NCBI GenBank assembly: GCA_963693055.1
Contig: OY843751.1
Span: forward strand, 2,048,001-2,112,000
Source: a bacterium
Lineage (GTDB): Bacteria > Zhuqueibacterota > Zhuqueibacteria > Residuimicrobiales > Krinioviventaceae
Direction of reading: 5' to 3'
DNA: 64,000 bases
This document shows, in pieces, positions 1 through 64,000 of this stretch (its first letter is position 1; each line of letters begins with the position of its first letter). The position numbers were made by a program, and so were the translations under genes. The notes under the pieces were generated by a model that saw only the letters and a program-made list of their open reading frames with translations, did not search any database and was not told where the DNA came from.

Positions 1-648
1 TTGTTTTTCTTCATCGGTTTTGCCCTGGGTCATAAAAAGGATATGACGAACAGATGCGGTTTTGGGCTCATTGTATGCTTTTTCAAGTTCTTCATCAGAA
101 ATTGCGAGGTCGGTTTCAACTTTGTTCTTGATGAATTCCTGAATGTGCATTGACATACGAACATCATTTTCTACATAAGGTAAATCAAAACCCTGTTGTT
201 CTATAAACTCTACAAATTTTTCTTTGCCGCCTCTGCTCTGGAAAAATTTTTCCATTTGTGTGTTAACCGTACTATCTGAAACACTAATGCCTTCTTTGAT
301 GGCTTTGGCGTAAAGTAATTTTTTTTCTGCTTCGCCATTTGCACCTTGTTCCAGATAAGATTTTAAACGATCTACCGGAATGCTGGAAATATTATCTTTG
401 AATCTGCCAAAAGCTGAAAAAATACCAGGCATAATATCATACGACCAAATTGTAAAATCATTTGAAGTAACAAGTTTTACAGCTTTATCAGGATCCAGGG
501 CTTTGATACCCAAGGAATCACTAACGGTTTTAAAGAAACTGTACTGTTCAGATTCTTTGGCAAATGGGAGTTTGGGACCTTTTTGCCCACAGCCGGCCAG
601 TATGGCAATCAACAATATTATTCCAGTAAGAGTAAAAAGTTTTTTCAT
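1..648 (-). CDS. PpiC/parvulin-type peptidyl-prolyl isomerase (PrsA/SurA-like foldase) lipoprotein, runs off the window start
   Basis: Hand-translated, not in the ORF track: MKKLFTLTGIILLIAILAGCGQK... with lipobox LAGC, a SurA-like helical region and ASVRHILF (start of the rotamase domain). GGAG RBS upstream of the ATG at 648. Confidence 0.85.
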   Translation of the reverse strand, partial: MKKLFTLTGIILLIAILAGCGQKGPKLPFAKESEQYSFFKTVSDSLGIKALDPDKAVKLVTSNDFTIWSYDIMPGIFSAFGRFKDNISSIPVDRLKSYLEQGANGEAEKKLLYAKAIKEGISVSDSTVNTQMEKFFQSRGGKEKFVEFIEQQGFDLPYVENDVRMSMHIQEFIKNKVETDLAISDEELEKAYNEPKTASVRHILFMTQGKTDEEKQ

Positions 649-839
649 TACAATCTCCGGTTTATAATTATTAAAATTATCAACTATGAATATATAAAAA
701 TAAAGGGGGAATCCCTATAGTTTTTTATTAATATATCAAATATTCAATAAAAACCAAACCGATTTTGTTTGGAATCGACTATTATACGAATGATGAAATA
801 AAAAGTTCAATTATTTATCGTATTTGAATGAAAATATTA

Positions 840-913
840 CTTATATTTCTAGAATTATCGAAATACTGTTTGGTAACCTTTCGTAATCTTATATTTCTAG
901 AATTATGGAAATA
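840..913. promoter_or_regulatory. Two direct copies (48-bp period) of the palindromic box TATTTC-N10-GAAATA, putative ArsR operators
   Basis: TATTTCTAGAATTATCGAAATA at 844-865 and TATTTCTAGAATTATGGAAATA at 892-913, both preceded by CTTA. Confidence 0.65.
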
Positions 914-928
914 ATGTGACAAAAAAAA

Positions 929-1228
929 CTAGTAATCTATTCCTTTACAGCAATTTTCCTGTAAATACAACAAGACATCGTTAAGCGCACGATACTGAGC
1001 TATGCAATAGAGTGTACGACTTTTGCGGGTTTGTTTAACAAGCCCAACATTTACCATGCGGGAGATATGGTGAGAGAGTGTAGAGTTGGGGATTTGTAAC
1101 GCCTTTTGAACTTCTCCAACAGGCAATCCCTGATCACCGGCTTGTATTAACGTTCTGTAAATTGCAAGACGATGAACATGCCCCAATTCCGCCAAACGAT
1201 TTGCGATTGTTTCATCATAATTAAACAT
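929..1228 (-). CDS. arsR: ArsR/SmtB family transcriptional repressor with C-terminal CC motif
   Basis: LAELGHVHRLAIYRTL...STLSHH winged HTH and ENCC near the C-terminus, as in AfArsR/SpArsR-type repressors. Confidence 0.85.
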   Translation of the reverse strand: MFNYDETIANRLAELGHVHRLAIYRTLIQAGDQGLPVGEVQKALQIPNSTLSHHISRMVNVGLVKQTRKSRTLYCIAQYRALNDVLLYLQENCCKGIDY

Positions 1229-1265
1229 ATTAAAAGATAGTGAATTGATTTATATTTGTCAACTA

Positions 1266-1287
1266 TATTTTTAGAATTATCGAAATA
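1266..1287. promoter_or_regulatory. Putative ArsR autoregulatory operator
   Basis: TATTTTTAGAATTATCGAAATA, one mismatch from the 844-865 box, 38 bp upstream of the arsR start. A further half-site ATCGAAATA lies at 1344-1352. Confidence 0.7.
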
Positions 1288-1356
1288 ATATTTGTTCTTT
1301 TAAATAAATTTATAAAATTAATCTTTTTTATTGTACTAATAATATCGAAATATTGA

Positions 1357-1764
1357 TTATTCGTTTTCCTGAGGTTCCGGATCCATATACAACAATTCCC
1401 AGGTATGCCCGTCAAGATCCTGAAATCCGTGTCCATACATGAATCCATAGTCTTGCGGATCGTTGTAAACTGTACCGCCTGCTCTGATGGCATCCCGCAC
1501 CAGCTCATCTACTTTGGCCCGTTCGTTTAGTGTGAGACTTATCAGGACCTCTGTATTTTCAGTAGCATCTGAAATGGGTTTGGGTGAAAATGTTTTAAAT
1601 TTTTCTTCTGTGAGAAGCATAACAAATATATTTTCAGAAACCGTCATGCAGGTACCGGTTTCATCTGTAAATTGCGGATCAAAAGTAAACCCCATTTTGC
1701 TGAAAAATGCTATGGATGCATCGAGGTCTTTGACTGGCAGATTGATATATATCTGATTTACCAT
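1357..1764 (-). CDS. VOC/glyoxalase family protein (COG3607-like)
   Basis: IYINLPVKDL...FMYGHGFQDLDGHTWE signature; GGAGG RBS. Confidence 0.85.
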   Translation of the reverse strand: MVNQIYINLPVKDLDASIAFFSKMGFTFDPQFTDETGTCMTVSENIFVMLLTEEKFKTFSPKPISDATENTEVLISLTLNERAKVDELVRDAIRAGGTVYNDPQDYGFMYGHGFQDLDGHTWELLYMDPEPQENE

Positions 1765-1917
1765 GATTTACCTCCATTAATAGTAAATAGCGTGTATTAT
1801 TGTTTTAATTTATTATTGATTAGAAGTTTTAAACAATAATATAGAGGTAAATCATCCAATAGCATAATCTATTTAGATTGATGCTTTATTCTGCTTATGA
1901 TGTCGATAATTTGGTGC

Positions 1918-2466
1918 TTATTCAAAGTACCCAAGTGCAATACAAAAATCGATAACAATGTAAGATGCATTGGGATTATAATTCCCGGTTATCTCAAATC
2001 CTATTCCCAATATATATGGCATATGAAACAAAGTTTGAATATTGACTATAACTCCTGGTTTATAATCCACGGTTTTGGACGTACTATAACCTGTGAATTC
2101 TGAAACCCTACGCCAATTGGTCATTGAAAGGCCCCCATTTATTGATAGATCTACTTGGGGACGATATATATTATACCCTGCCATGGCCCAAATGCAGTTA
2201 ATGGTTAATCCTTCTTCTCCCATTGTAGTTGCTCCGACAGCGAATTTGTATTGGTTGGGTATGAAATGTAATCCGCCATTCAAATAATATAAATGATCTC
2301 TTTTAAATTTATTGTCAACCTGAGCTTGTGAAAATCCCACTCCTGCTTGCAGCCAGATGGAATTGCGATTTTTTATCTGTTCATCCCAGTTATTTTCCTG
2401 CGTTTCCTGTGCTGTTAACAATACAGGAGAGAAAAATAAAAGTATCAGTAGAATCTTTTTTATCAT
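1918..2466 (-). CDS. Hypothetical exported protein, probable small outer-membrane beta-barrel
   Basis: Signal peptide, alternating beta-strand pattern and an aromatic C-terminus (ALGYFE). Confidence 0.55.
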   Translation of the reverse strand: MIKKILLILLFFSPVLLTAQETQENNWDEQIKNRNSIWLQAGVGFSQAQVDNKFKRDHLYYLNGGLHFIPNQYKFAVGATTMGEEGLTINCIWAMAGYNIYRPQVDLSINGGLSMTNWRRVSEFTGYSTSKTVDYKPGVIVNIQTLFHMPYILGIGFEITGNYNPNASYIVIDFCIALGYFE

Positions 2467-2484
2467 AATACAATACCCCCAAAG

Positions 2485-3381
2485 TTAAAAGAAATCATGC
2501 AGTTTGAATTCAATAACAAGTCCGAATTTGATATATAAAAAGGTCTTGAATACATCATTGTCAAAGTCGTGAAACGTATCCGCGTCCCAGAATATGAGTC
2601 CGGGGGAAATATACCCGCCAAGATTTACATCATAAAATTGTGCAATGTTAACCCCGATCCCGATATATAGTTCATTGCCACTGAGAATGTCCCATGTGAT
2701 TCTGTCCCGGTCAATATATCCGCCATTAATGGTTTCTTCAATGATTATTGGGTTTTTGTATTTCCAGTACATGAAATTTTTAAACGAGACGCCTAAAAAC
2801 ATATTCAGGCCCATAAATGTATGTGGCGGCGTGGTATATGCTTTTACTTCAATACCCGCACTGATAATCCTGACACTGTTTTTGATTGAATACGCGTACT
2901 GGTTTGTGTGGGAAACCGGCGACCAGGCATATTCGAGATAAATTTTCAGTAATGTCTTTTTATTGATATGCCCCGCAATATACAAATTAACATTTTGTAT
3001 ACCTGTATAATCCCCGCTGTTTAACAGCCCCGAGCCTATTTTTAAACCCAGATACCCGGTATTGTATTCTTTATCTTCCTCGGGATCAAAATGTTGAGGT
3101 GGAGAAGGAGGGTTGGGTGTATGCTTTATCTCATTTTTTCTTTCTTCATTGTTTGCAAAATTTCTGGTTTCCTGAAAGTCATTATACTCGTCTTCAAGGT
3201 ATTGATCATAAACATCTGCCTCGGTTTCAATGGCTCTGTCGCCCTCGTGCTCGTCCGATGCTTTTTCCATTGCTTCAGAAAGAGAACCCCGGCTTGTATG
3301 GCTTGCTGTACTACAGTGTATAAATGTTATGGACGAAATTAACATTATCAAGAGTTGTAGATAATTTAGACGAGTTTTCAT
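2485..3381 (-). CDS. Hypothetical lipoprotein with acidic linker and probable C-terminal beta-barrel
   Basis: Hydrophobic N-terminus ending in IHC, an acidic/Pro-rich linker and Gly/aromatic-rich strands ending in F. Confidence 0.55.
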   Translation of the reverse strand: MKTRLNYLQLLIMLISSITFIHCSTASHTSRGSLSEAMEKASDEHEGDRAIETEADVYDQYLEDEYNDFQETRNFANNEERKNEIKHTPNPPSPPQHFDPEEDKEYNTGYLGLKIGSGLLNSGDYTGIQNVNLYIAGHINKKTLLKIYLEYAWSPVSHTNQYAYSIKNSVRIISAGIEVKAYTTPPHTFMGLNMFLGVSFKNFMYWKYKNPIIIEETINGGYIDRDRITWDILSGNELYIGIGVNIAQFYDVNLGGYISPGLIFWDADTFHDFDNDVFKTFLYIKFGLVIEFKLHDFF

Positions 3382-3398
3382 TTGCCCCTCAATGGTAT

Positions 3399-4121
3399 CT
3401 ATTCTATTCTTTTAGTCCCTTGAATTATATTGCCTGTGTACAGGCGCATAACGTACTCGAGTCCGGTTTGTTGTTTAATCATTTGGTCCAAGTCTTTGAA
3501 TGAATTGAGGGCTTTTTGATCTTTGAATGTTTCTCCGGGAACATATATGTTCAGAAACAGGGTGTCAGATTCTATGGTCAACTCAACATGCTTTTGATGG
3601 CTTTTATTGAAAAAGCCGGATTTTATAAATGTTTCACCCAAATCCATTACTGTTTGATCGTTTACCTGTTTTTGGGGATAAAGGATCTCATGTTGTATGG
3701 TGCCGAATGTCATGGTTTCCGTATTGGGATTGGGTATCAATACAAACAAAATAAAAAATACAACAAAAAGAGCTATCCCAATCAGGCTCCATAAAAATCC
3801 ATCTTTAAAAGTAGAAGGGAGAATGCCTTGTTCAATACTGGCATCAATTGCTTCTCCCTGTAGCTTTTTAGCCAGTGCTCCGGTTAAAAATGCAATAATG
3901 AGTGGAATGATAACAGAAGGTATATTGGAAACCCAATTTTCCGGTAGCAAAATCGCAATTCCCATCAGTGCAATTGTAAATAGAAAACCTATAACAAGAG
4001 ATAGTTTGGCTTTTAAGGGTTCATTAAATATTTTAAAATTTTTGTAAAACAGGATACCCCCTGCCCAGGGACCTCCGATCAATGTTACTGCTCTGATTGT
4101 GTTGATTGTATTGATTTTCAT
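3399..4121 (-). CDS. Hypothetical membrane protein (about 4 TM) with soluble C-terminal domain
   Basis: LIGGPWAGGILFYKNF and further hydrophobic segments. Start placed at the ATG at 4121; the ORF is open to 4166. Confidence 0.6.
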   Translation of the reverse strand: MKINTINTIRAVTLIGGPWAGGILFYKNFKIFNEPLKAKLSLVIGFLFTIALMGIAILLPENWVSNIPSVIIPLIIAFLTGALAKKLQGEAIDASIEQGILPSTFKDGFLWSLIGIALFVVFFILFVLIPNPNTETMTFGTIQHEILYPQKQVNDQTVMDLGETFIKSGFFNKSHQKHVELTIESDTLFLNIYVPGETFKDQKALNSFKDLDQMIKQQTGLEYVMRLYTGNIIQGTKRIE

Positions 4122-4291
4122 TAAAATATCCCCATGCGAAGCTAAAGTAGTAAAAAAACTCCCCATCCCGGTTGTTAATTTTTTAAAATAGAAGAATTAT
4201 TCAAAAGATGCAAGAAAATCTATTCTATTAAAAAGGTCGATTTACCTGTCATGTGACTGAAAATCCCCTTTTGTGATGAAAACTACATAAT

Positions 4292-4966
4292 TTACTTGGC
4301 CGTTTCTTCCGAAATTACTGCCGATGGGCACAATTCTTTGATAGGACAAATATCGCATTGGGGTTTGCGAGCGTAACAGACGTTACGTCCCAAATGGAGA
4401 AAGTTCATATGCAGAGAGTAGGATTTACCTTCAGGGACCAATGGCTGCATCATGTGATGTGTTTTTTCGGCGGTGGCGTTTTCCGGCACAAGTCCCAGGC
4501 GTTTACATATACGATGGACATGTGTATCCACCGGGAAAATATCCACACCGCATGTGAACATGAGCACAACACTGACGGTTTTAATACCTACGCCTTTAAG
4601 CTGGATGAATGTATCTATCACTTCCTGCGGGTTCATATCGCATAAAAAATCCAGGTCAAAGGTCCCATAGGTGTCATATACCCATTTTAATACATCTTTG
4701 ATACGAACACTTTTTTGATTGCCTAGTCCGGCTGGACGAATAGCATCTGCAATTTCTGTTGCAGGTGCGTTCATGACCGCTTCCCAATCGTCAAAACGAT
4801 TTTTTAAGCGTTCATATGCCGTATCACGGTTTTTATCGTTGGTACTTTGCGATAAAATGGTTAATATTAGGCTGCCCAACGGTTTACCCCGGCCTTCAAA
4901 TTCAGGTGTACCAAAGGCTTTTTCTAGTCGTTCTGTTATCTGTTGTGTTTTTGTATTGGAGTCCAT
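4292..4966 (-). CDS. nth: Endonuclease III family DNA glycosylase (HhH-GPD, 4Fe-4S)
   Basis: ILSQST, HhH LKGVGIKT, FPVDTHVHR and the C-x6-C-x2-C-x5-C cluster motif. Confidence 0.92.
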   Translation of the reverse strand: MDSNTKTQQITERLEKAFGTPEFEGRGKPLGSLILTILSQSTNDKNRDTAYERLKNRFDDWEAVMNAPATEIADAIRPAGLGNQKSVRIKDVLKWVYDTYGTFDLDFLCDMNPQEVIDTFIQLKGVGIKTVSVVLMFTCGVDIFPVDTHVHRICKRLGLVPENATAEKTHHMMQPLVPEGKSYSLHMNFLHLGRNVCYARKPQCDICPIKELCPSAVISEETAK

Positions 4967-4969
4967 TTT

Positions 4970-5440
4970 ATGAAGTTCCCTACAAGGTATATTACTACTG
5001 CTGCAATTATTGGGGCGCTTTACGCGGCCCTGACTATAGTCCTTTTACCCATCAGTTATGGACCTATTCAGGTCCGAATATCAGAAGCGTTAACTGTGTT
5101 GCCGTTCCTGTTTCCACAGGCTATACCCGGATTATTTTTGGGCTGCATGGTAGCCAATATCTTTGGTGGTTTTGGCCCAATCGATATTTTTGCGGGCAGT
5201 TTTTTAACGCTGGTAGCTGCCATAGTAACCTGGTGGCTGCGACGCACCAACAAGCCCTGGTTGGCACCCTTGCCGCCGGTGCTGGTTAATGCTTTTGGTG
5301 TTAGTGTCTATGTTTCAATTTTGGCAGGTATCCCATATTGGGTATTGGTATTTCAGATCGGATTGGGACAACTTGCAGCCTGTTATGGGCTGGGTCTGCC
5401 GTTGTTATACGCGCTTAAAAAACGATTTAAACAAAATTGA
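4970..5440 (+). CDS. queT: QueT family queuosine-precursor transporter (ECF S component)
   Basis: AALTIVLLPISYGPIQVRISEALTVLPF signature; GGAG RBS at 4958-4961. Confidence 0.88.
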   Translation: MKFPTRYITTAAIIGALYAALTIVLLPISYGPIQVRISEALTVLPFLFPQAIPGLFLGCMVANIFGGFGPIDIFAGSFLTLVAAIVTWWLRRTNKPWLAPLPPVLVNAFGVSVYVSILAGIPYWVLVFQIGLGQLAACYGLGLPLLYALKKRFKQN

Positions 5441-5738
5441 TTCTAGCTTCCGGGGGAAGCAGTTTCTTTATAGATGACGCAAATTGCTGATCTGTTATTC
5501 CTATCACAGCAACCTCTCTGTCAAATAATACTCTAAATTGTTGTTTATCTGCATATTGGAATGCAGAGACCTTGACTGGTTTTCCGAACAGTTTGCTGAT
5601 TTTGTCTGATGCATCTGTTGCAATCAATAATAGATAAACCTGGTTGCGATCCAGCGCTTTTTGTACCGCTGATCTTCCAATGACAATTCTGCCTGCTTTT
5701 TTTGCAAAACCTACTAATGTAAAAACTTGATCATTCAT
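5427..5738 (-). CDS. L7Ae/YlxQ family RNA-binding protein
   Basis: LVGFAKKAGRIVIG...LLLIATDAS...AVIGITDQQFA; lies directly after ylxR. Confidence 0.85.
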   Translation of the reverse strand: MNDQVFTLVGFAKKAGRIVIGRSAVQKALDRNQVYLLLIATDASDKISKLFGKPVKVSAFQYADKQQFRVLFDREVAVIGITDQQFASSIKKLLPPEARINFV

Positions 5739-6012
5739 TTTTTAATCCATTCAAAAGTTGAGGGCCTGCATCCGTATTCAAATGTCTGCGCAGAGACCTC
5801 TCGAATGCCCTGGTTTTTATGGCTTTTTCCAGGCATGCCATATTATTACATATATATGCACCGCGTCCGTTCATATTTTGTGCAGAATCAGCGGTTAAAT
5901 TTCCTGTGTTGTCGCATACAATTCTTAAAAGATTGTGCTTTTCTGTTTTTCGTCGGCACGCAATACATGTACGTTGTGCGATATGTTTCGTTTCAATTGA
6001 CATCATTTTCAC
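5731..6012 (-). CDS. ylxR: YlxR/RnpM (DUF448) RNA-binding protein
   Basis: RTCIACR...LLRIV...GRGAYIC...CLEKAIK...FERSLR. Confidence 0.9.
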   Translation of the reverse strand: MKMMSIETKHIAQRTCIACRRKTEKHNLLRIVCDNTGNLTADSAQNMNGRGAYICNNMACLEKAIKTRAFERSLRRHLNTDAGPQLLNGLKNE

Positions 6013-6560
6013 CAGGGTTTTGCCAGTATTTCGCGCACCCGAATGTCAAAAAAACGGTTGGAAGATTCTGCTGCTACAATCATCGCAGTATCCGCACCTT
6101 TGGCGGTACCTGCTACGGTAATAATATCGGTAGGGGGTAAAAGTCCCGCATCACAAACCATAGCAGCCATCTCAATACCCACCTTGACGCCCTGACCCAC
6201 CATTCGCAGCGATTTGTTAATGAGCTCCTCCTGAGAATAGCCAAATGATTTACGAATTGCAGAACCCTGATTGCGTAGCACCATCGTGCCGGTATGAACG
6301 GTGATCCCGTTATTTATTAGCATTTTTCGTATTTCAGTATCAAATTGTTGCTCACCGCTTTTGGCAAAACCGGTGTTATGTGTTACAATGATAATATTAG
6401 CACTTAAGGAGGGATGTAGTTCCAATACTGCTTTGGCAGTTTCACCTGTTGTAGATGCTATAATAATATGTTCAATACCTCTTGATTTTGCTTCTTTAAA
6501 AGCAATTTCAAGGGTTTGAATTGTGTTTTCTGGTCCGTTTTTTTGAAAAGAAATGCTCAT
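6009..6560 (-). CDS. Stand-alone pyruvate kinase C-terminal (PK_C)-like alpha/beta domain protein (COG1751-like)
   Basis: GPENT...IIIASTTGETA...VTHNTGF...GQGVKVGIE...GADTA...REILAKP. Confidence 0.8.
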   Translation of the reverse strand: MSISFQKNGPENTIQTLEIAFKEAKSRGIEHIIIASTTGETAKAVLELHPSLSANIIIVTHNTGFAKSGEQQFDTEIRKMLINNGITVHTGTMVLRNQGSAIRKSFGYSQEELINKSLRMVGQGVKVGIEMAAMVCDAGLLPPTDIITVAGTAKGADTAMIVAAESSNRFFDIRVREILAKPW

Positions 6561-6631
6561 TATTCATTCTTGAAAATTATTAAACTTTAATGTAGTGTTT
6601 GTTGTTAATATTATCAAGTAAAATACTGTTT

Positions 6632-6649
6632 TGTAGCCACAATGGGACA
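6632..6649. promoter_or_regulatory. TGT-N12-ACA candidate activator-binding site upstream of the kinase operon
   Basis: TGTAGCCACAATGGGACA; the same geometry recurs upstream of both sigma54 promoters. Confidence 0.4.
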
Positions 6650-6696
6650 CGTTTTCATTAAAGTGGGGAGCTGAAAAGAGAATCCTAAAAAAAGTG

Positions 6697-6725
6697 TTGC
6701 TTTTAATGGACATTGTTTTTACATT
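6697..6725 (+). promoter_or_regulatory. Putative sigma70 promoter of the kinase/regulator operon
   Basis: TTGCTT-N17-TACATT; an alternative extended -10 (TGCTATAAT) lies about 25 bp downstream. Confidence 0.4.
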
Positions 6726-6780
6726 CATAAAATTCAATAGGTTATATGCTATAATACGGTGTATATGACAGGATGGAAAC

Positions 6781-7914
6781 ATGTCCGAAAACAAAATGCC
6801 AGAGAATGGCCCTGTTTCAGAACAGCAATTGCAAAATTCAGAATTACAGGCCCTTTTAAATTTCCAAACTGAGATTTTCAATTCATTGCCTGCCCACCTT
6901 GTTGTTATTGATGACGAGTATAATATTTTAAATTACAATCAATCTGTTGCTAATATGGCACAAGGCAAGAGTGTTGTTGGCAAGAATCTTTTTGTTTCAT
7001 TAGATTTTTACCAATCCGAAGCTTTGAACAAAGTTTTGACTGATTTTATTAATAGCAATAGAACAGTCATTCATGTAACTTTGGATCATCCACACAAAAT
7101 GGGTGAAAAATATATCCATTCCATATCCCGATTAAAGGATATTGCGGGTCTTAAAGCTTTTTTGCTGCACTCGACATTGTATGATGGCAAAGAAGGCGAT
7201 CAGCTAAATGATTTTATTCAGGATAAATTTACCAGTTTGGGAGCTTTTGCCGGTAAAATAGCGCATGATATAAATAATCCGCTATCAGTGATTCTTACAC
7301 GAATCGACTTTTTACAATCTATGGATCTGGAAAATGCCATAGAAGAAGGTGATGTTGAGATTGTTGAAGAAATTGGCATTATTCAACGTCAGGCGCAGAG
7401 AATTTATGATATTCTGGATAAAATTGGTGCATTACAGATGCATGCAAAAGAAACACCGGTAGAATGTGATGTAACTGAAATTGTAACTCGAGCTGTTACC
7501 ATTGCTGAATTTCAGCGTCCCTTTAAAACCGTGCATGCTGTAAAAGAGCTGACAGAAGGTTTACCCCGAATGGTTTGTAATGAAATAAAACTTGAGCGGG
7601 CCATCAATGAAATGTTGAGAAATGCATTTGAAGCAGTTGGCGAACAAGGGGATGTATCCATTAAATTGACCTTTGAAGAACCTGAATATCGTCTTGAAAT
7701 TAAAGACAGTGGCCTTGGAATACCACCCGAAAATATCGGCAAGGTTTTTGATCCGTTTTTTACTACCAAACAAGGTGTAAAAGGCGCGGGTTTGGGATTA
7801 ACAATAGCATATGCTGCCGCACTTGCACATAATGGTCGTATTGAAATAAATAGTGTTCCCAAATCAGGTACAACCATGACCCTGATTTTAAGACGGAACT
7901 CAGTTAATGAATAA
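6781..7914 (+). CDS. Cytoplasmic PAS-domain sensor histidine kinase
   Basis: PAS-like N-terminus, H-box IAHDINNPL, N/G1/F/G2 boxes (DSGLGI, FDPFFTTK, GAGLGL); no TM helix. Confidence 0.9.
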   Translation: MSENKMPENGPVSEQQLQNSELQALLNFQTEIFNSLPAHLVVIDDEYNILNYNQSVANMAQGKSVVGKNLFVSLDFYQSEALNKVLTDFINSNRTVIHVTLDHPHKMGEKYIHSISRLKDIAGLKAFLLHSTLYDGKEGDQLNDFIQDKFTSLGAFAGKIAHDINNPLSVILTRIDFLQSMDLENAIEEGDVEIVEEIGIIQRQAQRIYDILDKIGALQMHAKETPVECDVTEIVTRAVTIAEFQRPFKTVHAVKELTEGLPRMVCNEIKLERAINEMLRNAFEAVGEQGDVSIKLTFEEPEYRLEIKDSGLGIPPENIGKVFDPFFTTKQGVKGAGLGLTIAYAAALAHNGRIEINSVPKSGTTMTLILRRNSVNE

Positions 7915-7950
7915 CCATCAGGTTTCTATAAATATAAAGGTTAATTGTAG

Positions 7951-9006
7951 ATGCCAACAGTAATAACCGATGATAAGCGAATTTCGGGTTTATTTTTAGA
8001 GCTGGATCCGCAGCAAGCCGTTGAATCATGCTCTGGCTCACTTGAAAATTGTGATTCACTATTGAGCGATATAAAACCCGGTATGTCTTTATCTGAAGCG
8101 TTAAGACGTCTTTGGAATGTTGATATAGAAGACATGTGCAATGATGCTTATCAGCATGGTCGTACTGCCAGTTATGAGATTCCAGTTCAGTGCAATACCG
8201 TTCTACATTGGTATTTAATAACTGTATCTCCACGTGTTAGCAATCAAAAAATAAATGGCGTATCTCTGAATGTTAGAGATAATACACTTGTAAAGCGAAA
8301 TGAACGTCAGTTATTGCTACACGATAAAATGGGAAATATTGCGCTGCTTGCTTCTCAGGTTGCACACAAACTCAATAATCCTTTGGCAGCGGTATTGAAT
8401 CATGTTGGAAGTTTACTGGTCACTGATTTGAGTGATGAGAATCTGTTCAAAGTCAAGAGTAAACTTGAGTTGATGCAGGAGCAGATTTACTCCATGTCTG
8501 TAATTACCAATGCACTGGTAGCATTCAGTAAAGAATCCGGAGTAAATTTTAGACCTTTGGATGTGAATGAGATTGTGCAAAAATCAGTTGAACTGTCTCA
8601 TTTACTTCAATTAAAAAGTAATATTACATATCATGTAACTTTGTTACCCGATTTACCCCAGGTGTTGGGAAATGAAATTACGCTTGAACAAAGTTTTATT
8701 AATATTATACGAAATGCCCTTGAAGCAATGCCGGATGGGGGAGAGTTTACAATTACCACCAATTTGGATCCGCTTTCGAATGATTATATTTGTATCTCTT
8801 TTCATGATACAGGGTTTGGTATTGAAAAACAAGATCTGGATCAGGTTTTTGATCCGTTTTTCAAAACCAAGGATGAAAATCATTCTGGTTTGGGTTTATC
8901 AATAAGCTATGGTATTATTGCAAATCACAACGGAAGTATTGAAATTAACAGTGAACCGGAAAATGGTACAAAGGTAACTGTACTTTTGCCGGTGAACCGT
9001 AAATAA
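7951..9006 (+). CDS. Cytoplasmic histidine kinase with atypical H-box
   Basis: VAHKLNNPL, NIIRNALEAM, DTGFGI, FDPFFKTK, GLGLSISYGII. Confidence 0.88.
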   Translation: MPTVITDDKRISGLFLELDPQQAVESCSGSLENCDSLLSDIKPGMSLSEALRRLWNVDIEDMCNDAYQHGRTASYEIPVQCNTVLHWYLITVSPRVSNQKINGVSLNVRDNTLVKRNERQLLLHDKMGNIALLASQVAHKLNNPLAAVLNHVGSLLVTDLSDENLFKVKSKLELMQEQIYSMSVITNALVAFSKESGVNFRPLDVNEIVQKSVELSHLLQLKSNITYHVTLLPDLPQVLGNEITLEQSFINIIRNALEAMPDGGEFTITTNLDPLSNDYICISFHDTGFGIEKQDLDQVFDPFFKTKDENHSGLGLSISYGIIANHNGSIEINSEPENGTKVTVLLPVNRK

Positions 9007-9026
9007 AATGTAAGAGGAATAAACAT

Positions 9027-10457
9027 ATGAGTGATATCAACAACTCGGATTCTAACAAGTTGTTAATAATTGATGATGATAAAAGCGTATTAGATTCCAT
9101 TGTATCTTTACTTAAAAATTCAAACTATCAATGTTTAACTGCACCTTCAACCGCTACCGGTGTGAATCTTATTAAATCGGAACAGCCTTTGGTTGTTTTG
9201 ACTGATCTGAAAATGGAAAGAGATTCTTCGGGTATTGAAGTGCTAGAGGAAGCAAAAAAAATTGATCCTGAACTGGTGGTTATTCTTTATACAGCGTATG
9301 GTAATGTACCTGCAGCTGTTGATGCATTTAAAAAAGGTGCTTTTGATTTTATACAAAAAGTTCAAACTCACCATGATATTCTGGTACCCATTGATCGTGC
9401 TTTTAAATTTGCACGTATTCAGCGTGAAAATGCGTTTTTACGCAGTAGAGTAGATCTAACGGATGACGGCAGTTTTTATGGTGCAGTGGGTACAAGCCCC
9501 ACTATTCGTGAGGTTTTTGAAACAGTTAAACGCGTTGCTCGTACCAACGCAACAGTTATGATTACCGGTGAAACCGGTACTGGTAAAGAGGTAATTGCTC
9601 GAGGGTTGCATTATCACAGTCCACGTCAAAGCGAATCATTTGTTCCTGTAGCTGTTGGAACATTGCCGGATAATCTGTTAGAAGGCGAATTGTTTGGCCA
9701 TGTTAAAGGCGCTTATACTGGTGCAACTACAGACAAGCCCGGACTGTTTGAAGCTGCAGATAAGGGCACAATCATGCTTGATGAGATTGGCGAAGTCAGT
9801 ATAGAAATGCAGCACAAGTTGCTGCGGGTTATTCAGGAACGAACTGTAAGAAGATTGGGTAGTGTTAAAGAACGTGATATTGATGTAAGAATTATCAGCG
9901 CAACCAACCGTGATCCTGAAGAATTGGTAAAAGCAGGCAAGTTACGTGAAGATCTTTTTTATCGATTAAATGTGATCCATATCCATATACCACCATTGCG
10001 CGAGCGCAAAGAAGATATACCTATTCTTGCTTATCATTTCCTTAAAAAATATCGGGATATTGGTGTAGTAGAAGTTGAAAAGATTTCAAATGAAACATTA
10101 CTTTTGTTACAGGAATATGAATGGCCAGGAAATGTAAGACAGTTACAGGGAACTATGGAGAGAATGGTAGCGCTTGCCGGCAGACCAGAACTCCGCCCTG
10201 AAGATTTACCAGATAAAATCCGCCCTACAACCAAACGTGTTTATGTGGATACAAATGAAGAGTTGGATTTTAAAACTGCCAAAGCTCGCATTACCGAAGC
10301 ATTTGAAAAACAATATATTGAAAATTTATTGGACAAGTATAATAACAATATTACAAAGGTAGCGGATGCGGCGGGTTTGAATAGAAAAACTATATATCGT
10401 TTAATTGACTCCCGGAATATTAAATTCAGAGGAGTACGTGATGAGGATGACGACTAG
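9027..10457 (+). CDS. Sigma54-dependent response regulator (NtrC/AtoC family: REC-AAA+-HTH)
   Basis: REC (DDD, TDLKM), Walker A GETGTGKE, ELFGHVKGAYTGA, LDEIGE, WPGNVRQL and a C-terminal Fis-type HTH. Confidence 0.95.
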   Translation: MSDINNSDSNKLLIIDDDKSVLDSIVSLLKNSNYQCLTAPSTATGVNLIKSEQPLVVLTDLKMERDSSGIEVLEEAKKIDPELVVILYTAYGNVPAAVDAFKKGAFDFIQKVQTHHDILVPIDRAFKFARIQRENAFLRSRVDLTDDGSFYGAVGTSPTIREVFETVKRVARTNATVMITGETGTGKEVIARGLHYHSPRQSESFVPVAVGTLPDNLLEGELFGHVKGAYTGATTDKPGLFEAADKGTIMLDEIGEVSIEMQHKLLRVIQERTVRRLGSVKERDIDVRIISATNRDPEELVKAGKLREDLFYRLNVIHIHIPPLRERKEDIPILAYHFLKKYRDIGVVEVEKISNETLLLLQEYEWPGNVRQLQGTMERMVALAGRPELRPEDLPDKIRPTTKRVYVDTNEELDFKTAKARITEAFEKQYIENLLDKYNNNITKVADAAGLNRKTIYRLIDSRNIKFRGVRDEDDD

Positions 10458-10502
10458 TTGATATAACAACGGGGGATTATACCGCATTAGATACCCAAGG
10501 GA

Positions 10503-10551
10503 TATGTACTTTACACCACAGTTTCTTTTCAAGAGTGGCCTGAGGGCAACA
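10503..10551. promoter_or_regulatory. Tandem candidate enhancer sites, 31 bp apart
   Basis: TATGTACTTTACACCACA (10503-10520) and AGTGGCCTGAGGGCAACA (10534-10551), both near TGT-N12-ACA. Confidence 0.4.
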
Positions 10552-10655
10552 CATCTCGTCTTTAAAAAATGACTTTTTTGTACATATAAAATATTATTTA
10601 CTTGTAAGTTTTTGTTTTTATTGTGTTTAATATTATGGTCTTTTAGTGCCATTTA

Positions 10656-10672
10656 CTGGCATGAAACTTGTA
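10656..10672 (+). promoter_or_regulatory. Putative sigma54 -24/-12 promoter
   Basis: CTGGCATGAAACTTGTA, i.e. GG-N10-GT with a non-canonical -12, 54 bp before the ATG at 10726. Confidence 0.55.
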
Positions 10673-10725
10673 CTGGCAGTAATAGAAAAATTAAAGACCA
10701 TTCACTAAACAGGGTGTATGACGGG

Positions 10726-11148
10726 ATGATGAAAGAAAATATTAAACTAAAAAAAGCCAAATTGATCCTCGTTGGAACGATCGATTTTGGTGTTGTTGAA
10801 GGTCTTAAAGAACGTATGAAAGGTGCCAATTACGAGGTACATTTCGTTCAAAAAGGTATCAGCGTATTATCAGAAATTTTGGATAATGATGTTGATTTAC
10901 TTATACTTGATCTTGAACTTGCAGGAATTATGGGTGTTGAAATTCTTCCTGTAATACGACGTTTGCGTCCACGTTTACCTGTAATATTGATTACAGATGA
11001 TTTTACAAATCGAGTACGCAAAGTAGCCGCTGAACTTGGCATTACTTATCAGGCAAGTAAGCCTATGTCACCAAATGAAACTGAAGCTATTATATCTGCA
11101 ACTGAAAGTATTGTTGAAAAAAGCGCGCTCAACACATTAGCTATATAA
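10726..11148 (+). CDS. Single-domain response regulator receiver, atypical
   Basis: DLLILDLEL...PVILITDD...SKP. Start moved to 10726, downstream of the promoter; the first acidic pair is missing. Confidence 0.8.
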   Translation: MMKENIKLKKAKLILVGTIDFGVVEGLKERMKGANYEVHFVQKGISVLSEILDNDVDLLILDLELAGIMGVEILPVIRRLRPRLPVILITDDFTNRVRKVAAELGITYQASKPMSPNETEAIISATESIVEKSALNTLAI

Positions 11149-11163
11149 TTATTTAGAATTAAT

Positions 11164-11214
11164 AAGCCACCGGAAAAATTTTGTATTCCAGATTTTGCCG
11201 GTGGCTTTTTTTTT
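11164..11214 (+). terminator. Intrinsic terminator
   Basis: AAGCCACCGG...CCGGTGGCTT followed by a T-run. Confidence 0.85.
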
Positions 11215-11260
11215 GTTTCCCCCATAAATTATTTCATCCCCCAGGTTTAAATTCAAGTGT

Positions 11261-11308
11261 TGTGACATACAGTCAACAGTATTTCATATATGTCCATTGT
11301 AATAACCA
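11261..11308. promoter_or_regulatory. Tandem candidate enhancer sites, 30 bp apart
   Basis: TGTGACATACAGTCAACA (11261-11278) and TGTCCATTGTAATAACCA (11291-11308), 150-200 bp upstream of the sigma54 promoter. Confidence 0.45.
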
Positions 11309-11457
11309 ATTAGTAAACGAATATGTAGTTTATTTGATACCATTATTTAAGATTGAAAGTAACAATGACATTTTCGCACTATATTAAGTCTATAAAAAAC
11401 AAGTATTTGAAATTTTTATTTTTGCGGCTTTTTGAATTGGCAATCATTTTAGATTTT

Positions 11458-11474
11458 TTGGCATAAACTCTGCT
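11458..11474 (+). promoter_or_regulatory. Sigma54 -24/-12 promoter of the surface protein/polysaccharide operon
   Basis: TTGGCATAAACTCTGCT = TGGCA with exact GG-N10-GC spacing. Confidence 0.8.
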
Positions 11475-11533
11475 TTAGCAAGGGTAGAAAATAAATAAGA
11501 TACAAGAAATGAAGATTTTTGAGGAGAGAAGTA

Positions 11534-12823
11534 ATGAAATATAATCAACGCAAATTTAACCGAATGAAACAGAATAGACGCGTTTTCAGTCTGTTTGTTC
11601 AGGCTCATTCTACGGTTCTCTCTTTTTTATTTGTGTTATTCTTTTTTACTCAGGTATATGCAGCCGGTTCTCTTGTAGCAAGCTGGAGCCCCAATGCTGA
11701 ATCAGATCTCGCAGGATACAAAATTTATTATGGCACTACATCCGGTGATCAGACAAACTGGCAAATGGTAGATGTTGGTGATGTCAATCGTCATGTATTT
11801 CATGATCTGGTTGCAGGAGATACTTATTATATGGTTGTTACTGCATATGACTGGGCAGGAAATGAGAGTGAACCTTCAACTGAAGCAACCGCTGTTGCAA
11901 CTAATCGAGATGTAACAATTGCATATACTGAAGATAACGGTTTGGTTATTACTTGGGATGCTGTAAGTGGTGCAACTGCATATGAGATTTATAAAAGCTC
12001 AAGCGCATATTTTACACCAACTACGCCTTTAACTACTGTAACAGGTACACAGTATACAGATAGTAATTTTTCACGAGAAGCTGATACTGGATCATATTAT
12101 ATAATTACAGCTAAAGCTAATGAAACAGAATTGTTTACTTTTTCTACAATTGGTGCTTTAAATATAAAGTTGAACGGTGCCAAAAATCTGGTATCTGTTC
12201 CTTTTATTACATCTGATTCAACTTTATCAACAGTTTTAGGTACCCAACTTACTGGTAGCAGTTTTTCAAGTCAAGCTGACCGTGTTAGAGTTTGGAACGG
12301 AAGTGAATATGAAATGGCATGGTTGGTTGATGGAACCGGTACAGATTATGATGGTAAATGGTTTCGAAAAGCTGGCGATATGGAATCACCTATCAGACTT
12401 GTACCTCAACAGGCTTTTTGGATTGAACTGGTAAATCCGGTTCCAACCGATTCTGTAGTAACAGTTGCTGGCAGAGTTGCTGAAGATGCTAGTTATACAT
12501 ATCAATTAAATAGTGGTCCTAACTTTGTTGGTTCGTATTATCCATCAGATATAACTTTGGCTAACACCAATTTAGGACTCAGTGGAGCAGTAACCGGTGG
12601 TTTGAATGGTGCTGTCTCTGATAAAATTATGCATTGGCGTAATGTTAATGACTTTGACGTGGCCTGGCTTGTAGCTGGTTCAGGAACGAGCTGGGACGGG
12701 GAGTGGGTGAATGAGCGAGGTGATGCTCTTTCTAATATGACTTTCAAGGCAGGCCACGGTTATATTATTATGATTAAAAATGACAATACAACCCGTAACT
12801 GGCAGTTACCGAAACCCAATTGA
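11534..12823 (+). CDS. Secreted fibronectin type III domain protein with a duplicated C-terminal beta module
   Basis: Signal peptide, WSPNAESDLAGYKIYYG...VTAYDWAGNES FN3 and a second FN3-like domain. Two repeats (NLVSVP...AFWI and NFVGSYY...GYII). GAGGAG RBS before the ATG at 11534. Confidence 0.8.
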   Translation: MKYNQRKFNRMKQNRRVFSLFVQAHSTVLSFLFVLFFFTQVYAAGSLVASWSPNAESDLAGYKIYYGTTSGDQTNWQMVDVGDVNRHVFHDLVAGDTYYMVVTAYDWAGNESEPSTEATAVATNRDVTIAYTEDNGLVITWDAVSGATAYEIYKSSSAYFTPTTPLTTVTGTQYTDSNFSREADTGSYYIITAKANETELFTFSTIGALNIKLNGAKNLVSVPFITSDSTLSTVLGTQLTGSSFSSQADRVRVWNGSEYEMAWLVDGTGTDYDGKWFRKAGDMESPIRLVPQQAFWIELVNPVPTDSVVTVAGRVAEDASYTYQLNSGPNFVGSYYPSDITLANTNLGLSGAVTGGLNGAVSDKIMHWRNVNDFDVAWLVAGSGTSWDGEWVNERGDALSNMTFKAGHGYIIMIKNDNTTRNWQLPKPN

Positions 12824-12856
12824 TCTTGGGACGAGATGTTAAAAGGAGTAATTGTG

Positions 12857-13918
12857 ATGAACAAAGCTTATACGATTATATTAGTAATATTTTTAACCAT
12901 GCTGGTTGTAACGGTACAGGCCGGAACATTGGAAGCTTTTTCCGATGAAGGTTGTGTTGATGTTAACGGTTCTACCTATCTTGTTGGAAGCAACAGTAGT
13001 GGTGACCTTGTACAATTGATCTGGACCGGTCCTGATGGTAAAATTAACGAAGCTGATGATATGGGCAATGCAACCGGTGATGATGTAGTTATCGATTCAA
13101 CTTATATCGGTTATGGAACTTTACCAGGCGTGTCTGCAAACGGTCGTTTTGGAAAAACATTTACCCATGATCTTTTAGCAGCATCCTATACGGTTTATAT
13201 CCGTACATGGAACGCTCCAACAATTACCGGCTTGACAGATGCTTATGGTAATTCTCCAATACGGACTATGCAAAGCGATATTGACCATTTCAATTGCGGC
13301 GCAGTTCGATGTATTGAACGTACAAGTACACCTGTAGAATTGACCAGTTTCACCGTTAATTCTGAACCCGGAAAAATGGTTTTGAATTGGGTAACCCAGT
13401 CTGAAACTGAAAACCTTGGATTTTACATCTACCGTAGTGAAACTATAGATGGTGAACGTGTAAATGTGACTGAATCCATGATTAGTGGTGCAATTAACGC
13501 ACAATCCCGAAATGATTACAGTTGGATTGATAATGGCGTTGAAGATGGTGTTGTATACTATTACTGGCTGGTGGATGTGGCTACAACTGGTGAAACTAAT
13601 TTTTCAGATTCTCAAAAAGCAATTGGTATTGCCAAACCCGATCACTATGAATTGAGCCAGAATTATCCGAATCCATTTAATCCCAGAACCACGATTAAGT
13701 ATACACTCAAAGATGACGGTCATGTAGAGCTCGCTATCTTTAATATACGTGGTCAACTGGTACGCAGTCTGGTAAGCAGTGAACAATCAGCTGGCGTTTA
13801 TTCAATGATGTGGGATGCCAAAGATGACAATGGTGTTTCATTACCAAGCGGAATCTATTTTTACAGAATACGTTCTAACGAGTTTGAATCTATTAAAAAG
13901 ATGTCCTTGACCAAGTAA
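12857..13918 (+). CDS. Secreted protein with PVELxSF Ig-like module and FlgD/T9SS-type C-terminal domain
   Basis: Signal peptide, TPVELTSF...ETENLGFYIYRS, QNYPNPFNP...SGIYFYRI...KKMSLTK; AAGGAG RBS. Confidence 0.85.
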   Translation: MNKAYTIILVIFLTMLVVTVQAGTLEAFSDEGCVDVNGSTYLVGSNSSGDLVQLIWTGPDGKINEADDMGNATGDDVVIDSTYIGYGTLPGVSANGRFGKTFTHDLLAASYTVYIRTWNAPTITGLTDAYGNSPIRTMQSDIDHFNCGAVRCIERTSTPVELTSFTVNSEPGKMVLNWVTQSETENLGFYIYRSETIDGERVNVTESMISGAINAQSRNDYSWIDNGVEDGVVYYYWLVDVATTGETNFSDSQKAIGIAKPDHYELSQNYPNPFNPRTTIKYTLKDDGHVELAIFNIRGQLVRSLVSSEQSAGVYSMMWDAKDDNGVSLPSGIYFYRIRSNEFESIKKMSLTK

Positions 13919-13931
13919 CAGGTCTTGGGCA

Positions 13932-13968
13932 TTTTTACTAAAAATTTTTACTAAATTTTTTTACTAAA
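13932..13968. repeat. Three tandem TTTTTACTAAA units
   Basis: Directly visible between the CTD-protein gene and wza, with a period of 11-13 bp. Confidence 0.7.
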
Positions 13969-13994
13969 TAATTTATTATTAAGCGGAATCGAAA

Positions 13995-14753
13995 ATGAAA
14001 ACAGTACGAAATACAATCTCTCTTACCTTGACCCTGATGCTTTTGAGCGTATTGACAGCGTGTTCTGTAAATCCTCCGGCAAATCCTCAACAGGAAAAGG
14101 TACAGGGAAAACATCGTACAGTTTTTAAAATGAAGGCTCCGCAGAATAATATTACAGAGTCCACATCCTACCGTTTAGGATATGGAGACAGCATTGAAAT
14201 AAAGTTTTTTAACAATCCGGAATACAACGAAACAATTACAGTGCGCCCTGATGGCCGAATCAGCTTGCAGCGGGTTGGTGATATATTTGTTATCCAGATG
14301 ACTCCAGCAGAATTGGATGACATTATTACACAAACTTATAGCGAAATTCTGATTAATCCCGATGTTACCGTTTTTGTACGGGAGTTTGGCGGCCAGGATG
14401 TATACGTAATGGGTGAAGTTGAAAATCCGGGAGTATTCAAAGTAACAAAAGGTATGACCATGTTAAGGGCTATCGCCGCGGCAGGCGGGCCCAAGGGTGG
14501 TGCGGAGTTGGGTAGTGTCTTACTTATCCGCAATGACGGACATAGTCGTGGTGAGGCTGTACGGGTGGATTTAGCATTGTCAACATTGCGTAAAAATCTC
14601 AATTATGATTTACCTGTTCAATCCTATGATGTCGTTTTTGTACCACGAACGTTTATTGCGGATGTCAATTCTTTTGTAACACAGTTATATGATATTGCAC
14701 TACCGCCATTCGACATTTGGTCCAGATATAATTACTGGTATGGCTCAAAGTAA
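13995..14753 (+). CDS. wza: Polysaccharide export lipoprotein (Wza/OPX, Poly_export + SLBB)
   Basis: Lipobox LTAC, YRLGYGD...VRPDGRISL, VMGEVENPG. Confidence 0.9.
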   Translation: MKTVRNTISLTLTLMLLSVLTACSVNPPANPQQEKVQGKHRTVFKMKAPQNNITESTSYRLGYGDSIEIKFFNNPEYNETITVRPDGRISLQRVGDIFVIQMTPAELDDIITQTYSEILINPDVTVFVREFGGQDVYVMGEVENPGVFKVTKGMTMLRAIAAAGGPKGGAELGSVLLIRNDGHSRGEAVRVDLALSTLRKNLNYDLPVQSYDVVFVPRTFIADVNSFVTQLYDIALPPFDIWSRYNYWYGSK

Positions 14754-14785
14754 CAGTTATTTGATCACTAAATAGGATTGACAAC

Positions 14786-16312
14786 ATGATTGAGTACAGT
14801 CGATATGACAGTCCAATATCTCCAACAAGTTTTATGAGTATATTGAACAAGCGGAAAAAATTGATTATAACATTATTTGTTCTGGTTTTCGCAAGTATTA
14901 TTGCAGCATCATTTGTATTACCACCGGTTTATCGGTCAACTGCAAAACTGATGGTTAATTACCAGGGTGAAGATGAAAAGAGTTATATGTTGGGTATGGT
15001 TTCTTCAGGCAATCGGGCCCAATATGATCGCATCGGTTCCGAGCTTGCAATTGTAAAAATGCACAGTATTCTTGAACCGGTTGTTAAGGAATTGGAAATG
15101 GACAAACCTGAAGAAAAAGAGTTTTCAATATTAAAATCTCTGGGACTTGGCAACGAAGCAATTGCAGAAGAAAACCCGGAAATGCTCCATAATCAGGCCG
15201 TAGTTAAACTTTCCAAAGATTTAAATGTAGAACGTGAAAAAGATACCAATGTGCTGGTATTAACCTATGATGCGGATGATCCACAATATGCTGCAAATGT
15301 AGTAAAGCAGGTTGTGAGTGAATATATTGGTCAACGTCCATTACTTGACAGAGACGACAGAGATTATGAATTTTATGACAAACAGATAACAGATATTGAA
15401 GAACGTATAGCTCAGCTTGAACAGCAGGGAATGAAGTACCGCAGCTATGAACGGTTATTGCAACCCGATGAACAAACCAAGATTTTGGTAACATCTGCAG
15501 CTGATTTTGATAAAGAACTGACTAAAACCAGATCTGAACGAATTTCCAAAGAAGCAAGACTTGAAGTTATTCGTGAACAATTATCAAGTGGTAAGCAGGC
15601 TATAACATTTCCCAATATGGAATCGAGTGAAAAAGTTGGACGTATGGATTATCTGAATGAATTAAAGAAAACCAAACTTGAACTTGAACTTGAAAAAAGC
15701 GCCATGGCAAAGAAATATACAGATAAACATCCTGAAATGGTGCGAGTAACACAGGCAATAGAATCAACAAATATAAAAATACAGGCAGAGATCAATGAGT
15801 TTATTAGAGCTGAAGAAACCAGTGTACGCGCTTTGCGGGCAACGGAACAAGCTTTGGCTGGAAAAATGAATCAGGTTGTCAATTCTGTAGTGGATCTTTC
15901 CCGTCAGGAATATGAACTTGGTAAATTGACCATTGGTATTGAAGATTTACGCGAAGTGCATTCTATGCTTATTCGTAAACGTGAAGAAGCAAGAATTGCT
16001 GCCAGTAAGCAAGAATATAATATCAAAGTACGCGTGCTGGAACCTGCAATGACTGCTCCTCATCCTGTAAAACCGAACAAGGCTTTGTTTGCCGGACTGG
16101 CGGTGGTGTTAGGGATTATGATTTCCTTTGGCGGTGCGTTTTTTATCGAGATGTTTGATCACTCGGTAAATACTGTGGAAGATGCCCAACATTGTTTGGG
16201 GTTGCCTATTTTGGCTGCAATACCGGATTTTGAATCAAGACGTCTTGGAAACGCTATGCAGCGTCTGCAAGCTCCCCGGTATTCAATGAATGAAATGGCA
16301 ACGGTGGATTAA
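14786..16312 (+). CDS. Polysaccharide co-polymerase/chain-length determinant (GumC/Wzc N-terminal part)
   Basis: Two TM segments flanking coiled coils, YTDKHPE, PVKPNK and LPILAAIP. Confidence 0.9.
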   Translation: MIEYSRYDSPISPTSFMSILNKRKKLIITLFVLVFASIIAASFVLPPVYRSTAKLMVNYQGEDEKSYMLGMVSSGNRAQYDRIGSELAIVKMHSILEPVVKELEMDKPEEKEFSILKSLGLGNEAIAEENPEMLHNQAVVKLSKDLNVEREKDTNVLVLTYDADDPQYAANVVKQVVSEYIGQRPLLDRDDRDYEFYDKQITDIEERIAQLEQQGMKYRSYERLLQPDEQTKILVTSAADFDKELTKTRSERISKEARLEVIREQLSSGKQAITFPNMESSEKVGRMDYLNELKKTKLELELEKSAMAKKYTDKHPEMVRVTQAIESTNIKIQAEINEFIRAEETSVRALRATEQALAGKMNQVVNSVVDLSRQEYELGKLTIGIEDLREVHSMLIRKREEARIAASKQEYNIKVRVLEPAMTAPHPVKPNKALFAGLAVVLGIMISFGGAFFIEMFDHSVNTVEDAQHCLGLPILAAIPDFESRRLGNAMQRLQAPRYSMNEMATVD

Positions 16313-16335
16313 TTAAAACCTTTTTGGAGGAAAAA

Positions 16336-16548
16336 ATGAGAAATCAATTGAAAATTAAAAGATGGGAAGCCGGATTAAAACAATATGAACTGGCATTTCT
16401 GCTGGGTTGCAGCTCTACATATCTTTCAATGGTAGAGAATAACCGAATTGAAGCAACTGTAGAATTTAAACGCAAAGTTTCAGAGATTTTTAATGTCAGT
16501 ATTGGCGAGATTTTCCATGAAAATATCAATACAACGGCAATGGCTTAA
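16336..16548 (+). CDS. XRE-family HTH protein
   Basis: LKQYELAFLLGCSSTYLSMVENN; GGAGG RBS. Confidence 0.85.
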   Translation: MRNQLKIKRWEAGLKQYELAFLLGCSSTYLSMVENNRIEATVEFKRKVSEIFNVSIGEIFHENINTTAMA

Positions 16549-16579
16549 TTGGATATTATAATTGAATAATGGAATGGCC

Positions 16580-17566
16580 ATGTATACTAAATATTTTAAA
16601 TTAAAAGAAGAACCTTTTACAACTACTCCGGATCCCCGCTTTTTATATGAAAGCGAAATGCATCAGGAAGCACTTGATCGCCTGATGATGGGTATAACCA
16701 GCAGACGCGGTATTAATGCTATTGTTGCTGAACCCGGTTTAGGTAAAAGCACAATCATCAGAACACTTTTGAACGGTTTAAATAAAAAAGTCCATTTTGC
16801 CTGGGTATTCAATACCACGATGGATATAAAAAATCTGATCAAATACATTTGTCAGGATTTTGGTTTTAAACCCAAGAGTGATGATTTGAGTGAAATTCTT
16901 TTAGAGTTTTATACCTTTTTGGTTAACGACTATCAAAAAGGGAATATACCCCTGTTAATAATTGATGAAGCACAAAACTTAAAGGCAGATGTGCTTGAAG
17001 AGATCCGTCAGCTTTCGAATCTGGAAACCATGCAGAATAAATTATTACAAATCATTCTGTCTGGCCAACCTCAACTCGATGTTATATTAGATTCTCCGGA
17101 ATTGCAGCAATTAAAACAGCGGATATCCTTAAAAGCCATTCTTCGTCGTTTGGATTATAATGATACCGTTCAATATATACAGCATCGTTTAAAGGTTGCC
17201 GGCGCAAAACGTGATGATATTTTTACCGAAGCGTCTATGAAAATGATCAAAAAGATTTCCGATGGTGTACCCAGACTGATAAACCAGGTGTGTGATAACG
17301 CACTCATGCTTGCGGCCCGTCGTGAAATGAAAAAAGTAGATTCCATTTTAATTGCAGAATTGTTTGAAAAAGGCATGGTTATGGCCGCTGGTCCTGAACC
17401 CGTAAGCTCTCGTTCAAATTATACTGCACTCAAGCAACGTAAACAAGTAGAGACTGAAAATTTACACCCACATCCCCAAACGACAGTTAAACCGCTTCCC
17501 AATATTATGGAATCGATTTCAGATGAATTTGGTGGATTGGACCTGAACCGATTAACAATAAACTGA
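16580..17566 (+). CDS. ExeA/GspA family AAA ATPase
   Basis: YFKLKEEPFTTTPDP, Walker A EPGLGKS, LIIDEAQNL, QIILSGQPQL, GVPRLINQVCDNAL. Confidence 0.92.
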   Translation: MYTKYFKLKEEPFTTTPDPRFLYESEMHQEALDRLMMGITSRRGINAIVAEPGLGKSTIIRTLLNGLNKKVHFAWVFNTTMDIKNLIKYICQDFGFKPKSDDLSEILLEFYTFLVNDYQKGNIPLLIIDEAQNLKADVLEEIRQLSNLETMQNKLLQIILSGQPQLDVILDSPELQQLKQRISLKAILRRLDYNDTVQYIQHRLKVAGAKRDDIFTEASMKMIKKISDGVPRLINQVCDNALMLAARREMKKVDSILIAELFEKGMVMAAGPEPVSSRSNYTALKQRKQVETENLHPHPQTTVKPLPNIMESISDEFGGLDLNRLTIN

Positions 17567-17583
17567 TTTTTTGAGGTGCTAGA

Positions 17584-18477
17584 ATGAGCGTTGTCCATGA
17601 ATTGTTGTGTCAGATCGAAGAAAAGGAAAATTTACAATATTTCCGTCAGCCTGCCCCTGTAGAGACCACTACAGATAATGGTTTATTTGTATTTGATCTG
17701 CCAAAAGAGATCATAAATGATTTTTACGGTCTCAAAGAATATGTCCGTATCGCCAATCGTGGTGGCAACGTTCGGGTTTTGTCTATTACAAGTTCTACTT
17801 ATGGTGAAGGTGCTTCTACCATAGCTACTTATCTAAGTTTTTTAATGGCCGGTGGTCTTGTAAAGCAACCGGCGGTTCCTGCTGCACAACAGGAAAACAA
17901 TTCACTGTTTAATGACAGTTTGCGAGCACTAGTAAATCACAATCGTAAATCTAATGTTGTTCCCATGGATAACGAATCCTCAAACTCGAGATTTTCAAAC
18001 AGAGATGATATATTACTCATCGATGCAAATCTTGAACAGCCCGGTCTGCACCGGTATTTCGGATTACCCGATGAGATGGGCCTGGGCGAAATTATTGAAC
18101 AAAATCAAGACTGGAAAGAATATGTCCGGTCTGTTGATAATAGTAATTTAAAGATCATCACTGCGGGCAGTGCTGAATCTAAATCCATCGAATTGTTAAG
18201 CTCTGACAGGTTTCGCGCTCTGGTACGTCAGTGGCGTAACACTTTTAAATATGTAATTATTGATACACCCCCGGTATTGAACTCTATTGAATCTCTTAGT
18301 ATTGCGTCAGTATCTGATGGTGTAATTCTTATAGTTTGTGCCGGACAAACCCGCTGGGAAAACGCACAAACCGCAAAAATGAAATTAATGTCTGCTAAAG
18401 CCAATGTGCTGGGAGTTGCCCTTAATCGCCGCAAGATGGATATTCCTGATGGACTATATAAACGACTGGTTTCTTAG
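17584..18477 (+). CDS. CpsD/CapB (BY-kinase) family protein with degenerate P-loop
   Basis: SITSSTYGEGAST, LLIDANL, VIIDTPPV; no C-terminal Tyr cluster. Confidence 0.85.
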   Translation: MSVVHELLCQIEEKENLQYFRQPAPVETTTDNGLFVFDLPKEIINDFYGLKEYVRIANRGGNVRVLSITSSTYGEGASTIATYLSFLMAGGLVKQPAVPAAQQENNSLFNDSLRALVNHNRKSNVVPMDNESSNSRFSNRDDILLIDANLEQPGLHRYFGLPDEMGLGEIIEQNQDWKEYVRSVDNSNLKIITAGSAESKSIELLSSDRFRALVRQWRNTFKYVIIDTPPVLNSIESLSIASVSDGVILIVCAGQTRWENAQTAKMKLMSAKANVLGVALNRRKMDIPDGLYKRLVS

Positions 18478-18482
18478 GGGGA

Positions 18483-19973
18483 ATGGTGGCATCGGCTTCT
18501 CAAAATGTCTATTCTTCCCGGAATAATCCGGTTCCAATACTCATTGCAGTTGCATTACTTGGAGCAATTCTTTCCGTATGGGCTGTTTGGGCCCTTGATT
18601 TTAAATGGGCAGTTTTTACGGTAATGGGTGTTTTGTTTCCGTTTGCTATGGCAATAGTAGGCAAAGCAAGACGTTTTGTGCTGGCTTTATTGGTTTTTAC
18701 AATTCCCCTGAATATCGATTATAATATTTTGTTTCACCCCAGTCCCGGTGGTGCGAATGCGTTTACCATTGGTTTGACTGATATTTTTCTGTTTGTATTG
18801 ATTTGTATTACCCTTGTAAATCTGTTAAAATATAAGCATGAAATTCATTTTTCTTTTTTTCCTGTAATATCATTACCCGTTTTAGGATTATTCGTATTTT
18901 ACCTGATATCCATGATCAACGCCCGCGACTTGTTGTGGAGCGCTTTTGATATGTTCAGTTTGTTCAAAGTCTGGTTGTTTTTTCTTTTTGTTGCCAATAA
19001 TCTGGAAAATAAAAGCGATGTGAAACTGGTTATTGCGGCATTGTCTTTCGGTTTATTATTACAGGCCTTTTTTGTAACCCTCCAGTTTTTTAATGGACAA
19101 AGTATGCTCAATATGCTGGGTCTTGGAGCGTCATCTAAAATGCTGGCTTTTGAGATGCAGTCTTCCATGGTGAACCGACCGGGTGGTACCGTTGGGCATT
19201 GTAATCACCTTGCCCGATATATTGGCTTGTTATTGCCTTTGACACTGGTGCTTGCCCTGGTAAGTTATCGCCGGTCATGGCGTTGGTTCATGTCTATTGT
19301 TACACTAGCGGGTGTGATTGCCATGATCTTTACACTGACACGTAGTTCATGGATCGGTTTGTTGGGATCTGTGATGGTTATGGTGCCGGTTATGTTTGTT
19401 TGGCGACTTGTTAATTTTAGAACCATAACAGCCATGTTTGCTGTTTCTATTTTGTTCCTGTTGGTCATTTTTGCATTCAAAGATGTGATATGGGGACGAA
19501 TAACTTCTGATGACCTGGGTTCAGCAAAAACCCGTTTAACCACTGCCAAAGTTGCGTTTAATATAATCAAAGATCATCCTTTTATTGGCGTTGGAATCAA
19601 TAATTATGGTTCTGTTCTTGAACAATATTGGGATGCTGAAGATACATTTACCCGCAGAGCGGCTGTACATAATACCTATTTATTGTATATGGCTGAAATT
19701 GGACTGCTTGGATTTGCAGTTTATCTGTGGCTGCTTGTTGCTTTTTTTGCAAGAATAAAAACTGCAATTAAAAGTAGAATTAAATATTTTTCTGCTGTTG
19801 CAATTGGAATTTTGGGAAGCTTTATTGGATTTTTAATTATGGCATTTCCTGACAAGAGTTACAAGGAAAACATAACACTTTTGCTTGTGTTTTTTACTCT
19901 GGCCGCTATAATTGAAGGTATGAATCGAATTTCATCGCAAAATGAAATGACTCATGTTTTAGCAGAGAGATAA
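18483..19973 (+). CDS. O-antigen ligase/Wzy_C family membrane protein
   Basis: About 12 TM segments; RPGGTVGHCN, TLTRSSW, HPFIGVGINNY, VHNTYL...AEIGLLG. Confidence 0.88.
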   Translation: MVASASQNVYSSRNNPVPILIAVALLGAILSVWAVWALDFKWAVFTVMGVLFPFAMAIVGKARRFVLALLVFTIPLNIDYNILFHPSPGGANAFTIGLTDIFLFVLICITLVNLLKYKHEIHFSFFPVISLPVLGLFVFYLISMINARDLLWSAFDMFSLFKVWLFFLFVANNLENKSDVKLVIAALSFGLLLQAFFVTLQFFNGQSMLNMLGLGASSKMLAFEMQSSMVNRPGGTVGHCNHLARYIGLLLPLTLVLALVSYRRSWRWFMSIVTLAGVIAMIFTLTRSSWIGLLGSVMVMVPVMFVWRLVNFRTITAMFAVSILFLLVIFAFKDVIWGRITSDDLGSAKTRLTTAKVAFNIIKDHPFIGVGINNYGSVLEQYWDAEDTFTRRAAVHNTYLLYMAEIGLLGFAVYLWLLVAFFARIKTAIKSRIKYFSAVAIGILGSFIGFLIMAFPDKSYKENITLLLVFFTLAAIIEGMNRISSQNEMTHVLAER

Positions 19974-19977
19974 TTGA

Positions 19978-20778
19978 ATGACTTCTCAAGACATTGCAGG
20001 CTTTATTGGTAATAGCAGTCTTTTAAGACGTTTGGCTTTTATTGCAGTTCATTTGACAACTTTGCGTGAATGGTATTTACGTAAAGTATTGAAACAAACT
20101 TTGAAAAAATCTTTTGCCTTTCTTGATGCCGGAAGTGGAATGGGGCAACATGCAGTTTGGATTGCTGAAAATTATCCACAATCTCAGGTTTTGGGAATTG
20201 ATACAGATAGCAGACAAATTGAGGATTGCCGACGTTTTGCCAAAAGAAACCATATCCCCAATCTGGCTTTTGAATCCGGTAGTCTTGATGAGGTAAAACT
20301 GGATACGGAATTTGACCATGTTCTTTGTGCAAGTGTTTTAGAACATATTGAGAACGATGATAAAGTTTTAAAATCTTTTCACAAAATTTTAAAACCCAAT
20401 GGTACTTTGATTGTTTATGTACCTGTCTCAGAAAAACGGGTTTTAAAAAGTTTGGAAAGAAAAATAAACAAAATGACAGAGCATGCAAATGCAAAATACC
20501 CGCATGAGCATGTGCGTTACTATAAACAAATAGAGTTGTTGGATAAATTAATGAAAAACGGCTTTAAAATTAAAACCAGTAAACAAACTTATGGCACATT
20601 TGGCAGATGGTCTTATGATATTGTTACTACTGTACAGTACAGTCGTTTTTTTAAATTGATTTTCCCTTTTTATTTTTTACTGGTGCATCCTTTTGTGATG
20701 TTCCTCATGTGGCTGGATATGCGTTCCGAAAACCTTGATGGGAATGGGTTATTGGTAGTGGCGGAAAAGGTGATATGA
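19978..20778 (+). CDS. Class I SAM-dependent methyltransferase
   Basis: FLDAGSGMG, VLEHIEND, LKPNG, HVRYY. Confidence 0.88.
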   Translation: MTSQDIAGFIGNSSLLRRLAFIAVHLTTLREWYLRKVLKQTLKKSFAFLDAGSGMGQHAVWIAENYPQSQVLGIDTDSRQIEDCRRFAKRNHIPNLAFESGSLDEVKLDTEFDHVLCASVLEHIENDDKVLKSFHKILKPNGTLIVYVPVSEKRVLKSLERKINKMTEHANAKYPHEHVRYYKQIELLDKLMKNGFKIKTSKQTYGTFGRWSYDIVTTVQYSRFFKLIFPFYFLLVHPFVMFLMWLDMRSENLDGNGLLVVAEKVI

Positions 20779-22202
20779 ATTATTTAAAATCGATAATTTC
20801 AAATACTGTTGCGCGAGGGTTAACCGAATTGGTGAACCGTGCAGGCGGTGCTGTGTTTTGGGTGATGGTGGCACGCTATCTCGGTATTTCAGGTTTAGGA
20901 ACGCTGGCCTATGCTTTATCCTTATTTTCTTTATTCTCTACCTTGTCATCTATGGGACTTGGTAGTGTAGCTGTTCGTGACATCGCCAAAGATAAAACCA
21001 AAGCGGGTGTTTACTTTGGGCAAGGCCTTTTGCTGGGTTTAGGGCTATCTATGCTTTTTGCCGGATTGATGATTACTACCAGTCTTGTATTGAAACCCGG
21101 AGAACACTCCATTTTTGCTTCTATTGCCATGGCTGTTGCAATTTTTCCGGCTTCCGGATTCTACTGGAGCAAAACCATGCTCAGTGCCGCAGAAAAGATG
21201 GGTTATATTGCCATTGCACGCGCACTTGAAAATAGTTTCAAAGTTATTGTTGGTTTGATCATGATTCTTTCAGGCGCCGGAATCAAAGAATTGGTGCTGG
21301 TTATTGTTTTCAGCAAAGTTGTTTCTTTTGCGGTTTGTTTTGCATTTGCTAGTGACAAAGTTGTTCGTCCAGTCTGGCGTTCAGACAAAGAGGTCTTGGG
21401 CCATTTGATCAAGCATGCCCCGTCATTTTCTCTTATTAATTTATTTAACAGTTTATTTTGGTCAATCTCTGTTTTATTACTAACGTCACTTCGTGGTGAA
21501 GCGGAAGCTGGTATTTTTAGTGCAGCTTTTAAATTGGTAGAGATATGTATAGCATTGGCGCTAGCATATGGGCAGGCATTTTTTCCGGTTATTTCCAGAA
21601 TTTCCCGAACTGAAAGAGAATTATTTCAACAGTTGTTCCAAAAGTCTATCAAATTTATTACCATTGCCACTCTGGCAGTTGCAGGAATTATGCAGGTCAT
21701 TGCACCCCAGTTGATTGTGCTTTTCTATGGCCCGGGTATGGACAGGGCAGTACCTGTATTGCAGGTTTTGATCTGGTTGATTGTACCTTTTGGTATTATA
21801 CCGGTAATGGCTTTTACGCTCATTAGTATTAATCAACAGAAATTTGACCTGGTTGCCAATATTTCCGGTACTATGATTCTATTTGTTATGAGCATGCTTA
21901 TTGTTCCGGTTTCGGGTGCTTTGGGTGCTGCAATTTCTATAGTCATTGCAGGATTTGTATTTTTGGCTGCCGAGTTGTTTGGCCTTTCCAGTAAATTCTT
22001 TCGCTTACAGAATGCTATAGAATGGCTTAAACCTCTGCCCGGTTTATTGTTGATGTGGAGTATTGCTTTTATATTAAAAGATTATCAGGTTTGGTTGTCT
22101 ATGTTCAGTGGTGCGGTTATGTATGTAATTTATTTGTGGTTGAGTAAAACAGTTACACAACCTGAAATTTTATACTTAAAAAAATGGGTTTCTGTCCGAT
22201 AA
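20775..22202 (+). CDS. Wzx-type polysaccharide flippase
   Basis: About 14 TM segments; ARYLG...G, AGIFSAAFKL, FFPVISR. Confidence 0.88.
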   Translation: MNYLKSIISNTVARGLTELVNRAGGAVFWVMVARYLGISGLGTLAYALSLFSLFSTLSSMGLGSVAVRDIAKDKTKAGVYFGQGLLLGLGLSMLFAGLMITTSLVLKPGEHSIFASIAMAVAIFPASGFYWSKTMLSAAEKMGYIAIARALENSFKVIVGLIMILSGAGIKELVLVIVFSKVVSFAVCFAFASDKVVRPVWRSDKEVLGHLIKHAPSFSLINLFNSLFWSISVLLLTSLRGEAEAGIFSAAFKLVEICIALALAYGQAFFPVISRISRTERELFQQLFQKSIKFITIATLAVAGIMQVIAPQLIVLFYGPGMDRAVPVLQVLIWLIVPFGIIPVMAFTLISINQQKFDLVANISGTMILFVMSMLIVPVSGALGAAISIVIAGFVFLAAELFGLSSKFFRLQNAIEWLKPLPGLLLMWSIAFILKDYQVWLSMFSGAVMYVIYLWLSKTVTQPEILYLKKWVSVR

Positions 22203-22212
22203 TAATAATGAG

Positions 22213-23205
22213 ATGATGAACGATAATGCTAAAATATTGCCCAGGATCTCTGTTATCATTCCGGTACGCAACCGGGATGATGTCATTCTAAGGACCCTGA
22301 ATGCACTTGAAAATCAGGATTATAACCAATCGCTGTATCAGGTGATTGTTGTGGATGATGCTTCGACAGATGAAACACTGGACCAGTTGATTGCTTTTTC
22401 GGCAGATACCCGAATAGATTTTATAATCATTCAGGGACCCGGTAAAGGTGCGGGATACGCTCGCAATCTTGCAATGGAACATGCCCAGGGCGAAATATTA
22501 TTATTTCTGGATGGTGATACAATCCCCGAACTGGATCTGGTGAGAAAACATGTTGAACTGCATGAACAGCATTATCATCCGGTGTGCATTATGGGACGAG
22601 TTGATATGTCACTCGAACTTGATATTCATCGTCAATACCGATTGTTTGATACAGAAATGCCTTTTCATTTTGATGAAATGCAGCGCGTAGATTGGCAAAT
22701 GTACCGGGCTGCAAATACTTCAATAACATGGTCTGCTATTCACAGTATTGGTGGTTTTGATCTGGAATTAAAAGCTGCTGAAGATACTGAATTGGCCTGG
22801 CGTTTGAATGATAAAGGGATTCCAATATATTATTATAATTCACTGGTTTGTATGCACCACCATCCCATTGATGTTGAAGGATATATGGAAAAAGGTGCCA
22901 TGTATGGACTTGCGGTAGGTGTCTGGTATCAAAAAGCGCCTGAAATTCGTCGTGAATTGGTATCCCGATATGGCGTTACCGCTCCGGAATTGACAGTATT
23001 TAGAAAGTTGAAACATACATTTAGAAGTGTTTTTATTAATCGATATACATTCCCTTTGATTGTTAAATCTGGCAAGCTGTTAAGAAAAATCTGGTTAAAG
23101 GGATCAGAAATTTTATTAAAGAGTGCTTTTCGGTTCAATACCCGAAAAGCTTTTGCAAATTATGTTTTTTCGAATACGGGTAATATAGCGGCGGGGAGGT
23201 CGTGA
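22213..23205 (+). CDS. Glycosyltransferase family 2
   Basis: SVIIPVRNR, VVDDASTD, ARN, LFLDGD, GGFD, EDTELAWRL. Confidence 0.92.
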   Translation: MMNDNAKILPRISVIIPVRNRDDVILRTLNALENQDYNQSLYQVIVVDDASTDETLDQLIAFSADTRIDFIIIQGPGKGAGYARNLAMEHAQGEILLFLDGDTIPELDLVRKHVELHEQHYHPVCIMGRVDMSLELDIHRQYRLFDTEMPFHFDEMQRVDWQMYRAANTSITWSAIHSIGGFDLELKAAEDTELAWRLNDKGIPIYYYNSLVCMHHHPIDVEGYMEKGAMYGLAVGVWYQKAPEIRRELVSRYGVTAPELTVFRKLKHTFRSVFINRYTFPLIVKSGKLLRKIWLKGSEILLKSAFRFNTRKAFANYVFSNTGNIAAGRS

Positions 23206-24461
23206 TGAGAGTATTAATGACCCATTGGAACTATGCACCGGAATTTTCAGGAGCTGCATTACAAGGACATCGGTTGTCTCTTGAGCTTATGAAACTTGGT
23301 ATAAAAGTAAATGTTTTGACCGGAACAGATAATCCGGATATGGTAGGAACTGACTATGTTGATGGTATCAAAGTCGTCAGGGTGTTGCGTGATAAATCAT
23401 CACGTTTGAAACATTTAAACTATGGCTGGGAAATGTTCAAACATGTATTACGCTTTCGCCATGAAGTGGATGTTGTTCATTCACATGGTTTTATTGCACC
23501 GGTAAATATTGCAGCCAAGCTTGCCAAATTGCCGGTTATTCAAAAAATTACCAACCTAAATGTTGATGATCCCATTACTGTGAGAAGACGTAAACTGGGA
23601 CATATACTGATCAAAATATTCAACTATTCACGTATTCTTGTTCCTACATCTCGTTTGCTGGAAAGAACCTGCAGACGTACTGATAATTCTCAACCCTTTT
23701 TCGCCAAAGTGTCTAATGGTGTTGATCCCAATCTGTTCAGGCCGGTTTCTGCTGATGAGAAAAAACAAATTAAACACCAGTTGGGTTTGCCTCGCAACCG
23801 TACAATTTTCCTTACGGTTGGTTCTGTTACCCATACAAAAGGATTGGATCTTTTGATCAATGCACTATATGAATTAAAACTTACGACATACGATGATTTT
23901 CTTTTATTGGTTATTGGGCCTAATCATTTGAGTAAAAGTTTTGGTTTGGGTGACGAACCTACCGATCCCTTTACCCGCAATCTCTTGCGTTCTATTAATG
24001 ATAAAGGTTTGTTTAAACATATAAAGTTTTTGGGAGTGCAGGCCAATATTCATGAATATATGCAGGCAGCCGATGTTTATATTCACTCAAGTCGTCAGGA
24101 AGGTCAGCCCAACGCTATATTGGAAGCCATGGCAAGTGCTATTCCGGTTGTTGCAAACCGTTTACCCGGTATAACCGATGAATTGCTGCAAAATGGACGT
24201 TATGGTTTTGTTGTAGATAGTGAAAATGATGTCGAGTTTGCTTCTGCCATCCGTGTATTGATGAAACATGAAAAAATACGTGGACGCATGGGAGCCTATT
24301 CACGTATAGAGATTTTGCAAAATTACAACCTTTGGAAGATCGCTGAAAAATATCGCTCATTATATTATAGCGTAGTTGATGAAGAAACGGTAGCAGAAGC
24401 GGGTATGCCGCAAGAAAATCAGTCTTTATTGTCAATATTGAACCATATTAAACACAAGTAA
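23202..24461 (+). CDS. Glycosyltransferase family 4
   Basis: NGVD, KGLDLL, SRQEGQPNAILEAMAS. Confidence 0.92.
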   Translation: MMRVLMTHWNYAPEFSGAALQGHRLSLELMKLGIKVNVLTGTDNPDMVGTDYVDGIKVVRVLRDKSSRLKHLNYGWEMFKHVLRFRHEVDVVHSHGFIAPVNIAAKLAKLPVIQKITNLNVDDPITVRRRKLGHILIKIFNYSRILVPTSRLLERTCRRTDNSQPFFAKVSNGVDPNLFRPVSADEKKQIKHQLGLPRNRTIFLTVGSVTHTKGLDLLINALYELKLTTYDDFLLLVIGPNHLSKSFGLGDEPTDPFTRNLLRSINDKGLFKHIKFLGVQANIHEYMQAADVYIHSSRQEGQPNAILEAMASAIPVVANRLPGITDELLQNGRYGFVVDSENDVEFASAIRVLMKHEKIRGRMGAYSRIEILQNYNLWKIAEKYRSLYYSVVDEETVAEAGMPQENQSLLSILNHIKHK

Positions 24462-24462
24462 T

Positions 24463-25143
24463 ATGGATCTGCAAGATCGTTTAGATAAACGTTTTTCACC
24501 GCAGGCTGTTGCATTCAAAAGAATCATCAGTAAAGTTGTACAGCCCATCAAGATTGAAAAAATTCTTGTTGTTGGTTGCGGCCGTGGATACGAAGCAATC
24601 AAATTACAAGAACTGTTTGGTGCAAAAGTTCATGGTGTTGATGTTGAACAGGAATTTGATGTCAGGGCTGAGCAATATGCACATTTGATCAACTATGATG
24701 GTGCAAACCTGCCTTTTACCGATAATCATTTTGACATTGTTTATTCATTCCATGTGCTTGAACATGTTAAAGTTGTGGATAATATGTTGTTTGAAATGAA
24801 ACGGGTGATAAATCCGGGAGGATGGGTTTATATAGGGGTTCCAAACCGTTCACGATTGTTTGGATATTTTGGGATGAAAGATAAATCATTTTCTCAAAAA
24901 TTAAAACAAAATTTGCATGACTGGCAGGCCCGTATTCAGGGCCGTTTTGAAAACCGTTATGGAGCTCATGCCGGGTTTTCAGATTCAGAATTAAAAAAGC
25001 TATTATTAAATCATTTTACCCATGTCGAAAATGTTACCGGATTGTATTATCAGAACAAACATAGTTATTTCAAGCTGTTGTTGCATTTACCCGGTTTCTC
25101 GAAATTTATTCTACCCTCTGTTTATTTTATTGCCTCAAAGTAA
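24463..25143 (+). CDS. Class I SAM-dependent methyltransferase
   Basis: LVVGCGRG, LPFTDNHFD, HVLEHV, GVPN. Confidence 0.88.
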   Translation: MDLQDRLDKRFSPQAVAFKRIISKVVQPIKIEKILVVGCGRGYEAIKLQELFGAKVHGVDVEQEFDVRAEQYAHLINYDGANLPFTDNHFDIVYSFHVLEHVKVVDNMLFEMKRVINPGGWVYIGVPNRSRLFGYFGMKDKSFSQKLKQNLHDWQARIQGRFENRYGAHAGFSDSELKKLLLNHFTHVENVTGLYYQNKHSYFKLLLHLPGFSKFILPSVYFIASK

Positions 25144-25252
25144 AGAGTATTACCTGTTTATACTGCAAATTTCCCCAAATTTGTTTTTAAATCTTGATTT
25201 ATTGACGGTAGTATGTTAATTTTATTTCGAATTGAAAATTAAAAGGTGAAAT

Positions 25253-25666
25253 ATGAAACCGAAAATAATCATTGGCTTTGTTGTTATTCTGTTCGCTTTG
25301 GGATTTGTAATTATTGGTGGTCTCCAGGAAACAGCTGTGTATTATATGACCGTACCGGAATTGCATGCTAAATCTTTACCCGAAGGTGAAGGTGTTCGCA
25401 TAAGTGGATATGTAGATCCAGAATCCGTGCAATGGAACGCTAAAGATATTGAATTACGTTTCAGTATGTATGAAGAAAGTGATACATTGAGTGTTTATTA
25501 CAAGGGAGTCATACCTGATCAGATTTATGACGCGCAAATTGTTGTAGCAGAGGGAACTCTTGCAAATGACGGTTCTTTGGTTGCCAGCAAAATTTTACTC
25601 AAATGCCCTTCAAAGTATGAAACCGGGGACCCAGGAGAACATCTGGAAGCAAAAACACAGATATAA
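25253..25666 (+). CDS. ccmE: Cytochrome c maturation heme chaperone CcmE, Cys-type
   Basis: N-terminal TM, YYMTVPE, VRISGYV, YKGVIPD, VVAEG, LLKCPSKY. Confidence 0.9.
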   Translation: MKPKIIIGFVVILFALGFVIIGGLQETAVYYMTVPELHAKSLPEGEGVRISGYVDPESVQWNAKDIELRFSMYEESDTLSVYYKGVIPDQIYDAQIVVAEGTLANDGSLVASKILLKCPSKYETGDPGEHLEAKTQI

Positions 25667-25687
25667 AGAATAATAAATATAATTTTC

Positions 25688-25723
25688 AAGCCCTGGTCAT
25701 TATTGTGGTCAGGGCTTTTTTTT
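25688..25723 (+). terminator. Intrinsic terminator
   Basis: AAGCCCTGGTCA...TGGTCAGGGCTT followed by a T-run. Confidence 0.8.
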
Positions 25724-25821
25724 GTCTATTATATTTCATACTTTATATTTTTATACTCAAAATGGAACATTGATAGGTATGGATTGTTTATTAATAAACA
25801 AACGAATATAGGCGGGCAGGT

Positions 25822-26994
25822 TTGAGATATATTATCCCCATTATCAGTAGTCTTTTAATCATAATCGGTGTGTCGTTTATCGCTGCAATGATGTTGAGGT
25901 TTTTTAATAAACGTATATGGCAATCACGTTATTTACAAAAATTTGCCATATGGCTGCCGCGTGCAACTGCATTTTCCCAATTAATCTGGCTGGTGGGTAT
26001 TCTTTTAGGTGCTGGTATTTTCTATTTGATAGGAGGGTCTCTCACCACGGTACTGATATTTTTTATTCTGGCGCTGGTTATAGCTCTTCCAATTTCATGG
26101 TTGTTTTATCAAATTGGATCAAAAGTAACTAATGCTAAACATAAAGAGCAAAGACGCAAATTTTTGAAAAGCATGGCAGGCGTATTCCCGGTTGCAGCGC
26201 TTTCATTTGCCGCGACCGGAGTCGTTAAATCATATAGCAAAGTCAAAGTTCCTATCATAGAGGTGCCTGTTCCTGATTTACCTCTGGCCTTGGATGGATT
26301 ACGGATTGCGCATCTTTCTGATCTGCATTTAGGCTATTACTTTCAGCTGGATGAGTTGCAGCTCGCGTTATATGATATTAAAGCCCAGAATCCCGATATC
26401 TTTTTTGTAACTGGTGATGTAGCAGATGAACTGCATCAGCTTGATAAAGCTTTGAATATGATCAATGAATTGGATACACCCCACAAAGGATTTGCAAGTG
26501 TGGGAAATCACGAGTATTATCGTGGTATTGATAAAGTTATTTCAGTTTATGGTAATAATCCTGTTCCATTGTTACTTGACCATGGTGTTACCATACAAAT
26601 AAATGGACAGCCGGTTTATATTGGCGGCGCAGATGATCCTGTTTCGCATCGGCTTGATATGCAGTCATTTTTGCGCAAGACTGTGGAGAAAAGTATGCAA
26701 GATGCACCGGAGAATGCCTTTAAAATCTTGCTCAGTCATCGCCCTGCAGCTTTTGATATAGCTCAAAATATGGGTGTTCATTTAACCCTGGCTGGCCATA
26801 CACATGGTGCACAATTTGGTTTCAATGGGCGCAGTGTTTTTGAAGGTAATCCCATAGAGCGCTATTTGTGGGGATTGTATCGCAATAATGGTAAAGCGCT
26901 TTATACGTCCTGTGGAATGGGACACTGGTTTCCTTTCAGGTTTGGTTGTCCTGCTGAAGCACCAATATTGGTATTAAAGCAGGCAAAAGCATAG
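25822..26994 (+). CDS. Membrane-anchored metallophosphoesterase (YkuE/YaeI-like)
   Basis: SDLHLG, TGDVAD, GNHEYY, LLSHRP, AGHTHG; N-terminal TMs and RRKFLK. Confidence 0.9.
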   Translation: MRYIIPIISSLLIIIGVSFIAAMMLRFFNKRIWQSRYLQKFAIWLPRATAFSQLIWLVGILLGAGIFYLIGGSLTTVLIFFILALVIALPISWLFYQIGSKVTNAKHKEQRRKFLKSMAGVFPVAALSFAATGVVKSYSKVKVPIIEVPVPDLPLALDGLRIAHLSDLHLGYYFQLDELQLALYDIKAQNPDIFFVTGDVADELHQLDKALNMINELDTPHKGFASVGNHEYYRGIDKVISVYGNNPVPLLLDHGVTIQINGQPVYIGGADDPVSHRLDMQSFLRKTVEKSMQDAPENAFKILLSHRPAAFDIAQNMGVHLTLAGHTHGAQFGFNGRSVFEGNPIERYLWGLYRNNGKALYTSCGMGHWFPFRFGCPAEAPILVLKQAKA

Positions 26995-27001
26995 TTGTGG
27001 A

Positions 27002-27811
27002 ATGATTATGAATCTAGTTGAAAAATACGGGCAATACGCATTGGTAACCGGAGCCTCTTCCGGTTTGGGTCTTGCATTTGCAGAATATCTGGCAGCATGC
27101 AAAATGGATTTGATTCTTGTTGCACGCAGGAAAGTTGAATTGAAGCAAATTGCCAATCGTTTACAACAAGAGCATTCCGTTACTGTAATACCGATAGTTC
27201 AGGATTTATCTGACCCTGATTTTTGGGATATTATTGAATCTCAAATCAAAGATTTGGAAATCGGGCTGTTGGTCAATAATGCGGGTATGGGTGCGTCTGG
27301 TGAATTTACATCAATTGATTTAAAACGCCATATGGAGCTGGTCCGTTTAAATTGTCAGGCCCCAGTTCAATTGAGTCATTATATACTCTCTGGTATGAAA
27401 AAAAGAAAACGGGGCGCTGTAATTTTTATAGGCTCAATTGTAGGGCATGGAGGTACCCCTTTTTATTCTACCTATGCAGCATCAAAGGCATTTAATATTT
27501 CACTGGCTAAATCCATTTGGTTTGATGTTAGAGGGTATAATATTGATGTACTTGTTGTTTCTCCTGGTACTATCAAAACCGACTTTCATCATAATGCTGG
27601 TATGAGTCAACCGCAGAGGGCAGCAATTGCTGATAAAGTTGTAACAGGCGCAATGCAAAAGCTTGGTAAAAATATTGAACATGTTCCCGGATTTTTGAAC
27701 CGTTTGGTGTCATTATTTAATGATTTGATTAATGGTGCTTGGTACTATCAAAAAAAATATAATTATATAAAAAAGAACATGTTTGCAAAAAATAGGGAAC
27801 CTGAGGAGTAA
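27002..27811 (+). CDS. Short-chain dehydrogenase/reductase
   Basis: TGASSGLG, NNAG, YAASK. Confidence 0.92.
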   Translation: MIMNLVEKYGQYALVTGASSGLGLAFAEYLAACKMDLILVARRKVELKQIANRLQQEHSVTVIPIVQDLSDPDFWDIIESQIKDLEIGLLVNNAGMGASGEFTSIDLKRHMELVRLNCQAPVQLSHYILSGMKKRKRGAVIFIGSIVGHGGTPFYSTYAASKAFNISLAKSIWFDVRGYNIDVLVVSPGTIKTDFHHNAGMSQPQRAAIADKVVTGAMQKLGKNIEHVPGFLNRLVSLFNDLINGAWYYQKKYNYIKKNMFAKNREPEE

Positions 27812-27905
27812 CTTGTTCGTTACAAATCTAAACAACTAATAAAGGGAGACGCATTAGCGTAATTTGATACAAAACTGACTTTTCACAATTACAGGATTTA
27901 GGTTT

Positions 27906-30254
27906 ATGTATCGTTATGTGTTAATGCTTTTGCTTTTCATATCTGTACCATTGTATTCACAATCACATAACAGTAAGATTGAATATTCAGGCATTATTCA
28001 TGATGCAAAAAATAAAAGTCCGCTTGCAGGTGCAAATGTACTTTTGCCTGAATTGGATACCGGAACTACATCCAACAAGCTGGGTGTATTTACTTTTATG
28101 CTACCAGCTGGTACTTTCCAAATCAATGTTTCTTTTATGGGCTATAAATCGCAATCTTTTACCATTCATCCTGCTACCGGGAAGCATGAAAAACATGTCT
28201 TTGAACTTGAGCCCATTGTGTTATCTGCAAAAGAATTGTCCGTATCTGCTCAGGCAGATGATCCGGTGATCAACCGATTCGAAATCAAAGCCCGTGAAAT
28301 ATTAAAGGCGCCGGCACCGCTTCCCGATGCATTATTGACATTAAAGACACTTCCCGGAGTTTCTTCCAGGAACGATTTTAGCGCCTTGTATAGTGTAAGA
28401 GGGGGGAATTTTGATGAAAATCTTATATACATTAATGGTTTCGAGATCCATCAACCCCAGGTTGTTCGTAAAGGTATTATGGAGAACCCCTCTCTGGTTA
28501 ACTCGGAAATGCTGCAAGATATAAATCTACGAACAGGTGCTTTTTCTGTTAAATATGGAGACAAGCTCAGTTCAGTTCTGGACGTGACTTATAAAACGCC
28601 CAAAGAAAAAACATTTGCCGGAACAGTAGACCTCAGTACAATTGGTGCAACCTCGGCAATGCAAATACGATTATCTCCTGAATGGTCTATGTCTTTGGGC
28701 TTCCGTAAATTAGATTACAGTTATCTTGTGGGGAATATCCAAAACCAGGAAACCCATTTTACACCGGATTATCAGGATGTTCAATCGGTTTTAACCTGGC
28801 AGCCGGATTCTACATCACGGTTACAGATTTTGGGCTTGAATGCAGAGAGCCGGTTTCACTCAGCTCCTGAATCCTTTGCGTATTGGCGGGAAGATGAAGG
28901 CTATTACAAATACATATATGATGGATATGAAAACTTTGATTATAATACTGCTATGATGGCAGCAAAACTGCAAAAAGATTTTCGATCGATCCATTGGAAT
29001 GTTGGTGGTGCCTGGTATAGACAGCGTGAAACAGAGAATACGCAGCTGGATGAGAACATGTTGTACAATTATTCATTCCGTGATGAGCCCACCATGCAAG
29101 CCTATGATGATTATCGATATCGTTATCACTTTGTTAAAAATCAATTTAAAAGTTATTTCTATACTTTGAATACGGATATTGAATGGTTTGTCTCACCCCT
29201 TTGGACCATCAAATCGGGGCTTGATGTTAAAAGATTCAGAATTAATGATAATATGCTTGAAGAACTAAAGGAGTTTAATAATGCTGGCACAAGTTTTCTA
29301 ATACCTATGCATAATTACAATACTCGTGAATCTCATAAAGGATACCTGCTTTCCCAATTTGCGCAAGCCGTTTGGAGGCCCGCACCAGAATGGCGAATAA
29401 TTCCAGGAGTACGCTGGACTGTTAGCACATTGAATCACGAACAACTATTCCTGCCACGAATCCAGGGCATATGGCAAATGAATGCTACCTATGAGTATTT
29501 TGCTTCTGTTGGCAGATATGCTCAACCACCTTTGAACCGTGAATTCCAATTCCGTCAAGGTCCAGATGAAGAACTGCTTTCTCAGAAATCCTGGAATTTA
29601 ACTGCCGGATTCAGTCGTACCCCACAGCAAGGGCTTTCATTGCGACTGGAAGCGTATTACAAATCACTTAAAGATATAATATCTTATGAGATAGAAGATG
29701 TTCAGCTACGTTATTCAGGAATCAATGATGCCAAGGGTTATGTATATGGACTAGATGCATTCTTGCATGGCGAAATTGTAGAGGGTACAGAAAATTGGTT
29801 TAGTTATAGTTATATGGTTGCAAATGAAGATATAATGGGTGATGATGCCGGGTATGTACCACGCCCATCAGATAGAAGGCACCAGTTGTCATATTATATG
29901 GAAGATAGAATGGAAAAATTTCCCAATTCCAAAATGCATATTCGCCTTGTTTATGGTACGGGTTTTCCCTTTACATGGAAACGATATGTTCTCAATTATG
30001 CTACAGGAGAGTATGAATATTCGGAAGCGAAACGAAATAGTGACCGGTTATCCGCTTATCGTCGTTTCGATGCGGGATTCACTCAGGAATTCCGCATCGG
30101 TAAACGATATTCTATAATTTTACGTGAAGAAGTGTTGAACGTATTTAATAATATTAATATTCTGGGTTATGATATTTCTTTTAATCGTAAAGTTGACCGC
30201 TATTTAAGCGGTCGTATTTACAATGTCGGGTGTCGGTTGGTATTACATGAATGA
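27906..30254 (+). CDS. TonB-dependent receptor
   Basis: N-terminal CarboxypepD_reg-like domain, plug TLPGV...VRGGNFDENLIYING, YGDKLSSVLDV, barrel ending LNVFN...YNVGCRL. Confidence 0.9.
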   Translation: MYRYVLMLLLFISVPLYSQSHNSKIEYSGIIHDAKNKSPLAGANVLLPELDTGTTSNKLGVFTFMLPAGTFQINVSFMGYKSQSFTIHPATGKHEKHVFELEPIVLSAKELSVSAQADDPVINRFEIKAREILKAPAPLPDALLTLKTLPGVSSRNDFSALYSVRGGNFDENLIYINGFEIHQPQVVRKGIMENPSLVNSEMLQDINLRTGAFSVKYGDKLSSVLDVTYKTPKEKTFAGTVDLSTIGATSAMQIRLSPEWSMSLGFRKLDYSYLVGNIQNQETHFTPDYQDVQSVLTWQPDSTSRLQILGLNAESRFHSAPESFAYWREDEGYYKYIYDGYENFDYNTAMMAAKLQKDFRSIHWNVGGAWYRQRETENTQLDENMLYNYSFRDEPTMQAYDDYRYRYHFVKNQFKSYFYTLNTDIEWFVSPLWTIKSGLDVKRFRINDNMLEELKEFNNAGTSFLIPMHNYNTRESHKGYLLSQFAQAVWRPAPEWRIIPGVRWTVSTLNHEQLFLPRIQGIWQMNATYEYFASVGRYAQPPLNREFQFRQGPDEELLSQKSWNLTAGFSRTPQQGLSLRLEAYYKSLKDIISYEIEDVQLRYSGINDAKGYVYGLDAFLHGEIVEGTENWFSYSYMVANEDIMGDDAGYVPRPSDRRHQLSYYMEDRMEKFPNSKMHIRLVYGTGFPFTWKRYVLNYATGEYEYSEAKRNSDRLSAYRRFDAGFTQEFRIGKRYSIILREEVLNVFNNINILGYDISFNRKVDRYLSGRIYNVGCRLVLHE

Positions 30255-30275
30255 AACAGACCGAGGGAGCTGTTT

Positions 30276-30875
30276 TTAAAATGTAGCCCAAAATGCTTGT
30301 TTTAATTCTTGATACGTCGTTGTCACCGGGAACTGGGGGAACTCGTCAATGACATTTTGAGGGGGACGGAACAGGATGCCGGCATCCGCTTCTTTTAACA
30401 TGGTTGTATCGTTATAAGAATCCCCGGCAGCAACAACTTTGAAATAAAGTTGTTTCAATGCCAATACAGATTGTCTTTTTTGGTCTTTTTGACGCAATTG
30501 GTAATCGACAACCATACCCTTGTCGTTAATAACAAGGCTGTTACAAAAAAGTGTAGGATAGTCCAGTTGTTTCATCAAAGGAGATGCAAATTCATAAAAA
30601 GTATCAGAAAGGATAATTACCTGAAACTTTTCTTTCAACTCGTACAAAAAGTCTTTGGCACCTTCAAGCGGTTCAAGTTGCGAAATGACATTTTGAATGT
30701 CAGATAAACCCAGGTTATGTGCTTTTAAAATATCCAGTCTTTGCTTCATAAGTACATCATAATCAGGTATATCACGTGTAGTAGCGCGTAATTCATCAAT
30801 GCCGGTATGTTCAGCAAAATTTATCCAAATTTCCGGAACGAGTACACCTTCCAGGTCAAGACATGCTATGCTCAA
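30276..30875 (-). CDS. thrH: Phosphoserine phosphatase/homoserine phosphotransferase (HAD family)
   Basis: CLDLEGVLVPEIW, ILSDTFYEF, AAGDSYNDTTML; TTG start with GGAG RBS. Confidence 0.95.
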   Translation of the reverse strand: MSIACLDLEGVLVPEIWINFAEHTGIDELRATTRDIPDYDVLMKQRLDILKAHNLGLSDIQNVISQLEPLEGAKDFLYELKEKFQVIILSDTFYEFASPLMKQLDYPTLFCNSLVINDKGMVVDYQLRQKDQKRQSVLALKQLYFKVVAAGDSYNDTTMLKEADAGILFRPPQNVIDEFPQFPVTTTYQELKQAFWATF

Positions 30876-31127
30876 AATTTTGTTCTCCTGTTATTGGTAT
30901 TGTTTAAATAAAATAGTGAAAATTTAAAAAAAATAAAAGTATGAAATTGTTGAATCTATTGAGAAATCTCTATATCTTTAATGTGTTATACTCTATATAA
31001 AAAATAATGTTAAAAATTTTTCTGCAATTGTATATTATTTTTATTAAATTAATATGATCAGATTTATATCTGGGGAAACACGTTGTTTTATAAATTTCAC
31101 AAATATGATATTATCGAGGGAGATATC

Positions 31128-32105
31128 ATGTTAAAAGCATTCATGATTTGGATGCTCATATTACTACCGGTATTCACTTTGATGGCTGGTTCTGGCATTG
31201 GTGAATCCGGATCTGTATTTATGACATCACTACCGCCCAATGCGCCTGAATTAAGCGCTCCAACCAATGGGCTGGCGTCTGTTCCTGATTCCGTTTTTTT
31301 GACCTGGAGGTCACTCATCCATACCTCTGGTTTTAACGTTCAGGTTTCTAACGAGGATGATTTTAATACGCTTCTTTTAGATGAAACAGGTATTGCGGAT
31401 ACCTTGTATTTAATGAAAAATCTGGATTACAGTACGATGCACTATTGGCGTGTGAATGCTGTAAATGCTGCTGGTACCAGTCCTTTTTCATCTGTTTGGT
31501 CTTTTTCTACGTTACAGCCTTTGTCAGGACCAGAATTAATACGTCCTGAAAATGGAGCGATTGTAGCAAGTGAGGGTTTGGTATTAGAATGGATTCCTAT
31601 TGATGGTGCTATTGAATACCATTTACAAGTCTCAGATAATCCTGATTTTTCTTATTTAGTGATTGATAAAAGTGACATTCAGGAATCAAATTATGCATTA
31701 AACCTGGAGATGGGTAATGTCTGGTATTGGAGAATAAGTGCAATAAATAAAGCCGGAGAAGGTGATTTCTCAAGTATCTGGTCTTTTTCTAATTTAGCAA
31801 CTGATATTGATAAAGAATCCATACCCAAAAATTTTGACTTGTTGCCAGCCTATCCTAATCCATTTAATCCTACTACATTTATAACATACCATTTACCAAA
31901 AACTGCGGATGTATCATTGGTCATTTACAATAGTATGGGGCAAATGATCCGCAACCTTGAAAATGGTCAGCGCCAGGCTGGTCGTTATACAAAACAATGG
32001 GATACTCGTGACAATCAGGGTATGCCTGTTACCAGTGGTATGTATTTATGCAGGTTCGAGTCAGATGGGCATGTTTTTATACGTAAAATGATGCTATTGC
32101 GCTAG
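31128..32105 (+). CDS. Secreted protein with two FN3-like repeats and FlgD/T9SS-type C-terminal domain
   Basis: Two P-L-P-NG...W...QVS...F...YWR...WSF repeats and AYPNPFNP...SGMYL...RKMMLLR. Confidence 0.85.
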   Translation: MLKAFMIWMLILLPVFTLMAGSGIGESGSVFMTSLPPNAPELSAPTNGLASVPDSVFLTWRSLIHTSGFNVQVSNEDDFNTLLLDETGIADTLYLMKNLDYSTMHYWRVNAVNAAGTSPFSSVWSFSTLQPLSGPELIRPENGAIVASEGLVLEWIPIDGAIEYHLQVSDNPDFSYLVIDKSDIQESNYALNLEMGNVWYWRISAINKAGEGDFSSIWSFSNLATDIDKESIPKNFDLLPAYPNPFNPTTFITYHLPKTADVSLVIYNSMGQMIRNLENGQRQAGRYTKQWDTRDNQGMPVTSGMYLCRFESDGHVFIRKMMLLR

Positions 32106-32131
32106 ACCTGTTTTTTTAGATTGAGGCGAAA

Positions 32132-35100
32132 ATGAAAAAAAATATAATATTAATACTTTTATTGTTTATTACCGGTCTGCTATACGCTGAAGATCCGGTT
32201 GTGCAGAATGTTACATTTGTTCAAAGAACTGATGGTTCTTTAAAAGCAGATATCTATTATGATGTTATTGATTCTGATAATGATACCCTGACCGTTACAT
32301 TAGAGGCTTCGAACGATAATGGGATGACCTGGGATTTACCTTGCAGTCATGTAAGTGGTGATGTTGGTGGTAGCATTTTATCAGGAACTGATAAACATAT
32401 TGTTTGGGATTTTTTAGCTGACAATCCAGGTGTCAGTGGAAACGACTATCGTGTGCGTGTAATTGCCAATGATCAAAAAGAACCGGGCATGGTTTATATT
32501 AATGGTGGTTCATTTCAAATGGGAAGTGAATATGGCGAAGATGACGAATTGCCAATTCATTCTGTTTCCGTAAATGGATTTTATATAGACTTGTATGAAG
32601 TAACCAACGCTCTTTATGCTGCATTTTTAAATGAAGCTATTGCAAATGATTTGATTACAGTTGTTGGCACAATGGTCAAGCAAGATACCACAACATTATT
32701 GGATTTTGATAATCCGGAATGTTATATAACTTTTTCTGAAAACACCTTTCAGGTAGATCAGGATAAACAAGAATTACCGGTAACTTTTGTGACCTGGTTT
32801 GGTGCAAATGCCTATGCAGCGTATTATGACAAGCGTTTGCCAACTGAGGCTGAATGGGAATACGCGTCACGTGGTGGCGGCCTGAGTCAGAATTTTACAT
32901 ATAGTGGCAGCAATAATGTTGATGCAGTTGCGTGGTATCAGAGAAATTCTAACTCAAGTCCGCAACCTGTTGGTCAGTTAGAGCCTAATGAATTGGGTCT
33001 CTATGATATGAGTGGTAATGTCTGGGAATGGTGTGCTGATAAATATAACGCCAATTATTATATCTTTACTCCTTTAACAAATCCCAATGGTCCTTTTGAT
33101 GATTTAAATGCCCGGATTTTAAGAGGCGGCGCATGGGATGATGCCATGGTTAAGACTAAACCGGCAAACCGGAATCGTGATTATCCCTGGCAGGGTGCAA
33201 ACAATCGAGGTTTCCGTTGTGTTAAAACAAATACAGAATTAACGCAGTTGTCAAGTGTTACAGTATCTCCTCTGGATACAACTGTGATTAATAGCGGGAC
33301 TGTGCAATTTAAATGTTTAGCTGAATATAGTGATGGTAGTAGTGTGGATGTAACCAATTTTACCGAATGGTCTGTTTTATTTGGTATTAGTGGTTCAATT
33401 GAAAGTAATGGCTTGTTTACCGCGAGTGAACTGGAAACAGGTACAGTGCAGGTTCAAGCTGTCTTTGATGGAATGAATTTGCAAACAACTGTAAACGTCA
33501 GGTTTGAAATTATTCAGGGCGCTGGTACTGTTACGGATATTGACGGTAATACTTATGAAACCGTTAAAATTGGTACGCAATGGTGGATGGTAGATAACCT
33601 CAAAGTCACCCATTACCGGAATGGCGATCCTATTCCAAATATTACCGGTGAATTTGAATGGATGACCTCAGAATCCGGTGCGCTTTGTTATTATGATAAT
33701 GATCAAGATAGTGCTGGTGTTTATGGTGCCTTGTATAACTGGTATACAATATTAGACAGCAGAAGCATAGCCCCTCGAGGTTGGCATGTACCTACTGAAG
33801 AAGAGTGGAACACCCTGGTAGACTTGATAGGTGATGAAAGCAATGCAGGTGGAAGTTTAAAAGAGTCAGGTGTTGTGCATTGGCAAAGCCCCAATACTGG
33901 GGCAAGCAATGAAAGTGGATTTACAGGTTTGCCAGGTGGTATTCGTGATTATGACTCGAGATTTTTTCATATTGGTAAACTGGGATATTTCTGGTTCAAA
34001 GAAAACAATTCAAATAATCCTGCTGCAAAAATATTATCATATAATAATATATTGGTTAATCAGGATGGTGGAGAACCCAAATGCGGATTTTCGATCCGTC
34101 TTATTCGGGATCAGAATGTGAATAATAATCCACCCACAGCTTCGCTTGTTGTGACGCCTGAGACGGGTACAACCGAGACGGTGTTTACTTTTGATGCTAC
34201 GGGGAGTACCGATGATCATGATCAGCTTTCTCAATTACAGGTCAGATGGGATTGGCAGAATGATGGCACCTGGGATACAGAGTATTCCACTACCAAGTTT
34301 ATAACACGTAAATTCTCTACCGCTGTAGCAAGGACTGTTAAAATGCAGATTCGGGATATGGATGGTATGAGTTCAACAATTACCAAAGAGGTTCGTGTAT
34401 ATCAGGATGATCTGCAAGTAACTTTTCCAAATGGTGGAGAAACATTCAATACCGGTGATACTGAAATTATTCAATGGTTTATAAATGAGCTTGATGAACG
34501 GGTCTATGTTGATCTGTTCCTTGGTGATGAATTTGTAACGCGATTGAAAGATACAGGGACAGGAAATGATGGTGATTATACCTGGGATATTTCTTCAGAT
34601 ATACCATCTGGTAACCATTATCGGATAAGAATTTATGGTCTTTGGTCAAAAACCACTGATTTTAGTGATGATTACTTTACTATTATGAACCAGGGTGAAG
34701 AACAACCGACAGGTACAGTATTGGATATTGATGGTAATCTCTATAAAACCATCAAAATTGGTAACCAATGGTGGATGGCTGAAAATCTCAAGGTTACACA
34801 TTACAGGAACGGAGATATTATTCCTAATGTAACAGGTAATCCTGAATGGACGAATCTTGATTCCGGTGCGCTCTGTTATTATGACAATAGCAAAACGAAT
34901 AATAATGATTATGGCGCTTTGTACAATTGGTATGCAATAAATGATTCTCGAAACATTGCACCTGCGGGATGGCATGTACCAACTGACGCAGAATGGAAGC
35001 AGCTTGAAATGCATTTAGGAATGAGCCAAACCGAAGCAGACAAGGAAAACTGGCGGGGAACAGATGAAGGTGGTAAATTAAAAGAAGCCGGTACCAGCCA

Positions 35101-35347
35101 CTGGAATAATCCCAATACCGGAGCAACAAATTCAAGTGGCTTTACAGCCCGTGGAAGTGGGTACCGTAGTTATTCATTCAATGGTGCTTTTGATGGAAAT
35201 GGACAATATGCTACCTTTGTCACAGCAACAGAATCCGATGCGCAAAATGCCTGGCATCATTATTTATATTACGTTAATGACGAAGTAGGACGCGGAACGT
35301 CTAATAAATCTGATGGATTTTCAGTCCGCTTGGTTAAGGATAATTGA
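32132..35347 (+). CDS. Multidomain secreted protein: FGE-sulfatase (SUMF1), Ig-like, Fib_succ_major, PKD, Ig-like, second Fib_succ_major
   Basis: RLPTEAEWEYASRGG and NELGLYDMSGNVWEW; twice DIDGNxYxTxKIGxQWWM...YGALYNW...GWHVPT; RWDWQNDGTWD (PKD). Confidence 0.9.
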   Translation: MKKNIILILLLFITGLLYAEDPVVQNVTFVQRTDGSLKADIYYDVIDSDNDTLTVTLEASNDNGMTWDLPCSHVSGDVGGSILSGTDKHIVWDFLADNPGVSGNDYRVRVIANDQKEPGMVYINGGSFQMGSEYGEDDELPIHSVSVNGFYIDLYEVTNALYAAFLNEAIANDLITVVGTMVKQDTTTLLDFDNPECYITFSENTFQVDQDKQELPVTFVTWFGANAYAAYYDKRLPTEAEWEYASRGGGLSQNFTYSGSNNVDAVAWYQRNSNSSPQPVGQLEPNELGLYDMSGNVWEWCADKYNANYYIFTPLTNPNGPFDDLNARILRGGAWDDAMVKTKPANRNRDYPWQGANNRGFRCVKTNTELTQLSSVTVSPLDTTVINSGTVQFKCLAEYSDGSSVDVTNFTEWSVLFGISGSIESNGLFTASELETGTVQVQAVFDGMNLQTTVNVRFEIIQGAGTVTDIDGNTYETVKIGTQWWMVDNLKVTHYRNGDPIPNITGEFEWMTSESGALCYYDNDQDSAGVYGALYNWYTILDSRSIAPRGWHVPTEEEWNTLVDLIGDESNAGGSLKESGVVHWQSPNTGASNESGFTGLPGGIRDYDSRFFHIGKLGYFWFKENNSNNPAAKILSYNNILVNQDGGEPKCGFSIRLIRDQNVNNNPPTASLVVTPETGTTETVFTFDATGSTDDHDQLSQLQVRWDWQNDGTWDTEYSTTKFITRKFSTAVARTVKMQIRDMDGMSSTITKEVRVYQDDLQVTFPNGGETFNTGDTEIIQWFINELDERVYVDLFLGDEFVTRLKDTGTGNDGDYTWDISSDIPSGNHYRIRIYGLWSKTTDFSDDYFTIMNQGEEQPTGTVLDIDGNLYKTIKIGNQWWMAENLKVTHYRNGDIIPNVTGNPEWTNLDSGALCYYDNSKTNNNDYGALYNWYAINDSRNIAPAGWHVPTDAEWKQLEMHLGMSQTEADKENWRGTDEGGKLKEAGTSHWNNPNTGATNSSGFTARGSGYRSYSFNGAFDGNGQYATFVTATESDAQNAWHHYLYYVNDEVGRGTSNKSDGFSVRLVKDN
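33524..35344 (+). repeat. Intragenic duplication of the Fib_succ_major domain (about 33524-34110 and 34712-35344)
   Basis: Shared nucleotide blocks such as TCCGGTGCGCTxTGTTATTATGA and TGGCATGTACC, and collinear protein similarity. Confidence 0.85.
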
Positions 35348-35373
35348 TTAAGAATTGATATTTAATAAATAGT

Positions 35374-35411
35374 AAAAAAAAAGACCGGTTATTAATCGGT
35401 CTTTTTTTTTT
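35374..35411. terminator. Bidirectional intrinsic terminator
   Basis: A-run, GACCGGTT-AT-TAATCGGTC, T-run, between convergent genes. Confidence 0.9.
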
Positions 35412-35419
35412 GTGTTAAA

Positions 35420-36277
35420 TTATTTTTGAGCTAGATTTTTTCTGTTTATCAAATAATGTTCAAGCAGATCAAGCTTGTCTGTATTGATAAAATCAACCTG
35501 TGCCAGTATTAACTCGTTCCAGAACATGCGTTGATCAAGGATCGGATCAACATCTGTACCCCAGAAGCGTACCCTTTGTCCTTTAGCGTGTGCAGTTTTG
35601 ACAATCATTTCCAATTTTTCTTTTTCTTGCACGGGAATTGCACCATTTCCATACCATTCAAATAAATCCTGCCAATTGTTACTGATCATAGATACTAGTG
35701 ATGCCGGATAATCTGTATTTAAATCTGTAATACGTCCATCATAGCTTGTATAGCGAAGTGGCTCGTTTGCCATAAAATCAAGAGTAGGACGGTTCCCGGA
35801 CAAAATAACTGCAACCGGACCTTTGATCGTTTTGTTGTTTTTATAAATTGTCATCATGCCTTTATATGCTGCCAATACACGATTCAACGCTTGAAACGTT
35901 GTAAAAGAATCGGATTTAATGTCAATAAGCAGAATTAGTGGGAAATCTTTATTGAACCGGCAATTCGGAGATTTGAGCAGTTCTTTTATCGGATCAAGAT
36001 ACATATACTGCAAAGTCATTCCGGGTTTTACATCCTCAAGTTCGTGAGCCACCAACAGTTCTCCATTGACCAAATGAATATCTGCTTCAACACTTGTGAA
36101 ATTGTGTTCCATTGCATCGTAAAAGGGCCTGACATGATTATAATCATTATGTGCATGTGCGCGTGGCTGATATGGATGGTCTAATATTTTTTGATTGTTC
36201 GATTGACAAGAGAATCCAATGAGAATTATATAAAGAATCGTTGCATATCTGGTGAAAATGCACATTTCTGTCTCCAT
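35420..36277 (-). CDS. PI-PLC/GDPD-like phosphodiesterase lipoprotein (AIM6-like)
   Basis: AHAHNDY, SVEADIHL, LLIDIK, ILSGNRP, VDFINTD. Confidence 0.8.
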   Translation of the reverse strand: METEMCIFTRYATILYIILIGFSCQSNNQKILDHPYQPRAHAHNDYNHVRPFYDAMEHNFTSVEADIHLVNGELLVAHELEDVKPGMTLQYMYLDPIKELLKSPNCRFNKDFPLILLIDIKSDSFTTFQALNRVLAAYKGMMTIYKNNKTIKGPVAVILSGNRPTLDFMANEPLRYTSYDGRITDLNTDYPASLVSMISNNWQDLFEWYGNGAIPVQEKEKLEMIVKTAHAKGQRVRFWGTDVDPILDQRMFWNELILAQVDFINTDKLDLLEHYLINRKNLAQK

Positions 36278-36340
36278 GGATTATTGCGGTTAAAATGTAA
36301 ATGTAACAAGAAGAAAAGGTGAAATCAATTTAATTATGCA

Positions 36341-38095
36341 TTAATCTTGAAAAATGGGGCTCATTGTTATCATTTTCCCTGATTCGATAAAATCTTTCAG
36401 TTTCATTATTTCATCTGAAAATGGTCGGTCTTCTATTACCGGGGGAAACAGAGTTGAAACATGAGTTAATATTTGCTCGCAGACTGGATTTATCAATCGG
36501 TCTTTCGGTTTGATGGGATAATGCTCTCTAACTGCGATTTCCATTTCAAATGGATTTTTAAGGATTTCCAGTTCTTTTTGCATTTTATGCAGTTTCTGAT
36601 TGGTCTTTTCAGAAACCGGAACTTTGGAGGGAATATGTGGCAGTTTTTTACGGATAGCAGCCGCCTGGTTTATAAATGCAAGCTCTATAGCCAGTAATTG
36701 TGCCAGTTTAGGCAGCGTTTTGTGAGCACGTATTGCTACATCCGTACCCATGCTGACATGGTCTTCCTGTCCTGTATTGGTTGGAATGTTATATAGATGG
36801 TTTGGCATGGCTTCTCCCCAGATCGAATTGGCTAGTGCTGCCGAAGTATATTCCAGCATCATCATACCGCTTGAAATGGCTTTTTGACTTTCCGAAAGAT
36901 CAGGCCATTTCAAATCCCTGCCTAACCCTTTGTTCAGATTTGCATCTACATAACGTGCGCATCTACGATTTACAAGTGACGCCATAATTCCCATGGCTTG
37001 TATGAGATTGTATACCCTTACAGCTACCGGCATACCATGAAAATGCCCACCTGAAACGATATCCACGTATTTGCCATAATACGGGTCATCGGTCTTCCAG
37101 CCGTATTCTTTATCTGCGGGGAGGATGAGTGGATTATCGGTCACACTGTTTGCCTCTCTAAGAAGCGCGGTTTGGCTTTCGTCTATCAATTCAGCGCATG
37201 TACCTAAAATCTGGGCAGAGCATCGTATATTATACGGGTCCTGGATCTCTCCATCTATGCGGTAATCCCGATGCGCTTCACGCAGGGGCGAGTTTTTCAT
37301 CAGGGCGTAAATCCATTTGGCAACTTTGACCGCACCGGGATGAGGGCGGAGTTGGTGCAGGTCTTCACAGAATGGTGTTTCTGGGGCCAGCATAACCTGA
37401 GCGGTCATGGCAGACTGAATTGCAGCGGATTTAAGATAGGTTTGCATTTTGCCGCATACATCCAGACCAATTGCTGTCATGTACTGAACACCATTGTTCA
37501 GCGCCAATCCTTCTTTCATCTGCAGGCGTATGGGTTTTAGTCCGGATTTGTGGTAGGCATCAGCTGCATTCATGAGCGAACCTTGGTAACGCACCTGACC
37601 TTTTCCCAGCATGCCCAGAGCGATATGAGAGAGGGGGGCAAGATCACCGCTTGCTCCTACAGAGCCAAGTTCAGGAACGATTGGCAGCATATCATGATTG
37701 AGCATGTCCAGAATGTGTTCAACCAGACAGGAACGTATACCACTGTTTCCACGGGAAAGGGATTGTGCACGTAATAACATGGTCATGCGGACAATTTCAT
37801 CAGGTGCCGGATCACCAACACCCACACAATGCGAGATGATCAGGTTTTCCTGTAACGCAGAAAGGTGTGCATCGTCAACTGCCAGATCAACATTGTGCCC
37901 AAATCCCCGATTAAATCCATATGCCGGGTATTTTTGAGAGGTTACAAATTCTACAATGTCTTTACGACGTTGATCAAGTAGTTCTCGGGTATCATCAGCC
38001 AGTTTGAATTGTAGCTGATTCTGAGCAGCAGCTGTTATCTCTAAAAGAGTAATATCTTTATTATGACGAATGAAGAGTATGTTTTTATCGGACAT
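36341..38095 (-). CDS. hutH: Histidine ammonia-lyase
   Basis: GSVGASGDLAPLSH (MIO-forming ASG), KEGLALNNG, QDPYNIRC, GGHFHG, QEDHVSMG; hut operon context. Confidence 0.9.
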   Translation of the reverse strand: MSDKNILFIRHNKDITLLEITAAAQNQLQFKLADDTRELLDQRRKDIVEFVTSQKYPAYGFNRGFGHNVDLAVDDAHLSALQENLIISHCVGVGDPAPDEIVRMTMLLRAQSLSRGNSGIRSCLVEHILDMLNHDMLPIVPELGSVGASGDLAPLSHIALGMLGKGQVRYQGSLMNAADAYHKSGLKPIRLQMKEGLALNNGVQYMTAIGLDVCGKMQTYLKSAAIQSAMTAQVMLAPETPFCEDLHQLRPHPGAVKVAKWIYALMKNSPLREAHRDYRIDGEIQDPYNIRCSAQILGTCAELIDESQTALLREANSVTDNPLILPADKEYGWKTDDPYYGKYVDIVSGGHFHGMPVAVRVYNLIQAMGIMASLVNRRCARYVDANLNKGLGRDLKWPDLSESQKAISSGMMMLEYTSAALANSIWGEAMPNHLYNIPTNTGQEDHVSMGTDVAIRAHKTLPKLAQLLAIELAFINQAAAIRKKLPHIPSKVPVSEKTNQKLHKMQKELEILKNPFEMEIAVREHYPIKPKDRLINPVCEQILTHVSTLFPPVIEDRPFSDEIMKLKDFIESGKMITMSPIFQD

Positions 38096-38098
38096 ATG

Positions 38099-39352
38099 TT
38101 ACTCCAATCCATGTATCTGCCAACTCAAATTACGGTCAAAAATCACTTTTCCTTTTTTGATGACCTGTTCAACCTGAGGTTCTCCATAAAAATAGATCAG
38201 ATTCTGATAATTGTTTGATTCGAGTACCATTAAATCTGCCTGCCATCCCGGTGCAATGCATCCAACATTATCTCTTCCCAATGCATAAGCGCCATTTTGT
38301 GTGGCTGCTGATACAGCTTCAGGCATAGAAAAACCCATTTGGGTGCAGGCTAGATTCAGTATTAATGGCATATTGAGAGTCATGCAGCTACCGGGATTAA
38401 AATCTGTTGCCAGAACCGGAATACATCCGGTATTTAAAATCTTTCGTCCTGGTGCATATGGGATTTTTAGAAACAATGATACTCCAGGAAGCATGGTTGC
38501 ACAGATATCTGTACCTGCCAGCATGGCAATATCTGTATCATCTAACGTTTCCAAATGTTCAACTGCAACAGCACCCATTTCAATTGCTCCCTGAATGCCG
38601 CCAATATTGTTAAACTGGTTCGTATGCATACGGGGGATCAATCCGATTTTTTTTGCTTCGCAAAATATGTCCAGAGATTCCTGTACTGAGAAATATCCCA
38701 GTTCACAAAACAGATCACAAAAATCTGCCATTAATGCGGCTTCTGGCATCATTTCCATGATCTCTTGGATATAATCAGATTTTGATTTGTCTGGGGGAAT
38801 TGCATGAGCACCTAAAAATGTAGAGGTTATTTCGACTGGCTGGATCTCTTTGAGTTTGTCTATCACTCGAAGGATTTTTAATTCTGTATCTCTATCCAAG
38901 CCATAACCACTTTTGATCTCTATGCTGGTGGTCCCATGTCTTACTGCTTTTTGCAAATACATCAATCCACGTTTTACAAGCTCTTCCTGTGACATGCGGC
39001 GGGTTGCGTTGACAGTACTTAAAATACCGCCACCTTGATTGGCAATCTCTTCATAAGAAAGACCGGAACAGCGTTGTGCAAATTCATTTTCTCGGTGTCC
39101 GCCAAAAACCAGATGGGTGTGTGAATCTACAAATCCCGGTAAAACAGCTTTGCCATCGGCATCAATGATTTGACAATCGCTTGTTATCAGTGGTAATAGT
39201 TCATCGACAGGGGCTATTGTCTGTATAATATCATCCTGGATGAATATGGAGGTGTCAGAATATTCGGTCAGTTGTTTGATGGCCTCACCACGTAACTCAC
39301 CTGGTTTGGGAGTGACAATCTGTGATGCGTTTTTTATTAGCAGAGATGACAT
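38099..39352 (-). CDS. hutI: Imidazolonepropionase
   Basis: PGFVDSHTHLVF, EIKSGYGL, FLGAHA, LATDFNPGS. Confidence 0.95.
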   Translation of the reverse strand: MSSLLIKNASQIVTPKPGELRGEAIKQLTEYSDTSIFIQDDIIQTIAPVDELLPLITSDCQIIDADGKAVLPGFVDSHTHLVFGGHRENEFAQRCSGLSYEEIANQGGGILSTVNATRRMSQEELVKRGLMYLQKAVRHGTTSIEIKSGYGLDRDTELKILRVIDKLKEIQPVEITSTFLGAHAIPPDKSKSDYIQEIMEMMPEAALMADFCDLFCELGYFSVQESLDIFCEAKKIGLIPRMHTNQFNNIGGIQGAIEMGAVAVEHLETLDDTDIAMLAGTDICATMLPGVSLFLKIPYAPGRKILNTGCIPVLATDFNPGSCMTLNMPLILNLACTQMGFSMPEAVSAATQNGAYALGRDNVGCIAPGWQADLMVLESNNYQNLIYFYGEPQVEQVIKKGKVIFDRNLSWQIHGLE

Positions 39353-39364
39353 TGTATTTCCATT

Positions 39365-41050
39365 TTATTGGATTTTTGAATTAACAATACTTAGAATTTC
39401 CCGTTCCATAACATTGGTTTGGGTTTCCAGTTCATCACAATCTTGCAGTAAAACGTCTACAAATGCTTTATCTTTACACCCAGCTGCATTGATTTTTACA
39501 TTGAGGTGCGCACCCATGACTGCTGAACGGGCGGCAAGCGCAGCAACACCTGCATCGGAAACAGAGTTGGGATTCCCAATCTCTGCCATGGCTTTTATAC
39601 TAGTCATGGATTCAAATGTTTTTCTCATTACCCGATAGGGGATCTCTATTGCAAATTTTGTTGCATCCTGAATGGCCTGGCTTCGTTCAGCTTTTTCTTC
39701 ATCCGTTTTCTTTGGCATAGCAAAAGCTTTCATCATGCCATTAAACGCTCTTGTATCTTCATCTACAAGAAATAACAACTCGGCATAACAGGCTTTGGCC
39801 TTTTCTGCCCAGTCTGAGAATTCCTGCCAGCGGTCGTCCCAGCCGCGTTTATGAGATGACAGGTTGGCAACCATTGCAGCAAGCGCAGCGCCAAATGCAC
39901 CCATAGCCGCTGAAATGGATCCACCGCCCGGCGCAGGAGCTTCGGAAGCGGTTAACTCTGTAAAATTCTCTAGTGTAAGATCTTTAAGGCCTTTTTCTTT
40001 ATCCTTGTTCATTGCATATTCAATAATCTTTTCTTCAGGAACAAAGGGACCCAGTTCATCCAGTCCCATTGATTTTATTGCAATTTTTATCAGTTCATTG
40101 TCAGATACACCGGTTGAACGCTGTTGCTTTTTGAGAAAATATTTTCCGGCATCCAACATGGACTGTAAAGGGATGAGCCCAACCAGTTCTGAGCCGGTCA
40201 CCCGAATGCCTCGTGCATCTGCTTTTTTACAGACCTCATCAAATGCCATATGTACGGGAGTGACCTTGAGGTTGGTTAAATTCATAGAGATTTGTGCTAT
40301 ACCATATTCCTCAATATACCAGCCGATGCCTTTGACGCATTTCAAAGAACCCGGAATCATAACAGGATTCCCTTTTTCGTCTTTAACAACAGCACCCGTG
40401 AGTGGGTTGCCCTCTCTTTTGATACGGCCTTTTTCACGTACATCAAATGCAATGGCATTAGCTCTGCGGGTAGAGGTTGTATTGAGGTTTACATTATAAG
40501 CCACCAGAAAGTCCCTGGCGCCCACAGCAGTTGCTCCTGATCTGGAATTGAATTCAGTGGGGCCGAAATCGGGTTTTCCTTCAAGAGTTTTGATTTTATC
40601 TTTCAATCCTTCATATTCACCAGATCGGCAATACGCCAGATTTCTACGCTTTTCATCGAGTGCGGCATATTCATAACAATATATATGTATACCCAGTTCT
40701 TTACCCAATCGCTTGGCAAGTTTGTGTGCATATTCTACGGTTTCTTCCATGCTGATATTTGCAACAGGGATAAGCGGACAGACATCCATCGCACCAAAAC
40801 GCGGATGTTCGCCTTTGTGCTTTGACATATCTATCACTTCAGTTGCTTTTTTTGCTGCTCTAAATGCAGCTTCGCATACCGCATCCGGAGAACCGACAAA
40901 GGTCACTACTGTCCGGTTCGTAGAAAAACCAGGGTCTACATCTAATAGTTTTACTCCATCAACAGATTCAACCTGGTCAGTGATCTGTTTTATAACTGCC
41001 ATGTCACGGCCTTGACTAAAATTGGGAACACATTCTATTAATTGCTGCAC
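39365..41050 (-). CDS. ftcD: Bifunctional glutamate formiminotransferase/formiminotetrahydrofolate cyclodeaminase
   Basis: IECVPNFSQGR, GEHPRFGAMDVCP, AQISMNL, and C-terminal APGGGS...NVKIN cyclodeaminase domain. Confidence 0.95.
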   Translation of the reverse strand: MQQLIECVPNFSQGRDMAVIKQITDQVESVDGVKLLDVDPGFSTNRTVVTFVGSPDAVCEAAFRAAKKATEVIDMSKHKGEHPRFGAMDVCPLIPVANISMEETVEYAHKLAKRLGKELGIHIYCYEYAALDEKRRNLAYCRSGEYEGLKDKIKTLEGKPDFGPTEFNSRSGATAVGARDFLVAYNVNLNTTSTRRANAIAFDVREKGRIKREGNPLTGAVVKDEKGNPVMIPGSLKCVKGIGWYIEEYGIAQISMNLTNLKVTPVHMAFDEVCKKADARGIRVTGSELVGLIPLQSMLDAGKYFLKKQQRSTGVSDNELIKIAIKSMGLDELGPFVPEEKIIEYAMNKDKEKGLKDLTLENFTELTASEAPAPGGGSISAAMGAFGAALAAMVANLSSHKRGWDDRWQEFSDWAEKAKACYAELLFLVDEDTRAFNGMMKAFAMPKKTDEEKAERSQAIQDATKFAIEIPYRVMRKTFESMTSIKAMAEIGNPNSVSDAGVAALAARSAVMGAHLNVKINAAGCKDKAFVDVLLQDCDELETQTNVMEREILSIVNSKIQ

Positions 41051-41183
41051 AAGATCTCCTGTTTTTTTGCGGACTATTCAATACACCCGACCGCTAACTG
41101 GCGGTTGTGAATTCATGGTCCAGAATCATGAAATACTATTTTTTCAATAAATTCAAGTTCATTCAATTTTTTAATTTTTTCTC

Positions 41184-41206
41184 GTGCCAAGGCTCAGCCT
41201 TGGTAC
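41184..41206. repeat. REP-like palindrome between hutU and ftcD
   Basis: GTGCCAAGGCT-C-AGCCTTGGTAC. Confidence 0.55.
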
Positions 41207-41260
41207 ATTATATTGTTAAAGGGTTTTAGAACAGAGACCCTTAACCAGGAATATTACATA

Positions 41261-43303
41261 CTATGTATTTGCATTCTTGACAGTTTTGTTGATCAATGTA
41301 TCATCAGCAATATGGGGCAGGGTTATATGGTCCTGTCCCTTTCGCAAGTCGTTATATTGTTTAACGGTTTCGATTGAATTCGGATTTCTGGCCCAAGCAC
41401 GTCTGGCTACACCACCCATAACATCCCAGGGGATGGCTTGTTGAATGATTTCGTCAATACGTTCACTGCCATCCAGCACCAGTCCGAATCCACCATTAAT
41501 GGCTTTGCCTATGCCCACTCCGCCGCCATTGTGCAGAGCGATAAGGCTCATACCTCGTGCAGCATTACCGGCAAAGCACTGTGTTGCCATGTCTGCCATA
41601 ATGTTACTGCCATCTTTAATGTTAGAGGTTTCGCGATAGGGAGAATCTGTTCCACCCGTGTCGTGATGGTCACGTCCAATCATTACCGGACCAATCTCTT
41701 TATTTCGTACCATCTCGTTGAATTTCAGTGCAATATTCATACGTCCCAGTGCATCCTGATAGAGGATACGGGCCTGCGTGCCTACCACCAGTTTGTTTTT
41801 CATGGCGTCACGGATCCAGATATAGTTGTCCCGGTCCTGGAACCTGCGATTAGGATCAATACACTCCATAGCAGCATGATCGGTTTTTATAAGATCAGAT
41901 TCCTCACCGCTCAGGCACACCCACCGAAAGGGACCATATCCGTAATCGAATAACATGGGGCCCATGATATCTTCAACATAAGAGGGAAAGATGAATCCAT
42001 CCAGAGTGTCGCGACCGTTTTTACAGACCGCAGTAGCTCCGGTGTCAAAAACGGCTTTTAAAAAGCTGTTGCCATAGTCAAAGAAATAGGTGCCTTGTTC
42101 AGCAAGAGATTGTACAAGCTGAAAATGGATTTGCAGACTTTTATCAACCAAAACGTTGAATTGCTTGCGATCTGTTTTTAAAAGTTCGGTGCGGTCCTGA
42201 AATGTTAAACCCTTAGGACAATAACCGCCTTCATATACTGCATGGCAGGAGGTTTGATCTGACAAAAGATCGATAGGTACCTTGTTATCAACTGCATATT
42301 TTATAAGATCCACAACATTTCCATAAAAGGCAATAGCGTGGCCTTGTTTTTTTGATTTATAAACCTCGGCTGTTGAAAAAGCTTTTGCGGGATCATCAAT
42401 GACCTCGCTTACCCATCCTTGTTCATGGCGGGTTTGAATGCGGGAGGGGTCCACCTCTGCAATGATGCAAACACCATTGGCAATCTCAACCGCTTTACCT
42501 TGTGCACCGCTCATACCTCCGAGTCCAGACGATACAAACAACACACCGCTCAGATCGGCATCATCCGCTAATCCCAGTTTGAGTCGTGCCGCATTTAGAA
42601 CGGTATTGTATGTACCATGCACAATTCCTTGCGGGCCTATGTACATCCAGCCGCCAGCAGTCATTTGCCCATAGTTGGCAACACCAATAGCCGCGGCGCG
42701 GTTCCAGTTTTCCTGATCGTCAAACATGCCAACCATCAAGGCATTGGTAATAATCACTCTTGGTGCATGAGGTGAGGACTTGAACAATCCCAACGGATGC
42801 CCCGATTCTACAACCAGTGTTTGTTCTGGTGTAATAACTTGCAGGTATCTTTTAATTAGCTGATACTGCATCCAGTTCTGACATACCTGACCGGTTTCGC
42901 CATAGGTTACCAGCTCGTAGGGATAAAGCGCAACAGCAAAATCGAGATTATTGTCTATCATGAGCTGAAATGCTTTGCCCTCAATACATTGTCCTGTATA
43001 TTCATCAACAGGCTTTCCATATAAATTGCCCGATGGACGAAACCGGTAACCATAAATACGACCGGTGGATTGCAGTTCATCCATGAATTCCGTTGCCAGT
43101 TGTTCGTGCCATTTTTCAGGAATGTAACGTAATGCATTTCGCAGAGCCAGTTCTTTGTCCTGTTCGGTTAAATTGGCGAAACGTTTGGGCGCACGCCGAA
43201 TACCGGGTTTGAATTTTGGCAGTGATGGCAGTTCTATATAGATGTTTTCAAGGGAAATGGAATTAGAAAAATTTGAATTGTTGGACTTCATCGCTCTCCC
43301 CAT
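41261..43303 (-). CDS. hutU: Urocanate hydratase (long form)
   Basis: YPYELVTYG, GQMTAGGWMYIGPQGIVHGT, SDQTSCH, GRDHHD, HNGGGVG. Confidence 0.97.
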   Translation of the reverse strand: MGRAMKSNNSNFSNSISLENIYIELPSLPKFKPGIRRAPKRFANLTEQDKELALRNALRYIPEKWHEQLATEFMDELQSTGRIYGYRFRPSGNLYGKPVDEYTGQCIEGKAFQLMIDNNLDFAVALYPYELVTYGETGQVCQNWMQYQLIKRYLQVITPEQTLVVESGHPLGLFKSSPHAPRVIITNALMVGMFDDQENWNRAAAIGVANYGQMTAGGWMYIGPQGIVHGTYNTVLNAARLKLGLADDADLSGVLFVSSGLGGMSGAQGKAVEIANGVCIIAEVDPSRIQTRHEQGWVSEVIDDPAKAFSTAEVYKSKKQGHAIAFYGNVVDLIKYAVDNKVPIDLLSDQTSCHAVYEGGYCPKGLTFQDRTELLKTDRKQFNVLVDKSLQIHFQLVQSLAEQGTYFFDYGNSFLKAVFDTGATAVCKNGRDTLDGFIFPSYVEDIMGPMLFDYGYGPFRWVCLSGEESDLIKTDHAAMECIDPNRRFQDRDNYIWIRDAMKNKLVVGTQARILYQDALGRMNIALKFNEMVRNKEIGPVMIGRDHHDTGGTDSPYRETSNIKDGSNIMADMATQCFAGNAARGMSLIALHNGGGVGIGKAINGGFGLVLDGSERIDEIIQQAIPWDVMGGVARRAWARNPNSIETVKQYNDLRKGQDHITLPHIADDTLINKTVKNANT

Positions 43304-43420
43304 AGCTTAATTAATAGGGAATAAGGAAGGATTGGTGTTTTTGCAAAACCCGTGATTATCATGAATAATAACCGGTCCCGTAAATTTGACAGATCAAAGC
43401 GATAATCAATTGACAATGAG

Positions 43421-43449
43421 AATATAACGGGTGTGGATGCAAAAGTCAA
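43421..43449 (-). promoter_or_regulatory. Sigma70 promoter of the hut operon
   Basis: TTGACT-N17-TATATT on the minus strand. Confidence 0.7.
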
Positions 43450-43554
43450 TGATTTTTCAGATTAAATCAAACGTATCAATTGATAAATAAATGGCAGATT
43501 TGACGAATTTGTATTATATTAAACATGGTCGTTTTTAAAAAATAAGAGCCTGAA

Positions 43555-44451
43555 ATGAAAAAAATCGTTTTAATAGCTTTACTTTTTGTATCTGTTTGTT
43601 TATTTCAATTACTCTTTGGATGCAAGAATACACAATCTGAGATGAATATGGAATTCCACTGGCAGGCACATCGTGGTGGTGGGCTTTATGATGCTCCGGA
43701 TAACAGTGTAGCTGCGTTTTTATATACCTGGAAACTCGGAGGTATCCCGGAAGCGGATATTCGCAAAACATCGGATAACGTTATAATTTGTTTGCATGAT
43801 GGTACTTTGGCCCGTACTTGTAATGCGCCTGATGATATAAAAAATGTATCTGTTTCAGAGTTGTCATTTAAGCAGCTACAAAAACATGATATTGGCGTGT
43901 CGTTTAGCCAGGATTATAAAGGCGAATTTGTCCCGTCTCTAAAACAGGTTTTTGAGCTGATGCAGAACCATCCTGACCGTCAATTATATTTGGATATCAA
44001 AGATGTGGATTTGCAGCAATTGGGTCAAATGATCAATAATTACAAAGTCGGTCCGCAAATTCTTGTTTGCAGTCCCAGACAGGATGATTGCAAAACGCTC
44101 AAAGCTGTAGCTGGTGGGGTACGCTCCATGTTGTGGATGGGAGGGACAGCAAAGGAAATTAAAAGCAAGTTCTATGCTGCCCAAGAATCAGGATTTGAAG
44201 GACTGGATCAGGTACAGCTCCACCTCAATGATCTTAAAGGGACGAATGCATGGCGTTATCAGTTGAATGCTGACTTTGTGAAAAAGGCACTAGAGATTTC
44301 AAATGCATCTGGCATTGATTTGGAGGTGTTTCCTTTTCATTTCGAGGAAAAGGATGTGTTTGCGTTGTTTGATATGGGAATTCGCTGGTTTGCTACCGAT
44401 GAACCCGGACGATTCAGTCAGGCTATTGAAAACTGGAAAAAATCGTTATAA
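43555..44451 (+). CDS. Glycerophosphodiester phosphodiesterase family lipoprotein
   Basis: AHRGG...PDNS, EADIRKTSD...HD, YLDIK, ATDEP; lipobox FGC. Confidence 0.88.
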   Translation: MKKIVLIALLFVSVCLFQLLFGCKNTQSEMNMEFHWQAHRGGGLYDAPDNSVAAFLYTWKLGGIPEADIRKTSDNVIICLHDGTLARTCNAPDDIKNVSVSELSFKQLQKHDIGVSFSQDYKGEFVPSLKQVFELMQNHPDRQLYLDIKDVDLQQLGQMINNYKVGPQILVCSPRQDDCKTLKAVAGGVRSMLWMGGTAKEIKSKFYAAQESGFEGLDQVQLHLNDLKGTNAWRYQLNADFVKKALEISNASGIDLEVFPFHFEEKDVFALFDMGIRWFATDEPGRFSQAIENWKKSL

Positions 44452-44618
44452 AAAATACCCAAATGTATAGAAATTCATTTTCAGGTATTATCTTTTTACT
44501 TTCTTTTTGTCAGTATCATTTGTGAAAATAATTCTACATATACCCCTAATCAGGAAAATACTGGAGATTTTTCAAGTCTATACAAGAATTAATTACTAAA
44601 AATGTATAAAGGTCTATC

Positions 44619-45881
44619 ATGAAAAGAGAATTGAAATGTATTATTAACGTAATTGTTCTAGCCACTATTCTGACAGTGTTATCGATAGTGCAGGTATTTG
44701 CGCAATCAAATTTTCCTACAAATTTTCCAGACAGAATTGTCTTAAACTTGACAGAAGATCCGTCTACTTCCATGGCAGTTACTTGGCGTACTGATACAAC
44801 CATTGTAGCTGGTTATTGTGAATTACAGCCAGCTTCTGATACCCGGATAAATCCTCAAGAGAGTAAATCTTTTAAAGCACAAACAACCAGATTCGAATTT
44901 TTTCCTGAAAAAGAAATTCCTGAATATGCAAATCAGCATTCACAAATATTAACAGGACTGGAACCCGATTCTAAATATATATATCGTGTTGGAAACGACA
45001 AATATTGGAGTGAATGGTTTCAATTTCAAACTCCTTCAGATATTGGAAACAAATTCTCTTTTATTTATTTTGGCGATCCTCAAACAAGTTTAAAATCGGA
45101 ATGTTCAAGAGTAATCCGCAATGCCTTTCAGCAATGTCCCAATAGCGGGTTTATGCTTTATGGGGGAGATTTGATAAACCACGCGGGAAGTGATACAGAA
45201 TGGCAAGGTTGGTTTGATGCTGGTTCTTTTATTTATGCAACTATACCACAAATTATGACTCCAGGGAACCATGACTATCAGGATTTATTGCTGGATCCTC
45301 ACTGGAACGCACAATTTACGCTCCCCCCAAACGGACCTAGTGGACTGGAAGGGACATGCTATTTTGTTGATTATGAAGATCTGCGCCTAATATCCATTGA
45401 TTCTGCAACTGACAATGAGTTGGAACATGAATCTGGTGCTGCAATGACATCACAGAAAATTTGGCTTGATTCTGTATTGACTTATAATACTAAAAAATGG
45501 ACAATTCTTACAACTCACCTACCGTTCTACTCTCCAAAAGAGAGTAGGGACAATAAACATCTCAGAACACATTTTCAACCAATCATTGAAAAGCATGGTG
45601 TTGATATGGTTCTTACAGGTCATGACCATTCTTATGGCAGAGGAACAGCAACTGATAATCCTGATATTCAACCGTCAATCGTTTATGTTGTATCCGTATG
45701 TGGTCCTAAATTATATCCGGCGGGAGATAAGGAATGGATGCAAAAGAGCATTTCGTATACACAGCTCTATCAGGTAATTTCAATAGATAAAAATATTCTT
45801 TCTTATAAAGCATATTCAGCAAGTGGGGAACTGGTTGATGAGTTTGTATTGGAAAAAGATGATACACCGAAAAACAATTAA
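44619..45881 (+). CDS. Purple acid phosphatase-like protein (FN3 + metallophosphoesterase)
   Basis: PDRIVLN...AVTWRT, FGDPQ, GGDL, PGNHD, LTGHDHSY. Confidence 0.9.
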   Translation: MKRELKCIINVIVLATILTVLSIVQVFAQSNFPTNFPDRIVLNLTEDPSTSMAVTWRTDTTIVAGYCELQPASDTRINPQESKSFKAQTTRFEFFPEKEIPEYANQHSQILTGLEPDSKYIYRVGNDKYWSEWFQFQTPSDIGNKFSFIYFGDPQTSLKSECSRVIRNAFQQCPNSGFMLYGGDLINHAGSDTEWQGWFDAGSFIYATIPQIMTPGNHDYQDLLLDPHWNAQFTLPPNGPSGLEGTCYFVDYEDLRLISIDSATDNELEHESGAAMTSQKIWLDSVLTYNTKKWTILTTHLPFYSPKESRDNKHLRTHFQPIIEKHGVDMVLTGHDHSYGRGTATDNPDIQPSIVYVVSVCGPKLYPAGDKEWMQKSISYTQLYQVISIDKNILSYKAYSASGELVDEFVLEKDDTPKNN

Positions 45882-45952
45882 CTAATGTATATACAATAAT
45901 ATATCCAGTAATACATTTATCAAAATGAAAATTGAAAAATCCAGGAGTTGAA

Positions 45953-47191
45953 ATGAAAAAAAAAGTCATAATAATTCTTATAGCTTTACTTTTTGTTACT
46001 GCATGTCAACAATCCAGGTCTCCAATAACAATTGATATATCTAATAATTGGAAATTCTCACCTGATGAGAATAACATTGGCACATCTGAGAGTTGGTATT
46101 CCATTAATTTTGATGACTCTGACTGGGCGGTCATTGATGCCGGGAAGAGATGGGAAGATTTGGGCTATCGTGATTTGGATGGCTTTGGCTGGTATAGAAA
46201 AACCTTTGACATTCCGGCGGATTGGAAGGGTAAAAAAATATGGCTAAGAATTGAAGCTGTTAATGATGCTTACGAATTGTTTATAAATGGTAAAAGTGTG
46301 AGCTATTTCGGTTCAGCAAATATAAGTGTAGCTACACGACCTACTTTTACAGAGATCAGTAAAAATGTCAACTATGGTGAAAGCAATGTTGTTGCAATCC
46401 AGGTTAATGATTGGGGGAACAGTGGAGGATTGTGGAGATTGCCGGTTATTCTGACAACTGATGAAGAAAAAGCTACAAGTATTTTTAATCCAATGTCGGA
46501 TACATGCTATACAGCCGAAAGTCTGGGGTATCAACTCGTTTGGGAGGATAATTTTGACGGTGATAAACTTGATCCTGATAAATGGGGTTATCGGGGTACC
46601 GGACCTCGCAGAATTGGTTATAATTCGCCCGATGCAGTAAAAATTCATGATGGTTTTCTTGAACTCCTGGCCATTGAAAGCGGAGACAGTGTCAAGGCCG
46701 GAATGATCAGCACGATGAACCGTTTTATGCCTACTTTTGGTTATTTTGAATGCCGTGCGCAATTGCAAAAGTCAAAGGGAGTGTGGGCAGCATTTTGGAT
46801 TCAGTCTCCCAAAATTTCACAGGGAGAAGACCCTGCAACATTTGGTACGGAAATAGATATCTTTGAATATTTCAAAGAGGCAGGTGAAGATATGATTATG
46901 CATAATCTTCATTGGGCTTATGGCCCCAACCAGAAAACTATTGGAGGCAGACAGAGTCATGTTAAAGGCCTGCACGAGGGATTTCATACGTTTGCTCTGG
47001 AATGGACGCCTGAAAAATATGCGTTTTTTGTTGATGGTTACAAGTATTATGAAATCAGAGAAGCCATATCTCACATAGAAGAAGAAATTATCCTCAGTAT
47101 GGAACTCCCAGCTACACAGGAAGCATTAAAAGAGACAGTTTTTCCCGATACTTTTAAAGTAGATTGGGTCAGAGTATATCAAAAGAAATAG
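45953..47191 (+). CDS. GH16 glycoside hydrolase lipoprotein with N-terminal GH2_N-like sugar-binding domain
   Basis: Lipobox VTAC, GWYRK module, WAAFW, catalytic EIDIFE, FHTFALEW. Confidence 0.9.
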   Translation: MKKKVIIILIALLFVTACQQSRSPITIDISNNWKFSPDENNIGTSESWYSINFDDSDWAVIDAGKRWEDLGYRDLDGFGWYRKTFDIPADWKGKKIWLRIEAVNDAYELFINGKSVSYFGSANISVATRPTFTEISKNVNYGESNVVAIQVNDWGNSGGLWRLPVILTTDEEKATSIFNPMSDTCYTAESLGYQLVWEDNFDGDKLDPDKWGYRGTGPRRIGYNSPDAVKIHDGFLELLAIESGDSVKAGMISTMNRFMPTFGYFECRAQLQKSKGVWAAFWIQSPKISQGEDPATFGTEIDIFEYFKEAGEDMIMHNLHWAYGPNQKTIGGRQSHVKGLHEGFHTFALEWTPEKYAFFVDGYKYYEIREAISHIEEEIILSMELPATQEALKETVFPDTFKVDWVRVYQKK

Positions 47192-47227
47192 TTTATTACA
47201 GTTATTTTTTAAGAGAATGGAGAAGAA

Positions 47228-49624
47228 ATGAAATTATTCAAAGAGAGAGTAAACGGATTGTTGCCAGCTGTATTTCTATTTTGTATAATATGTTCTAGCT
47301 TGTTTGCGCAAAGTAACAACGGAACCGTTGACGAAAATAAGTCAATCGAGCAAAAGGCCAAAGATATTATATCTCAAATGACGTTGGAAGAAAAGATTGG
47401 CTTGATTGTTGGCGATGGAAAATATTTACCTGCTGTTGATCCCCAAACTGTATCGACAGAAACCGGTATGCTGGTAACAGACCAAACAGTAAAACATTTA
47501 ATACCCCGTCTGTCCATAAAATCCAGTACCATGTCTGATGGTCCGGCCGGTTTAAACAGAGAACCCCGTAAAGAAGGGCAAGAGGATTTTCATTATTCCA
47601 CCGCATTTCCTACGGCATCCTGTTTGGCTTCAACCTGGAATACCGATTTGGTGGAGCAGGTTGGCAAGGCGTTTGGTAATGAAGCATTGGAATATGGTAT
47701 TGATCTCGTGCTGGGCCCCGGCCTGAATATTCATCGTAATCCTAAAAACGGAAGGGCTTTTGAGTACTATTCTGAAGATCCATTGTTAACCGGAAAAATG
47801 GCGGCATCGATGGTGAATGGAATGCAATCTTATGGATCGGGTTCTACCTTGAAACATTTTGTCGCTCATAATCAGGAAGCGAACAGAAGAAATTACAACG
47901 CAGTTATCAGCCAAAGAGCTTTGCGAGAGATCTATTTGCGAGGATTCGAGATTGCAGTCAAAGAGGCAAGCCCAAAAGCGATAATGACCTCTTACAATCG
48001 TGTAAATGGGGATTATACTGCTGAGAATCCTGAACTTTTGCAGACCATTGTTCGCAAGGAATGGGGTTATGACGGTCTGTTGATAACAGATTGGGATGGA
48101 AACGGTAGTGCCGTGGCAAAAGTAAGGGCCGGTAAAAATTTATTGATGAGTGGTAACAGACAGGAATACAATGAGCTGACATCTGCTATGAAAAATCAAA
48201 CTCTGGATGAGAGTACACTGGATGAAAATTTGGTCAATCTGATAAAATTCAAGCTCGATTCCCCCCGGGAAAAAGGGCATATTCCATCTTTTAACCCGGA
48301 TTTAAAAGCCCATGCTGAGACCGCTCGAATAGCGGCAGAGGAAGGTATGGTATTATTAAAAAATGACAAAAACACACTTCCTTTGAAAAAAGGTAAAAGG
48401 GTTGCCTTGTTTGGCAAGATTGGTTATCATCTCATTCCTTATGGTACAGGTAGCGGTTGTGTGAGAAGTTTTAAATATGCCGTTTCAGTTAACCAAGGGC
48501 TCCAGTCAGCAGGCTTTAAGGTGTTGAAAGAGATGGAGACAGATTATATCGCTCTGATAGAAAAAATAAAACGGGAAAACCTGGTACCACCCTATTTTGA
48601 TACGCCTAAACACCGCAAAGACAATGGTATAGTCGGAGATCAAGCACCGAAACACTTTAAAGAGAGACTGGTTGCGTTTGCCAAAGAACCGCAAATTCCT
48701 GTGGCAGATATTTTAAAATACGAAAACAATGCCGACGTTGCTGTCATTACTCTTGGCCGAAGCGCAGGTGAGAATTACGAGAACGGCTATATTCCCATAT
48801 CAGAAAATGAACTTGAATTGGTGAAAAATGTAAGTGCTGTTTTTCATGATGCCGGGAAAAAAGTAATTGTTGTGCTAAATGTCGGTGGTGTTTGGGAAAC
48901 TGCCAGCTGGAGAGATTATGTGGATGCAATTCTGCTGGCTTGGTTGCCGGGGCAGGAAGGCGGGAATGCAATAGCAAATATTTTAAAAGGCGCTGTTAAT
49001 CCGTCAGGGAAATTGCCCGATTCTTTCCCGCTCAAGTATGAGGACGTACCATCCGCAGAATATTTCCCTGGTGTACCCGAAGAAGAGCCTATTTATTCTC
49101 TCTATAACGATGGTGTTTACGTCGGTTATCGGTATTATGATTCTTTTGATGTTCCTACTGCTTTTGAATTTGGTTTTGGGTTATCATATACTACTTTTCA
49201 ATATTCCGATTTAAAGTTGAGCAGTAATTCATTTTCCAAAACTTTAACAGTAAATGTAACGGTTAAAAATACCGGTAAAGTAGCTGGTAAAGAGATTGTT
49301 CAACTCTATATAGCTGCACCATCTACCCGGATGGAAAAACCAGTGCACGAGCTCAAAGGCTTTGCAAAAACCCGTTTATTAAAACCGGGTGAGAGTCAGA
49401 AAATCTCCTTTGAACTGGATGAACGTGCGCTGGCTTCTTTCTGGAGTGGCATTGATGCCTGGTTGGCAGATAAAGGTGACTATAAAGTGCAAATGGGTGC
49501 ATCGTCCAAAGACATTCGTCTTGAAGCTTCTTTTAATTTAGCCCAGGATGTGGTTGTTGAAAAAGTCAATGATGTGTTATATCCCAACTATTTATTGAAT
49601 GAGAAAAGTCGATTTGATAAATAG
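47228..49624 (+). CDS. GH3 beta-glucosidase-like glycoside hydrolase
   Basis: SDGPAG, GRAFEYYSEDP, KHF, ITDW, NPSGKLP, FGFGLSYT and C-terminal Fn3-like domain. Confidence 0.95.
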   Translation: MKLFKERVNGLLPAVFLFCIICSSLFAQSNNGTVDENKSIEQKAKDIISQMTLEEKIGLIVGDGKYLPAVDPQTVSTETGMLVTDQTVKHLIPRLSIKSSTMSDGPAGLNREPRKEGQEDFHYSTAFPTASCLASTWNTDLVEQVGKAFGNEALEYGIDLVLGPGLNIHRNPKNGRAFEYYSEDPLLTGKMAASMVNGMQSYGSGSTLKHFVAHNQEANRRNYNAVISQRALREIYLRGFEIAVKEASPKAIMTSYNRVNGDYTAENPELLQTIVRKEWGYDGLLITDWDGNGSAVAKVRAGKNLLMSGNRQEYNELTSAMKNQTLDESTLDENLVNLIKFKLDSPREKGHIPSFNPDLKAHAETARIAAEEGMVLLKNDKNTLPLKKGKRVALFGKIGYHLIPYGTGSGCVRSFKYAVSVNQGLQSAGFKVLKEMETDYIALIEKIKRENLVPPYFDTPKHRKDNGIVGDQAPKHFKERLVAFAKEPQIPVADILKYENNADVAVITLGRSAGENYENGYIPISENELELVKNVSAVFHDAGKKVIVVLNVGGVWETASWRDYVDAILLAWLPGQEGGNAIANILKGAVNPSGKLPDSFPLKYEDVPSAEYFPGVPEEEPIYSLYNDGVYVGYRYYDSFDVPTAFEFGFGLSYTTFQYSDLKLSSNSFSKTLTVNVTVKNTGKVAGKEIVQLYIAAPSTRMEKPVHELKGFAKTRLLKPGESQKISFELDERALASFWSGIDAWLADKGDYKVQMGASSKDIRLEASFNLAQDVVVEKVNDVLYPNYLLNEKSRFDK

Positions 49625-49660
49625 TGGGGAGGACCACCTGAAAAATATAATACTAATATT

Positions 49661-49681
49661 TGGTGGGGCAATGCCCCGCCA
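49661..49681 (+). terminator. GC-rich hairpin after GH3 (terminator or RNA stabiliser)
   Basis: TGGTGGGGCA-A-TGCCCCGCCA; no clear U-tract. Confidence 0.5.
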
Positions 49682-50110
49682 TATGAATTTATGTTTGAGT
49701 ATGCAATCAGTGTTTATCTCTGATTAAATCAATTAATCTACACGATAATTTTGTATATAACCAGACACGCATGGATAAACACAAATCAACTTTCTGTTGA
49801 AATACCATGGGAATAGATCCCTGGCCTTGTTACAATCTTGAAATAGAAGGTTTGTCTGGTGAAAAACTATTTTATTGATTATTTTAACAATAATTACTAT
49901 AATAAACCAACACTGACAGATATTTACTATGGAAGAAACCGGGGGGTTTGTTGCCAGGTTAAGAAAATCAATTTGTCTAAAAAGTTTGCTACTGTTTATA
50001 ATCTAGTGTAACATGATATTCATTGTTATAGATGAATAGAGTTTGGGTACTAGTTTAATTTTTATCAAAGAAAAACTGACGAGTTACGCGTTTGTACTTG
50101 TAAATGAATT

Positions 50111-52321
50111 ATGGAAGAATGGGAAAGGATCAATATGATACGAGTCGGGAGATGTGTTGTAGATAATTTTAAAAAATATCATATCAAAAAAAATTTTCTA
50201 ATTTGCTCAATCGTTTTAGCACTTTTATTTACAGTATCTTGTGAGAGAAATATTCCATCATACACCATAGATTTGGAAAAAGACTGGCGGTTCTCTCCTG
50301 ATCCCCAAAAGTCAGGCATGTCTGAACAATGGTATTCACCTGAATATGATGACTCTGACTGGGCAGTGATTGATGCGGGAAAACGATGGGAAGATCAGGG
50401 ATACCCGGAACTGGATGATTTGGGATGGTATAGAAAAGAGGTAGATATTCCCAAAGAATTAAAAGGTCGGGATTTGTGGATAAAATTTGCAGGTGTAAAT
50501 GACTATTTCGAGTTATTTATAAATGGTAAAAGTACCGGTTTATTTGGAAAGTCTTATTATTCTGTTGCAGGGAGGCCCACTGCGGCAAAAATATCTGATA
50601 TGTTGGTTTATGGTGAAACGAATCTTGTTACCGTTAAAGTAAGTGATATTGCCGGAAGTGGTGGAATATGGAAATCTCCTGTAATCATTACAACTATAAA
50701 TGTTGAGCAAAGTGTAAACCGAAAATTTACCTTTGAAAAGGAATATCTGAATTTACCGGTGAAAAAGGGTGCTCCCATGTGCACCGTCAAGTTATTTGTT
50801 GATAATGTAATTGAAAGAGAATTTTTCATAGAACTTGCATCCGGAGAACCCGATTTTTGGGTCTATATGGAAATAGATGAATTCAAAGGGAAAAAGGGTG
50901 AGATTAAAATATTTGAACTCGATCCGGATCGTAAGGATTTAGTTGATACCATTTATCAGGACAATACCTTCCCGGGAGAAGATGAACTCTATCACGAAAA
51001 GTATCGCCCACAGTTTCATTTTTCATCCAAACGGGGCTGGTTGAATGATCCCAATGGATTGGTCTATTATGATGGAGAGTACCATCTTTTCTATCAACAT
51101 AATGCTTTTGGAGTTGCTGAGGGTAGCAAATCGTGGGGGCATGCAGTTAGTAAAGATTTGCTTCATTGGCAGGAACTGGGTGACGCCCTATATCCCGATG
51201 AATGGGGAACCATGTGGTCAGGGTCTGCGGTTGTGGATTGGAATAATACAACCGGATTCCAAACTGGAGATGAACCCCCTCTGGTTGCTATTTATACCAA
51301 TGCTGGTGGAGAAAATCAATGGTCAGCCGGCAAACCTTTTACCCAGGGATTAGCGTTTAGTAATGATCATGGTCGAACCTGGACTAAATATGAAGGAAAT
51401 CCGGTACAGGGACATATCAATGCGGGTAACCGTGATCCCAAAGTGATTTGGTTGGAAAAGACACAGGAATGGGTAATTGTTCTCTATCTTGTAGATGGCC
51501 GAATGGCATTTTTTACATCACCGGATTTAAAACAATGGGAACTTGAAAGCATACTGGAATCCTTTCACGAATGCCCAGAATTGTTCCAGTTGCCAGTTGA
51601 TGGCAACGAGAATAATAAAAAGTGGATTTTGTATGGCGGCACCGGAGATTATTTTATTGGTGATTTTGATGGAGCAAAGTTTACGATCAAGAGTGAAAAG
51701 AAACGTTACAGTTATGGGGACGCCTTTTACGCATCACAAACATTCAGCGATATTCCCAAAGAGGACGGGCGGCGCATCCAGATCGGGTGGGCACGTATTG
51801 ATTTGCCCGGTATGCCATTTAATCAGATGATGCATTTCCCGGTAGAATTGACACTGCGTTCTACAAAGCACGGTATCCGCATATTTACGAATCCTGTTAG
51901 AGAAATTGAAAAGCTGTATAAAGAAAAGCACCATATACAAGATTTCAAGTTGGCCCCGGAAAGTAATCCGTTATCTCACATTAAAGGAGAATTGTTTGAC
52001 ATATCGGCAGAATTTGCTGTTGGCAATGCTTCAAAGATTGGCTTTGAAATCCGTGGAGTGCCAGTTGAGTATGATGTCAGGAAGGGAGTGCTTTCAGTTA
52101 AAAGCCAGTCAGTACAGTTTAAACCGCAAAATGGAAAAATTAAATTGCGGCTTTTGATCGACCGTACATCGCTCGAGATATTTGTTAATGATGGAGAATA
52201 TTATATGCCAATGGGTTCTATACCGGATGATAACAACAAATCATTAAATGTGTTTGCAATTGGTGGAACTGCTAATATTATTAATCTGGATGTCAATGAA
52301 ATAAATTCTGCATGGAATTAA
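50111..52321 (+). CDS. GH32 beta-fructosidase/levanase with N-terminal GH2_N-like and DUF4980-like domains
   Basis: WLNDPNG, WGHAVS, WSGSA, RDPKV, ECP, FYASQT. The true start may be slightly downstream. Confidence 0.92.
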   Translation: MEEWERINMIRVGRCVVDNFKKYHIKKNFLICSIVLALLFTVSCERNIPSYTIDLEKDWRFSPDPQKSGMSEQWYSPEYDDSDWAVIDAGKRWEDQGYPELDDLGWYRKEVDIPKELKGRDLWIKFAGVNDYFELFINGKSTGLFGKSYYSVAGRPTAAKISDMLVYGETNLVTVKVSDIAGSGGIWKSPVIITTINVEQSVNRKFTFEKEYLNLPVKKGAPMCTVKLFVDNVIEREFFIELASGEPDFWVYMEIDEFKGKKGEIKIFELDPDRKDLVDTIYQDNTFPGEDELYHEKYRPQFHFSSKRGWLNDPNGLVYYDGEYHLFYQHNAFGVAEGSKSWGHAVSKDLLHWQELGDALYPDEWGTMWSGSAVVDWNNTTGFQTGDEPPLVAIYTNAGGENQWSAGKPFTQGLAFSNDHGRTWTKYEGNPVQGHINAGNRDPKVIWLEKTQEWVIVLYLVDGRMAFFTSPDLKQWELESILESFHECPELFQLPVDGNENNKKWILYGGTGDYFIGDFDGAKFTIKSEKKRYSYGDAFYASQTFSDIPKEDGRRIQIGWARIDLPGMPFNQMMHFPVELTLRSTKHGIRIFTNPVREIEKLYKEKHHIQDFKLAPESNPLSHIKGELFDISAEFAVGNASKIGFEIRGVPVEYDVRKGVLSVKSQSVQFKPQNGKIKLRLLIDRTSLEIFVNDGEYYMPMGSIPDDNNKSLNVFAIGGTANIINLDVNEINSAWN

Positions 52322-52356
52322 GGTGTTTTTGTTAGATCTTTAAAAAAGAGGGAAAT

Positions 52357-55326
52357 ATGAAGAAATTTGTCACATTACTTTATGCAATTCTGGTTGTAAT
52401 TACGTTATCTTGTGTAAATTCTGCAATGGATAAAAGCCCCAAAATATTAAATAATTATGTGGATTTGGTAGATCCATTTATCGGTACAGATGCGAACGGC
52501 CATACATTCCCGGGAGCAACGCTGCCTAACGGACTGGTACAACTCAGTCCTGATACAAAAACCGAAACTTGGAATAATTGTTCAGGATACCATTATACCG
52601 ATAAAAGTATTATGGGATTCAGTCATACACACTATAGCGGAACAGGAGCGCTTGGTGGTGGCGATATATTATTTATGCCCACTGTTGGTGAAATTCAATT
52701 GAATGCAGGCGATATAAATCATACCGAGACTGGCTACCGTTCACAATATTCACATGAACAAGAGTCTGCTACTCCCGGTTATTATTCTGTTATTCTTAAA
52801 GATTATAACATTCACGTAGAGTTGACCGCAACCAAAAGAGTTGGATTGCAAAAGTATACGTTTCCCCAAGGGGACCAGTCCAATGTCATTCTTGACCTGG
52901 TTCACGGTATTGCCGATGGTCCGGACAGCTTGTTCATTCAAATCGATGGAGATGAAATTTCAGGTTACAGAGCGGCATACGGTGGATTGGACAATAGCAA
53001 TGTGATCTATTTTGCGGCCCAATTTTCAAAGAAATTCCAAAGTTATGGTATAGCAGTTGATAATGTGATAAAGTCAGATATTAAATCCGCAAAAGGCAAT
53101 AATATTAAAGCCTTTTTTAGATTCAACACACAAGAGAATGACCCTGTTCTGTTAAAAGCAGCAATCTCTACGGTAAGCATTGATGGCGCGAAAAAGAATT
53201 TAAAAGCAGAGGTTTCAGATTGGGATTTTGATAATGTACGAAAATCAGCCACAGAAACCTGGAACAAGGTGCTGAATAAAATACAGGTCGAAGGAGGAAC
53301 AAAAGATCAGCAGACAATATTTTATACCGCGTTATATCATGCTTATATTCATCCCAATCTTTATATGGATGTTGATAAAAGGTATCGCAGCGCCACCAAA
53401 GAAATATATAAAGGCGCCAATGATTTTGAAAATTATACCACGTTTTCATTATGGGATACCTTTAGAGCGTTGCACCCATTGTTGACTATAATTGATCACA
53501 AGCAAACCAATCAATATATTAAAACATTTATCGAGCGCTACGAGCATGCTTTGAATATGCCCATTATGGAGTTCTCTGGTAGCGAAGGCTATACCATGAT
53601 TGGTTACCATTCGATCCCGGTTGTGGCAGATGCCTATGTTAAGGGCATTCGGGACTATGATGTTAAAAAAGCGTACAAGGCAGTAAAGCAATTGGCCAAT
53701 GGTGACAGGGCCGGAAAAGAATTTTATTTGCAATATGGTTATGTGCCCGATGATTTTAGTATTGAATCGGTATCTCGAACTTTGGAATACAGTTACGATG
53801 ACTGGTGCGTCACCCGCCTCGCTCAGGATTTTGATAAAGAGGATTTTGCTCATTACAATTCAAGAGGGCAGTTTTATAGAAATGTTTTCAATAAAGAAAT
53901 CGATTTTATGGCCCCCAAAAACAGCGACTATACCTGGACGAAAAATTTTGATCCTATGGAAGTAACCAAGCTGCATTTTACAGAAGCGAATGCGTATCAA
54001 TATACTCCGTTTGTGTTACAGGATATTGACGGGTTGATTCAATTGTTGGGTGGAGATAAAGCGTTTGAAAAATGGTTGGATGTTATCTTTAATACAGAGA
54101 CAGATACCATTAACAATAAAATAATGGATGTGGATGTAACCGGATTGATTGGTCAATATGCACAGGGCAATGAACCCAGTCATCATACAGCCTATTTGTA
54201 CAATTATGTTGGCTCTGCCTGGAAAACGCAAAAGCAGATAAGAGAAATTCTAACTACATTATACACTTCTGGACCGGATGGTATGTGTGGAAATGATGAC
54301 GCGGGTCAAATGTCCGCCTGGTATATATTCAGCGCAATGGGATTTTATCCTGTTACACCCGGCCTGGATTATTATGCCATTGGCAGTCCCTTGTTCGATA
54401 AAGTTACCATCAATTTAGAAAATGGAAAACAGTTTAAACTTGTTACGAACAATAATAACTTGGTTAATGCTTATGTTCAGTCTGTAATTCTGAATGGCAA
54501 ACCCTATACAAAATCCTATTTGAACCATGATGATATTATGAATGGTGCTACAATGGAAATTACTATGGGTGACCAGCCGAATAAATCGTGGGGAAAAGCG
54601 GTACAGGACCGTCCATATTCCCCAAAATATGAATGTGCCCCGGTACCTATGCTGAAATCTACCGGAAGGAAATTCCTAAAAAGCACTTTGGTATCGCTTT
54701 CTTGTGAAAACAAGAGTGCTGTTATTCGCTATACTATTGATGGCAGCGAACCCGATGAGGATTCGAAAACATATAAAAATCCAATTACTATCAACCAAAC
54801 ATGTCATTTAAAGGTGAAATGCTTTGTGGATGGATTGCAGCCGGGTTATACTGCCGCTTTTGATTTTGAAAAGCTGGATCTGCAGCCAGCCCTGATTGTT
54901 TCAAATCCGAAACCCGGATTAAGATATATCTATAAAGAAGCTTCATGCGCCAATACCGCGGATCTTGATAAATATCCCATTGACAATAAAGGGATTATTA
55001 AATCGATTAATGTGGATTCCATCAAAGACTCGCGACCCTTTGGGTATATATTTGAAGGCTATGTCAATGTTCCTGTTGACGGACTGTACATTTTTTATCT
55101 GGAATCTAATGACGGTTCAACCTTGTATCTGGATGATGAATTGATTGTTGACAATGATGGCGACCATATGTTACAAACATTGTTTGCGGAAAGAGGATTA
55201 AAAAAAGGTTTTCATTCTATCAAAATTAAATATTTCCAAATGGGCGGGGGAAAAAGTCTGGATGTAAGCTGGAAAATACCCGGTTCTGATATCGTAGCGG
55301 TTCCGGCAAGCGTTTTGTATCATTAA
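52357..55326 (+). CDS. GH92 alpha-mannosidase with C-terminal Fn3_assoc and PA14 domains
   Basis: VDPFIGT...GHTFPGA, SLWDTFRA, GNEPSHH, GNDDAGQMSAWY; IRYTIDGSEP; SNDGS...VDNDGDH. Confidence 0.93.
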   Translation: MKKFVTLLYAILVVITLSCVNSAMDKSPKILNNYVDLVDPFIGTDANGHTFPGATLPNGLVQLSPDTKTETWNNCSGYHYTDKSIMGFSHTHYSGTGALGGGDILFMPTVGEIQLNAGDINHTETGYRSQYSHEQESATPGYYSVILKDYNIHVELTATKRVGLQKYTFPQGDQSNVILDLVHGIADGPDSLFIQIDGDEISGYRAAYGGLDNSNVIYFAAQFSKKFQSYGIAVDNVIKSDIKSAKGNNIKAFFRFNTQENDPVLLKAAISTVSIDGAKKNLKAEVSDWDFDNVRKSATETWNKVLNKIQVEGGTKDQQTIFYTALYHAYIHPNLYMDVDKRYRSATKEIYKGANDFENYTTFSLWDTFRALHPLLTIIDHKQTNQYIKTFIERYEHALNMPIMEFSGSEGYTMIGYHSIPVVADAYVKGIRDYDVKKAYKAVKQLANGDRAGKEFYLQYGYVPDDFSIESVSRTLEYSYDDWCVTRLAQDFDKEDFAHYNSRGQFYRNVFNKEIDFMAPKNSDYTWTKNFDPMEVTKLHFTEANAYQYTPFVLQDIDGLIQLLGGDKAFEKWLDVIFNTETDTINNKIMDVDVTGLIGQYAQGNEPSHHTAYLYNYVGSAWKTQKQIREILTTLYTSGPDGMCGNDDAGQMSAWYIFSAMGFYPVTPGLDYYAIGSPLFDKVTINLENGKQFKLVTNNNNLVNAYVQSVILNGKPYTKSYLNHDDIMNGATMEITMGDQPNKSWGKAVQDRPYSPKYECAPVPMLKSTGRKFLKSTLVSLSCENKSAVIRYTIDGSEPDEDSKTYKNPITINQTCHLKVKCFVDGLQPGYTAAFDFEKLDLQPALIVSNPKPGLRYIYKEASCANTADLDKYPIDNKGIIKSINVDSIKDSRPFGYIFEGYVNVPVDGLYIFYLESNDGSTLYLDDELIVDNDGDHMLQTLFAERGLKKGFHSIKIKYFQMGGGKSLDVSWKIPGSDIVAVPASVLYH

Positions 55327-55341
55327 TAGTCTGGTTTTTAA

Positions 55342-55381
55342 ATGTGCCTGGTATCCACCAACTGGTGGATGCAGGGCACAT
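55342..55381 (+). terminator. Long hairpin after GH92
   Basis: ATGTGCC...ATCCACCA-AC-TGGTGGAT...GGCACAT. Confidence 0.6.
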
Positions 55382-55553
55382 ATTAATATTATTTAGGTAC
55401 TTTGAGTTGAATAAAATACACATAAAAAAGTATACGATTTGTAATGAAGATTATAAATCCTAAAACTTTATTTGAAAACCATAAAAGGATGAATTTATAC
55501 AATAATTTATACTTGACTTTGCTTTCAAGCAATGAAATAAAAGAAAGAAAAAA

Positions 55554-56864
55554 ATGAAAATTAACGCTAGTAGAATATTAGCAATAATAATCATACTGAG
55601 CACTATAATGTGTGTGAACGTATCAGGTCAATATGAACCTGAAGGAAATTACGACTGGAAAAGTAATATGGTTATTGCTGATCGGAAACGCGATGAGGCA
55701 GGGATGTTGCAACCACTCCAGTCTTATGATGAAACAATCCGTCGTGGGATGTCGTTGCTGCTGATTGATCATTTACTTTGGTTTAAAGGATCAAGAGAAA
55801 ACCTTCAGGATGAGAATGGGAACACCCAGATGCCATGGGTATACTATTCAAACATTCAGCACAATGGCGAACCATTTCCAAATTCTATAGACCGTTTTGT
55901 GTCATACCCGGCATTTCATCACTCCTTGATGATCAAAACATTTATCAAATACTGGAAATACTTGGGAGATAAGCAGGCGCTCAAGGAAGCTATTAAGCTG
56001 GCAGATTGGAACATTGCTCATAGAACACCGAGCGAGTGGGCTTATGGGAACATGCCCTACAGTACCTTTGAGGAAAAGAAACCGGGAGGCTTTAGGGACA
56101 AGAGTGGTATCATGCCTGACAAGGGAGCAATTATGGCTTTGGCTTATTTAGAACTGTATGAAGCTACTAATAAACAAAAATATAAAGATGCCGCAGAATC
56201 TATTGCCAATACACTATGCAAAACGCAACGCCCTAATGGTACATGGCCTTTTCGTGTCGATCCGAAAACAGAAAAGGTGATCGAAGAATATACAAGCAGT
56301 GTCATCTATGCTGTTATGTTATTTGAGAACCTGGATACATTGAACAAAAATAATAATTTCAAGTTTTATCATGACCGAACATGGGAGTGGTTACTGAATG
56401 GTCCGATCAAGACTAAGGAATTTCGAGGTTTCTATGAAGATATCCCGGAAAATACAGAGGGGCGTACCAATTACGATTGTCTTGACGTGATACGTTATTT
56501 GCTGTCCAACCGGACAGACAGTAATGGCTATCTTGAAATGGCACTGGAGCTTAATGTTTGGGTTGAAAAAATCTTTATGGACAAGATTGAAGGCTTTGAG
56601 CCAGCAGAGGGGATTCGAGAACAATTGCAGTGCAATTATATCATGGGCGTTCACAGCCTGAATTGGGCATCAATGCTGCTGGTTCTTGCCAAGGCTTCTG
56701 ATGACGAAAAGATGAGAGAGCGGGCTATACAGACGGCAAATTATGTTACCTATTATTTACAACCAGACAACCGGATTGTGGTGGGTTTCAATTATAATCA
56801 GTGGTGGTACAGTTGCCACATTGGTGTTATCCTGTATTTATTTGATTTTTTGGCTGCAAATTGA
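55554..56864 (+). CDS. Secreted (alpha/alpha)6-toroid protein of unknown function, possibly carbohydrate-active
   Basis: Signal peptide, helical hairpin repeats (YLELYEATNKQKYKDAA, QRPNGTWPFRV), GFYED. Confidence 0.6.
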   Translation: MKINASRILAIIIILSTIMCVNVSGQYEPEGNYDWKSNMVIADRKRDEAGMLQPLQSYDETIRRGMSLLLIDHLLWFKGSRENLQDENGNTQMPWVYYSNIQHNGEPFPNSIDRFVSYPAFHHSLMIKTFIKYWKYLGDKQALKEAIKLADWNIAHRTPSEWAYGNMPYSTFEEKKPGGFRDKSGIMPDKGAIMALAYLELYEATNKQKYKDAAESIANTLCKTQRPNGTWPFRVDPKTEKVIEEYTSSVIYAVMLFENLDTLNKNNNFKFYHDRTWEWLLNGPIKTKEFRGFYEDIPENTEGRTNYDCLDVIRYLLSNRTDSNGYLEMALELNVWVEKIFMDKIEGFEPAEGIREQLQCNYIMGVHSLNWASMLLVLAKASDDEKMRERAIQTANYVTYYLQPDNRIVVGFNYNQWWYSCHIGVILYLFDFLAAN

Positions 56865-56917
56865 TTTATAAAAACAATTTGCATAAAACCAGTTGAAAAG
56901 ATAATGACAGTCATTAG

Positions 56918-56977
56918 CCCGGACTTCCTGTCCGGGATTATGAAATTAGGTAGAAAAACACCGGACGGAACGTTCGG
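56918..56977. repeat. Two related CCGGAC-type hairpins (REP-like)
   Basis: CCCGGAC-TTCCT-GTCCGGG (56918-56936) and CCGGACG-GAA-CGTTCGG (56961-56977). Confidence 0.45.
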
Positions 56978-57204
56978 GTTACGAACGGGTAATCCAAGAC
57001 ATTTCAAAAGAAATCGTAATTTTTTTTGTAATAGGAAAAGACTTGGTATAATATCTGTTTAATAGCATATAAAACTCGTTAAAAATGTTGCATTAGTCAA
57101 AGTGTATTGTTAAATTTCTTACCTGATTGATTTTTTATCAGGTTTAGCAATGAATTGAATATATTATCGGTATATAACCACAATGGACAAGTGTTAATCA
57201 GACC

Positions 57205-57516
57205 ATGTTTTCTGGATTCGGGAAAAAAATAAAATCAGGCAATCATTTTTTGATCGTATTGCTTGTTTTATTATTATTATTGCAGGTTATCGGGCTTGAT
57301 TTGTTTCACAATCATGAACCTGATTTCGAACATCATGATGATTGTCCTGCAAGTCTATTGTACTTTATGTTCAGTTCAATTTTTTTCTTTGATACAATAG
57401 TCAAATTTTTTTTATTATTAATTTGTATTTTACAATTTGTCTATTACCAAACCCATCATTTATATTTTTATGAAAAATACCTGTCTCGTGCACCTCCTAT
57501 TCTACTAATTTATTAA
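57205..57516 (+). CDS. DUF2946-like His-rich leader protein ending in a RAPP ribosome-arrest motif
   Basis: N-terminal TM/signal, HNHEPDFEHHDDCPAS, a second hydrophobic stretch and SRAPP close to the stop; directly upstream of a metal-uptake operon. Confidence 0.75.
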   Translation: MFSGFGKKIKSGNHFLIVLLVLLLLLQVIGLDLFHNHEPDFEHHDDCPASLLYFMFSSIFFFDTIVKFFLLLICILQFVYYQTHHLYFYEKYLSRAPPILLIY

Positions 57517-57530
57517 CAAAACAAATTATT

Positions 57531-57674
57531 AAACTCTTTTTGAGAGATTTAGCCATTTTTTACTGCATTTATCTACTCTGTTGACTAAACTGGAGGTGGG
57601 TAAAGTATATATATTGGTGTATATCTTGTGATTTATTCACCAAAATGCATTTGTGGCTCATTCACTTTTTTTTT
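57531..57674 (+). promoter_or_regulatory. Structured intergenic RNA, putative attenuator
   Basis: Nested complementary pairs AGCCA/TGGCT, TGCATTT/AAATGCA, TTTATCTACTC/GAGGTGGGTAAA and TTGGTG/CACCAA, followed by T9. Confidence 0.5.
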
Positions 57675-57706
57675 AATGAATCGAATTTATATAAAGGAAT
57701 TCAATC

Positions 57707-59281
57707 ATGAAACGTTTTTATAAATATAAATTTTTTTTCCCCCTTTTATTTGCATCGCTTGTTTTGGTTTTTACCAGTTGTGAGAAAGACAATCCAACTC
57801 AACCGAAATTGTTAGAAATCATCGGATTGGTAATTACCCAGGGTGATTCAACCGTAGTAAATTATAGCGGTGATGAAACCGTAAACGGCGAGATTGAAGC
57901 AGCAGAAGGACAACTCTCGGCAGAATTTACCATTCAATTTATTGATGGTGACCAGGCAGTTTTTTCTCCTTCAACAGATAGTTATCAGTTGAAAGTCGAT
58001 GTCCTGGATGAAACCGTTTGCGGATTTTATCAACACGATGATGAGACTGGTGGATTTGAATTTCATCTGGATGCACGAGACAAAGAGCACGGGCACACAA
58101 CCATAGTATTTAATCTGCTCAAGGGTGAAAATACTGTTTTTACATCCAAAGCCATTCCGGTCCATGTTGAGGGCGAAGAAGAGACCGTGTCAGCCTGGAT
58201 ATGGGCTTACGACGGTACTGCAAGTGCTTTGCGCGCGTATAATGCTGCCACCGGTGAAATGAAAGCTGAATTTACATCAAGTGCCCATCCCATGATGCAC
58301 ATAATTAATGCAGGTCCTGCCGAGGAACCCACAATTTGGATGGCTAATGCAGGTACTGCATATGCCTTTACCTCCGGATTTCACAGTCATGGTGATCATG
58401 GCCATATGGAAACGCCGGAAATTTATCAAACCGTGTCTACCGGGCAAAGCCCTGTGCATATCGGTGTTTCACCGGATGGTATGACCGTTGCCTTTTCCAA
58501 TGACGGCGACCAAACCGTATCAGTGATTGATGTTTCTACTGGTGCTGTTCAAACCATTTCCGGCGGTTCCGGGCATTCTGCCGCGTTACTTACCGGCGAG
58601 TATCTTGTTACAACATCGGCAACTTCTACTGATGAAAAATGGGCAAAGATTATTGACATTGCTTCCAACTCGGTCATTGCTGAAATTGAAACGGCAACAG
58701 GTACTCATGGTGATGCTTATTATGCCGATGGAAATACTGCTTTTCTGGCGTGTGGTGATGGTATTTATGTTGTTGATGTAACTGCCAAATCGCTAAAAAA
58801 GAGTATCCCTTATACGGAAGCCGGCCGTACAAATTTTCTGTATCACGGCGAGAACGCTTCAATAGCAGTGGGATTGCACAAAACAGATGCCGGAGTTAGT
58901 GATAAAATATTATTGTTGGATATGTCTGCAGAAACTTTGGATTACTTGACAATTTCCGGAGCTACGCTGGACTGGAAAATTAAAGACGGTTATTTTGCAC
59001 TCTCCAATGATGGTCAGGTAGCTGTGTTGGCAGATTTGACGTTACCGCAGGTTTATCATATAAACCTGCAAACCAAAACGGTTAATACCTTAACAGCTCC
59101 CGCGGCTTCGGCGGCTGTTGCCACGAACCATGATGGATCACAGGTGTGGGTACAAGACAAAACCAACCATAAAGTTTCTCGTATTGATGTTGAGCATAAC
59201 CAGCTAACGGATGAATTCAGTGTTACATCCGGTACGGAATGGATATTTGTAACTTCATTTGACGGTGAAGTGATAGAATAG
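57707..59281 (+). CDS. AztD-like beta-propeller lipoprotein with extra N-terminal domain, putative zinc/metal chaperone
   Basis: Lipobox FTSC, FHSHGDHGH, PVH, GH and HGD motifs; YVTN-like blades (VSPDG...SVID). Confidence 0.7.
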   Translation: MKRFYKYKFFFPLLFASLVLVFTSCEKDNPTQPKLLEIIGLVITQGDSTVVNYSGDETVNGEIEAAEGQLSAEFTIQFIDGDQAVFSPSTDSYQLKVDVLDETVCGFYQHDDETGGFEFHLDARDKEHGHTTIVFNLLKGENTVFTSKAIPVHVEGEEETVSAWIWAYDGTASALRAYNAATGEMKAEFTSSAHPMMHIINAGPAEEPTIWMANAGTAYAFTSGFHSHGDHGHMETPEIYQTVSTGQSPVHIGVSPDGMTVAFSNDGDQTVSVIDVSTGAVQTISGGSGHSAALLTGEYLVTTSATSTDEKWAKIIDIASNSVIAEIETATGTHGDAYYADGNTAFLACGDGIYVVDVTAKSLKKSIPYTEAGRTNFLYHGENASIAVGLHKTDAGVSDKILLLDMSAETLDYLTISGATLDWKIKDGYFALSNDGQVAVLADLTLPQVYHINLQTKTVNTLTAPAASAAVATNHDGSQVWVQDKTNHKVSRIDVEHNQLTDEFSVTSGTEWIFVTSFDGEVIE

Positions 59282-59293
59282 TTAATAATATAT

Positions 59294-59324
59294 CGCCGGC
59301 TCGAGCTGCATTCCAGAGTCGGCG
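59294..59324 (+). other. Intergenic hairpin between the paralogous lipoprotein genes
   Basis: CGCCGGCTC...GAGTCGGCG followed by a T-rich stretch. Confidence 0.55.
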
Positions 59325-59343
59325 CTTTATCTTTTTAGGATAT

Positions 59344-60606
59344 ATGATTATGAGAAAATTGAAATTGTATTATTTACCTGTGTTGATTGTTTTGATAGGG
59401 CTTTTAAGTCAATGTGCTGTTGATCCTGAAGATGATATATTGGCCCCTGAAAATGAAGAACCAACAACAAAACACACTATAGCAGGCTGGGTATGGGCAT
59501 ATAATTCTGACGATGCAGTATGTAATGTTTACCATACAGAAGACATGCAAATGTGGGCTTCTTTTTCCGCTGAAATGCATCCGATGATCCGCGTTTTTGA
59601 AGCCGGCCTTATAAATTCAAATTTGAACTACTCCCAATGGATGGCAAAGGGAAACCAAATTTATGCCTTTACGGATGGCATTCTGGACCATGGTGATCAT
59701 GGACATATTGTTCTCCCTTTAGAACATAAAACAATTACATTGCATGAAAATGCCAACCTTGTACACAATAGTTGTTCCTCTAATGGACAGATGGTCGCAT
59801 TTGCGGATGATTCGCAGCAAAGTCTACATCTTATCAATGTCCAGGATGGAAAGGTAACGACAATTGAGCAAGGCTCAGCGCATTCTTCGGTAATACTCGC
59901 CGGTGATTACGTAATTACAACTGCAGCAACATCGACTGGTGAGAAATGGGCCAAGCTTGTATATATATCAACCGGAGAAGTGGAAAAAACGCTTGAAATT
60001 GGTGCCGGGGCACACGGTGATGTTTACTATGATCAAAACAATACAGCATTTATTGCCTGCGATGATGGTATTTATGTTGTTAATGTTGATGAAAAAAAAG
60101 TAGAAAAGAGAATTCCTTACGGAGAAGAAGGTAGAACCAATTTTCTGTATCATGCACCAGGAGAAGCTTATGCGGTTGGGCTGCATAAAACGGATTCCGG
60201 CACCAGCGATAAATTTATTTTGCTGGATATGGCAAGTGAAACGTTAGAGTATATTACAATACCCAATGCGCAATTGGATTGGAATATATCATTGGGTCTT
60301 TTTGCTTTGGCCCGGGAAGGGCGTGTAGCTGTTTTTTCAGATAAATCAAAAGCTAAAATATATCATGTAACCCTGGAAACCCGTGAGATCATCACTCTTG
60401 ATTCACCGAATGCAGCTTCTCCTGTAACTGTCAGCTATGATGGGACTCATGTCTGGGTACTTTCTGATCAAACAATAAGCCGGATTTATGTCCCAGCGAA
60501 CAAGGTCGAAGATACCTTTGCAGTACCCGCGGGTACAGATTGGATTCGGGTGACAACATATAAGACAGGTGCAGAACTATACGATAATGAAAAACACGAG
60601 TTTTGA
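59344..60606 (+). CDS. AztD-like beta-propeller lipoprotein, paralog of 57707-59281
   Basis: Lipobox LSQC, ILDHGDHGH; shares TxAxTSTxEKWAK, HGDxYY, ACxDGIYVV, GRTNFLYH and VGLHKTD with the upstream gene. Confidence 0.7.
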   Translation: MIMRKLKLYYLPVLIVLIGLLSQCAVDPEDDILAPENEEPTTKHTIAGWVWAYNSDDAVCNVYHTEDMQMWASFSAEMHPMIRVFEAGLINSNLNYSQWMAKGNQIYAFTDGILDHGDHGHIVLPLEHKTITLHENANLVHNSCSSNGQMVAFADDSQQSLHLINVQDGKVTTIEQGSAHSSVILAGDYVITTAATSTGEKWAKLVYISTGEVEKTLEIGAGAHGDVYYDQNNTAFIACDDGIYVVNVDEKKVEKRIPYGEEGRTNFLYHAPGEAYAVGLHKTDSGTSDKFILLDMASETLEYITIPNAQLDWNISLGLFALAREGRVAVFSDKSKAKIYHVTLETREIITLDSPNAASPVTVSYDGTHVWVLSDQTISRIYVPANKVEDTFAVPAGTDWIRVTTYKTGAELYDNEKHEF

Positions 60607-60636
60607 TAGCGTCATATTTTTAGATGGGACAATCAA

Positions 60637-63027
60637 ATGATAAAATATATTCTTACACTATTATTTTTTCCCCTGCTGTTGTTGGGGAATTCCCTGCCTG
60701 CGGTAGATTATTTCCAATTATCTGGCAGGGTAACAGACGCGGAAGGAGAAATCCTAAAGGGCGCTCAAATTATATTGCCTGCATTAAATTCGGGTACTAC
60801 ATCCGACGAGGCGGGAGAGTATAAATTGAATCATATCCCGGCAGGACGTTACCAGTTTATTTGCAGCTTTATGGGATATGCAACTGAAAAATATGAGCTA
60901 GAGCTGTTTAAAGATACGCGTTTGAATATCCAGATGAAAAAAACAATTCTTACAATGCCTGCAATCAATGTTACGGCATCGGCGGCCCCAACGGACGTAT
61001 TGACCTCAAATCGTACTGTTTCGGTTTTGGAGAAAGAGGATTTGGACACTCAATATGCTAATTCACTTAGCGGGGTACTTCAATCTGTTCCCGGTGTTCA
61101 GCTAACGGAACAAGGCCCGCTCATTTCCAAACCCATGATTCGGGGCATGACCAATCAACGGATCATTATTTTAAAAGATGGTATAAAACATGAGGCACAG
61201 CAATGGTCGAACCATCATACTCCGGAAACCGATCTGTTTGAAGCGCAAAAAATAGAAATATTACGCGGCCCTGCCAGTTTATTGTATGGAAGTGGGGCCA
61301 TTGGCGGTGTGGTCCACATTATCACACAATCACCAAAAAATCGGCAGGAGGGTGCTCCCGCTTTTGGGATGAATCTGACAACGCAAATGTTTACCAATAC
61401 CGAGCAAACTGCAGGCGCTCTCTCTGTTTTTGGTGCAAAGCAGCACATTGGCTGGCGCTTGAATTTGAGTGGACGAAAAAGTGAGTATTATGCGGTACCC
61501 GGACAGCGTCATTTTCTTGTCAAACAATTGGATACCGGTTTTGAGCAATGGAATTCCCATGCGGCAGTTGTTTTTAACCGTCAAAATCTGGAATTAAAAC
61601 TCGAGGCAAACCATTATTGGGAAGAACAAACCCTGATAGGAGAAGGGCATTGGCATAACAGCGGCGGACCTGATGGCGGTCCCTGGTACCATGCCGCGGG
61701 TGCTATTAAATCACCTACCTTGCACCAAAAGGTACAGCTTGTTGGTAATTACCGTATAGGACTCCATCGCATTGAATTTGATCTTGGCCGACAACGAGAC
61801 CATCGTCAGGGAATCCCAAGCGGGATGGATCCGCAGGTTGATCTCGAAAATTTTTACACCGAATCTAATGTAAAATTTCATCATATTTTTAATGTATATT
61901 TCCCCGGAACTGTTGGGTTCACCCTCGGTGAGAAAAAAGATAAAACCTATGGAGAAGAAGTACTGATCCCCAATTCAACCACTCATGATTTTGGACTCTA
62001 TTTTCTACAAAATTACCAGGGAATTAAGAGCCTGAAATTTTCAGCAGGGCTGCGGTATGACTGGAGAAAACTTGATTTCACGGAAACGGTGATGCAGCAT
62101 GCCTATCTTGATGATGATAATCAAATTGTGCCGGCAAACATTGTCCCTCAAGGCGAAAAAACATATTATGGCGTTGCCAGCGGCAGTTTGGGTATTGTAT
62201 GGCACCAGCCGCACAACCCGTTTTCCATTGCTGCCAATTTGGGCTCGGGTTGGCGGGCCCCCTTGCCGGTGGAATTGTACATTCGGGGAGTCCATCACGC
62301 CAGTTACGAGTATATGATTGGAGACCCGGAACTGAAACCGGAACAGTCCATCAATCATGACTTAATATTCAGATGGGTGAATGATAATGTGGCATACGAA
62401 TTCAATATGTTTTATAACCGGATTTATGACTATATATTTGCAAATCCTACAGGTGAATTTCATTACCTGGGTTTCAAGCAAAATATACCAATATACCGTT
62501 ATGAACAAAGTGATGCCCATTTATATGGATTTGAGTGGTATAATCAATTTAAATTAACCGAGCGAGCTCGAATTGATTTTGGTTATGATTTGGTTAGAGG
62601 AGAAATTCTCTCACCCATGATAGACGCGGATAATGATGGTGATGTGGAAAAAAATCTGCCGCACATTGCCCCGGACCGTTTTCATGGAGGCATTACGCTG
62701 CACTTGCCCGATTTTTTGCTGCGTAATCTTAAATGGCGGGTAGAAGCCGAGCACTATATGATACAAGATAAACTCGGTGAATTTGAAAATGTGCTCAACA
62801 GGGACGCTGACGGAGATGGATTTAATGATGAGTTGATTTCCAAAGGCTACAGCCTTTTGCATACGTCACTCAGCGGCGATTTACGGTTTTCAGCTATAAA
62901 AACAACCGTTCTGGCCAGTGTGCGGAACCTGACGAATGAAAAATATTACAGTCACCTCAGCAATTATAAAAGTATTGCATATAATCCCGGGTTTGATTTC
63001 TCATTAAAGCTGGTATTCAGCTTCTAA
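60637..63027 (+). CDS. TonB-dependent receptor, His-rich, probable metal (Zn/Ni/Co) uptake
   Basis: SKPMIRG...QQWSNHH plug, EILRGPASLLYGSGAIGGVV, GVHH, YYSHLS, terminal F. Confidence 0.88.
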   Translation: MIKYILTLLFFPLLLLGNSLPAVDYFQLSGRVTDAEGEILKGAQIILPALNSGTTSDEAGEYKLNHIPAGRYQFICSFMGYATEKYELELFKDTRLNIQMKKTILTMPAINVTASAAPTDVLTSNRTVSVLEKEDLDTQYANSLSGVLQSVPGVQLTEQGPLISKPMIRGMTNQRIIILKDGIKHEAQQWSNHHTPETDLFEAQKIEILRGPASLLYGSGAIGGVVHIITQSPKNRQEGAPAFGMNLTTQMFTNTEQTAGALSVFGAKQHIGWRLNLSGRKSEYYAVPGQRHFLVKQLDTGFEQWNSHAAVVFNRQNLELKLEANHYWEEQTLIGEGHWHNSGGPDGGPWYHAAGAIKSPTLHQKVQLVGNYRIGLHRIEFDLGRQRDHRQGIPSGMDPQVDLENFYTESNVKFHHIFNVYFPGTVGFTLGEKKDKTYGEEVLIPNSTTHDFGLYFLQNYQGIKSLKFSAGLRYDWRKLDFTETVMQHAYLDDDNQIVPANIVPQGEKTYYGVASGSLGIVWHQPHNPFSIAANLGSGWRAPLPVELYIRGVHHASYEYMIGDPELKPEQSINHDLIFRWVNDNVAYEFNMFYNRIYDYIFANPTGEFHYLGFKQNIPIYRYEQSDAHLYGFEWYNQFKLTERARIDFGYDLVRGEILSPMIDADNDGDVEKNLPHIAPDRFHGGITLHLPDFLLRNLKWRVEAEHYMIQDKLGEFENVLNRDADGDGFNDELISKGYSLLHTSLSGDLRFSAIKTTVLASVRNLTNEKYYSHLSNYKSIAYNPGFDFSLKLVFSF

Positions 63028-63032
63028 AAAGA

Positions 63033-63062
63033 AACCCATCCGCCTCTATCGGCGGATGGGTT
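63033..63062. terminator. Terminator hairpin between convergent genes
   Basis: AACCCATCCGCC-TCTATC-GGCGGATGGGTT, 12-bp perfect stem. Confidence 0.88.
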
Positions 63063-63111
63063 ATTAAGGTTTTAATATACACCGGTATATCTCAGATTTG
63101 AGTATTGTTTT

Positions 63112-64000
63112 CTATTGCACTTCCGCCCATTCCCACAGCATTTCAATGGCTTTGCCTAAAACACCTGCGGAACCACGGAATGTACCGGCACCTTTGGGGC
63201 CGTTGTCTTTGGTGTACCATTCGTAAAAGCCGTTATTGTCCAGAACCCGTTTGATCATGGGGCGAATTTCCCGATATGCTTCTTCCGCGTAGCCGTTTTC
63301 CACCAGCGTTTGTATCATGCGGCCGCCAAACCAGGTCCAGTCGCCGCCGTTCTGGTAAGAATACTCATTTTTCATTGCCTTGTTTTCAAAGAACCCGGCA
63401 GGATAGGGCGGGTACAGGGTCAAGCCGATACTGGGCGCACCGGATTCGTTAACATTCTCTACCATTTTGTTGAGCGAGACCAGGATTTCTTCATGCGTAA
63501 GAATACCTGCTTCAATGGCAACGGCTGTTCCGCCATGGTAATAGATGGCGTTTTCATCAAAATCCGCCGGAAAGGGAGAGCCGTTCAGATAGATATGGGG
63601 TATGAATTTCTGTGCTTTTCCATCCCACAGGTATTTGCGTGTATTGGCTTTAGTTTGATCGTAAATTTTCTGCCACTGTTGTTTTTTTGCCTGACCGTCA
63701 ACCATATCAATGAAATTCTGTACCGCGATTAAAAACATGGCATTGTCGTATACATCTATTGCCTTGTGGCTGGTTTCGTCCAAAACAACACCCCAATCGT
63801 GCTCGGGCTGCACATCGCCCCAATCGGCGGTGGTTGCGCCCCAGATGAGTCCGTATTTTTCATCATAGCGTTCGGTTAGTAAAAAATCCAGCGCCATTTC
63901 AAGACGATCAATAACATTTTTACCGGCAATTATTTCATTTAAAATACCGGAATCGCCGGTTGCGCGGATATATTTGTGAATACACTGCACCAGCGACGCT
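63112..64000 (-). CDS. (alpha/alpha)6 glycoside hydrolase (glycogen-debranching/amylo-alpha-1,6-glucosidase-like), 5' end outside the window
   Basis: TADWGD, YQNGGDWTWFGG, GFYEWY; the frame stays open to the window edge. Confidence 0.75.
   Translation of the reverse strand, partial: ASLVQCIHKYIRATGDSGILNEIIAGKNVIDRLEMALDFLLTERYDEKYGLIWGATTADWGDVQPEHDWGVVLDETSHKAIDVYDNAMFLIAVQNFIDMVDGQAKKQQWQKIYDQTKANTRKYLWDGKAQKFIPHIYLNGSPFPADFDENAIYYHGGTAVAIEAGILTHEEILVSLNKMVENVNESGAPSIGLTLYPPYPAGFFENKAMKNEYSYQNGGDWTWFGGRMIQTLVENGYAEEAYREIRPMIKRVLDNNGFYEWYTKDNGPKGAGTFRGSAGVLGKAIEMLWEWAEVQ

Follow-up and report, generated by a model that had tools for sequence, protein, structure and literature searches.

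We studied a short leader gene whose product ends in RAPP and which precedes two lipoprotein-like genes and a TonB-dependent receptor gene in a 64,000-nt stretch of bacterial DNA (the window). The leader is probably a metal-sensing arrest peptide of the CruR/CutF kind at the head of a likely zinc-uptake operon, and a 7-bp helix between its RAPP codons and the following spacer, which the original prediction had taken for the core of an RNA switch, would then be a side fold. Comparison of the loci of the leader family gave statistical support to another role of these codons: in the family the Pro-Pro codons double as an anti-Shine-Dalgarno (anti-SD) sequence.

Gene organization of the locus

RAPP occupies residues 95-98 of the leader, five residues before its stop, and a 190-nt spacer separates the leader from the lipoprotein ORF at 57707 (Table 1). 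The SD-like GGAGGTG within this spacer lies 108 nt upstream of the lipoprotein ATG and is not the SD of that gene; predicted pairing with the 3' end of 16S rRNA was -14.1 kcal/mol at the GGAGGTG site versus -5.7 kcal/mol for AAAGGA.

Table 1 Features of the leader and the genes behind it (window positions)
Feature	Position	Strand	Remarks
Leader ORF, 103 aa	57205..57516	+	hydrophobic segment, HNH..HHDDC, second hydrophobic segment, RAPP
His/Cys motif codons (residues 35-47), putative metal site	57307..57345	+	inferred
G-poor, C>G stretch, candidate Rho loading (rut) region	57384..57591	+	inferred
RAPP codons CGT GCA CCT CCT, predicted stall site	57487..57498	+	by analogy with CruR (PMC12992588)
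UCCU of the Pro-Pro codons, predicted weak anti-SD for the lipoprotein gene	57495..57498	+	register R+8:S-9
Last leader codons, stop and A-run	57508..57521	+	predicted pairing with 57668-57681, T9 included
Multi-stem spacer fold, predicted	57551..57658	+	AGCCA/UGGCU outer stem, UGCAU/AUGCA, inner hairpins
Local hairpin holding GGAGGUG, -10.2 kcal/mol	57568..57604	+	predicted
GGAGGTG, perfect SD-like 7-mer	57592..57598	+	complementary to 57491-57497
T9 tract	57666..57674	+	no strong hairpin beside it; predicted to pair in part with the A-run at the leader stop
Weak SD AAAGGA of the first lipoprotein gene	57693..57698	+	
First lipoprotein-like protein, 524 aa, His-rich	57707..59281	+	
Second lipoprotein-like protein, beta-propeller, 420 aa, AztD-like fold	59344..60606	+	structure model
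TonB-dependent receptor, 796 aa	60637..63027	+	PF00593, PF07715

The first lipoprotein-like protein has a C-terminal beta-propeller that is 45% identical to the product of the next gene. The structure model of this second protein (pLDDT 91) had AztD chains as its top nine Foldseek matches (E 6.5e-19 to 1.2e-14; TM 0.70-0.74 at 15-17% identity), and a profile match to 6cmk was found as well (E 4e-4); AztD has been termed a zinc-binding protein (PMC6689063). The NCBIfam matches shown for the TonB-dependent receptor were all under their cut-offs, including ZnuD with 117 vs 950 bits. The AztD-like lipoproteins point to zinc rather than copper, and on such models the operon behind the leader is likely one of zinc uptake; the ligand could instead be nickel, cobalt or copper. 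A palindrome, CCTGAT..ATCAGG, lies at 57119-57142, about 65 nt 5' of the leader start, and is possibly an operator or a terminator of the upstream glycosidase-like genes. No variants were present in the contigs of three sequencing runs, which represent at most one sample, possibly the source itself.

The leader family

A profile built from 12 aligned leader sequences matched in 53 of the 167 genomes of the phylum, and the profile search recovered 329 protein representatives at E<=0.001; a word-seeded protein search with the leader alone had yielded 88 candidates, none of which scored. The H, N, H and C of the His/Cys motif were invariant in all 12 aligned homologues. Among the best 150 of the 329 representatives, R[AGS]PP was found in 131, HxH..C in 149 and a CxxC of any kind in 19, and the distance from Cys to Arg was 48-50 residues in 123 of the 130 proteins with both motifs. 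The window leader has all of the invariant residues at the modal spacing of 48; its single Cys is the one in HHDDC, and it has no CxxC. Its N-terminus is basic, with a 19-residue hydropathy peak of 2.9 at residue 16.

The family has no Pfam family of its own, nor did searches give any other family of relevance; DUF2946 matched neither the window protein (E<=0.1) nor the 12 aligned members (E<=0.5) nor the 46 that were scanned of the best 150 homologues (E<=0.005), and an Atlas feature match of the leader to DUF2607 (rank 20, 0.91) is a lead only. A description of the family was not found in the titles or abstract openings of open-licence papers; it may already figure in the supplements of PMC9973294 and PMC12992588. 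A metagenome scan with the first lipoprotein gave one locus, which did not include the upstream region, and a scan of a genome collection with the clade alignment gave five loci (three duplicates and two weak matches), which were left out of the counts. Closer orthologues are known as proteins (P0171-P0176, P0180, P0185) and stand outside the DNA locus comparisons.

Three further small ORFs ending in RAPP precede long ORFs in the genome of the window (G000:C1:552249 on the minus strand, 2397731 and 4987646 on the plus strand). The last of these is a paralogue of the leader, and its Pro-Pro codons are predicted to pair with the CAGGAG SD of its own gene (P 0.91). In the phylum-level loci L069-L092, distant members of the family precede exported proteins other than lipoproteins, many with a signal peptide and a charged, coiled-coil-like N-terminus. 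Two loci have a tmRNA gene roughly 1 kb 5' of the leader (L030:202-562 and L031:2723-3084), and matches resembling CRISPR repeats, below the gathering score, occur upstream of the leader at L040:4-111.

The complementary segments and the fold of the spacer

CACCTCC (57491-57497), inside the RAPP codons, had been described as the exact complement of GGAGGTG (57592-57598). Both were found in place, and they form 7 Watson-Crick pairs that are not extendable. The segment named as alternative partner of GGAGGTG, TTTATCTACTC, is likewise present at 57568-57578, as are the arms listed for a multi-stem fold, i.e., AGCCA (57551) and TGGCT (57654), TGCATTT (57564) and AAATGCA (57643), TTGGTG (57614) and CACCAA (57638), and the T9 tract behind them. 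The stems overlap by 1-3 bases (TGCATTT and TTTATC have 57568-70 in common, CACCAA and AAATGCA 57643) and therefore cannot all form at full length; TTGGTG/CACCAA had a predicted P of 0.44-0.48. The fold does come before the T9 tract, but not directly before it: the last base of the outer stem is 57658, which leaves a gap of 7 nt. Similarly, no ATG, GTG or TTG lies at SD distance from GGAGGTG, as had been noted, but ATA occurs 8, 10 and 12 nt downstream of it.

Of 5000 dinucleotide shuffles of the spacer, 80 contained a complement of at least 7 nt to the 12 RAPP nucleotides, as did 149 of 3894 genome windows of 190 nt upstream of long ORFs and 41 of the 1615 AT-rich ones among them; for the 33-nt ribosome footprint the counts rose to 670 of 5000 shuffles and 299 of the 1615 AT-rich windows. 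Because of these rates the match is mildly unusual at best, in keeping with the original caution that it could be due to chance. It is also private to the window, as an internal complement of this length was found in none of the 46 other loci (1/47). A search for DNA homologues of the spacer in 18 family genomes gave none, only short scattered matches (E 0.002-0.1), and within its own genome the spacer matched itself and short chance segments.

The region 57545-57675, which was picked post hoc, had a folding z-score of -2.3 and was equalled by 3 of 200 shuffles; the z-score of 57480-57710 was -0.47. We folded the RNA at eight boundaries and three temperatures (24 settings), with and without a stall mask on 57478-57508. 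The CACCUCC:GGAGGUG helix had P<=0.025 in all 24 settings (0.0009 in the full region), i.e., at most 2.5% of the ensemble. At full length the proposal that a ribosome at RAPP selects between two folds was not borne out by these predictions, as the main stems of the spacer were the same with and without the mask (local hairpin about 0.80, outer stem 0.91-0.98). Forcing the 7-bp helix left the opening cost of the lipoprotein ribosome-binding site (RBS) unchanged (7.9 vs 7.9 free, 7.2 masked). The Rfam scan, which had been suggested with NiCo in mind, returned no match at gathering score in the window, and only four chance-level matches (E 2.6-8.7) in 56860-57760.

Nor did the consensus terminator scan list a terminator at T9, and no credible hairpin precedes the tract. 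The 4-bp GUGG/UCAC hairpin beside it is predicted at -1.5 kcal/mol and the best closed structure at -3.9 kcal/mol; of 350 T8+ runs sampled from the genome, 103 have a structure at least as stable. No case of RAPP codons driving an intrinsic terminator was found in the titles or abstract openings of open-licence papers.

The observations behind the original prediction were thus confirmed in part, and its interpretation is partly supported: the RAPP codons are indeed rich in C and resemble an anti-SD, a ribosome stalled on them would cover this strand, and the two named folds are topologically exclusive. Judged from the predicted folds, the flagged helix is probably a side fold and not a switch, and the 110-nt multi-stem is most simply seen as a self-folding spacer that brings the end of the leader near the RBS.

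Predicted pairing of the stall-site codons with Shine-Dalgarno sequences

The locus set started from 58 matches, of which three weak partial ones were dropped; among the 55 examined, four failed the motif filter, and L054, L055, L087 and L090 were dropped because no start could be assigned. In 47 records, one of them a spurious second record of L050, the 30 nt around RAPP were predicted to pair with their own RBS at -12.8 kcal/mol, against -10.3 kcal/mol in permuted pairs (0 of 100000). With GC-binned permutation and five same-genus loci removed the values were -12.8 vs -10.7 kcal/mol (0 of 50000, 42 loci, some same-genus pairs still among them); since the loci are related, both tests overstate significance. 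For the later counts the spurious L050 record was removed and L040 added by hand (47 in total), and full-fold counts refer to the 42 loci whose spacers do not exceed 300 nt, the remaining five being kept apart.

When the bases after RAPP were shuffled, 18 of 47 loci had a weaker duplex at p<=0.05; the same held for 9 of 47 when the RBS was shuffled with its SD core kept in place. A stall mask lowered the predicted RBS opening cost by at least 2 kcal/mol in 26 of 42 loci, versus 3 of 42 for a mask placed upstream. SD pairing exceeded P 0.5 in 25 of 42 loci (17 fell below) versus 5 of 42 controls, and it peaked at R+6 to R+14, i.e., the Pro-Pro codons and the next codon. In the stalled CruR ribosome the Pro-Pro codons occupy the P and A sites (PMC12992588), and the mRNA protected by a ribosome in arrest extends 15-17 nt past the first base of the P-site codon (PMC7897499). 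CCT encodes the first proline of the motif in 23 of the 47 leaders, compared with 45 of the 218 Pro codons of downstream genes, and G makes up 16% of four-fold third positions in the last 20 codons of the family leaders vs 31% earlier and 26% downstream.

The spacers of the family range from 36 to 622 nt, and 17 of the 21 tested fold better than the mean of their own shuffles (8 at z<=-2). Spacers that vary, fold on themselves and carry repeats are as expected of a length-tolerant scaffold. A repeat of about 260 nt lies in the L040 spacer (approximately L040:1180-1450) and has 42 matches in genome G123; palindromic REP-like repeats were seen by eye in the L049 spacer.

The window copy and its closest relatives

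In the window itself the predicted anti-SD is weak. At 37 °C the pairing of UCCU with AGGA (57695-98) had P 0.20-0.29 at six of the eight boundaries and 0.01-0.05 at the other two; the pairing of 57508-57521 had 0.32-0.77 in its 9-bp part and 0.18-0.44 in its T-tract part. The duplex, at -4.7 kcal/mol, was weaker than the cross-pair mean of -8.0 kcal/mol and did not outdo shuffles of the same composition (p 1.0 and 0.97), and the stall mask changed RBS opening by 0.3-1.3 kcal/mol. The close relative L032 has the same UCCU:AGGA register as the window, with P about 0.5; no such register pairs in L039 (opening change -2.6) or in L040 (+0.3).

A bubble of C over G is present in the window as in the leader family. 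In the window it peaks in the 78 nt from 57447, where C exceeds G by 15, which places it in the top 1.2% of genome windows, and the genome has a Rho gene. Note that Pro, Ser, Thr and His codons account in part for the C-richness, and that only about half of the G-poor stretch is predicted to be unpaired.

The three closest orthologous loci, which belong to three different families, share a 155-nt element in their spacers (L032:443-593 on the minus strand, L039:1898-2055 and L040:1019-1171 on the plus strand) that is single-copy in each genome. With its stems GGGAUU/AAUCCC and UGUUCG/CGAACA it is a candidate structured RNA; 92% of cells are paired and 8 pairs are changed on both sides, in three sequences from which the structure was itself derived. 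The element had no Rfam match and was not found in the window, in G000 or in the other genomes of the class that were searched. Homology of the window fold to this element was considered and rejected, as there was neither a joint consensus fold nor a model match.

Proposed mechanism and alternative explanations

In the reading that we consider probable, the ribosome would stall on the Pro-Pro codons when zinc is scarce, with these codons predicted in its P and A sites as in CruR, and would cover about 57478-57508. It would thereby hide the C-rich, G-poor stretch from Rho loading and remove the weak UCCU:AGGA pairing at the lipoprotein SD, so that the operon is expressed. Metal bound at the His/Cys motif, about 48 residues from the stall, would relieve the arrest; once the ribosome has left, Rho-dependent termination and some SD masking would shut the operon off. 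The multi-stem would serve as a fixed scaffold with T9 as part of its closing strand. Each functional step, from the arrest and the binding of a metal (with zinc as ligand) to the action of Rho and the polarity, is carried over here by analogy with CruR, CutF and SecM.

The flagged helix could still act kinetically, if CACCUCC, once freed, captured GGAGGUG as it emerges and so blocked the outer stems, leaving the small hairpin by U9 to terminate transcription, whereas a ribosome on RAPP would permit the read-through fold. Its narrowly defined chance rate of 1.6-3.8% and its polarity, in which stalling means on, as fits an uptake operon, speak for such an attenuator, yet the match is confined to one of 47 loci and the spacer has no DNA homologue in the family genomes. 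In transcripts ending at 57596-57616 the helix has a predicted P of 0.6-0.998, and the direct path to the hairpin state meets a barrier of 12-18 kcal/mol (an upper bound, which ignores branch migration); at full length, however, the helix state lies about 4.2-4.4 kcal/mol higher and has P<=0.025, and in intermediate transcripts another G-rich patch, at 57616-22, is a predicted partner of the RAPP codons as well, which shows their promiscuity. The hairpin by U9 does respond to the mask in transcripts ending at the tract (P 0.07 free vs 0.004-0.005 masked), but its stability is as low as given above, and a structure of <=-8 stands next to a T tract in only 4 of 47 family spacers. As a kinetic trap the helix thus shows transient dominance in the models without a convincing output; termination by capture is very unlikely, and the read-through half of the scheme is just as hard to credit.

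GGAGGUG might instead be a real or relic RBS of an AUA-started ORF that passes ribosomes on to the lipoprotein gene, which we regard as highly improbable; that the RAPP codons would then be its anti-SD, in the usual way of the family, is an equally remote prospect. This perfect SD (-14.1 kcal/mol) does lie at a typical family distance, 75 nt past the leader stop, and the ATA at 8 nt opens 38 codons (57607-57723) that overlap the lipoprotein start, the one at 10 nt 33 codons (57609-57710) with an ATGA overlap. Frames of at least 33 codons into the gene start also occur in several other spacers, however, and ATGA overlaps are frequent; AUA serves poorly as a start codon, GGAGGUG is about 80% locked in the local hairpin whether masked or not, and L032, L039 and L040 have no counterpart. 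A lineage rewiring, in which the SD weakened and the Pro-Pro codons now capture the internal SD-like site during transcription, which would convert a switch of translation into either the AUA-started relay or a Rho-independent kinetic attenuator that ends at U9, is quite unlikely; if true, the stall codons of a zinc-sensing arrest peptide would themselves select a transcriptional RNA fold. It is unlikely too, if less so, that the RNA layer has decayed, with the leader kept as a protein, the spacer a neutral, self-folding insertion and control weak or only transcriptional. The weak SD and anti-SD, the predicted switching close to zero in both the window and L040, the absence from the window of the element common to its three closest relatives and the uptake of repeats by spacers agree with decay, but the leader retains all its invariant residues at the modal spacing of 48, the C>G bubble ranks in the genome's top 1.2%, and the SD register is that of L032.

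Comparison with known systems

In attenuators of the trp and his type the position of the leader ribosome chooses between exclusive folds ahead of a U tract. The leader ribosome of the window could choose in a similar manner before its own U tract; unlike those attenuators, the window has no GC-rich hairpin by U9, no stable alternative fold at full length and no conservation of the pairing. The specific switch as proposed is probably not real, and the finding as first written is therefore of modest value. More useful is the family of RAPP leaders with a His/single-Cys motif and no Pfam model, heading likely zinc-uptake operons. Its members L041, L069, L047 and L033 are suited to compensatory-mutation tests, and the window copy is a test case for an output dominated by Rho.

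The closest parallel is CruR (Bp2923, DUF2946) of Bordetella pertussis, the leader of the bfrG TonB-receptor operon (PMC9426467, PMC12992588), for which Rho, a rut site shielded by the stalled ribosome, a C>G bubble and a 162-bp spacer are described (PMC9426467). The window leader resembles it in being a small, putatively exported protein with a C-terminal RAPP and a TonB receptor in its operon, in the fixed spacing of its metal motif (45 intervening residues in CruR, 48 from Cys to Arg in the window), in the long spacer (162 vs 190 nt) and the C>G bubble at the leader end, and, in its proposed working, in turning an uptake operon on by stalling. It differs in having a single Cys in HNH..HHDDC in place of CxxC, no DUF2946 match and a second hydrophobic segment, as well as AztD-like lipoproteins that point to zinc and not copper. 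SD pairing by the stall-site codons, as predicted in the leader family, is not described for CruR in the available text of PMC9426467 and PMC12992588. RAPP leaders before TonB receptors have already been reported as widespread (PMC12992588), and the same source, in its available text, leaves open whether and how RAPP arrest regulates the genes downstream of them.

CutF-like proteins have been delimited by a size below 150 aa, PP within the last 15 residues, a neighbour criterion and an N-terminal signal peptide (PMC9973294), and the window leader is like them in size, C-terminal PP and neighbour (190 nt to the 57707 ORF). In CutF-cutO of Rhodobacter capsulatus, as is predicted for the leader family, stalling is coupled to a stem that shields the SD (PMC9973294; bioRxiv 10.1101/2025.02.05.636593). 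CutF has CxxxC and PPP, stalls with Cu and turns a detoxification gene on, whereas the uptake operon of the window would need the opposite polarity and has its predicted anti-SD in the Pro-Pro and tail codons. SecM, MifM and VemP, as well as ApdA and ApdP, offer the disruption of an SD-sequestering stem by a stalled ribosome and the RAPP motif (PMC7897499, PMC10987492); these leaders monitor Sec/YidC function and precede sec/yidC genes, unlike the window leader with its His/Cys motif before likely metal-uptake genes. RAPP alone was insufficient for stable arrest in ApdA/ApdP (PMC7897499). The metal-sensing leaders characterised in the papers cited here respond to copper as far as their available text describes them, and a leader tuned to zinc would extend the class.
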